A stretch of DNA of 56,252 nt, filler included, from Dugesia japonica (taxonomy: Eukaryota), in assembly GCA_001938525.1 (NCBI GenBank). It is 5 parts of 5 records of this genome, joined end to end, with 100 filler letters (N's around TTAATTAATTAA, not from the genome) between each part and the next. Parts side by side here need not be neighbours in the genome. Positions count along the whole stretch, not along the records: positions 32,391 to 42,913 come from MQRL01627275.1; 4 more parts are not named here. One strand, given 5' to 3'. Of the stretch, positions 1 to 56,252 are shown piece by piece. The notes beneath the pieces were generated by a model. The model saw nothing but the letters and a program-made list of their open reading frames with translations, made no database searches and was not told the origin of the DNA. The translations under genes were made by a program, and so were the position numbers. The first letter of the stretch is position 1. Every line of letters begins with the position of its first letter.

Positions 1-86
1 TTAAAATGTATAAAAACCGCTAACTGTGGAATACCATAAATATTAGTTGACTCATCTAGGCCCAAACTAAAGGCTTTACAGTTTAT

Positions 87-495
87 AATATCAATTTTAA
101 GTTTTTCACCTGTATCTAGACATGTATCTGTAATACGTCCTTCTACAGTTGATCGAGATGCTTGAATATTTGATATTTTTCATGTAATTTTGAATTCTCA
201 TGATCAATAATTTTTATCTATTTTTAAAAATCGAATATATTTTAAAAAGAATAAAATATAAAATTNNNNNNNNNNNNNNNNNNNNNNNNNNNNNNNNNNN
301 NNNNNNNNNNNNNNNAATATCAATTTTAAGTTTTTCACCTGTATCTAGACATGTATCTGTAATACGTCTTTCTACAGTTGATCGAGATGTTTGAATATTT
401 GATATTTTTTATGTAATTTTGAATTCTCATGATCAATAATTTTTATCTATTTTTAAAAATCAAATATATTTTAAAAAGAATAAAATATAAAATTA
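87..495. repeat. ~179-bp near-identical duplication on both sides of an N gap (87-265 vs 317-495)
   Basis: Direct comparison shows about 4 substitutions. The copies are separated only by Ns, so this is probably an unmerged overlap or allele. Confidence 0.8.
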
Positions 496-524
496 AATAT
501 TTAGTACTTTCCTTTTTTAAATAT

Positions 525-641
525 GAATTTTTAAATTTTTTGTTTAAACAATTAATGATTTCATAGTTTTTTATTTTAATAAATTTATGGAGTTGAATTC
601 TGATGTTAATGATTCGATGAGTTTTCCTAACTCACCTAACA
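525..641 (+). mobile_element. Solo-LTR fragment (3' part) related to the gypsy LTR at 36600-36921
   Basis: TTGAATTCTGATGTTAATGATTCGATGAGTTTTCCTAACTCACCTAACA aligns with the reverse complement of ~36600-36650. It has AATAAA at 578-583 and ends in ...AACA. Confidence 0.7.
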
Positions 642-1750
642 ATATCTATTTTAAAAATTTTAATCAAACACTTTTCAAAATTTTTTAATTTAATTATTTA
701 ACGCTTTTCAAAATTTTACAAATTAATATCATTAAAATATGATGATAAATGAAATAAGGAAACGTTTACTTACATAAAATTACTTAAAGTACCTTGAATT
801 ATTTTATATTTTTGTAGTTACTGACGTAATTAGAGTAATATAATTGATTAATAATAACATGTTTTTATTATCAATGGTAATATTTTGTTGTTTTTTAAAT
901 TTAAAAAAGGTAGATACTATATAGTTATCCATTTTTTACCGTATTATATAAATTTTAAAAATCGTATAACTGGCCTACATGGCGTACTTATTTCAGGTAG
1001 TTGATTTAAATTTATAATTTTTGGTTTATTAATCAATGATAGAAAAAGAATTATTGAGCCACAAAAAAAATTTCAGAGCCGCATGTGGCTCATGAGCCAC
1101 AGTTTGGGCATGTCTGCTTTATTCAATCTCATTTCACTTCTTTATTCAATTTTTATTTTCTTTGTTTGCAACTTTAAAATTGATTTTTTTCACCTGTTTT
1201 ATTTAATCTTTAGGTTAAATTTGTCAAATTTAATTTCCTTTNNNNNNNNNNNNNNNNNNNNNNNNNNNNNNNNNNNNNNNNNNNNNNNNNNNNNNNNNNN
1301 NNNNNNNNNNNNNNNNNNNNNNNNNNNNNNNNNNNNNNNNNNNNNNNNNNNNNNNNNNNNNNNNNNNNNNNNNNNNNNNNNNNNNNNNNNNNNNNNNNNN
1401 NNNNNNNNNNNNNNNNNNNNNNNNNNNNNNNNNNNNNNNNNNNNNNNNNNNNNNNNNNNNNNNNNNNNNNNNNATATAATCTATTGTTTAAATATTCTGT
1501 CGTTTATACAAAATTGGTGCGAGAAAAACATTTTTAGAGCTTGACTAAATGTATGTTCTAAGTAAACTACAAATAGTTATAAATTGTTGAAAATACCCGT
1601 TTGATTTTGATTTAATTATACTACTGAGATTGTTAATTGGTTCAAACAAAAAATCGTTAGAATTTGATAGAATTTTTTGTTTTGGAATAAAGAAACTGTT
1701 AATCTTAAATAAGCAATTTTCTGATGTTGAATGCCTTTTTTATTTTAGCT

Positions 1751-2521
1751 CAGTTGTTCCCAAACCTTTTTGATTTGCGGCGCACATACATATACAAAGT
1801 TTTCAATGGTTCCCCAAATCAAAATATTGGTCTATTATTAGATAGGTTTTTAATTTATGAGTTAATTATATAGTTTATTTTTCGATTATGAACAGATTAA
1901 GAACATATGAAAATATTATGAACATATTATGAACAGATTATGAACATATTATGAACATATTATGAACAGATTATGAACATATTATGAACAGATTATGAAC
2001 ATATTATGAACATATTATGAATAGATTATGAACATATTTTGAACATATTATGAACAGATTATGAACATATTATGAATAGATTATGAACATATTTTGAACA
2101 TATTATGAACATATTATGAACATATTATGAACAGATTATGAAAATATTATGAACATATTATGAACAGATTATGAACATATTATGAACAGATTATGAACAT
2201 ATTATGAACAGATTATGAACATATTATGAACAGATTATGAAAATATTATGAACAGATTATGAAAATATTATGAACATATTATGAACAGATTATGAACAGA
2301 TTATGAAAATATTATGAACATATTATGAACAGATTATGAACATATTATGAACATATTATGAACATATTATGAACATATTATGACCATATTATGAACATAT
2401 TATGAACATATTATGAACATAAGTCCTTTGAATTTATTACTTTTATAAAACATGTTTAATATTAGAAATATCTCTCGGCATCAATGTGACAAAGCCACGG
2501 TGCACGGTTTGAAAACCAGTG
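1751..2521. mobile_element. Non-autonomous hAT element (MITE) carrying a minisatellite
   Basis: Imperfect TIRs CAGTTGTTCCCAAAC / GTTTGAAAACCAGTG and a perfect 8-bp TSD TTTTAGCT (1743-1750 and 2522-2529). Confidence 0.85.
1885..2420. repeat. 11-bp minisatellite ATTATGAACA(T/G), about 48 copies
   Basis: Directly visible tandem array with T/G variants and no unique spacers. Confidence 0.95.
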
Positions 2522-3656
2522 TTTTAGCTTGGTAGATAATTTTATTGTGAGGCGACCCTGATTGATTTGTTTGAATTTTTTGTGTTTTCTAAGTGGATTT
2601 TGCTGCTTTTCGTTTTGATGCGGTCAAAATTAATTAATTGACTGGTTTGGTTTATAAAGATAATTTTGCCAAAAGAGTTGTAATTGGATTTTTTGCAAAG
2701 ATATGGATACTTTTTTTGAAAGTTTCTTTTCATATTCGTTGAGATTTTAAATTTTCTGTAAAATACTTTGCTATTCCAATAATTTTGTAATCAAATCTAT
2801 TTTAATGTTCCCTTTATTAATGGGTTTATTGCTAATAAATTCAATNNNNNNNNNNAATCAATTTGATTTTTCTTATCTTATTCAATCTATTCATTTATTA
2901 TTAATAATTTGATTAATTTATTTATTGTTTATCTTTTTCTGGATTTGATTAAAAATTTGAATCAATTAATTAGTTAAATCTCTGTTAATGTAGACATTTT
3001 ATTGGTGCCTAACTTTCCTTAGCTCTAACTTAATTAATTGATTTATTTTATGTTTTTAGGTATGTTCAAGATTCAAACGCTTGGAAATACGGATATTTAC
3101 AAACGTATGCATATAGAAACATTTGTNNNNNNNNNNNNNNNNNNNNNNNNNNNNNNNNNNNNNNNNNNNNNNNNNNNNNNNNNNNNNNNNNNNNNNNNNN
3201 NNNNNNNNNNNNNNNNNNNNNNNNNNNNNNNNNNNNNNNNNNNNNNNNNNNNNNNNNNNNNNNNNNNNNNNNNNNNNNNNNNNNNNAATTTTAAATTTAT
3301 AGCGTCAGTTTTCTAAATTAAGAATCTTAAATTTATTTTGATTTGTTTAAAATTTGTATTGAACCGTATTTGTATTTGTATTCTAAAACTCAAATATGTA
3401 GTGTTGTCCATGAGGTATATGAAGCTCTAAAATAAAAACAGTTGTTGACAAGAGGGGAGCGGATGTTAAAAATTGACTAAAAACTGTTAACATAATTAAT
3501 GAACTGTTCATTATCTAGTTTTCTAAATGGTTTTTTACGAAATATTTGCAAATAATTGATTTTAAAATGACAGTTTTTTAAATATTTAGAACAAAATTAA
3601 AATTGTTTTATAATATATCTCAACTGAAAGTTATTTAGCTACCTGAAAATATATAT

Positions 3657-4011
3657 TAGGGTGACCATTCGACCCGGATGAAATCCCCGTGTCCCGTATT
3701 AATATATATCCCGGGAAATACAACTAATTAGATAATTCATCATATTATGTGAATACTATAATAATCGATTATATTATATTATATTATATTATATTATCAT
3801 GCGTTTTTGCATACATGACTATATGAACGAATCCATTCATCTACGCGCATGATTATGTTTACTATCACCTCATACACATGTACACACAGTTTAAGATTAA
3901 AGAAGCACTTGCAAGTGCAGTTGTCAGTTAATGGATGCTCTCTGTCCCGTATTATGTTGTGATAAAAATGCTCAGTGTGACAATTCAGTGTGACAATACA
4001 GTGTGACAATT
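3657..4011 (+). mobile_element. Truncated hAT (Blackjack-like) terminus, followed by three 13-bp CAGTGTGACAATT repeats at 3973-4011
   Basis: TAGGGTGACCA terminus with GTCCCG subterminal motifs. No partner end or TSD was found. Confidence 0.45.
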
Positions 4012-4278
4012 AAGTTTTAAGACTGACTTATTTCTAAATTATCAGTAAAGATAGATATGAAAACAAATATACATATTCAGCGTAACTTTTTAACTATTAA
4101 CAATTGGAAATTCAAATCAATAAATTTTTTTCATGTTGAAAGTTTAAGATGGAACAAACAGCTGTTATTAAATATAATTTCAAACTTGGAAAAAGTGCAT
4201 CTAAAACATTCCAATTTATGCATTAAGTTTACAGTGACCTTTGTTTAAATAGATTAAATTTTTTCTGTGACATAGATA

Positions 4279-5385
4279 TCATTTGGAAGGTAGAGATTCA
4301 TTGTAAAACGATCAACGTACGGGTAGGTCAATTACATGTCAATCACAGGAAATTATAGAAACAGTTTCTGATTTTGTGACTAACAATCATTTTGCGTCAT
4401 TGAAAATGATGGTAGAAGCTAACTAACAGAGAAACAATGCAAGTAATTTTACACGAACATTTAAAAAAACTAAAGTCTGTTCTACATTTTTTCCGCGCTC
4501 CTTAACGAACGAACAAAAATTCAGTAGATTTGTACATGGTGAAGACGTCATTTCAGTTGTAGAAATGACGTAAATTTTCTGAAAATTGGTGATGACTTAT
4601 GATGCTTTTAGTATAAAGTAACCAGGGACAGTCCCAACTTTTAAGAATTTATCTCGTGTTCCGAAAAAACACAATTCTTTCGGCTTTAATGTAGCTATTT
4701 CACCAGGATATGAGTTTTTTATTATTTTTTTAAATTTTAAAATGTTAAACTTTAATAATAAAAATAATTGTTGAGAACTGATTATCATGACTTTTTAAAC
4801 AACTATAGAAATCTACCAAAAAACATTCACTCAAATAAGAAATATGCCAAAGAATACAATAATACTTAACGTAATTGTTTAATGTATCATATTTGTAAAT
4901 TGTATGTGTTGAAATAAAAAAAATAATAAAATACTATTTTTGCGTTCAAAATTTTTGAGACCAAATGTTTAATCAAGTACCTCACTCGGTCAGTGGTGTC
5001 CCGCTGAACGAATTTTAAAAACTGGTCACTTTATTTTAATATGATCTAAAAACTTACAGAGAAATGTTGAAATGCAATGCAAAAACCTCAAGCCAAGAAA
5101 AGTTTCATTAAAAATCAAACAATGCTCATTGTTTTCTTTGATAACAAAAGTATTATCTTCAAAGAATTTGCACCACCTGAATAAACAATTTTTTAGAAGA
5201 TATAAAACGTTTGATTGTCAGAATTCATAGTATTCATCCAGAATATCGTGATGGAAACAGTTACTATTTGTAAATCGGTGTAACAGATGCATTGAAGCCA
5301 GAGAGGATTATTTTAAATAAAAAAACAATAAATATTTTGTCTTCCTTTGATTTTACAGGCCCATTTTTTTAACTTAATTACCATA
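4279..5385 (+). mobile_element. Decayed mariner transposase interrupted by a hAT MITE
   Basis: Broken frames read EGRDSL*NDQRTGR, ETMQVILHEHL, FPRSLTNEQK and GDDL*CF*Y, then after the insertion YDLK, IKTMLIVFFD and RCIEAREDYF. Confidence 0.8.
4614..5033. mobile_element. hAT (Blackjack-like) MITE, 420 bp, nested in the mariner
   Basis: TIRs TAAAGTAACCAG / CTGGTCACTTTA (11/12), 8-bp TSD TTTTAGTA (4606-4613) / TTTTAATA (5034-5041), and a GGGACAGTCCC subterminal motif. Confidence 0.8.
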
Positions 5386-5582
5386 AAAAAATTGTACGTG
5401 TTTGTTTTATTTTAAAAGACTTATGTTATAAAAGATTTCCTTGAGAAATATCATCTGAGGGCCTCAAAAATTGTTTTATGTTGCACTTTTGAAAGCTCTG
5501 ATCAAATCTAATATAAATTAACACTATATAAAGATTGAATAAAATAATCAATTTGAAGTTGATAAATAATAAATATAAAATT

Positions 5583-7217
5583 ATGTCAACAAAAAAAGCG
5601 TGGAAAAGAGTTTGTGCAAAATTATCACCCTTACAAAATGTAACAATTTCTCCGATAAAGCATGTTTGTCATCATGGTGTAACAGATCCTTTGTTAAATG
5701 AAAGATACACGGAAGTTATGATCTGGACATTATTAACTACTGAAGAATTTTTTTATCAAGACACTTGTTCCTTGGTTTATCACAACTATAGGCATAAAAA
5801 ACAATTAATAAGAATTCTGAATAATTCTAGAACTGTAATAGACTGGGGTGCAAAATTAGAAAATTATCAAATGATTGGCAAAGGTAGTTTTGGTGAAGTG
5901 TATGTTGCAGAAGACATTGAAACTGGGAAAAAGTACGCTTTAAAACGAATAATTCAGACAGAGTCAAAAGCAGAAGAGGACGCTGAACAATTTATAAGAG
6001 AAATTCTTTTAGAGAAAAGTACCCTTTTTGAATTAAATAAATGTCCTATATTTATCAGATTACTTGGCGCTTTTGTCGGACCAAACTCGTCATCATATTG
6101 GTTTGTGATGGAGTATTGTATTTGTGATTTAAGTAAAATAACTACACCTTATCTTTATTCAACTGATAATGATAAACTCTGGGAAATTTATATGAATGAT
6201 AATGCAATAGAAACTGCCAATGAATATTTCAGTGCAATTTATGAGGTTGAATATACTAAAGTAATTTTTATTTATCTTTTTGAAATGTTGTCAGCTTTGT
6301 ATTATCTTGCTCATCGTCATATAGTACATGCTGACTTGAAAACGCAAAATATATTAATTTCTATTAATGGACATATTAAAATTGGCGATTTTGGGGTAGC
6401 GTTTCGGCATAATTGGTTTTACAGGAATTCTTTAATTTATATAGCGAGTTCAGAAGAAGAAAGAGAGAATATGGAATCAATGGATTGCTCTTATGAATAT
6501 GTAGGAAATACTATGCATCATGATCCGGAAGTTAGTATTAATCGATTGAAAATAAAAGGTAAAAAATATGAAAAACAATTGAATAAACGATATTCTGAAA
6601 ATGAATACTATAAACGATTGTCAAATTTTAGTCAAGAATTTATGACAGATTTATATGCGGTCGGATTGATTATTGTCGAACTATTAACTGGAGGACTTAA
6701 ATTAAAAGTCAATCCACCGTTCCAAACAGTACAAATGAATCCATTTTGGTCAGTCGATTTAGCTTATGATGAAGATATTCATAAAGAAATTATTACTGAC
6801 AGATTATTGTCGGGATGCCAAGATGACAATTTTGAATCAGTAATGGAATTTATAGGTTCAATTTTCACTCCTCGTAAAATCAGAGCTAAAAACTTTACAT
6901 CATCGATGAAAGTTTTAATTTATAATAAATACAAAACGAACAAATATATAGATATAGGCAAGGTGGAAAATATCGCTTATTATTCAAAAAATAATATAAA
7001 AATGTTGAATGTTCTAAGTCGAAGATTACCGACAGATTTCATTTCGAATTTGAAATTAAAATTTGCAAACAATTTTCTTAATAAAAACTCTATTTCAACA
7101 GGTCAATTAGAATCAGAATCAGGATTTACAGTAAAAATCAATCCAGCAAAAACTATTAATCGGCAAATTTATTCTCTTCCTGGATTTTGTTTTACAGATA
7201 CTAAACATTTGGATTAA
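5583..7217 (+). CDS. Intronless Ser/Thr protein kinase, 544 aa from the first ATG; divergent, AGC-like, non-RD
   Basis: Open frame 5535-7217 with GKGSFG, YALK, alpha-C Glu (REILLE), HADLKTQN, IKIGDFG, GNTMHHDPE and TDLYAVG. The ATG at 5583 is preferred over the ORF-track TTG. Confidence 0.9.
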   Translation: MSTKKAWKRVCAKLSPLQNVTISPIKHVCHHGVTDPLLNERYTEVMIWTLLTTEEFFYQDTCSLVYHNYRHKKQLIRILNNSRTVIDWGAKLENYQMIGKGSFGEVYVAEDIETGKKYALKRIIQTESKAEEDAEQFIREILLEKSTLFELNKCPIFIRLLGAFVGPNSSSYWFVMEYCICDLSKITTPYLYSTDNDKLWEIYMNDNAIETANEYFSAIYEVEYTKVIFIYLFEMLSALYYLAHRHIVHADLKTQNILISINGHIKIGDFGVAFRHNWFYRNSLIYIASSEEERENMESMDCSYEYVGNTMHHDPEVSINRLKIKGKKYEKQLNKRYSENEYYKRLSNFSQEFMTDLYAVGLIIVELLTGGLKLKVNPPFQTVQMNPFWSVDLAYDEDIHKEIITDRLLSGCQDDNFESVMEFIGSIFTPRKIRAKNFTSSMKVLIYNKYKTNKYIDIGKVENIAYYSKNNIKMLNVLSRRLPTDFISNLKLKFANNFLNKNSISTGQLESESGFTVKINPAKTINRQIYSLPGFCFTDTKHLD

Positions 7218-7669
7218 AATTTTAGTTTCAAAACAATTAAAATTTATATTCTAGTGGTTTATGAGTAAAGAATATTTGTTTTATTTTCACAGTAAATAAT
7301 TTGATACTTACAAAGATTTAATGATAAAAATAATAATATTTCNNNNNNNNNNNNNNNNNNNNNNNNNNNNNNNNNNNNNNNNNNNNNNNNNNNNNNNNNN
7401 NNNNNNNNNNNNNNNNNNNNNNNNNNNNNNNNNNNNNNNNNNNNNNNNTTAAGTTAGAAAGTTTCCATTAGAAATGTTTTTGAACATTGGCGGATCTACC
7501 TGTACGCTAATGAAACTCCATTTTCAGGGCTGTGACATGAAATGAGCCCCGAACGCTTTCAATCTTATATCTAATTTCAATTACAAATAACGAAAAAAAA
7601 TTTGAAAATAAAAAAAAACAAGTTTTTTTGTTTTCTGTAAATATAAGAATGTAAACATGCAATACATAT

Positions 7670-8033
7670 CAGGGCTTTGGAGCTGAGATCGAAACACAAT
7701 AATTTGGATTGCTCCACTGCTCCAGTTTATTAAAAAATACATTATTTAAAAAACTTACTAAAGTGATATACTAAACTAGTACATACAATGTATGTCATGC
7801 ATACATTGCGTACACGCATTTCCTTGCTTGAGTTTATGTTGATCTGCTCTATAGGATTTTACTGAGTTCATCTCAAATTTTGAAAGCTGAAACTATGTAA
7901 CAACTTGAAATAAAGTTTATTTAGTTAATTTACACTAAAAAAACATTTTTTCTTTCAACTTTTGAAGATTTGTAATTTTTATAAATTTTCCTTGGAGCAT
8001 GGAGCGGAAAAATTGGACTGCTCCAAAGCCCTG
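7670..8033. mobile_element. hAT MITE, 364 bp
   Basis: Perfect 14-bp TIR CAGGGCTTTGGAGC and perfect 8-bp TSD ATACATAT (7662-7669 and 8034-8041). Confidence 0.9.
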
Positions 8034-8265
8034 ATACATATTCAATTTTACAATATATTAAATGATAAGAACATGAATATTTAAATGAAAAGCTTTTTAT
8101 TTAGTAAAATTCATAAGAGAATGTACAGTAAAGAAATAGAAAATAGTGTTCTTGTCGTAGTATTTTATAATGCTCTCTATATCAATGTGTATTCGTGCGG
8201 AGGTCTATTTGCAATGTATTTTTTGTTTAGATGATTTTCGGGGTGTAAGGATTAAAAATTGAAAA

Positions 8266-10276
8266 TCGCAACGCTTCAATAGACCTCATTCGAGAAGCAC
8301 TACACCCACGTATTTACCGGCATGGTGGCGATATTGAACAGTTGATCAATGGTTGCATCAAATACTTCAAATGTATAGGTGTAAAGAAAAAGGATAAAAA
8401 CCTCATGGTGGTTGGCTTAATTGATCGAGAATTAAGAGAAGCATACGAATGCCAAGATGAATTATTATATTTCGAGGACTGGCCGAGAAAAGCGTTCCAC
8501 AAAAGGACTACTCTAATACAAGACTTAGAGGAAGCTTTAAAATACAAGAGAANGGATGAACACGTTTATGTGTTCAAGAAAAAGATTTTAACACTGGTCG
8601 ATAAACTCTTTGCACACGAATTAGACAAAGATGAGATGACAAAAGAATAAATATTCAATAATTGCCGCGATAAAGGAATGCATATAAAGATTAAAGGAGG
8701 AAAACTTGCTAACTCGGAAGAGATATTTGAAACAATAAAAGCAAATGATGAACTAAAGGAGTACCTGGAAGAAACAGATAATATAAATATGGTGGAGAAT
8801 TACAGCAATGCAGTAAAAAAGAGGCATGACAAAAGAACGCTTCTCAAGAGTTAACGGAACTCAAAGTGAAAAGAAATTACATGCTGTCATGTCAGAAGAT
8901 AGCTCATATCAGCAAAAGTTGTCCAGAAAAGAAAAGAATGTGTTACGCATGCGGATCAGAGAATNNNNNNNNNNNNNNNNNNNNNNNNNNNNNNNNNNNN
9001 NNNNNNNNNNNNNNNNNNNNNNNNNNNNNNNNNNNNNNNNNNNNNNNNNNNNNNNNNNNNNNNNNNNNNNNNNNNNNNNNNNNNNNGAATAACGAACAAA
9101 GAAACGAAGCAGCACAATACAACCGAAGAGAGGAAACAAACAGAAGATATGACGATAATACAGATTCCCAAAACCGAGTGGGAAGACATCAGTTAATAAC
9201 AGATTCAGAAAAAGTGACGGCAGTAAATATGTAAACGCAATGTTAGAAGAGTATGAAGAGTGCATAAAGAGAGAAGATAATGTTTATTATTATGACGAGG
9301 AGACAAACAGCTATGGAGAAGAGACCCCAAACAGACAAGCTCCATTTTAAGTCGAGATTATTGGAGCAATGAACTGAAAAACAATCCAAATCGCGATATA
9401 CATATGTATATTAAAAGTAGTTTGATTAATAGTATAAAAGATGAAACTAAATAGGAAAGAGTCGACAGAAAAGTTTATGCGTTTTTAAAGAAAGATTTCG
9501 AAGATATGTATAATGAGATATCAATATATAATGAAAGAAACGATAAATGGTGATAACAAAATAATGGTATTAGAAGAGAATGAACAAGTAAAAATAAATT
9601 ATGATAGAATGCAATGTAGGCCCAGTGTNNNNNTTAGAATTCAAGGAAGATATATGGACTGCCTTTTGGATACAGGTGCAAAGATAAACGTGATGAGCCT
9701 CAATATTTTTGAAGTCTGGCAAATGTGGAGCTGATAGGAACTGATGACGTGTAAAAATGTGCAAATAATAGCAGAATAAACATTGTGGGTAAGACATATG
9801 TAGAAGTGAAGATCGGAAACAATAAGAAAACAGTAAAATTCACCGTAGTAGAAGAAATGAGTCCGAATCTTGTCGGAGGAATAAACATGCAACTCCAATT
9901 TGGACACCGTTTAACGAAAGAAACAAAGGATTATGAGGATGAACAGTGGTTCTGCAACATAGATGCAAGGTTTGGNNNNNNNNNNNNNNNNNNNNNNNNN
10001 NNNNNNNNNNNTTTGAAAATTTTGATGACAAAACGAGACGAAAAACTGGAAAAGGTAATAGTAAAACATCGAGTAGTATTCATGGCGGATAACTGGGATG
10101 TCAGATGCACAACGTTGGCGGAACACAAGATAGTGACAAAGGGTAACCCAATAAATACGAAACATTGTAGACAACCTATGAATCTAGAAGAAAAAATAGA
10201 TACAGCCATAAAAAATGTAGTGGACGCTAATATTATACGAAAATGTAATTCGCAGTGGAAGACACCACTGATATGC
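8266..10276 (+). mobile_element. Ty3/gypsy retrotransposon copy 1: decayed gag, protease and start of RT, cut by the contig end
   Basis: Gag zinc-knuckle remnants (HISKSC, CYACGS), protease CLLDTGAKINVM (~9660-9695) and RT start IIRKCNSQWKTPLIC, with many stops. Confidence 0.9.
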
Positions 10277-10376
10277 NNNNNNNNNNNNNNNNNNNNNNNN
10301 NNNNNNNNNNNNNNNNNNNNTTAATTAATTAANNNNNNNNNNNNNNNNNNNNNNNNNNNNNNNNNNNNNNNNNNNN
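10277..10376. other. Artificial contig-joining spacer N44-TTAATTAATTAA-N44
   Basis: Exactly 100 bp, with a 12-mer giving stops in all six frames; identical to three other spacers. Confidence 0.95.
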
Positions 10377-13300
10377 ATATTAATTGCAATCAATATCATT
10401 ATCATCAACATAAACCTAAGCAAACTAAAGATTATCCGTGAAATTTTCAATACTGAATAATAACTCGATTAATGTATGGTTATATTAATATGTGTATCAA
10501 TGTAATAATGATTCAAAAATCCGAAAAGTCAAAACATTTAAATAGTCTTATGAAGTATGTAAACACAAATTTTGTTTATCTGTCTGATAACGTAATAACC
10601 AAGTCTTTAGTTTTTAATAATATATTTTGTGTATCTAGTTTTCTTGTATTTGCTTATAAAAAACAGATTATGTAAAAAACATAAAGCTGATAAACAACTA
10701 CTTAAGAACCGGGCGTTATTTACGGTAAAGATAAACTTACAAATTTCTACTGTGCGAAGTTATGTAAAATCTTTGTATTATTGTTATAAAATTTGTGAAA
10801 TCTGATCTGAAAATTGTATATTCCCTTTTTAAAGGCAAAACTGGATAATTACAAACCCGTATCGTTTAACGCACCAAAACCAATGTTGTGTTTGCAAGTA
10901 ATTTCGTGTGAATCAGATGAAGGTGTTACGTTCAGTCAATGAAATTAGAGCTGGAATTTTTGTTTTGAGCTTAAAATCATACTGTAGTCTTTTATGAACT
11001 ATTTAAAATGGAAACAATCAATATTTTTCAAATAAACTGTTTAATTTCAGTCTTTAATAGATAGACACTTAAATTAAATTCTTAATAAAGTTCATCGAAA
11101 AATACCATTAATAAATGTTGCAATTTTCTTAAACTTATTTCTTCAAATTAGTAATATGATAGCTGAGTAATTAATTCAATTTTGTTATTTCATGCTGATT
11201 AATTAAACAGATGAAATCATCCATTAAAGCAAATGTGATGATTTTCTTCACAGACTATAATTTTTCATATTTCTGAAATATTAAAAGATATTAACAGATC
11301 TTAACATATTTTTTATTTGATATCATTGTAAAATATTTTTTGTCAAAGAAACTATTTTTCTATATTATTTAATCTGTTCATATAAGATGATGCTCTGTCT
11401 ACGATATTTTCAAATTTGGTACAAGTCACGGGTGACACCTATCAGCGTCTATAGCTAATTTTAACTTCAATTTCAATTCTTTTTAAAGTTTCTGTTGGAG
11501 CTTAAATTCCACTTACTAAGATTTACTAATGAAACATAAGATATAAGCTAAATGAGAATGAAAGATAATCCATTCAAAGTAATTATCAAAAAGTTGTCCT
11601 GATTTGTTTAAGTAATTTGTCTAATACCTTTAATTTAATGCTTTTCTGTTTGCGAGTTTCAAATATTATCTATACCCCACATAAACATAATAAGATAAAT
11701 ATAAACTAACTAAAAATATCAAAAGACAACTAGAAAAAAATACTAGAAACTCACTACTTTGAATATTTGCCATATATAATTAAAACAAAGTGTCTTCAAT
11801 TAAATATTGTTTTTAATTACAAACCAATGAAAAAGATAAAATTCATGTAGTTTGAGAAATTAGATGTTTTCTAATCATCCGTAGGGAAAAAATCCCAAGA
11901 GAAGTCTAAAGGTCAAATTATTAATTCTTATAAAATTTTCATTTATTAGTTACAATTAAAATTGAAGTACTAAAAACTTGATCCAATATTAAATTTTTAA
12001 TATTAAATTTTTAATTGATTTTTTTTGAAAATGTATATACACTTTTGAAATGAATGTATACACCTTTTAAATTATAATTAAGTGTGAAATTAATTAATTT
12101 AATTTATCAATTATATCACTAAAAACCCGTTTTAGTATTATAAGATCTAAACCGAATTGCTTTGACCTTATAGACAACTAAAAGCAATCATTTCATTACA
12201 ACTGATAATTAAATATTTTTCTCTGGGATGAAATAACTGCCGTTTAATTTTACCACTTTGGTTTGTGTCAATTAATTACCCTATATGAATTTGTGACAGA
12301 AAACTAGCAAAATTATTTGTTTATAAAAATATTGAAACTTAATTCAAATATGTGAATATTTCTAAATATATTCCTGAAATGAAAAAAAAATAAATGTTTG
12401 AATAAATTTATTTTCTGTTTTTTTTGGATTATTTATTTGATTTATTTTTCTTGATCATAGATAATGTCTTAAAACTTTAAATTTTTCTAATTTTTAGAGT
12501 AGATTTGTTTGCTTTTCAAACTGAGTATTAAATTTCATATTTTATTGTGAAATAAATTTAAGAAAAATAGGATTCATTAAAATTATTCTAAAGACATCGT
12601 TTATAATATTATTTTAATCGAATATTTATTAATATTATGATATGTAGCAGTATGTATCATCAGGTGGTCTTCCAGAAGTTTTCAGTGATCCGTGAAATAT
12701 ATTTAATAATTATTATATTTTTGTTAACCAACAAAACTTAACTAAACCTTAATTAAATTTTTAAATTTAATTCAAATTAATGTTATTTGTGACTTTATCA
12801 CATTAGATCAGGGGTATGCAACCTTTTGCTTATTGATGGTTGCATAACAATTTTTTTTCTTTTATAACGGCCACACGAAAAGAACGATGTTTTCAAATAA
12901 ATTAAGCCAAATTTCTCGATATCTTATAAAAATTAATTATAATACTATTTAATAAATATTTAAATACAAATAATCAAGTTTTATTATTATTGAGTTTTCA
13001 ACAACAAAGCAGTTACTCTGTGCATGTCTTGCATACCGTTTGCTGCGTCCAAACTTTTTCCTGGTCACCAAGTTTTATATCAAAATAAACATGTTAAGTA
13101 CTCTTTATAAAACTAGTTACTTGTTTCTTGTTAGGAAAACTGTTGTATTAGCCGCAAATATAGAAAAATAAATCGGGTTTTTTTGCAAGATCTTCTGGCT
13201 GAATCAATTTGATTACCTACTGAAGAAAAATATCAATTAGTCAAAAATTAGGATGTAAAGAAATCAGAATAAATTTTGCATCATGTAAATAGAAAATATC

Positions 13301-13609
13301 TATGCATATAAAAAACATCATGTGGCAATATATCACAAGCAGAACTGATTGAGCAGAACCAATGTGAATTTTGAATTCGGTACAATAAAATTTACATAAA
13401 AATTCGTTAAAAAAAACTTAGATAACATATTTGAAGTTGACCAGTATTATCTACTTCAAATTTCATCTCCACTGTAAATCAATAACAAGAAATCAATATA
13501 AATCAATTGAATTGTCTACATAAAAAATGGATTTATTAGCAAATAAAATGTTTGTTTTTTTTTTGAAAAAAATTCATTATTATTAATTAATTACATTAAC
13601 AAATTATAT

Positions 13610-14823
13610 ATTAGACTGCGTTTGTTTATTTTGTTTTTATCTCTTTATTTGGAAAAGTGTATATATAGTTATTTGAAATTGCTCATTCTCATGAAGAAAC
13701 ATGTTATCATTTTTCTCAATAACTTGATTGCACTTATATTTTAGCACTGCAAATAGAAATTCCAAGCGGTAAGAAAGTTTACTTTTGAAATTTACTTAAC
13801 TTTATCTTTTGTCGTGGTCAAAGGTTACGGAATTGACACTAGACATTTGTGCCGTGTATGGCAATAATGCCATAGCTGCGAGGAATGCTAAAAAGTGGTG
13901 TAGTAATTTCAAGCTCGTCGACAAGCTACCTTCTGATCAATACTCCCAATTTGACGAAGAACGTCTTTAGATGCTTTTAAAAGAGGCTAGCTGCCAAATA
14001 TTCAGAAAACTTGCCAAGAAGATGGTCTGCATTCATTCGACAATCCTTAGACCTCTCCATTTGACAAGGTTTGAGCAAAGAATTTTACTTTTGTTTCTTC
14101 ATAAATTTAGCAAACAAGAAAGAGAAAATCGTCTTAAAATTGCAGCACAACATCTCGCCATGCACTGAGCAATATGCAGTTATAAAGAAAGATTTCTGTA
14201 CAGAATCGTAAAAGAAGAGGAAAATGTGTATCTCTATATTAATATGAGGACGCAAAATAAGTGAATATCTAAAGCAGTCATATCTAAGCCAAGAGTAAAA
14301 TAAGGATTTTGTCGCTAGAAAACAATGATATGCGACTAGAAAGCTCTGTGCACTGAGAAATCCTTTAAAAAAGACAATTAACAAGGAATCTATTCAACTA
14401 AGAATACCCTATCACTGTAACCAAGTTATCAGGCCTCGCGACAACGCAGTGCTACACTCAGAACACTTCAACAAAATCACCCTTCAAGACCTCGAATGAT
14501 AGGTTCTTCAGCAACTACCGTACTCTTCTGACCTGGCGCCATCTGACGTTTATCTGGTCCGCTCGTTTCCCAACCAAATAAGGGGTGTAACATTCAAGAA
14601 GAAAGAGGATGTTTTAAATTTAATCAAAACTTTCTATGAGATCCGGTTGGGCGATTTCTGACGAAATGACATGAACAAATTAGTCGAGAGGTAGAAGCAA
14701 GTCTTGAACAATGATGGAGACTACATATTTGATTAATTTATTATTTGTAAATAGTAACATAATAGTTGTTTTTACTGTAAAACGTAATAATAAAAAACTG
14801 CGGAAACTTATTTACCAACCGAA
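13610..14823 (+). mobile_element. Decayed mariner element
   Basis: RDNAVLH (HDNARPH-like) and PYSSDLAPSDVYLVRS at ~14440-14565. The right TIR ...GCGGAAACTTATTTACCAACCGAA is followed by TA; the left end is degraded and approximate. Confidence 0.8.
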
Positions 14824-16079
14824 TATTTTACTGGTCTACGGTGTTTTTGAGTTGAGAAACACCGGTATATAGTATTCTATGTAAAATTCTATATGATAAA
14901 ATAGTATTTTACCAAAAAATATTTTATTTTATACCGATTTCATATTTATTTTCATTTTCTGATGAGTGAATTTATAAATTGGTTCTCTTAAGCATAGTTA
15001 GAACATGCTTTTTTATTTACCTTTTAACCAAATTGAAGTTCATTAAAGTATTATTATTACTAGTACCTTTAAAAACGTTACAAAAGCATTACGAAAATAG
15101 GTATTATGGAATAAAGAATAAATTAATATTGGTAAATAATAATTAAAAGATTTTCATGGAATACCTTCGATGTTGCAAAAATAAAGCTGAATCATATTGC
15201 GTGATATGGATATCATAAATAAAAATGTTACTAAACATAGAAATGAATATTACCATTCTATAAATAATCACAAGTTATCATAAAACCAAATCTTATAAAG
15301 TGGACTGGGCTACCAAGGTAATGGTAAATTGAACTTCATAACAGAATAATTAATAGTGGTATAATTATAAATATTAATAAATTAAATAAATATAATATTA
15401 AAGATATCAACACCTGGTTCTATGTCAAATACAAACTTATTGTGTGGTATGTTTTTCAATCTTTTCAAAAAGCGGATTCTCCGGTACATATTATTTTTAT
15501 GCCCATTTATGTTTTACATTTGAGGAATAATCTGAAAGCTAATATTTATTTTGAAGACACAATATAAGGCAAAACCTGTGTTTTACGTTTAGGACTTGAG
15601 ATACAAAATAATTACTTGTGAAAAATACGTTCCAATTAACAAAAGAACCGATCATTTTAAAATGAACACAAATTTAAAGTATTAGTTAAACCCATGTTAT
15701 ATAGAGAATTTTCTTTTCGCAAATGTTTATTTATTCTAATTCAAACAATTATTTTTTTTTAAATCAAGTTTCAGTTTATTATTTTATTTAAAAAGTAATC
15801 CAAAATTTTATATTTCATTTGTACCATTTATTTAAAGCCAATATTTAGAACTTGCAAAAAATTTCATTATATTTATTTGTATTTTTGTTTATATTTGTAT
15901 CGAGTAATTCCTACATTTAATATCTTCAACTGATAATATATATATATATTTCGAGTAATCAGACAATAGTTTTTTATTTACTACTTAAATAAATATTGCG
16001 GATTGTCTCCAAATCCACGTCTTTGATTTACAAAAGGAATTTAATATTAAACTTCAGATATAACCGGTTTATGAAGAAC

Positions 16080-16625
16080 GTATTATTTATTGCAAATTTC
16101 GATAAGAAAGTAACTGATGATCCAATATTGATAAAGGCCATTAACCCTTTTAAAGTAGATAAAAATTCAGAATTATATCGTAAAATAATTTAAAAAGGCA
16201 GAATTCATAGTAAACATGTGGAATTCGGGTGTAAAAATACATGGAATAATTATGGAAGGTGGACCAATTTTAATTAAATTTGCAAAATGAAATCAACGAT
16301 GCTGTTCGAAATTTATATGAAAATAAGATTATTAGGAAAGTCAATTCACTGTAGAATACACCTTTGCTATGTGTATAGAAGAAAGATAAAACAAGATTTA
16401 AGATTGTATTTAAATTCTAGACAGTTTAACAAAATCCCTATTGAACAAATCTTTCCGAACACAAATGTGAAGAATTATTGGATATTTTACATAGTGCACA
16501 TTCTTTTAGTTCAATTGATCTGCGAAATGCATATTATCAAGTGGAAACGAATGAAAAATCACAAGTAAGAAAAGAATTTTCAACAAATTGTAGACAGTTA
16601 TAATTGGTTTATTTAGATGATATTT
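16080..16625 (+). mobile_element. Ty3/gypsy RT fragment (copy 2), internally deleted
   Basis: Frameshifted frames read NLYENKIIRKVNS, NTPLLCV, DLRLYLNSRQFN, FSSIDLRNAYYQV and VYLDDI. Confidence 0.85.
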
Positions 16626-16699
16626 CAGAAATATCTTCGGGGTCATTAGAGAATATTTATATTGAGACTTGTGGATCATTAAGATCAATTTGGCATCAA

Positions 16700-17115
16700 G
16701 AAATATCCGGTTTCTTTTTTTTATCAGAAACTTTACTGTCAGCTTTATTCACAGTTTCCTTTTTTACTGGAACTACTGTGTTTGCTGTAACTTTTTTTCT
16801 TCAGTCTTCTGTAAAACTTTGGCAGTTTCTTTCCTCTCAACTGGTTTCGCAGAAGCATAATTTTCTTCATAATTTCCTTTTTATAATCGGCTTTCTTTGC
16901 AACTTTCTTCTTTTCATTAGAATTTTCAACAATCTTCTTAACTTTCTTTTCAGTTACTTTCTTCTCTAATTTTGGAATTGGAGCTAATTTAAAACTTACT
17001 GATGCTCCTTTTGAGTTACCCATGCAAATAAGAAAATTATAACCATTCTTAATCTTAAGATTTCACTTTGGGGTTTATTCATTCCAAAGTTCTAATTAAT
17101 CGTGCTTTGTATTAT
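16700..17115 (-). pseudogene. Histone H1-like pseudogene: end of the globular domain plus K-rich tail, frameshifted
   Basis: KGASVSFKLA resembles the H1 signature GASGSFKL. It is followed by a K/A/V-rich tail continuing across frameshifts (KKVAKKA, SAKPVERKETAK, KKVTANTVVPVKK). Confidence 0.6.
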
Positions 17116-17390
17116 ATAAATAATAATAAATGTTAGTATGAAAATCTATATTAAAGGATACTTATCAAATTTTTTAATTGATGTGTTATATTATCGTGTA
17201 TTAAAGAAACCTTCACAATTTTATCTATCTGAATTTCTTTTCGTTTTAAATAATATTATATCTGGTTTAATTTTATTTTGCTACATAATTTGTATTTTCT
17301 TTTCAGATCTTTCATTCTGTATTTTGTTTATATTTTAGTTCATAAATTTTCTTCCAATATTTTTCTTTGATATTTTCATAATTTGATATA

Positions 17391-18683
17391 CACAGTTTAT
17401 CATATAAATAACCGAAAGTTCGATTTAAATCATATATTACAAGTTTCATTTGTTTAAACTAATCTTTATTTAAATGTACATCTTTCATCTTTCAAAAGCA
17501 TCTAAAATCATTTTATACTGATAACAGGTATAAATTCTACTTGTATTTAAATAAAAGTATATATGATGCTTATGTCGTAGAATTACAATTGAAAAAATAG
17601 CAAATATTAAATTTTGTTAAAAAATCGGAAAAGAATTTATTGAGATGTTTGAATCGCTGCAAAAAGTTTATGGCAATAACTGTATGTCTCGTACACAAGT
17701 TACACGATTTAAAAATAGTCGTGACTATTTAAATGACGACGAAAGACCTGGACGTCTGGACACTGAAAATCGTCCACATTTTTTGGAAAAAGTTCGTGAA
17801 ATCATTGCTTCGGGTGGTAAAATGACTGTGAGAATGTTGGCACAAGATTTAAATACAAGTTTCTTTTCTATTTGGACAATTTTAAAACAAATATTTGTGT
17901 AAAAGAAAGGTTTGTGCCAGGTTTGTTCGGCATGCATTAAATGAAGACCAAAAAACAGCTCATGTTGAATAATGTAAAGATTTCATAAACACTGTTGAAA
18001 ACAATCCAGATTATATTGATTCTATTATAACTGGTGATGAGACATGATGCTTCAAATATGATCCACAAACCAAGCTTCAAAGTAGTGAATGGAAGTCAGT
18101 AAATGACCCAAAACCCAAAAAATGACGTTTCCAAAAATCCCAAATTAAGACAATATTGATTACTTTTTATGATTCAAAAAGCATTGTCCATGAAGAATTT
18201 GTTCCAGGAGGTCAAACTGTTAATTGGGTATATTATATAAACGTTTTCCGTCGTTTTTGGTCAAGAATTGTTTGAGTTAGGCCGGAATATCAAGAAGGAA
18301 AGCAGTTGTTTTTATTGCACAATAATGCCCAACCTCGCAAGACATAAAATTTTGTGAATTTTTGAACAAAAAGCAAATTTGTGTCATCAAAATCCACCAT
18401 ATTTGCTTGATCTATTATCATGCGACTATTTTCTATTCCCAAAACTGAAATTGCTCATGAAAGGTGTATTTTATGATTATGTTCCAGCTATTTAAGCAGC
18501 CGTCACACAAGTGCTCTAGAAAATTCTTATAAATGACTTGGGAAAATGTATGTATGCATTACCTGACCGTGTTGTATTGAATTCTATGGAACCTATTTGG
18601 AATAATTATAATCTTTCAAGGATAATATAATGTGTATTTTAGTGTATATCAATTAAGTTCGGTTATTTATATAATGAACTGTG
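17391..18683 (+). mobile_element. Full-length but inactivated mariner transposon, 1293 bp
   Basis: 26-bp TIRs CACAGTTYATYATATAAATAACCGAA (24/26) flanked by TA on both sides. The transposase relic at 17572-18605 has ITGDET*CFKYDPQTK, LHNNAQP and CDYFLFPKLK. Confidence 0.95.
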
Positions 18684-19018
18684 TATTTTGACAAAATTAA
18701 TTTTTAATTTTCATTTATTTTTTATATTAATATTTTTATTATTTTATTAGTTCAGCTAAATTTATCAATTTTCATAATTCAAAATAGATGTTCTTTTTTA
18801 AGTACTGAGGTTACTTTTATATTTAATGTATTTTTTTCAAATTTGATTTTTCTGTTTAATATTTAAACATTATGATTTGAAATTATCTGTATTGCTTCTT
18901 TCTTTAATAAACACATTTTCTATGTATTTACTTCATTATATTCGCTTTATGCTATAGTTTATTTATCTAATCTTTTACTTATATTACTTTTTTCATACGA
19001 GTTAGTTTAATATTAATA

Positions 19019-19024
19019 TTATTA

Positions 19025-19055
<31 letters not shown>

Positions 19056-19093
19056 TTATATTATTATTATTATTCATAATAATAATAATAATA
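19019..19093. repeat. (ATT)n/(AAT)n microsatellite
   Basis: Directly visible next to a gap. Confidence 0.85.
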
Positions 19094-21333
19094 NNNNNNN
19101 NNNNNNNNNNNNNNNNNNNNNNNNNNNNNNNNNNNNNNNNNNNNNNNNNNNNNNNNNNNNNNNNNNNNNNNNNNNTAAAGTCATTTAAATATAAATTAAA
19201 GTTTAAAATTATAGAAGCTGATTATCGAATTGATTTTGAAATTTTTAAAGTATCCCCAAGTGTATTAAACTAAATAAAGTCAATGATATTCTCAAAAGAC
19301 TTTTTGATGGATTGCTTTCAATAAAAGCTAACGAATTATGGCTTTTCTTAATTGTTTTTATTATTCAATGAATTGTATTCATCAAAATCTCCTTTTAATT
19401 TCCATTTCAATGATTGTATGTATTTTTATAATTACTGACCATACGTAAGATGTCAATATTAGTATTATTAGCAACTGTTGCAGTAAAAATAAAAGTTATT
19501 ATAATGAATTATTATAATAATAAAAATTATTATTGTCATTCCACCTAGGCAACTCATTTTTAAACTATATCGTAGGGTATTACCACTTAGTTAATCGCCA
19601 TGAATTATTAGATTTAGAATCACCTTTTTAGATTTTTCTAATAGAGCTGGTGACACGCAACCCATACTTCGAGTTAATGCTTGTATTTTTATGTTTCTGG
19701 TCTTTCTTTCTATACTACTCGCTTTGATTTGCTGCATCTCTTTAACCAACCTCCTCAATCCTTTAACTAGTTGAGTCTTCGTCATTATAGTTCCCATCTT
19801 CGTTGTTTTCTGCGAACGTATCCTAGACCGTAATCGTTTATCATATTATGTGTTTTTCTAAGGAAAACCTATACTATCCGTCCTATTAACAGTTTTCTAG
19901 ATATATAATGAAGTATCTAATTATGTGAATTTTGGCAACCATTATCGAATTATTAATTTAAAAGAATTATATATTGCTATGAATAATCATCAGGAATTAA
20001 ATGGATTTAATTTGAAAAAAATTATTATTACAAGTAATTATTACTAATAATTAAAAATTAAGAAAATCATTTAACTCGAAAGGTATATTAGAAATTATCA
20101 TTACAAGTTACTATTTACATTACAACTTACTAATTAAATGTATACTAAATCATGGTATGTACATGCATGTACATCATCAGGAGCAGGGGCAGCATGCATA
20201 TCAATTCATTTAGTCATCATTTAATAACTCACTAAAAAAGATCGTTGTACACTAAGCTTTAATCTCTCACCTAGTAGTGGTGTGTAACTCAAAATATTGT
20301 TTGAAAATTGATTGATTTTTATAATAATTTTATATTTTTTGTAAAGAAATATTAGATGTAGTATTCGACTCATTGAATAAATCAATGTTAATGTATATAA
20401 TTCATATATATTATTTAATTAATCATCAATTTTACTTAACCTTTTTCGAGTATTTTAAACAGTTCTAATTACCTACGAACACAATGAACACTACTTTTAT
20501 CATCATTAGGTAACCCAAATAATAACTCATTACATAATAATAAACCTAATAAAATATACTTTTATTCGTGATGTTGACATTCATGTGGAGAGCAAATTAA
20601 TTTTAATATATTCTACTCCAATACATTCAAATTGCATACAAATTTTATTAATTTATTACAATTAGATTAAAAATAATAGCAATGATATAGAAACTTCATT
20701 AAATGATTACAATTTCACAAAGTACTATATTAATTACGTTAAAGTATACATTAATATCATTAAAATATATACAAATCAACTATTTATATAAAGTTTTATA
20801 TATTTACTAAAACAGATCAAGTTCCCACAATATATTTACTACTTAAATAAGCATATCCTACTTCCATATAAATATAATCAAATTTCAATAAAATAGCGTT
20901 TCAGTTCATTACCAAATGTTCAATTTTCATTGAGTAATTCAAAATAATTAACCTTCATTAATAATAAATCAATTTCAATCAGTTAAACGCATAAATTTCT
21001 TAAGTAAGCAATAATTTCAAACTATTATAAATAAATTTCAATAAGGCAATATCAATTTTATACAAATCTCAATAAATAATAAAAATTATACATATTTCTC
21101 GTTACAGAATATGCAAACATTTATACAAACATATTTACATGAAGTTCTTAATTTACATTTAAATTTCAACAGGTAATAAACTAATTTATTTAAAAGGTAT
21201 ACAAATGTCATTAATTTAAACAGGTTACATTAAAAAGAATATTTATTTTATATAAACTTCATTAAATCATACATCAATTCCATTAAGCATTGTACTCATA
21301 TAATTAAATATGCATTAATTTTATAAAGATATG

Positions 21334-21433
21334 NNNNNNNNNNNNNNNNNNNNNNNNNNNNNNNNNNNNNNNNNNNNTTAATTAATTAANNNNNNNNNNN
21401 NNNNNNNNNNNNNNNNNNNNNNNNNNNNNNNNN
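21334..21433. other. Artificial contig-joining spacer
   Basis: N44-TTAATTAATTAA-N44. Confidence 0.95.
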
Positions 21434-21624
21434 CGACTCTTTTTTGGTGTATTAAATCATGATATGCTCAAAAAAGTAAATAGAATTTTATGGAATACTT
21501 TATTTTTCATAAAAAGTTGCATTTTTCAGATCAATTTTTTTTCGTTTACCNCATTGAAAGGGTTAATCATCAATATTATTATTATTAATATTATTGTTAT
21601 CAAATTTACTTATATAATACGTAT

Positions 21625-22760
21625 TATTGATTCATTGACGTTCACAGGGTTTTCAACTTTCATTTTATTTATGTTATATTATTGTTTTAATCATTAATGT
21701 ATCATTTCTTCATGTCCACATCTTTCTGATCTTATTTCTAAAGAGCATTTCTATTCAAGTTATTGTCAATGGTTATTAATATTGAGAGATTTTGAAATGA
21801 AATATTTTGGCATATTTTCTTCAAAATAAGTCTTGTTTTACAATTGTATGAATTATTGATTTTTTTTTCAGAATTCATTTAAAATAAAAGCTTCGATCAA
21901 CAATTTTGGTTTTTGATAACAATTTTTCTGGTGATAAAAATTTTAATCAAAAACCATAAACAAAAAATTTTGATTTTCAATAAAATATACTATTAGTCAA
22001 ATGTCTTTGTGTTATTGATAGAATTTAACTGGTGTAATAATTGGTTTATTGACATTTACAGGGTTTTCAATTTTATTTATATTATTATTGTTTAACCCTT
22101 CATTATATTTTGTAGCAAGTCTGCTACAAACCTAAATACTCATTAATAAATGCTATGCGTAATGAAACATCTAACTCTTTTATACTGTTGATGAATGGCT
22201 ACACACTTTATCTATTATATGTAGTACAAAAATTACCACTAGAGTCCCTGCACTGCATTCAATTGGTGTTTTTAGTTTGCAAGTTGACAGTTTGTTTCAC
22301 CCACATAGTGTGGGTGACAATTTAGCGTCGATAGAACCAAGTGAAAAAAAAATATTTCATTCAAATAAAAATAATTCTTTAAAACTAGGTAAGTTGTGAG
22401 ACATATTTTTTTATTTATTTTCCCCTTCTTTTATTATGCAATGGTATTCCGATGATATTTTTCTTTATTTAAAAAAAAGTCATGAAATGAAGGGTTAAAT
22501 CATTAATTTATCATTTCTCAATGTCTACATTTTCTGATCGTATTTCTAAAAAGCATTTTTATTCTAGTTATTGTCACTAGTTATTATTTATTTTGACAGA
22601 TTCTGAAATAAAATATTTTGTCTTCTTTCAAACTCATCAATCTTTATCAAAGTTTTACATTCAGACATATCTTGAGAAATGCAAGCATTATTAGATCTCT
22701 TGACGGATTCTGATGGTAAATCTTTGAGGCATATTTTCTTCAAGATAGCAAAGTCTTTTT
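21625..22760. repeat. Old diverged tandem duplication (copy A ~21625-21840, copy B ~22040-22760)
   Basis: Shared blocks CAGGGTTTTCAA, TATCATTTCT..ATGTC.ACAT.TTTCTGATC.TATTTCTAAA.AGCATTT and GGCATATTTTCTTCAA occur in the same order in both copies. Confidence 0.75.
22096..22494. mobile_element. piggyBac-type MITE, 399 bp
   Basis: TTAA on both sides (22092-22095 and 22495-22498), TIRs CCCTTCATTATAT / ATGAAATGAAGGG (11/13), and an empty paralogous site at ~21687. Confidence 0.85.
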
Positions 22761-23539
22761 CGTAATCGTCAGTTTTCGTCGAAACTTGGCTTTCAAAGTT
22801 TTCAACAATTCCGGAAATTACAGGGACTATCAAAACATAAAAATTTAATAAGATAAACTTTTTTTCTTTCTTCATTAACCTATCAACACCATCACAATTA
22901 GGGCTTTCAACTCAAGAATTCCGGGATCGGATTTATGTCTAAAAAATATTTTAAAATTATTATCAATTAGAATTTATAGTAATTTTTAAGATTTTTAAAA
23001 AAATAATGCTCGAGCATTAACTTAAATACAAAAAATCATTTGTTAGCTAAATATATTATTTTAAAGGAAGTATATTGAGCTCACAATGATGCACTTTAAA
23101 GACTACTAGAAAGCTTTATATTCTTAGTACAATTATAGTAGCTGCATACAAAAATTTGCAATTGATATGATCACAATTAAATTAACGTGTAAGAACGGAT
23201 TGGAAAAAGTCAATTTCCGAGTTTTTTACTTTTATTAATATGTACAATAAAAAATTTTGGGTTTGTTTGTTTAAAATGATAACANAAATCATATACATGT
23301 TTAAATTTTTTAAGCAGAATTTAATAAAAATATGAATAATATATTTAAATTTAAATTTCTTTCAGTCACATCAAATCACTTAGGTTTGATTTAAATCAAT
23401 AACAAAACAAACTATAAAAATTTTTAATTAATTTAAATTTGATTCATTTAAGGAAAAAAATTTCGGAAAACACAAAAAGCGTCTGATAATGCTTAAAATA
23501 ATACGTAAAATTTAATTTTAACCACAACCATTAGTTCAC

Positions 23540-25560
23540 AAACTAAGCATACTCTTATATTTCACAAAAATAATCTGTTGTTCACAGTTCGTTAAATAAA
23601 GAACATTCACTGTTTACTTCCTTTTTTTGTTGAATTGATTTGTCTGTGTCCTTCACTCCTTTTATATCTGTCTTTACTTTTTGACACCATTTTAATGTTC
23701 AAATCAGTTCTCTCGTTCTTTCTCTAAAACCATTATCTGAGTGAATATCTTTGAACCTTCTCAATTTGTTTGTCACTCTTGTTTGTGGATAACCATGTTT
23801 TTGCTACCCCTTTAGTACCTCACTCGTGTTTTCCTTCTCTGCTTTAATCCCTAGAACAGCTTCTCAAATCTGAAGTAATCTCGTTCTTGGTTTCCCCATC
23901 TTTGCTTCTCCCTGTTCCATTTGATACTGTGAACATGTATCACACATTAGTCTGCCCAATGTGCCCAAGTTTTTGTTTAACCTATCCTTTCTTTATTTTA
24001 GATTGATATTAAGATTACTAAGGACATCAATCCAAGTTTAAAATTTGCTTGTTATTGGCTTCTTCGTTGTCAGCATAAAGATGATTGCCTTATAATCCGT
24101 TCTCAAATTAAAATGTCTCTCGTACAAGTAGTTATTAAAATTCAGGAAAAGGTAGTACACTACGAACAACTTTTTCCTAGTTGTACAGTACCCATTTCCG
24201 TGAAAATACATTGCTTCCCAATGTCAGTGTCACGTCAAATTTATTTCTGTTAGTTCATCTGAATAAAATAGTTTTGTATTATCTTGGTCACTACGTAATT
24301 GTTTTAACTTCCTCACCTTAATCGCGTAATCGTTTATGAACTTCCTGTAATGATTGAATATTCATAATAAACTACGCACTCTCTTCACGCACTTTGATTT
24401 GCCGAATGATTTGATAGCTTTCACATTTATTGAATCTGTTTGGATTCATTTTTTGTTGGTGAAATGTCCTAAAAGTTTTCAAAAATTACACAGATGTCGA
24501 TTAAGCGTTTTGTAAATTCAATTGTTCAGAACAATTTTTTCCTTTCTGGGTTCTAACTATTTTCCCTTTCAACGATTTTCATTTATCATAATTCTCGTTC
24601 CCTTCTATCCCATATCTTTCATAATTATTCCGTCTATTATTTATTCCTTGACATTCTTTGCTGATATAATGTCTCATTCCGCATCGATAACATTGAACTG
24701 ATCGATTCTCCTGACATCTGCTAGTATGACTCTATGTTTTCAAACGTCCAACACATAAGCTTTAATTGAAGTGAACATTTCTATTTCATGTTACCTTCTT
24801 TATTACAGTTCCAGCACACTTTATTTATTTCTCAACTCTAATATTATCATGCAAATCTCTTCTATAATTCTGTATTTTCTCTTCATCTTAGTTCGTTACA
24901 TCGATTTTCTGGTAGTTTATTTTCTTGAATTCGATTGTTTCCTCAGTTTCCTTTAACCACCTTGGCGAATCTCATAATATTCTCAGATTCCTAACTGATT
25001 CTCACTTTGTCTATACGTTTCAAGGTCTCTTCAATATCTTCAACTTTTTGAATTTTCCTCAATATTAAATCTTCTACTCATTTATTTCTGACACCCTCTA
25101 CTTATAGTTAAGCTGTTAGTTTCTCTTTGGAGAAATCTTTGTTTGTGAAACGTTTTACTATAAATTCTTCCACTTTCTTAATATATGTGTTAAGGTCTTT
25201 TTTAATCTTTTTATATTCCACCATTATTTTCATATCTCCAATAACGTCTTAATCTTTGCTAAACGCATTCCACAATCGGTCTTGAAAGCAACCTCCTTTC
25301 GAGAATGCTTCCACATATTTTCCTACTAGCTCTTTATTGATCAGCCTTGTTACTAAACTTTCCTGTTTCCATTTGTTTGTAATCCCTTTCACTTTGAAGT
25401 ACAGCTCACACTTCCAAAACAATCTTATGATGTTATCTTGTCTACCTTATATTTTGAGCATCAAACGGTAAATTACAGAATCTATGTTCACTGCTGCCAC
25501 CATGTTAAGTAGTGTGATCACAGACCCGTCTTTAAATACCAATTAGTTTGCATTTTTATA
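23540..25560 (-). mobile_element. Ty3/gypsy copy 3: heavily deleted, with LTR end, PBS, gag, and RT/RNase H remnants
   Basis: Gag N-terminus MVAAVNID...WKCELYFKVKG, RNase H NYLYERHFNLRTDYKAIIFMLTTKKPI, and the motif CDTCSQYQME. Confidence 0.8.
25489..25502 (-). promoter_or_regulatory. Primer-binding site, tRNA-Leu-like, of gypsy copy 3
   Basis: The minus strand reads ...TTAACA|TGGTGGCAGCAGTG, 13/14 identical to TGGTGGCAGCGGTG, which I recall as the complement of the metazoan tRNA-Leu(AAG/UAG) 3' end. Confidence 0.7.
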
Positions 25561-25612
25561 ATTATTAGAGTCAGAATAATCTTGTGTTAAACCTTCAGCT
25601 CAAAGAAATCTA

Positions 25613-25815
25613 ACACAGACATCGATTAAAATTTAATGAATTTTATAGAAGTCGATAAAAGTTTTCAAAATTTACACAGATATCGACGAAGCTTCTAGCA
25701 AATTACATAGAAGTTGATAATAATTTTAAAAATTGCATAGAAGTCATTAAAAATTTTTAACAAATTATATAGAAGTCTATGAAATCTTTAATACATTTCT
25801 TAGATGTCTATGTAA
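25613..25815. repeat. Degenerate ~32-bp tandem repeat (core ATAGAAGTCGAT), about 7 units
   Basis: Periodic (T/C)AGA(A/T)GTC(G/T)AT cores; a related unit lies at ~24470-24505. Confidence 0.6.
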
Positions 25816-26035
25816 TTTCTCATACTATCATTCAATACAATCAATCACTAATTCACTTAAATCATTCAATATACTAAGAATCTTATGATATTATCTTGTC
25901 TTCTTTATATTTCGGGCATTAAATCGTCCATTACATTTACCTAATTAATTAAAGTATTCAATACATCCACTCTATATATTTAAATCATGCTATACACTTA
26001 ATAAATTCATTACATAAAATACATCAAATTCATCA

Positions 26036-26112
26036 AAACCAATATAGTTTCATACAGAAAACCAATAGGATTTCACATAGGAAACCAATAAAGTTTCATA
26101 CAATAAATCAAT
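26036..26112. repeat. Degenerate ~22-bp tandem repeat AAACCAATA..GTTTCATACA, about 4 units
   Basis: Directly visible; a looser similar array lies at ~44187-44280. Confidence 0.55.
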
Positions 26113-26996
26113 ATATCTTTTAGAAGATAGTGGCGTACTGTATCACCTCCCAACCGCCGATGTAAAAAATTATTAAGTAAGGGATTTAGAATTTTAAGCG
26201 ACGAACAAAATTTATGTGCAATTACATAATTTTTGTTCGTATTTTTTTAGCATACCGAATTATTTTCAAAATTTAATCTTTATATTGAAATTCTTTTAAT
26301 TATTATGGATTTTGTGGTAAATCGATGAAATTAGGTGATCTTTTTTAAAATTTTAAAATTTTTTAAATCAAATTTTTATGGAGATCCGGGTAAGCATCCC
26401 TAATTACGAAAATTTTTCAAAATTTTTTTTAATCAAGATTTTTAGATCAATCGATACAGAATTCTAATCCTTTTTCAAAAATAAAAATTTTTCGGAAATC
26501 TTTTTTCTTCTTGAAACATAAAATACTTATGTCTATTTGATAGAAAATTGTAGGCTGATGATAATGCTCATGGTTAAAAATCTTTAAACTTTATCCTGTT
26601 TAAAATAAATGAAGTTCTGACTCGAAAAATCTCAAATTTTTGAATTTTGGCGCTCAAATTCCTCGGCGTTTATAACTAGTATGGGTTCAAATTATATATC
26701 ATTAAACTCTTGAGGAAAACTGACTGGACAAAGTTAAAATATCGTTTCGAGAAAAATGCTTCCTAACGAAGATATAAAACTGTTCTCCTAGGTTTGGCAA
26801 CTTTTTTCGAAAAAATAAAACTATACTTCAAATTTTATCGCAATTGATATCTTTCAATAGATAATTTTACGGNGAGTAAGAAAACCATCATCTAATATCG
26901 TCAAATCTTATAGGCAAACAATGATATTGAAAAAACATGAATTTGATTTAGAAAAATTAAAAAGTATCTCAAATTTGAACATTAAACCATCTATTC

Positions 26997-27460
26997 CAAT
27001 GTTTCCCCACCTTTTTCGTGCCATGCCTCACTTAAGCTATAAAACTTTTAATATATCTCCTGCATAACATAAAGTTTTTAAATTTTTCAATAAGTATCTT
27101 AAATTATGGATTTCAGGTAGAAAGAACAAAGAAGTTATTAAACAAACATAATATATTCAGGTATTCAAATAGAAGTTATCTGAATGCATCTCGGCCACCA
27201 TGTAATGTCATTTCATTGCTCTTTTAAGCGCATTCATTCGCGGTGAGATCCTCTGTAAAAATGGTGCGAAATATTGAAATGGTAGCCAAAAGTTATTTGC
27301 ACTCCATACTGGATGTTTACTAAGCTTAAGAGATTACTTACAGTCACCATATAGTTAAATTTGCATTTTTCAAAAAATTCATTTTTCAATTGCCCCCACC
27401 AACCTTTAAACAATCGAATTAACTCTCGGTTAAGCGTACCTCCAACGTTGGGAAACACTT
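26997..27460. mobile_element. hAT MITE, 464 bp
   Basis: TIRs CAATGTTTCCCCAC / GTTGGGAAACACTT and a perfect 8-bp TSD ATCTATTC (26989-26996 and 27461-27468). Confidence 0.85.
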
Positions 27461-28099
27461 ATCTATTCAATAGAGAATTCTTTCAATCGTTACGAATAAC
27501 ATGGTTAAAAATTGTCTAATCTTAACCTTGATAAAAGAATTTGATAAAAAAGCATTTTTTTATGGGTTACTGCATGAACAATATCAAAATTTAATAATAA
27601 TTAATTATTTAAACTTGCAATTAGAATGTTCTAGAATCAGTTNTTTTACTGTATCAATAACATTTTATTATACACACTTGTTTAGAAACCTAAACAGAAA
27701 CAGTAATTCAATATTCATTATTTAAAATTGAAGATGATATAAACGCTTACTATGGAATATGCATCTACACTAGTATTCAAGTGTGAAAAGCTAACCAATT
27801 ACTACAAATATGAAATGGTTTTCTATAGAAGATCAATTCATTACGCTTTTTGAGTACTATTGGATTTAGTAATTAATTTATTAATATTTTTCATTTAGAA
27901 CCCTGCAACAGTGAAGCTTTGTCTTTACGACTTAATCGTATCTGGAATCAGTGAAAATTATTTAAAAAAGCACTTTATGCACTTAACAAAATTAAAGATA
28001 CAATAAGTCAAATCTGTAATGATGAAAATCTTGAAATTCAAAAATATATTTATTATTTACACTTTGAATATTTAAACAAAACTTCAAGGTCACAAAAAT

Positions 28100-30105
28100 T
28101 TCCAACTTCTCCATCTCTTTCAGATTTTTAACACCTTTTCAGCCATTCCTTACGTCTGTATTTCGAACCTTTTTAATTTTGCAATCTTACTTGATGAAGT
28201 GAAAGGAATTCCATAATTTTGAAGGGCACATCATATATAATCGTTTTTCTTTCATTTTGCTAGATTTATCTTTACAAAAACTTTATCTCCTACTTTAAAT
28301 TCCCTTTCAACTTGGTTTCCTTCTTGATTCATCATCTTTTTTGAAGCTTGGTTTAGGTTGCCATCAGTCTTTTCCAAAACTTCTTTACGACTACTCTTGA
28401 ATTCTTTCGTTGAATGAATATTAATTTTCCTTCCACAGATAACTTCCATCGGAGAATCCTGTTNCTGTTAATATCATGCAATTGAATGAAAACTCAACTT
28501 TTGGAAGAATTTCATCCCAACACTTTTCCTCTCCTCCAGATTTCAAGAATGTTAATACCATATCTCTGACAGTTTTAATTGCACGTTCTGCTAAACCATT
28601 TGACTTATGTTTTTAGGGAGATGTAAATATCCATGAAATATGGAATCTTAAGGCAAATTCTTGTAAAACATTTCATTCAAACACTCTTCCTCGATCAGAA
28701 AAAATGTGTTTACATTTTCTAAATTTGTAAATCCCATTGTTTTGATCTTGTTTTCGTGCATAAAAACTGAATAATTTGCTGAACTGATGAATTATGGCTA
28801 AATAATCAGAAGAAATAATCATATATATATTTTGTTGTTTTCTTTAATCGAACATGGCATAAATCTCTATGAATTTTGTTCACAAAATTAGTTACGCATC
28901 TTTTAGGAACCACTATCTTTTGCTNNNNNNNNNNNNNNNNNNNNNNNNNNNNNNNNNNNNNNNNNNNNNNNNNNNNNNNNNNNNNNNNNNNNNNNNNNNN
29001 NNNNNNNNNNNNNNNNNNNNNNNNNNNNNNNNNNNNNNNNNNNNNNNNNNNNNNNNNNNNNNNNNCTTTAAATTCCTTTATGAAATTGTGCGAATCACTT
29101 CTGAAAACGTTCATAACATTTAAATATTTTACCTTAGACTTGGCATTTTCATGTTCAGTCTGGCATTGTGAACAATAACTGGACGTCAGTCTTGATATAT
29201 CATCAGCATTGGAATGATGTTCCCCTTTTCTATACTTCAATACGAAATCATATTCTGATAACTCGTTTATCTAAGTCTAAAANTGTGGCGTAATTGGTTT
29301 TTTCGAATTCTTTATAAACTCTAAAGCTTTGTGATAGGTTATTGCTACAAACCTTTTTCCATAAAGATAATGCCGAAACTGTCCAATAAATTCATAAAGA
29401 GCTAATAACTCCTTCCTAGTCACATAATATTCTCTTTCATGTGCGTTTAACAGCCTTGATCCGTTTGCTATAACGACTTCCATACCTTTTGTGATTAGCT
29501 CAGTACTGCACCAATTCCCGAAAAACTGGCATCAGTATCCAGAATAAATTGACTTTCTTAATTAGGATACTCCAATACTCGAGAATTACAAAGAGCTTCC
29601 TTGATTTTTCCGAAGCTCGTCTTGCATTCCTTTGTCTACATTATTTCGAACTTTTGACTTTTGATAGCAGCATATAAAAGTGTAGCAAGTTACAAAAATT
29701 CTTTGTAAATTTCCTGTAATAGTTTGTCATTCCAAGAAAAGATTGCAACTGTTTAGTACATTTCAAAATTCCAGCATTAACAATCTTCTTGACTTTCTCT
29801 GAATATAGTTTTTATCCAAATTTGATTATTTATGACCCAAAAGCACGAGCTCTTCTTGATACAGTTTACATTTGGCTAGATTTACTTAAAGACCAGATGC
29901 TTAAATTCTTTGAAATACTTCTGATAAAATACTATCATGTTCCTTCCGATTTTTTGCAAAGATTAGAATATCATCGATATAAACTGCAATGCCTTTAAAT
30001 AGAATATCCGACAAAATTGTATGTATTAATTTTTGAAATGTAGCAGGAGTGGTTGATAGGCTGAATGACATGCGATAATAACAGTACTGATCTTTCTTTG
30101 TAAAA
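28100..30105 (-). mobile_element. Ty3/gypsy copy 4: decayed RT, RNase H and integrase
   Basis: PATFQKL, VYIDDILIF, TRKELLAL, FRHYLYGKRF, HSNADDISR, IHRDLCH and FKVGDKVFVK. Confidence 0.9.
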
Positions 30106-30639
30106 AAAAGCGGTTTTTTTAATAACTTGAAGAAAAATTCAGAAAAAATATTTTGTTGACTTAATATCATCAGATATTTTCATTCAAATTCATACATTAA
30201 TTTTTATATCCAGGGTCGCAAAAACATATCCTTGCAGTATTGAGGTTGCGAATCAGAAAATTTTGGGAATCCCTGGTCTAATTTATAATATTTAATAATA
30301 TAATTTTAATATATTTCGGTTCAATATAAAAAAATTTGAATTCGCTTTTTACAAAAACTATCTTACAACAAAATCATCCAAATAGACTGAACTTTCTTTC
30401 CAATTAATATTTCCAAAGAAAATCTTCAATAATTTTACTGTCCAACTAAAAGCTTTTTTTGTAACAGAATTTTAAATTAATAACTTCTAAACGATTCATT
30501 AAAGTATTACAATCAATATTAAAATTAGTCATTAAGTAATTAAAATATTATTATTAATCACATTACAACATTTAAAATTTATGTAGTAAAATATTCTTGT
30601 ATGAAATTAAAATAAGTTATTGCAAATGTCGGAATAATG

Positions 30640-30912
30640 TTACGTGGAAACATTCATTTGTGATCCTGTAAGAATTGACAAACTACAACTTATATTTTTT
30701 TGATGTTCTAATTTTGCCTGTTCAATTTCACTTAATTTCACAAGTACTGTATCAATTTTCCCGACAATTTCAGAAATATTTTTCTCTACTATATTAACTC
30801 TGTCAACAAGACCATTGAACAATTCTTCGTCAACTGGCATCAAAGTATCATCTTCCAATTTCATAGAAAGATCAGAGTCTTTATCATCGCTTTCTCTTCC
30901 TTCGAGATTTAT
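30640..30912 (-). CDS. pkd2: Last coding exon of a polycystin-2 (TRPP/PKD2-family) channel: C-terminal coiled coil
   Basis: FNGLVDRVNIVEKNISEIVGKIDTVLVKLSEIEQAKL matches the PKD2 coiled coil [37 protein letters not shown]. A phase-0 acceptor ...TTAACTTATTAAACACAG lies at 30913 and the stop is at 30640-30642. Confidence 0.85.
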   Translation of the reverse strand: MNLEGRESDDKDSDLSMKLEDDTLMPVDEELFNGLVDRVNIVEKNISEIVGKIDTVLVKLSEIEQAKLEHQKNISCSLSILTGSQMNVST

Positions 30913-31034
30913 CTGTGTTTAATAAGTTAAAAACTAATTTTTAATAGAATAATTAAATTAAAATTTTTGATATCAGTGCACTAGAAAAAATCACTTGACC
31001 ATTTATTTTTATAATTAATTAAGTATAATAAATA

Positions 31035-31324
31035 TTAGATTGAGTAAAAAGTTCGTGCGACGTTTTAAAATTATGAGTTTTTTATATTATGCAAAAGATA
31101 ATATCTTTTGTTTTATTAATCTAATTTCAAGGTCCTTATTAAAATTTATTNATTTCAAAATGATGTCTNATTACGAAATAACAAACTTTGAGCTGTTGCA
31201 TTATTATTGTCGAAGTAGTAATACTTTCCAGATCGTGGACAATGAAGAACAATAATTTTTGAATAAATTCTTGTAAAAAAGGCCGTTATTTTAACACGGC
31301 GCATGAACTTTTCTTCCAACTTAG
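31035..31324 (+). mobile_element. Internally deleted mariner (MITE-like), about 290 bp
   Basis: Imperfect TIRs TTAGATTGAGTAAAAAGTTCGTGCG / CGCATGAACTTTTCTTCCAACTTAG, and a C-terminal remnant QIVDNEEQ. Confidence 0.7.
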
Positions 31325-31899
31325 TCATAAGAATAATTATTATTAATTAATTATAATTAATCAGTCAATTGATCAATTCATTAAAACTTTAAACTAATTN
31401 NNNNNNNNNNNNNNNNNNNNNNNNNNNNNNNNNNNNNNNNNNNNNNNNNNNNNNNNNNNNNNNNNNNNNNNNNNNNNNNNNNNNNNNNNNNNNNNNNNNN
31501 NNNNNNNNNNNNNNNNNNNNNNNNNNNNNNNNNNNNNNNNNNNNNNNNNNNNNNNNNNNGTAATACAATATTGATTTACATCATTAAATAACATTACTGA
31601 ATTTTTTGGTTTAATTAAACTTAGAGAGGACGCCAAATTAGAAAAAAATTAAATTTGCTTAGTAACAATGATTTTATTTTAAAATTAGTTAATTATATTT
31701 AAAAAAAACAAATTTTGAGAAATATAAACCATAATCAATTAATACTGTTTAAAACATTATGAAGTAATGTTCCAAATTGGTACAAATATGAACATTTAGC
31801 AATTTTGAGAAGTTCTTAATAAAGCACTTCACTTTAAAAGATTTATACTAAACCGGTAAATGAATAAAGTAAATTTTTTGAATTTTTAACTTTTTGTTA

Positions 31900-32290
31900 A
31901 ACAAGCAACGTCCAGAGCAAACCAAGATTTGTATCCGCGCAAGATGATTATTTGCGTCTGGTGTGATTAGCAAGGCAAGCAACCAGACAGTCAACGGAGA
32001 TATACATATTCTGCAAAATGCAGCGGCACAACATGAAAATTCAACAAAAAAAGACCAGAATCGCAATATTGCGTCCACCTGAAACACGATAATGCACACA
32101 CTCATATCACCAACATCACGAAAAATGCCATCCAAATGCCTGGTTTAGAAGAATTGCTATATCCTTTCATATTTATCAGACCTTATGTCGTCGGATGTTT
32201 ACCTTCAATAATTGACTCGAATTGCGAAGAGTTGGATGAATTCTTTAATTTAAAACCAATTGATTTTTATCCCAGAGGAATCGAAAAACT
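31900..32290 (+). mobile_element. Mariner transposase fragment
   Basis: LYPRKMIICVWCD, HDNAHTH, GLEELLYP and LDEFFNLKPIDFYPRGIEK. Confidence 0.8.
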
Positions 32291-32390
32291 NNNNNNNNNN
32301 NNNNNNNNNNNNNNNNNNNNNNNNNNNNNNNNNNTTAATTAATTAANNNNNNNNNNNNNNNNNNNNNNNNNNNNNNNNNNNNNNNNNNNN
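32291..32390. other. Artificial contig-joining spacer
   Basis: N44-TTAATTAATTAA-N44. Confidence 0.95.
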
Positions 32391-32446
<56 letters not shown>

Positions 32447-32461
32447 ATTATTATTATTATT
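32391..32461. repeat. (TTA)n microsatellite
   Basis: Directly visible. Confidence 0.9.
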
Positions 32462-32588
32462 GTGTTACTTTGATTTCATAACTAAATGTTTTATTTCAAA
32501 TAGAAATTCCTTACAATGTTAATAATTAATATTTCCGAAAAAAACCAATCACACAAAAATTTCAACTTGCTTTTGAAAACCACTAACA

Positions 32589-32599
32589 TCCCCCTTTTT
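32589..32599 (-). promoter_or_regulatory. Polypurine tract of gypsy copy 5
   Basis: Minus-strand AAAAAGGGGGA immediately precedes the TGT of the 3' LTR. Confidence 0.8.
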
Positions 32600-35500
32600 A
32601 AGAAATTTTTTGATCTTCCCTACGTTTGTTTTGAGACTTTTTCCGTTTGTATCCTCTAGGATGTAACGTATGTCATGAATCTTCCTCTTGATCTTATAGG
32701 GTCCTTCATAACGATCTTGACTCTTGTTTCAGCTTTCACTAAGACCTCATTATCGATCTTGAATTGTCTTTTGGTTAATATTCCTTCCCCTTGTTCTTTG
32801 TGCACTGTTTAAGTATTGGTTTCATACCATTTTTCTCTGCTTATTCTCTTCCCAAATACGATTTCAGCAGGTTTTTTCCGATAGTTTTCTGTTTTGTAGC
32901 ATTTAAGGCAAATTCTATCTCTGGTAATACATCTGCCAAATCTGAAGTTTTCCTATCTTTAAGCGTTGCACTAATCATATCCCGTATAGTTCTAAACTGC
33001 CTCTCGATTTGCCCATTTGCGTTATGATGATATGGACTCGAAAACCTTAGGGTGATTCCATGTTCAGCTGCGAAATCTTTCATTGATTTTGACTCAAATG
33101 CTCTTCCACAATTAACTCGCATTTCTCTCGGAAACCCTAACTTTAATAATCTCTAATATTGCTTTCCATGTGGTATCTTCATCTTGTCTTGTAATTGCTA
33201 TCAAGACATACTTACTGCATTGGTCTATTATACCGAGAACCTATTTTTTCCGACCTCTTGTCACCAGCAGTGGTCCACACACATCTATAAATAACAGTTC
33301 AAACATTTTGGCTGGCTGCGTCTTTTTCGTTTCTTCCTTCTTTTTTGTTGTCAACACTTTAGCTTTTTGGTATGTTAATCAACTTCGGACAACCTCTTGT
33401 ACTTTGTTCCACAAATGTTTTACATTATATTTCTGCTTCATATAATCTGCTACCTTTTCTGCTCCAGCATGACACAAAATATGGTGTATCCTCATTATAA
33501 CTTCTTCTACTTTATCATCAGGTATCCATGTTCATTTATCATTCTCACCAAAATTACCTTGTTTTCCTTGAATATCTACTGTATTTAACATCCTTGTTTT
33601 TAATTTTCCACTTTTGGGATCCTCATGTGATATTAGACATTGTGTACATGTACCGCATGCATTCCTTGACAACATATCCGCATTTGTATGAAGCGATCCT
33701 TTTCTATATTCCAATTTTTTATCTAAACTGCTCAAATAATTAATCCAGGTTTGAAACTGTNNNNNNNNNNNNNNNNNNNNNNNNNNNNNNNNNNNNNNNN
33801 NNNNNNNNNNTCTGAGGATAAATCTCTTCCCATATAAATAATGTTTGAGATGAATACAAAAGTAGTAAATTGCGAGCGATTCTTACCGCGTAGTACAATA
33901 TCCTTTCTCATGACTTGTCATTGCGTGTGGCCCATATGCAATTACTCTTTCTTGCCCGTTGTTGTCCCTTTGAGATAGTACTGTCCCAATCGTATCAAAA
34001 CTCGCATCCATGTCCAAATTAAATTCTCTATTTATATCTGGAAAACATAATATTGAAGACATCACTAGTGCTTATTTCATTCCATTAAAAACTTCTTCTA
34101 ATTCATTCGCCCATTCAATTTTCTTGTTATTTGGCCCACTACACAGTTGTTCCAGCAATCTAGCTTTTTTCGAATAATCTTTAATAAACTTGCGATAGTA
34201 ATTACAAATTCCTAAAAAGCTTCTCATTTTCTTAACGCAGTTTGGTTTACCAAAGTTCTTAATTGCTTCTATTTTAGTTAGATCTGTTTTGACACNTTCT
34301 TTNCTNATAANNTNTNCCAAANNTTTGATCTCNTTTCGCATGAATTGACATTTCTCCAGATTAACTCTAAGACCAGCCTTCTTAATTTCTGTTAATACTC
34401 TATTGATTATTTCATAGTGTTGCTTCTTTGTTTTGATAAATATGAGAATATCATCTAGATAAACCATTGCTTCTATTAATTTTCCGATTAGTTTATTCAT
34501 AATTTCCTGGAACGTACCTGGTGCTGCTGGAATTCCAAAAGGCATTCTATTGAAACAAAATTGCCCTTTTTTGGTCGAAAAAGCCGTCTTTTCTTGAGAA
34601 TCTTCACTGAGTTCCACTTGTTAATATGCATTTCCCAAGTCTATTGAGCTAAACTACTGCGTACCTTCCAAAGCATCTAGCATTTCGTCCACATTTGGCA
34701 TAGGAAAAGCTTGTCTTTCTGTTATTGCATTGAGCTGTCTAAAGTCTAAGCATAATCGTATATCCTTTTTTTCCTTTTTNNNNNNNNNNNNNNNNNNNGT
34801 ATTCCATTGCAAATTACACTTCCGGATGATACCATTATCATATAGATTCTTGATGGCCTCTTCAATCTTTTCCTCTAGATTCATTTGTTGGCGATACGGT
34901 TTTATGTTGACTGAACCTCCTTTAGTGAGTATTCAATGCTTCGTTAAGTGTGTACATCCAATGTCCCATTTATCCGCCATAAATGCATCCTCAATATTCT
35001 GAATAATCGCAGTCAATCTATGATCTTTGTTAATTTCTAGAATCTCCATTGCATGTCTCAATTGTTGACCCGTCTTTATTTGCCTTCCAAATTCTTCTCG
35101 ATGATTATTGATGTCTACCCTGCACTTGTTTTGCAGATGATACCCAAAAGTATTCTGAATTTCCACTCCACCAATTAGATCTGGTATTAATTTCTCTACT
35201 ATTATAAATCTTACTTCCTTGCACACTTCTGAAACTACAACTTTGACACGTATCTTTCCAATCGTCTCCAATGAGCTGTTATTTGCGCAATGTAATCGTT
35301 CCTCGCTTTTTTATATTATTGTTTCTCCGAGTCTATTAAATCCTTTCGTGCTCATCACATTTATTCTTGCTCCTGTATCCCACAAACAATCAAATTGTTC
35401 CCCCTTGATCATCACTGAAATGCTGAGTCTCCCTTGCATTTTATCATACGAAATTTCTGCATTCTATTTTTCTTCAATTATTCCTATCACTCCTGCTTTG

Positions 35501-36589
35501 TTAACTTCTGCATCATTGAAACTTTCTCTTTTTAGGAATCTTTTTCTCTCACTTTACTTGTCTTATCCCATTTCTCGGCCTCTTGGAGATATTCAGACGG
35601 TATCTTGTTTAATGGATGTCTCCGATCAACTCTCTACTGATGGATTCTCTACTTGGATCTTCATTTTCTATTATGCTCTCAGAAAATCTCTCTTCATTCT
35701 CATCATCAAATTCTTCTCGAGTGGCATGAATTGGTTTTGTCCGACTCCAATCTTTTGTTTGTTGTCCGCTTTTAAAATTGTATCTTCTCTCTTCTAGTCT
35801 AGGTTTATTAATGTTCNAATAACATTCTTCTGCTCTGTGACTTGGTCTTTTCAATATACCGCATACAATTTCTGTGCACATCCTTCTGATATGACTAATC
35901 TTACCACACCCAAAAAAGTTTGGTGGTTACTTGCCTGGACAATTTCTACTTAAATGCCCTTTTTTGCGATAAGTCCAACATTTCACATGAAAATTTTTGG
36001 ACACTCTCTTTTTTATGCCCATAACTCTGGCATGTCCAACACTGTGGTTCTGTTCTTTTTGTAACTCTCTCAATATTTTGTTTCTTTTCTCCGAAACAGT
36101 TCTCCACGTGTTACACCAGCGTAACTCTTTACTACGTTAATTGGTTCTCTTCTTTCTATTTTTTCGACCAAAGATAACGTTTCTTTTATGTCTTCTACTT
36201 TCTCAAATTTTTGCATGATAATTTCTTCTTCTGCTTTTTTACTATTTCCACAAATTATTAGCATTTTTGAAAAGGGTTTTTCTTTCGTCAACTCTTCATT
36301 TGTTAAAAATTTATCGACCAAATCTTCCACTTTTTTAAAATAGACTTCAATGTCTTCATCACCACGTTGATAGCTTACAAAATTCTATAAAAGCTAATCG
36401 CAATATGCTTCCATATGCTTCCATTACATATGCTTCCATTAAATCTTCATGAAGCATAAATGTTACCCAACGTTCCTGATCTTTCTTAAAATGATGTTCT
36501 TTGCCTCAAAGTATATTTCACACCGTTTCATAAACTTCTCTAGACCATCGTCTCTGCAAAATAATTTTGGTAACAATCTTTCTGTGATT

Positions 36590-36599
36590 GCTGCCACCA
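36590..36599 (-). promoter_or_regulatory. Primer-binding site, tRNA-Leu-like, of gypsy copy 5
   Basis: TGGTGGCAGC directly follows the inferred LTR end and is the same as in copy 3. Confidence 0.65.
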
Positions 36600-36921
36600 A
36601 GTTAGTTGGGTTTTGAAAACTCACCGATTCATTAACATCAGAATTCAAATTCATTACAACGATTTATTAATATAAAAACGATAACCAACAGCATTTGTTA
36701 ATCAAACAAATTAAAATTCCGTAATTTAATTGGTGATATTTTTTCTAAAATTAAAAATTGAACGTTTTTATTTATTAAAAGTAATTTAATTCATTTAAAA
36801 ACATTTTATTTATTTACTTAATTTTCATTAAAAATTTAAATCTCTCTTTTAAACAAAAGATTTTAAAAATAAGATTAACAATCACATAAAAATTTCAACT
36901 TGCTTTTCAAAACCACTCACA
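36600..36921 (-). repeat. 5' LTR of gypsy copy 5, about 322 bp
   Basis: It starts with TGT, shares its first ~43 bp with the 3' LTR remnant and its last ~115 bp with the solo fragment at 525-641, contains AATAAA (36663-36668), and is followed by the PBS. Confidence 0.7.
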
Positions 36922-37489
36922 CTGATAATATTCAAAAAAATTTTATCAATAATAAATTTGAAAAGCTATTTAAATCAACCAATTTATATAATCTTAATTA
37001 TATTATATAATTGCACCAATATGCAACTTGTTTATATTTTGTTGCGAGTAGGAAAATATTAGATTAATAAATGAAAATTTTTTAAGAAGCTTATCAAATT
37101 AGAGTAAAAAAAATTTGCTTCTTTATTTTTTATTAAGTATTTCACTGTCATCAACTATTTACCAGACACGCAAAACGTAATATGTAGGATCGAATAATAA
37201 ATTCGTGAATATTAATCGGACCACATATACTAATTTAAAGACACTGAATACAAATATTAGTTTTATGTATCACATATTTCGTTTATGTTAATATAAGATT
37301 CAAAATAAAAAATTGAAATCGAAATAAAAAGTTTTATTTTTTTTATTTAAAAAAATATAAAAAATCATTAAAGATACACAAATTATTTATTTTGAAAATA
37401 AATTAATCATTTTACAAAATAAATTAATCATTTTTCAAAATAAATTAATGATTTTATCAACGCAGATAAGAGTGTAAATAAATTAGTTA

Positions 37490-38160
37490 AATTACTTCAT
37501 AATAATGGGTATTCTAAATTGTTTACAGACAAATTAGTTTATGAAACTTTGAATAAACTAAATCGTTATTTATCTCGTGCTGACGTGCGTGAGGTTATAG
37601 AAAAAAATCCTAAAATGGTATTTTCTTTACCTTATTCTGAAGGCTTTAAAAAATTCAAGAAAACTTTAAATATAAAAGTAGTATCTCAATCTCTAAACGT
37701 TATAAATATGTTCAATAATAAATCTATAATCTCTTTAGACGTGTGTTCTAATCTATTTAAATGTAATGTATGTAACGCTACATACATTGGATAGACTTCC
37801 AATCATCTCTTTACCAGAGTACAAGAGCATAGTCGAAATAGTGGAAATAGTAATATTGTTAAGCATTGAAGAAAATATAAATAGTCAATAGGGTCTTCTG
37901 TTTTGAAATTCTTGTGCAGTTGATTTAATAATTATCGGGAGAGAATAATGTGTGAAGCTTTGTTGATAAGTAGAAATAAATCCTAAAATTAAGGTTCAGT
38001 TGACAGATTCAATATCGCTTTTGAAATTATTTTATTGATTATTTATAGAGATTGCATAATTGAAATTATATAGTCATTTAAACTTTGTAAATAGTTTGTG
38101 TTAATGATCTTAAATTTCCTGATGATGACGGTTATTCCTTAGAAATTAATTGCAAATAAA
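37490..38160 (+). mobile_element. Penelope-like retroelement 3' part: RT C-terminus, GIY-YIG endonuclease and terminal region; decayed
   Basis: LHNNGYSK (LxxNGYP-like), SLPY, LFKCNVCNATYIG*TSNHLFTRVQEH, NIVKH and RERIMCEALLI. Confidence 0.85.
38114..38156 (+). ncRNA. Minimal type-I hammerhead ribozyme motif of the Penelope-like element, probably degenerate
   Basis: CTGATGA (38119-38125), stem II TGACGG-TTATT-CCTTA, GAAA (38142-38145), a palindromic TTAA in place of stem III, then TT. Stem I is ATTTC/GCAAAT and AATAAA follows. Confidence 0.65.
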
Positions 38161-38617
38161 TACTTAATTAAATGGCGTTATTTTATTTTTATGAAAAAGT
38201 TGTCAATGTTAGTTGAGTTTTTATTTAAAAAATTTTCAATTCATGTATATCATAAGATGACTACCTTATTTATGTTTCTTGCTTTCTGTTAAAACTACTA
38301 CGATTTGCCGACTGTTTCTGTGGTTACAGTACTGCGGTCTACTAAAAGTTTAATTTTAAAAATTTTGAAATAAAAAATTTAAAAATCTTATTTTAAAATT
38401 TATTACTTTTATTCATTTTTTAAAATTTTTTAATCTTTAACTTTCATTCCAAAATTTTTATCTCATTGATTTCAAAATTTTTAAATATTTTGAAATCAAA
38501 CTATTTTCAATATTTTAAAATTTAGATTATTCTAAAATAATTTAATTATAAATTCTACAAAAAACTCGAAGTCGAAATCTAGAAAATTCACCTATGCTAT
38601 TAATCTTTTCTTACAGA

Positions 38618-38854
38618 AGTAGATAGATAGTAGCGCACATAGCAACCCCCCCCCTCAAGGTCAAATTTTTTGAAGGTCAAAGTGGCTCATTATTTTCGAT
38701 TCTGATAGGCTGATTCATTTTGAATCACCTTGAAAATTCAACCTTGAAATGGATCAGCCAATCAGAATCGAGAAAAAAATGAGCCACTTTGACCTTCAAA
38801 AAATTTGACCTTGAGGGGTAGGGGGGTGGCTATGTGCGCTACTATCTATCTACT
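38618..38854. mobile_element. Foldback/palindromic non-autonomous DNA element, 237 bp, superfamily unassigned
   Basis: Roughly 100-bp inverted arms start AGTAGATAGATAGTAGCGCACATAGC; TACAGA is repeated directly on both flanks (38612-38617 and 38855-38860). Confidence 0.85.
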
Positions 38855-38963
38855 TACAGAGACTAAATCGAGAAACAATGAATTAATAAGTAAAAAGAAT
38901 ACAAATAAAATGAAAATTTAACATCTAGAAATTGTTGATTATGTTCATAAATTTATTCTGTAG

Positions 38964-39309
38964 CAGTACTGTCCAACTCATGGTCAGCCAAAACCAATCG
39001 AAATCATCATTGATTACTTGTTATTTCCTTATTACTGCACGCATAAAACACATAATTTAAGACGCTAAATACTCTAATTTTCTAAATTTTACATGTCTAT
39101 AAAATATAGGTTAGAAACAATTTTCCACAGTCTCTTTGTTCTAAATGAGGTATTCGAGCCCATTCACAGCCCAGCTGGGCTAACTTTCCATTAGGGGTAT
39201 CAATTTTTATCAACTAGATTCAGCTAGTAACCGACGTGAAGGATATGGTCCGTCGAATAACCGTTTGTTTAGCAAATTACATGTGGCATACAAAGTTTAG
39301 ACAGCATTT
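38964..39309. mobile_element. Possible old hAT-Charlie-like MITE
   Basis: Degenerate TIRs CAGTACTGTCCAA / TTAGACAGCATTT; the TSD is not convincing. Confidence 0.35.
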
Positions 39310-40599
39310 CTCTACAGATATCTTATGTTTTCTACGTATTTTAATTTAAAATTATTTTACGTACAAATGTTTAAAAAAAATAGGATTTATTTTGAATTTG
39401 AAACCATTTTTTATTTGTTTTTTTTTACTAAACTAATGGCCTAGTAAAAATAACACAAATGTTTTGATATTGAAAAAAAGCCATTGGTTTAATAACGAGT
39501 AATATCTGATAACGGGGAAACAGTAATAATAAATAATTCAACCGTATAGATTAAATATTGCTCAAATTGTTAAAATCACATTTTATGTTTTGAGTTAAAA
39601 CTATATATTTGCTGCAATACAATAGAAATATTAAGCCTAGTCGAATTTGTGATAATGTGCAATTTATTCAAATAATAATGAGAATGTAGTTGTATAAAGT
39701 TAATACTGCTTAAATTAACGTGTAAGTTTTAAAACCCATTTCTGAAAAATCCATCTTACAGAATAATTTTTAAATATTTAACAATTCCCAACAAAAATGT
39801 TAATATCAATCCATACAAAGAAAATGAATAAATTAAAATCAATTGTTGAATTATGTTTCTGCGTTTTAAAAAAATCTTTTCTATAGAATCGAATACGATG
39901 AAATATGGAAACAAATTAAAAAAACATATTAATGAATTCAATGAACTACGTATTTTATCTGGGAACAACCGCAATGAATTTATTTATTGTTTAGTAAACA
40001 ATGAAATAATAAGAGTAGTTTATTTATAAATGAAAATGAAATTCATTTCAGTGTAATTTAATAAAAATTCATCAGCAAAAATATCAAAATGGGTTAAGTA
40101 GTGAATTTTTAAATGAAAAACCGTTTGAAAATATTGTTGTACAAAAATATGAAATATGAAAAGGTAACAATTTATATATCATTCATATTCGTGAATCAAT
40201 TCATGAGGGTGTGGTAGATTTTATTTCAAGTGAGATTGAAAGATCAATTTAGTAATAAACCGAATTGAAAAACTCAATAAGATAAAAACATAAAAAGCAA
40301 AAACGTACTCATACTAAAGATATGGTAATTCAGAATTGTTCAATTAATAATTTAGGAAGCGTATTTTAACTGGAAAACAAACTCATTGATTAATTTAGAA
40401 ATGAATCGTTATTTACCATAATTTTGTTTACGGCACATTTCAGATAGTGTAATATTTAAAGGTTAGTGATGCATTTGTTGTGTTTTCGGTCGATATTAGT
40501 TTTTATACCTTCTCACACGATGAAAGAATTAATTTAATTAATTTCAATATTTAATGTTCAGACTCAATCAATAAATTCATTTAATTGAAATTTTGTTCA

Positions 40600-41500
40600 A
40601 TTCGAATACTATATATTCCATATTTTGTTCTAAGAACTTATTAATAATTCTGTAAATAGAATTCTATCTTGTAATTACATCTTGAATCCATTTTATTATT
40701 TTCTCGATGTTCTTCAAACAAAAATGTTTCTGTCATACTACTTTTAAGATAACTGACAATGTGAATACCTTTTTTAATAATAAATCCAAACTATCATTCT
40801 TTCTTTCTTTCATGATTGATAATTTTAAACTATGAACAAAACCAATAAGATTTCTTTCTAAATTACGATTAATTTCTTTTAAAATGTTTGGAGAACTATC
40901 ATGAATAATCGAAACTTATTTACTTTTGATGTTCTATTACCTCAAATTCATTATTAAAATTTTCATTTGTCATCAACTATAAGTTTCATAAGGAAGTATA
41001 ATATTGATAATAAAAACTTTAGAATGTAAATTGATCATCAATAGATTGAGACGCTATTGATATGTAATAATCGTTTGAAACTAAGATCCACATTACAGTA
41101 ACAACACTTACATATGAGGTGATTAGTAATATACTTTGAATGTTGTTTTGATTATCCTGATAAATTTGTAGAAAAATTAATGAAGAGAATTATTTTTTTG
41201 GTGGAATTTTCAATGAATAATCGAGATTAGATAAAATTCTTTAAGGGTTTTTTAATCGATAAAAACAGATGGAAGCCATCAGACAGAGCAAGTTAAAATA
41301 AATATTTTTCAGCATTTTGTGTTACAACAATAATTGGAGTTTCATTAATGATGTTCTTTTGATTTTTTTATATGGTATAACATACCATTTTTCTTTATTT
41401 AATAAGACCTGATGACCACACTTTAATGATTTATTACTGTCTTCACCTATTTCCACAAAAAATCTCCACATATCATTTCGTTCACATCTTTTCCTGCTAG
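40600..41500 (-). mobile_element. hAT (Ac/ZBED-type) transposase pseudogene
   Basis: Ordered minus-strand remnants: BED-like NDMWRFF...LKCGH, YVSVVTVMW...YISIASQSIDD, IHDSSPNI (TDNASNM-like), FVHSLKL (CFAHTLNL-like) and IQDVITR*NSIY (TRWNSTY-like). Confidence 0.75.
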
Positions 41501-42913
41501 CATGCAATAAACGACATTCCATTTTTAGGATCCTTCTTTTCAATTAATAAATTCATAAAATTTAATAAAACCAATTTATTAATAATTTATTATAAATAAT
41601 TAATAAAAATTATTATTAATACCAATTCCTAACTACAAATTTTTGGAAAATTCAAATTTATAATGCAAGGAACGGTTTATTTTCTCAAGATAATATAATA
41701 AATGTCATCATTTCGGCCTGTTTAATTATTTCTATTTAAAAATTTAAATGAATAAAAAATAAGTTGCGACTAAGATGTATTGGATTTGGATCTTTTTAAG
41801 TGTAAAAAATTTATTTAGAACGAACTATATTTTTTAAAATAAATAACAGATCTATTTATTTATTTAATAATTCATTTATAATTGTTAGATGAGTTTTGAG
41901 TACTCATCGGATCATCAACATCAAAATGCAAATCCATACTAAAATTTATTTCAAATAAAAGCTATAAGTATACATTTGCTTTTTTCAAACNAACTTAAAA
42001 ATTCATATTTAAAAAACGGAAAATGATAAATTATTTGATTTTAAAATTTCATTANTATCCAATTTTATTCTATTTAAAATATCTTTAAATTTTACAATTT
42101 ATTTTATAAATTATTTTTCTTATAGAAATTTAAATACAAATTTGATTTTAATAAATTCAGTTTTAAAATACAAAAAATTTAAGTCTGTTTTCAAAAAAAC
42201 TATCTTATAGTAATGTTAAAGAAAAAGAAAAATCTATAAAAATATAATATATATTGCATTTAAATCAACAGAATAATTAGCAAACAATTTATTCAATTAT
42301 TTATCCAATTTTTTTTATAATTTAAAGCAGTGTTTCTCAAGTTTTGTTTACATCATTGAGTACTTGTAGAGGAATTTAAATTAAATTGCAATTTAATAAA
42401 TTATGAAATCCAGAGTAAAATAAAAAAAATAATGAAGTAAAGTATTACTCATTCTGTTTAAAAGAGTAAAGAAATGAACAACTAGTTTAAAATATTAAAT
42501 GAAAGACTAGATTTAAATATGGAAGCTGTACCAATCTACGGATTTTTAAATAGTGCAGAAATCTTTTTGCGGGCGCACAATTCGAGAAATTAAAAATAAT
42601 TTATTCGTTATTTCACGAAGAGTTAATCAAAGTGGAATTGTTTAATTATTACTTTGCATTGAAGGAATATACTTTCAATAATAACTCATTTTACTTATTA
42701 ATTTAGATCAGAATGGATGATATTTAAAGTAACTTAACTTTTGTCCAATAGATAAATATTTTTCTTTTTCAAACTCGGAAAATAATTGAACAATTCTTTG
42801 CGTATAGAAGTGAAATATTTGACCACTTTGTATTTTGTCGGTATTGCCAGATCTTTATGCATAATAAGGAAATTACGTTTTTTCCGCTTTTATAAAAACA
42901 ATAGTTTATTTCC

Positions 42914-43013
42914 NNNNNNNNNNNNNNNNNNNNNNNNNNNNNNNNNNNNNNNNNNNNTTAATTAATTAANNNNNNNNNNNNNNNNNNNNNNNNNNNNNNN
43001 NNNNNNNNNNNNN
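42914..43013. other. Artificial contig-joining spacer
   Basis: N44-TTAATTAATTAA-N44. Confidence 0.95.
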
Positions 43014-44519
43014 ATAATAATAATAATAATAATAATAATAAATGATAATAATAATAATAGTATGTAGATAAAAGCTCATGTAAACACACCCACCCTCGTC
43101 AACAGATACCAAGAATTTACGAAAATGATATATAGATTTTCATAATGGAAAAATGTTTTTTAATATTTTATTAGAAATACTTTTGAAATTAAAAAGATAA
43201 TTTTTTTTAAATATTTTTAAATTTTGAAAAAACAGGGTGTTATTTCATTAATCAGATCAGATTTAGAATCTATGTACGCGTAATGTGCAGTTGCATGTTT
43301 TTGTGTTATTTTCATTTTAATGTGTCAAATGTGTTAATCGATATTCACAAAAATTCCTTTACACATTTAACTGCAATATGCACTTATTGATTTTCATTTT
43401 TTTAAATTCAAATTGTTGCAACCGAAAAACTGTCTATACAATGTCTGAAGGACTAGTACCAAAAAAACTTGGGGATGAGAGTACAAAGGAATTTATCTCA
43501 CTGAACCACATGTTTGGTTATGGTATATTTTCAAATTAATTGTTTCAGTTCTTCTAGTCTGATTGCGACAATTCTTGTATTAATGGATGCGTTATTGGTA
43601 AATACACAATACTATAATATATTCAAATTCACTACGTCAATACTAGAATCAATACTTCACAAAAACTGTTAAAAAATTTCTTAAAAAACGTGAATTGAAT
43701 ATTTTCCATCACAATCATCGAGTGTTTGATACCACCGGATAGAGAATTAAAAACTTCTTGTACATTACCTAAATGAACACCTTGATTTATGAAATACTTT
43801 GGTTATTTATTAAATCCAGTCAATTTACATAGCAATTCATTAAGACATATTCATAAATTTTGTATGTATATTACAATTTTTCTTACAAATATTAGGTTTA
43901 CTAAAACACAACTACTCATACAAAATATGTATTAATTTCATTAAGTTATACACAAATCTACAAAAATGCTAAAATGTATGACTCATATTCTTTGTTATGT
44001 TTGCGTCTGTATTGCATTCATCTTGAATTCAGAAGCACACACACAAAATTTTCGTGCTTTTGATATAGAAGTCAGCTTGAGGACACACTGATTCTATAGT
44101 ACAATATTATAACATATATCATAACACATCCATTTATTATAGTTAATAACCTGCTAAATCAGCCTAACCTAATAGATTTTCTCATAAGAAATCAATAGAA
44201 TTTCTTTCAGGAAACCGATAGAGTTTCGAACAACAAACCAACAATTCTTCAGCTTCATATAAGAAATCATCGGAGCTTCAAAAGGTTTTAACAACCAGAA
44301 AATTACTAGAAAATGACAAATATTTACTAGCACTATATTATACTAGTGTAAATAAATTAGAAATGCTATACATGTGTATATGTATGCAAATATACTAATT
44401 TCAATAATCTGTCATTAAAACAAAATTAATTGATACTAGTTTTTTAGACAATGTATTGGTAGTTTTTTTATTTTCTATACATTACTATCAAAAAGGTCTT
44501 GTACGCAATAGTAGACATT

Positions 44520-45070
44520 TTCTGTACACGTTGTTTTGGAATAAAATATTGATTAATCGATTTTAAAAATATTATGGAAACATCGTCGTTCCATTATGTA
44601 TCCAACGATACATTATTTCTTTAAATTGTACCAGAATTAAAAATACTGGATAAACTCTTTCTCATCCACTCAAATATTCAACAACTGTTTACATACGCTA
44701 GTACTCTTTATACACTAAAAGTCATTTGGGCAAGGTCTAAACAGGTTGAAACTCATAAGCAACGATTTTGTTTTGAAAAAGTGAAAATTCATAAGTGCGC
44801 AGTGTAATTGAGTGTGTAAACGGTGTTTCAAGAATATTGGTTAGCACATGTTGCATATTAAAACGGAAAAATCATCAAAATATGGAACTACACACATTGC
44901 TCGTGCATATTTGATCCGATTAGAAAAATTTTATCCTATTTTTGAAAAATTCATCGATTTGATTTTAAACGTTTTCACACCAAAGAAACTTTTAATCACG
45001 AAAACAATACATTTTTGCAAGAATTTTTTTTATCTATTGGTGAGGGAAGAAGATGTTTACATGCGCTATT
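44520..45070 (-). mobile_element. Very decayed mariner C-terminal fragment
   Basis: Minus-strand GACCTTGCCCAAATGACTTT resembles DLAPxDF with a frameshift, and a downstream YRW remnant is present. Confidence 0.4.
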
Positions 45071-46748
45071 NNNNNNNNNNNNNNNNNNNNNNNNNNNNNN
45101 NNNNNNNNNNNNNNNNNNNNNNNNNNNNNNNNNNNNNNNNNNNNNNNNNNNNNNNNNNNNNNNNNNNNNNNNNNNNNNNNNNNNNNNNNNNNNNNNNNNN
45201 NNNNNNNNNNNNNNNNNNNNNNNNNNNNNNNNNNNNNNNNNNNTTAATTTTAATATTAATAATAGCTAGAGATTTTCATTTGATTTATTTGATGAACTTT
45301 TGGTAATATTAGAGAAATATTTCAAAGGCATTTGTATTAAAGTTGGAGAAATAAATAATTTAAATCATTACATTAGGTATTCTTAAATCAATTTCTTAAT
45401 TTTTAAGGAATAACCAATTTGTCGCAATTTGTAAACAATTGATTTTCACATATTATTTTTTATTTTTTTAACCGCGAAAGTGTTACACCTTAATCGAAAC
45501 AATAATTTTTTATATTTTTGTATTTCTTTGGCACTAATCTCCATAACTTTAAAGTAAACAATGAATTTTTATTGTTTTTTAACTGCGAATTTACGAGCAT
45601 TCTGCATTAGATATTAGTTATATGTTTTTATTATTCTGAAACTTTGTTAGTAAAAATGTGATAAAATTTCAAAACTTGTAAACAATTTTAAGAAATTAAT
45701 TTATAAACTAATGAAGATTTAATTAAGTATTTTCAAAATTAAGAAAACAAACTAAGTCTTGATTGTTGTTGGGAAATGTGATCAGATGGAGTTGTCGTTA
45801 CTGAGTCACGTAGCAGGCATCCAACTAGAAGNNNNNNNNNNNNNNNNNNNNNNNNNNNNNNNNNNNNNNNNNNNNNNNNNNNNNNNNNNNNNNNNNNNAA
45901 AAAAAAAAAAAAACTTTTCAAAAATTTTCAATATTTCCCAAATTTTCGGTTTTATCTTTTTCAGGAGTTATGATGGATTTATTAAATTTTAAGGTAAATA
46001 AATATTTTGTTTTAATTAAATCTCTTTTATCCGGATTTTGATTGGATAACATTATTAAAAATTTTATTAATGTCTGGTTTCAATTATTTGATTAAAATTT
46101 CTTCGCGGTTCTTTTTATGGAGTGATGATATATCGTAGTAATCTAATATTATGAATATTTTGAATATTATTATCGCGTGTAAAATGCTTATAGACTTCAC
46201 TGTTCTTCTGTTTGAAATATTTCACTTACATATAAGTTATTGTATATGATATTTACTTTTATTTTTATTTATTTTAGAATTGAATAAATCAATCACAACT
46301 CCTGAAGAAGATAAGATCAAACATTTGGGAAAAATAAATAATTTTTGTGATCAATAGTTAAGAATTTAAAAAAAACGAGTAATTACCAAAAAGGTAACTT
46401 TCACAATAAACAAAACGATAATAAAGGTTTTTTATTATAAATGTAAACAAACACGACATGCGTTGATTAATAGATTATTTATTTTAAAAAAACATTTTTT
46501 TTTGTTTTAGCGGCTTAGAAAACTGATGCCGATGGAAAAGAAATTTCATTTTGAAACTTCTTCGGTAAAAATGCAATAAAATCCTAAGATTTGAAAACAC
46601 TTAAAATTGAATCTTGATTTGTTATATTCAGAAAATATTATTGAGATTTTTTGTTTAACATTTTTATAAATACTTTTTCAAAAAGAAATAAATTTGAATT
46701 GAATTTGAGAGTTAATTTTTCGTTCACCAGATCATCAACGAAATTGAA

Positions 46749-47082
46749 TTAATTCACTTTGAATCTAACTACTTAGGTTCTCTCATTTACGCCAGGTTTT
46801 ACTAATTCTCCTGGTAAAATCAACCTAACAGCGGTTAGAATTTCTCTGATTAAAATGATTGATTTCTTTTTGTAGCTGTATAATTTACTAGCTTCAAAAG
46901 CAATCATTTTGTATAGATCATTGACAAAACTGTTCATAATTAACAAGGATTTACTAGAAATTCTATTATTAGAATGAACTTGTCCTAAAACTTTGTAAAC
47001 GTAAACACCATTTGTGAATTATTTTCTTTTTATTTGATTTAACAAAATCTCTGCAAATCTCTTTAACAGATTTTGCTGCTAT
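46749..47082 (-). pseudogene. H2B: Histone H2B-like pseudogene, divergent and intronless
   Basis: One frame from 47009 down reads [85 protein letters not shown]. It has a premature stop at 46773-46775, a frameshift in the N-tail, and ATA where ATG is expected. The ORF track missed it. Confidence 0.9.
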
Positions 47083-47326
47083 TTTCAACTTTTATTTTTA
47101 GATATTTTATTTCTAAATAATTTTAACGTTTTTCGTTACTACCAACTGTTTATTACACTCTCAAATTTTATATTCTGTAATTCAGTTTGTATTTGTATTA
47201 AAATGTTTTTAAGAATAAACAATTTACACTGTTTTTATTTTGTTTTATACTGAAATTATACTGAAAGATCCAATTACCTTAGGTTCAAAAGATTGTACAT
47301 TTTCTCTTTAAACATTTAATAATCTT

Positions 47327-47402
47327 TCTCTAGTTCTCTAAATCTCTAGTTCTCTAGTTCTCTAGTTCTCTAGTTCTCTAGTTCTCTAGTTCTCTAGTTC
47401 TC
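47327..47402. repeat. 8-bp tandem repeat (TCTCTAGT)n, about 9 copies
   Basis: Directly visible. Confidence 0.9.
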
Positions 47403-47724
47403 CTTTAGTTTTACAGAAATTTTTAACAACTATCTTTTACAAGAAGTATTCTTTGAAAAGACATAAAATTTTTATGCGTATTTATTTTAAACGTATTTCA
47501 TATCTTAATAATGTTTGTTATTTATTCTAATTTCGACAATTATTTTATTTTAGGATTTTTCAGGAAAATTCTTTTCCAAAAATTTATTAAGTAACATAAT
47601 AATTGGAAATTAAAATTTTTTTTGCATTTCTTTGCATTTATTGAAGATATTTTGATATAAATTTAGGAAATCTCGTAGAATATATTTTATAAAATTTTAA
47701 ATATAAATAATTTTTATTAGTGAC

Positions 47725-47728
<4 letters not shown>

Positions 47729-47779
<51 letters not shown>
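47729..47779. repeat. (TAT)n microsatellite
   Basis: Directly visible. Confidence 0.9.
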
Positions 47780-47780
<1 letters not shown>

Positions 47781-49149
47781 TATTAGTATTCTTATTATTT
47801 ACTTCAGAAATATCAAATTTCTTTTATTTGATAGAGACCGCAAATATTATTTTTTCTAAATCTAATCAGCAATCGATATCAGTCAAATTATTTTTTTATA
47901 AAATAATTTTAAAAAAACCAATTTAGTAATTTTGAGTTTTGATAATTTCATTTTAATTTCAATTGGAAAGATCTAAAGAAAATCTAAAATTCTCAGCCAA
48001 ATAGTCATATATTTTCATTTATTAAATTAAATAGAGAGAATAACTAAAATAAATCAACCGGAAACAATAAAATATGATTACAAATATTTAATTGAAACAG
48101 AATTAATTAAATTAAAAGAATTTAGAAAATAAGAAATTTATTTATGAACAGAGTTGAATTTGAAAACATTTGACTGAATTGAATAATGTTAAATTAATTT
48201 ATTTATTTATTTATTTATTTTTTTATTTATGTTTATAAAAAATGGATTAAGAAATGGATTAATAAAGAAAAATATTGTCTAAAATTCGAATAACTACAGA
48301 AAATCTTTTTAATTTGCATTTTTTCATTAACATTAACATTAAAGAAATGAAATCAAAAGTTAAATCCAAGAATTATACTAAAAAATAAATTTAATTGTAA
48401 AATTTAATATTACTGATATGAATTTAATAACATTCAAAAAAAACATTAGTTTAAAACTTTATGAAAAATAATGATGTTTATTGAAAAATTGTTTCATTAT
48501 TAAAATTTAAATAAATATAAACAATATATATTTTCTAATTCATTCTAAATAAAATAATCAAAAATAATATAAACTAATAAATGCAAATAAATAAAAATCC
48601 TCATGTAAAAGAACTTAATTGTAAATTCATTGGATAAATACTATTAAAAATTATCTCAAAGATTTCCGGTAACAATTATTTCAATTTAAAAGATGATCAT
48701 TCAAAAATTAATTAGTTTACTGATTTAAACAATAAAATATAAGGATTATTTAAAGATAAGAAATAGCGAATTATTCTAATAATAGTATAAATGAATAATT
48801 ATTTATTTATATTTCTATTGAAGAGTCTACTCACTGATCTAATTATAGTTATACATTTCATCCACAAATTTATTCTTCACTTTCTCAGAGTGGCTCGCTT
48901 CAGATGCAACAAATGAAAGTAGTAATTATATAAACGTTTTACAGCTGACGATGGAAATAAAAATGACATCTTGAGACAATAATACAAAATTAAAGCTGAG
49001 GTCAATTATATAAGTTGTTGCGTGAGTTTGTAGCCAGTAGCTTTTTATTTGTCATTAACTTCCACGTTCTCTAGTTTTCATTTCATTTTGATTGGAAGCA
49101 TTTTTCTAAAAACAAAGATAAATTTTCCATGCTTTATATATATATATAT

Positions 49150-49940
49150 ATATGATAGGTTTCTTTAAAATGAAGAGAGAACTAGACTATTTTGTTCTGT
49201 ATATTTTTTAAATAAATAGCTGAGAAGTACCTAATAGGAAGTGTGTCAGAGATAGTAGCAAAGATATTTCTTTTGTAATAAACTTCCTACGAACCTCTGA
49301 CGATGATCAGCAAAGCTAAGAAACTGGATAAATTGTTGTCGTATGATCTTATGGAAATTCATATGAAAGGAGACTAAATGTAGCAACAACCCACCTCTGA
49401 AGATATTCCACCGATTCTTAAGTGAATCATTGCTTTAGATGAAAGATGAATTATTTATGATAACTTAAAAATATTCAGCATAATGAATAATAGTTGGTAA
49501 ATCCCATAAACAATTCCCAAAAATGAAGCTTTCTGTTTACCTTATGGTGGTCAACAACGGGCATTTTAAAAACTTTTTTACACCTAACCAGGAAAACAAT
49601 CATTAAATGCACAAAATAGCAGACTTTAGTTAATCAAAATGGTCCAAAATTCCTTCACGACAACGCACGTCTCTATGTTTCACGAATGATCGTACGAAAA
49701 TTACATACGTTAAGATTTTGAAACTGTTGCTCTTCCACCATACTCATCAAACCTGGCTTCAACAGATTTCCATTTCTTTAAACATCTTGGTCACGTCTTG
49801 AAGTATTAAGTGCCCAGAAAATCAATGCATTCAAAGATTTTATTGGCTCTAGAAGTTTGTTTTGTTTCAGATGGGTATCAATAAAGATTTATCACGTTGG
49901 CAATAATGCGTAGATTTCAATGATGCTTATTTTACATTAA
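49150..49940 (+). mobile_element. Decayed mariner transposase
   Basis: LHDNARLYVSRMIVRKL, PPYSSNLASTDFHFFKHL (~49655-49790) and RWQ*CVDFNDAYF. Confidence 0.8.
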
Positions 49941-50795
49941 ATCTTTGTAATCGACTTACTTATGACAGTTTAAAGTTTTATATATTATTAGACATTTGAA
50001 ATCATGGGCATAGTTATAATTAAAATTAATACAGACAAATAATAAGTTATACTTGAAATAATACTTGAGGAATTATTGAAATGTAGAAGATTGTCTCAAG
50101 ATATCAATTTGGTTACGAATAAATTATTACGCATACTTCATTATGAATTTTATATTTAGAGAATATCATGTAGTAATCAATTCAAACAGCTAAATTATAT
50201 GAAACTATAATAGTTTTATATGAATAATTTTATAGATATTGTTCAAAGATTTATAAAAATTATATAAATTTTATAATAATCAAATGGAGAATAAGAAGAG
50301 GAAGAATATTAGATATTATAATTTCTACTAGTTAATATTGTTAAAATCATTTATATGTTAAATTCTATAATAGGTATTATAGTGAGGTATTATTAGGATG
50401 ATCAAATAGAAATTAACACTTCATAAATAAATAAATATTTATTTTTAAGTTCGAAACTCATTGTGTCTGGAAAATAATTTTTTTTTGTACCAGATGTCAA
50501 CGAAATAATTCTTAAATGGAAACAGTTGACTAATGTTAAAGGTTTAACATAGAATTAGTTCTGTTGATCATTGTCATTTTTAAAAATGTTTGAAAATTAT
50601 TGAAATTATTGAAAATTATTTTAAAAAATGTTTGAAAAGAGAGTTAAAATTTTTGTGTGATGGGTGATCATTTCAAATCAAATCTTTTACTACTAAAACA
50701 CAAGTTTCATAATTTAAATAATATCAAAATACAAGCATTTCAATATTAATATTTGTATAACTCAATTTCTATTATATGAGATTATTAATTAATAA

Positions 50796-53700
50796 TTATT
50801 TCTTCATATCACCCTTCTTAAGAAACTTCCTAAGTTTTTCCACATTGTACCGCATTTTTCCTTGTATCGCATACCGCTTTTCATGAATTTTCTCAATTAT
50901 TCGATAAGGTCCTTCGAATCTGTCTTGATTTTTTTTCTTGTTTCTACCTTGATGAGTACCATATCGCCCATTTTGAATTCTCTCTAAGTAATCACGTCTG
51001 AAATGTTTTCTTGAGTTTTTTCTGAAACGTCTTACTCGTACCACTTTTCTCTGCTAATTTTCTTTCCCTTAAACGATCTCAGCCGGGCTTTTCCCAGTCG
51101 TTTTCCGTTTTGTTGCGTTCATTGTAAATTCTATTTCCGATAAAAGATCTGCCAAATCTGTTGTCTTTCTTTCCTGAAGTGTTGCATTAATAAAATCTCG
51201 AATTGTCATCAACTGTCTTTCAATTTGTCCGTTTGTATTATGATGATATGAACTCAAAAAGCAAAGTTTAATATCTAGCTTCAGTGCAAACTTTCTCATA
51301 ACTCTGGATTCAAAAGCTTTTCCACAATCTAATCTTATCTCTCTCGGACATCCAAATCTCAATATACACTTTTCTCAAATAGCTTTTCGTATTGTTTCCT
51401 TGCCTTGTCTAGGCAATGGTATAAGAGCCATATATTTACTGTAATGGTCGATTATTCCAAGAATGTATTTTTTCAGTCCACTTGTTTCCCGCATTGGCGC
51501 ACATATATCTGTGAATATCACTTAAAAAAATTGGTAGCTTCTAAACTCTTTGTCTTCTCTTTAGATGGTCTTCTGACAAATTTCACAACTACAAACTATC
51601 TTCTGTATTTGGCTCCACAGATTCTTTGCAATATATGTGTTTCTCAAATATTCGTACACTTTTTTTAACTCCTGCATGAAATAGTAATTTGTGTCTTTCT
51701 TCAATTGTTTCATGTACTTTGTCATCCGGAATTTTCATTTTCTTGATTAAATCTGTTTCCTCAGAAACTTTTAAATGATCTTTTGTTTCCTTTTCAATTA
51801 TGTTCAGTATTATCGTTTTAATCTTCCCTTTCTTGGCATCTTCATGTGACATTTGACATTGTACACATACCTCACATCTTGGTCTAGATAACATATCTGC
51901 ATTAACATGTTGAATTCTTTTTCTATATTCCAAAACCATATATAAACTGCTCAGATAATTAATCTATGTCTGGAATTGTGACGTAATTGGTTTCTTTGTC
52001 GTCATAATGAAAGTTAGAGCTTTATGATATGTTCCAAGAGTAAATCTTCTACCGTACAAGTAATGTTTTAAATACATACAGAAATAATAAACAGTTAATA
52101 ACTCTTTTCATGTTATGCAGTATCCCTTTTCATGACTCGTGATTGAGTTTGATCCATAATCAACAACTCTTTCTCTTCCTTCCTTATCTCTCTGTGACAA
52201 TACTGCTCCAATTGTATCAAAACTTGCATCTGTATCTAATATAAATTCTTTGTTTATGTCTAGAAAAAACAATATTAGTGCAGTCATTAGAGATTTTTTC
52301 AGACCCTCAAAAGTATCGTTTATTTCATCTGTCCATTCTAATTTCTTGTTGCTTGGTCCGCTACACAACTGTTCTAAGATTCTTGATTTTCTTGCTTAGT
52401 TTTCTATAAATTTCCTGTATTAATTACAAATTCCAAAGAAACTTTGTAACTTCTTGACACAGTTAGGTTTGCCAAATGTTTTTATTGCTTCTATTTTAAA
52501 TGGATCAGTTCTAACACCATCTCTGCTAATTATGTGTCCAAGAAACTTGATTTCGCTTTGAAGAAACCGACATTTTTCTGAAATTATTCTTAAACCAGCC
52601 TTCATTATTTTTTTCAATGACTTTATAGTGTTGATCTTTATTGTTCGTAAATATCAGAATGTCATCAAGATAAATCATTACTCCATTGATTTCGCCGACC
52701 ACTTTTGTCATCATCTCCGGAAATGTCCCTGATGCCGCTGCAATTTCAAATGGCATTCTATTAAAACAATATTGTCTGTGTATCTTGAGATTCTTCTTCC
52801 AGCTCTACCTAATAGTATGCATTTCCTAAATCTATTGAACAGAAATATTTGGCTCCATCTAACTTGTTCAGCATTTCTTCGATATTAGGCATAGGAAAAG
52901 CTTGTCTTTTCATTACTGCATTCAATTGTCTGAAATGCAAACATATTTTTATGTCTTTCCTTTCCTTTTTCCAAACACAGATCAATGGGGTATTCAATGG
53001 AGCGCTGCATTTCCGGATAATATTATTTTCGAAACGCTTTGGAGAGCTTCTTCAATTTTAGCTTCTAGATTCATTAGTTGTCTGTACGGTTTTACATTGA
53101 TTGGTTAACCACTTGTGATTATTTTGTGTCTTGTCAGATGTATGCATCCTACATCCCATTTATCTGCCATAAAAGCATCTTCTTTACTTTCAATTATTTT
53201 CAATAACCGTTGATCCTCTTTAATCTTCAAAATATTTAAAGCTCTTGTCAATCGCTCTCCTTTTTTAATTTGTCTCCCAAATATCGCTTCAATATTAAAA
53301 ATGTAATTTTAAAATTTTTCATCCGCTTTGCTATCAACCTTATCATAAACTGATATTCAAACCTCTTCTGCATATCTATTCCTTCTATCAGATCTGATGT
53401 CACTCTTTCAGCAACTAAGTAATCTCTTTGCAAACTTCATCAATTATCACTCCTGTTCTAACTTTTATAACAATTTCAAGTGTAGTATTATTTGCACAAC
53501 GCAATCTTTCATCACTCATTTTTAAATTTACTTCTCGTAATTTATTAAAACAACTCAAACTCATAACTTTAATTCGATCCCCTGTATCTATATGACTTTC
53601 AACTTTATTTCCTTAAATTTATACCGTAACATTTGGGCTGCTTGCAATTCATGGTACGAAATATTTGTTTTCTATTCTGTTTCAATTGTTTCAATCCATT

Positions 53701-54110
53701 CTATTTTTCTCTCATCCGCAAAATTTTCCTTCTTTAAGAACCTGTATACTTTTTCTGTAACTTTTCCGATATCATCCCATTTTTCGAACTCTTGAGGATA
53801 ATTACCAACTTCATTTAACAATGGATAGCTCCAACCAACTCCTCTACTAGTGGAGCCCTGCCTTTTGGGTACTGCCTTTCGGAATCACTTTCATATACTT
53901 CCTCATATCAATCATTTGTACTGACATCTTCATCTTCAATCGCATGTACTTGATTTTATCAGTTTCTTGATCTTTCTGCAGTCATAAATTTCTCACTTGT
54001 TCTTTTCATTTTTAAATTTGTGTAGCACTCTTCTNNTCTATGTTCACTATTACCAAATCGTTTACACCTCACTTCTTGACATAACCTTCTAATATGGCCA
54101 TAATTTTGGA
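50796..54110 (-). mobile_element. Ty3/gypsy copy 6: gag end to integrase, decayed
   Basis: CCHC remnant at ~54030-54100, protease IDTG at ~53580, RT (ICLHFRQLN, IYLDDILIF), RNase H (DTDASFDTIGAVLSQ), integrase (SSYHHNTNGQIER) and a GPY module (FEGPYRI). Confidence 0.93.
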
Positions 54111-54280
54111 GCATATTTTAGAATGAGCAAATTATTTAGAAATAAATCGTTAATCTTTAATTTTCATTTAAAATAAAGTTAAATAATTCCAAAACAGTAG
54201 TTTTCCAATTAATTTAACTGGATTATAAATCAATTTACATTTTATTAAGTTTTACATGAACCATTACATTTTCATTTTAG

Positions 54281-54646
54281 TTCAAACAAATTATCAATCG
54301 CGAACTGAGTCAATTCGCCGACAGTTCAAAATCAGGCCATCAGATCTCAGACTATATTTGTAAAACATTTCTCGATTCACAGTTGGATGATTCAATACCC
54401 GAGGGGTCATCTTTTGAGCATGATATTGAAGAAAATAGAAGTCAAATAAAACAAGAATCAATGAGGCGAAGCGCCAGATTGATCAAAGCAAACACGGAAC
54501 CTGTTTTAAATAATGCATGTTTAAACACAGATACATTATTAAATGCATCAATTGAAAATCCGGAAATTGAAGAGGAATCAGAATCTACAGAAATAGATTT
54601 GCCTTACCACGGAGTTCACGTACCAAATGAAGAAGAAGTATCAAAA
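54281..54646 (+). CDS. pde4: Internal exon of a cAMP phosphodiesterase 4 (dunce-like) gene: C-terminal half of UCR2 plus the linker to the catalytic domain
   Basis: After the acceptor TTTTCATTTTAG (ends 54280) the frame reads FKQIINRELSQFADSSKSGHQISDYICKTFLD, matching PDE4 [32 protein letters not shown]. It ends LPYHGVHVPNEEEVSK (IPRFGV-like) before the donor GTAAAT; 366 nt, phase 0/0. Confidence 0.88.
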
Positions 54647-56252
54647 GTAAATTTTTCTTAATATCCAAATGAATATTTACATAAACTGTAATTTTTTAAA
54701 TCATATTCAAAAATCGAATTATTAAAACTGATCTTTTATGACATCAAACTTTAAAAAATATTTTCTTTATTTCATATTGAAGGTCCGATTCCATTCTACG
54801 TTTTAATTAATATGTATTTTGATTGTTTGAAATTTGTAGGCCTCAAAAGAGTTTCAAAATAATTACCACACTTAGTCGTAAGTTTTGTATAATTGTTATT
54901 AGTAATTTACAAAATTTTATAAAAATAATATAAAAATAAAAATGAAAAAAAATAAAAAACTATTAAATAAATTAGTTAATTTAACAATAGCTAAGTTGAA
55001 ATTACTTAAATAGTCAGTTAAGTTTTTTGTCAATATAATTTTCTTTAGTGATTAATCTTGTTCAATTTGTATTTTTTTAAAATTTAATTATGATGCCTAG
55101 TTGTTTTCTTTCCTCTTTATCATATACTGCGATTTAATGTTGTCCTAAGTATCCCTCGAAAGAATTTGAACAAGTGTCCTTTTCCACGATTCTCGTTTGC
55201 TATTGTCACACGGATTGATTGTTTCTATCCCCCGTACTTTCCTAGACTCATGACAAAATTCGACCATAGCACGTAAGGAATTATTAGCCATTGATATCCT
55301 ACACGCATCTAGACCTTATCTTGCTTTAATACCCCATAAAATGTATTGCCCGCTTCAATTTGTCATCTTGCACGTAATAACTACTTGTGAGTGACTATTA
55401 AATGAACAGGTGGGTTAACATTTACTATTGTCTTTCCTGATGTAAAATTTGTATTAGTAAATCTTTGAGTGAAAATTGATAAAGTACAGCATAGTTCTTA
55501 CTCAGAAAACCTCTAACCCAGTTTCTCTTAATAATCAACATGTTATAATTTGTCCTAAGCTCTGACTTGGCATGTAAAATAAGACCCAAAGAAACAAAAC
55601 ATTAATACAACTAAAAATTACATCTTTTATTAAGTTACTTCTTAGCTTTACTTGAATTATCTAGATTCTCTGGTGCTCCACAGATATTTGCAATATTTCT
55701 TTGATAGCTATGGATAATTGGGTAATTCCCATATCGTATGTGACCCAAAATAAAGATTTTATTGATATAGTTATGTGGTTGACATAATAATATTATTGAA
55801 TCTATTAAAGTAAATTTATTACTAATCTAAAGAAATTTCTTATTCGACTTATTGTTTTGATAGAATGAACTAAAGTTTAGGTTTAAAACTCTAATAATAA
55901 TACATAAAAAATAATGCTTCTGAAAACTAAATTATATTCAAAACCATCAAATACTTTAATAAAAATCGATCAAATTACAAACTTGTTCGGATTTCCAAAA
56001 TAACTAATAAAGAACTTACATTAAAAGTATGTCAACAAAAGTTTAAGTCTACTGAGTATATTGGTGAAAATAGAACGAATACAGTGAGCATGTTACTACT
56101 TAATAGGATGTTGAAACATGCAACCTTTTCTTACCTAATAATTTGAAATACAAGTTTTTTTATTTATTAGGTAAGCATACATAAAACCAGACTATATTTT
56201 CTTTTATTAAATCTCTAATTATTATAGAATAATGACTGAGTAATTGATATCT

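Follow-up and report, generated by a model that had tools for sequence, protein, structure and literature searches.

The window analysed here, a stretch of 56,252 nucleotides from Dugesia japonica, consists of five scaffolds joined by N/TTAATTAATTAA spacers and has a GC content of 26 %. Several decayed relatives of one retroelement group are present in it, among them copy 5, a decayed, high-copy Ty3/gypsy element on the minus strand (Table 1). The main pol frame of copy 5 contains 16 stops in 741 codons and its gag is frameshifted, so the element is dead. Pfam searches gave the order Asp_protease_2, RVT_1, RT_RNaseH(_2), Integrase_H2C2 in copy 5, while rve was found in copy 6. The integrase of copy 5 does not lie upstream of the reverse transcriptase (RT), the order that marks Ty1/copia elements, and the BEL/Pao Pfam families gave no match in the Pfam searches of the window elements. 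The top PDB sequence match of the copy 5 RT was Ty3 Gag-Pol (E 5.7e-33), with caulimoviral and retroviral RTs behind it. Relatives of its gag, described below, carry zf-CCHC, and their Atlas neighbours carry Retrotrans_gag. At about 4.3 kb plus the 3' LTR, copy 5 has neither the env gene nor the giant polyprotein by which Errantivirus- or Burro-type elements are recognized (for the Burro-type giant elements, see the description in part of PMC6431247). Its layout is that of the Metaviridae, with TG...CA LTRs, a primer-binding site (PBS) after the 5' LTR and a polypurine tract (PPT) before the 3' LTR, except that copy 5's own last LTR base is not an A.

Copy 1 (8252-10264, plus strand) is a more distant gag-pol relative, 24 % alike in gag. 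No recognizable TGG primer site or LTR was found upstream of it, TGGTGGC at 8323 having been rejected as a PBS since it is coding (HGG of copy 1 gag), and no usable LTR or PBS was found at the 5' end of copy 6. Just upstream of the copy 1 gag, at 7670-8033, lies a MITE-like insert with 14-bp inverted ends and a hAT-like target duplication of 8 bp (by eye). A PPT-like tract closes copy 6; some 150 bp beyond it, a 58-bp sequence resembling an LTR start is found in the opposite orientation (50631-50830). Elsewhere, the window contains an intronless stop-to-stop ORF of 561 codons on the plus strand (5532-7217) whose protein kinase domain is divergent (Pkinase, E 5e-27), a self-inverted fold-back of about 240 bp (38617-38855, 85 %), a tandem repeat array with a period of about 55 bp (1884-2421), and a 98 % identical duplicate (87-265 and 316-494) flanking an N gap, which is likely an assembly overlap.

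Table 1 Features of copy 5 and of related LTR ends in the window (positions along the whole window)
Feature	Position	Strand	Remarks
Copy 5 5' LTR	36600..36921	-	322 bp; imperfect inverted ends of ~20 bp; final base departs from the family CA end
AATAAA, likely poly(A) signal	36663..36668	-	At -69 in copy 5; at -64 and -68 in the two solo LTRs
In-frame ATG, likely gag start	36652..36654	-	55 nt inside the copy 5 LTR
Open N-terminal gag piece	36463..36654	-	63 codons; ends at a frameshift-derived stop
PBS TGGTGGCAGC, tRNA-Leu type	36590..36599	-	Abuts the LTR directly; read in frame
3' remainder of copy 5 gag	35610..36462	-	Contains CCHC zinc knuckles; disrupted by stops and frameshifts; approximate at its lower end
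Copy 5 pol	32591..35505	-	Protease - RT - RNase H - integrase; broken; N gaps
Copy 5 PPT	32589..32599	-	pol ends at the PPT
Start of copy 5 3' LTR	32462..32588	-	93 % to the 5' LTR over 43 bp, less alike after; interrupted by a TAA run and by the end of the scaffold
Solo LTR, 3' part	451..641	+	ATG at 587 and 617; true 5' end not fixed
Second solo LTR	41883..42200	-	ATG at 41937 (-55) and a second one at -25; upper limit approximate
Copy 3 LTR end, PBS and junction ATG (sister family)	25489..25560	-	Upstream codons equal relative P0008 at 7/19 positions, but contain a stop

Limits of the LTR and the primer-binding site

Four contig sets were aligned to 35900-37100 at 80 % likeness, to which each of three organism A runs contributed about 11,000 records and organism C 589. 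Past 36921 the contig depth falls off. Behind this position and before 36601 lie loose ends with low agreement (0.46-0.47), which point to variable insertion flanks at both positions. The 3' LTR starts directly after the PPT, at 32588, and matches 36921-36879 at 40 of 43 bases. Taken together, the PPT-adjacent start of the 3' LTR and the loose contig ends make the limits of the copy 5 LTR firm, with a length of 322 bp. The LTR of about 117 bp that an earlier note on this DNA had assumed is wrong for these reasons, and its description of the lineage as compacted is not supported by the LTR either, a length of 322 bp being ordinary. Nor is 525 the 5' end of the solo LTR on the plus strand, as had been supposed, since its sequence reaches at least 451. 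The second solo LTR, with its end at 41883 on the minus strand, had been overlooked; its open frame reads MDLHFDVDDPMSTQNSSN.

The last LTR base of copy 5 is unlike the entire mapped DNA depth at 36600 (4313/4313) and unlike the other three LTR ends in the window, all of which are CA. It is therefore a private change of copy 5, and the junction of LTR and PBS in the family normally reads A/TG, i.e., ATG. Besides the AATAAA given in Table 1, two further ones occur upstream within the AT-rich LTR of copy 5.

Set against the tRNA-Leu(AAG/UAG) 3' end of other animals plus CCA, the PBS of copy 5 agrees at 10/10 positions and that of copy 3 at 13/14 (by eye), with the proviso that the tRNA of the host may differ. 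Both these tRNA ends and the typing of the same PBS as Leu stem from tables in the supplement of PMC13524379. ARAGORN found no tRNA genes in the window. When an A is followed by the complement of the published 3' 12-mers of tRNA-Leu type and of tRNA-Arg, the translation is exactly MVAA and MATT, respectively.

The gag frame in window copies and protein relatives

From the ATG at 36654, the frame of copy 5 reads MNLNSDVNESVSFQNPTN-LVAAITERLLPK... up to a stop at 36463, and past the PBS 25 of 33 residues of this open piece are identical to those of intact relatives. The earlier note had described this ATG as lying 55 nt before the LTR end, just after an AATAAA, and the frame as reading MNLNSDVNESVSFQNPTN-LVAA over the junction. 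Both descriptions are borne out by the sequence, the AATAAA ending 8 nt ahead of the ATG and the L itself being private to copy 5. The same is true of the solo LTR ending at 641, in which the ATG at 587 has the same spacing and opens a frame reading MELNSDVNDSMSFPNSPN. An in-frame ATG at -55 is thus present in 3/3 LTR ends of the family of copy 5 in the window. In pairwise alignments, the last 55 nt of these three ends contain neither a stop nor an indel; the adjoining 75 nt carry several gaps. The indels listed for the mapped contigs and reads include 36673, 36686, 36696, and 36763 and none within 36600-36654, and among the best 40 of 99 variant rows none falls at 36652-36654. A second in-frame ATG at -25 is present in both solo LTRs, out-of-frame ATGs at -39 and -33 are present in all three LTR ends, and the sequence context of the -55 ATG varies among copies. 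An antisense frame over the last 55 nt was dropped, as it contains a stop in 2/3 copies (by eye). The RNA fold of 36560-36700 was no better than that of shuffled sequences (z 0.24).

Downstream of the PBS, copy 5 has no in-frame ATG ahead of the conserved capsid helices until codon 40. Four codons present immediately behind the PBS in copy 3 and in the protein relatives are missing from copy 5, and extra letters at this site were found in 79 and 112 RNA reads. Copy 3 had been put forward as keeping the same frame across its junction. The reading ...DGSVITLLN-MVAAV, with A/TG at 25503/25502, is indeed present, but an in-frame stop stands 14 codons upstream with no ATG in between. Copy 3 supports the junction ATG only and is no evidence for a start in the LTR. 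Its junction ATG has an A at -3 and a G at +4, a combination given as the optimal start context in the relevant part of PMC10974842. The proposal that each solo LTR carries a promoter plus a start codon holds insofar as the ATG is present in 2/2 solo LTRs, but the frame in both is closed by a stop within 5-16 codons of the LTR end, and the likely poly(A) signal lies beside the ATG, so that the consequence looks small; any effect on host genes of the ATGs in solo LTRs appears slight.

A HMMER search with the 63-aa piece gave five matches, two of which are true relatives; P0001, P0004, and P0005 were dropped as repetitive or unrelated. No longer protein was found by a word-index protein search with the same piece (0 matches of 6 candidates). 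Cluster look-ups and two further searches led to 15 gag clusters at 90 % identity, which are 30-67 % alike. All are gene-caller predictions available as protein only, no DNA loci for them having been found in metagenome contigs, viral contigs, or genome contigs, and their LTR position and start codons are deduced from the protein. P0012, which has an aberrant N-terminus, was replaced by P0033 from the same cluster. A Met stands at the position of the LTR/PBS junction in 14/15 clusters, opening MVAA in six, MATT in five, and MATN, MATL, and MSTI in one each, by a motif pattern that was defined after inspecting the sequences. P0036, which lies outside these 14, is called from a Met six codons after the junction. 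In the alignment of the relatives, the junction Met is nearly invariant. The residue ahead of it is N in 11/12 and H in 1/12, as expected from LTRs ending in AACA or CACA; a consensus LTR end YNYAACA is given in part of PMC3601003. From the PBS-coded residues onward, the relatives align without a frame break.

In 12/14 clusters, the called start lies 8-35 codons upstream of the junction, although gene callers favour upstream starts. By composition, a start would be encountered ahead of any stop with a probability of 0.17-0.20 for ATG and 0.33-0.40 for ATG/GTG/TTG. This gives a p of ~3e-8 to 6e-4 for 12/14 and, when sister pairs are merged (11/12), of 3e-8 to 3e-4, a step by which kinship is only partly removed. 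The two clusters without an upstream start are sisters (100/99) and are nested among clusters that have one. The tree of the relatives requires at least two primer switches (three changes among three labels). Most gags of the clade (P0006-P0014, P0033-P0037) share, at their very end, a conserved motif of the type P-x-x-x-AP-x-x-E-x-VGA; it lies at the gag stop, the meeting point of the gag and pol frames, and is possibly a recoding or cleavage signal.

A synonymous bias in the LTR codons, as envisaged in the earlier note, was not seen: three pairwise comparisons of window copies gave 0 synonymous and 24 nonsynonymous differing codon pairs, a comparison that is also blurred by post-insertion decay. 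Among the best 40 of 99 variant rows, 0/2 polymorphisms in LTR codons were synonymous, against 4/6 differences just 3' of the PBS. The LTR-coded extensions of five relatives have a mean identity of 12 %, compared with 65 % downstream. In the model of P0033, residues 1-39 are of low confidence and are followed by a predicted helical domain, the best fold matches of which, all weak, are the Copia, Arc, and Ty3 capsids (E 0.02-0.3). The simplest reading is that selection would keep the start and the open frame while the residues stay free.

Three raw RNA runs were searched, of which 10.5-13.6 million records were read (6-26 % of each run). Reads on the element numbered 13 of 10.5 M, 347 of 13.6 M, and 438 of 13.2 M and came from both strands. 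Many had variable flanks at the LTR ends, as is expected of read-through from inserted copies. Among the rows listed for the three runs, there was one weak pile of read ends (6 molecules at 36835) and neither an RNA start pile-up nor a poly(A) end. At 36538, 36543, 36550, and 36577 (in 36529-36577), variants with <3 % of the DNA depth made up about half to two thirds of the RNA reads in two runs; all are synonymous. Most of the RNA may come from a single minor subfamily, or strain differences may be responsible.

The start of gag: alternative readings

Throughout the clade, gag would almost certainly overlap the PBS. Judged from the proteins, the clade to which the gag of copy 5 belongs appears to read its primer site as protein, and the pattern would be hard to explain otherwise. 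The reading preferred here is that gag, with its frame open from the LTR ATG through the tRNA-Leu-type PBS, probably starts at the LTR ATG, without a noncoding leader after the PBS; we infer that initiation would take place at the -55 ATG instead of at the junction A/TG.

A start at the junction itself, at the ATG formed by the last A of the LTR and the TG of the PBS, is a less likely though serious alternative, in which the PBS would still be coding and the upstream LTR ATGs would be minor or passive. It would account for the junction Met being the sole invariant start (14/14), for the A at -3 and the G at +4 around it in copy 3, for the calling of two relatives from this Met, and for the lack of conservation of the peptides upstream of it, together with the variable context of the -55 ATG. 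However, any LTR that ends in CA and abuts a TGG primer site yields an ATG, so that the invariance is forced by the constraints of integrase and tRNA. A start at the junction only also leaves the open frame with a start in 12/14 clusters unexplained, and to reach it by scanning, a ribosome would first have to bypass as many as four ATGs lying upstream (-55, -39, -33, -25).

An ordinary gypsy layout, with gag starting after the PBS, is very improbable. The LTR ATG and its frame would then be due to chance in AT-rich DNA and alike through the common descent of three LTR copies. The three LTR ends in the window are indeed related to each other, an open stretch of 18 codons has a probability of 0.14-0.22 by composition, and the Met from which P0036 is called lies past the junction. 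Such a layout is largely refuted by the clade-wide continuity of the frame, from the PBS-coded residues onward and up to the upstream starts of the 12/14 clusters, and copy 5 offers it no in-frame ATG between PBS and capsid helices before codon 40. Hardly any probability at all is left for the idea that the 322-bp unit is not an LTR but, for example, a MITE beside a gypsy fragment or a scaffolding chimera. The unit does have inverted ends of about 20 bp, the match between the 5' and 3' repeats is good over 43 bp only, and the element spans several N gaps. Against this, mapped records have variable flanks at both ends of the unit, some with a purine tract upstream of 36921, the 3' repeat begins exactly after the PPT, and PBS and gag follow downstream of the unit in 79 and 112 RNA reads.

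If gag starts at the LTR ATG, transcription would start upstream of the AATAAA, the ribosome would scan a short cap-proximal leader to the ATG, and translation would then pass through the end recognized by integrase and through the PBS. Before the capsid fold, the 8-35 residues coded by the LTR would form a tail with the PBS-coded MVAA or MATT that is predicted to be disordered, and for a tail in this position selection would keep only the start and the open frame while leaving the amino acids free. Together, AAC-A at the end of the LTR and the TG-G of the PBS would supply a second in-frame ATG in good Kozak context, catching ribosomes that skip the first. This junction ATG is the called start in one sister pair of relatives; as a forced by-product of CA and TGG, its invariance is no proof of use. 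Of the earlier proposal of a Ty1-like overlap of gag, PBS, and LTR in a Ty3/gypsy element, the open frame and the overlap with the PBS stand and appear to extend to the clade, and a start in the LTR is likely, whereas the synonymous bias, the compaction, and the use of copy 3 as evidence for an LTR start are not supported.

A bolder model, which we consider doubtful, is that the clade builds its gag start from replication signals, the LTR ATG and the junction ATG (att end plus PBS, optimal Kozak) giving rise to two Gag isoforms. Each change of primer between tRNA-Arg and tRNA-Leu, in either direction, would then rewrite the N-terminus of Gag. Since ribosomes have to cross the PBS, translation and the loading of the primer would be mutually exclusive and would act as an intrinsic translate-or-package switch, open to blocking by host tRNA fragments as well.

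Relation to known elements and significance

The gag of Ty1 starts about 40 nt inside a 334-bp LTR. In Ty1 of Saccharomyces cerevisiae, the PBS is located at RNA nt 94-104, within the GAG ORF, according to part of PMC4974528; in copy 5 and its family, the PBS likewise lies inside the gag ORF, as it appears to do in the protein relatives. Ty1 (Ty1/copia, Pseudoviridae) is the closest analogue of the 5' layout of copy 5. The two differ in that Ty1 has the copia domain order and a tRNA-iMet primer, whereas copy 5 has the order RT-RNase H-integrase and its clade has PBSs of tRNA-Leu or tRNA-Arg type. A further difference from Ty1 is that the copy 5 family has an ATG composed of LTR end and PBS.

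Domain order, RT, CCHC gag, separate gag and pol frames, and TG...CA LTRs with AATAAA are shared with Ty3 and typical Metaviridae, as far as these are described in part of PMC3601003. In Ty3, the 5' PBS segment lies outside gag (in part of PMC4974528), and Diaspora has a leader of 873 bp (in part of PMC1142308); unlike in these two elements, the leader after the PBS is zero in the copy 5 family. Primer sites for tRNA-Leu, with tRNA-Arg in some cases, and switches of the PBS from family to family are described for the Mag, Mdg3/Micropia, and Saci2 clades in parts of PMC3286476 and PMC12471100. The clade of copy 5 resembles these animal clades, by description and not by an RT tree, in its Leu/Arg primer sites and their switching, short LTRs, and compact size; the descriptions in those parts of the two papers mention no gag start in the LTR. 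On the evidence of its sequence, copy 5 is a member of Ty3/gypsy (Metaviridae) whose 5' end would work like that of Ty1.

In the insect gypsy lineage, gag follows a long leader. LTR and PBS overlap by one base there (in part of PMC3286476), and in this respect, LTR end and PBS abutting or sharing a base, it resembles the copy 5 family. It differs in that the overlap concerns the primer site, no junction start codon being described in that part of the paper (PMC3286476). Phrase searches of open papers turned up no Ty3/gypsy element for which gag is described as beginning within the LTR or at its junction with the PBS; an earlier account may exist in other sources, such as Repbase or GyDB.

In conclusion, the layout of copy 5 reveals no new kind of element. 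The Ty1 solution, with the PBS inside gag and a likely start in the LTR, would also be present across a diverse animal clade of Ty3/gypsy, a class of elements for which it is unusual. A single stretch of about 70 bases would act as integrase end and primer site, carry the likely poly(A) signal, and code for protein. For annotation, this means that gag is truncated where LTR and internal parts are stored separately. The first four conserved residues of Gag would tell the priming tRNA (MVAA for Leu, MATT for Arg), which would make primer switches traceable from protein databases alone, and the manner in which translation and primer annealing share one RNA segment becomes testable.
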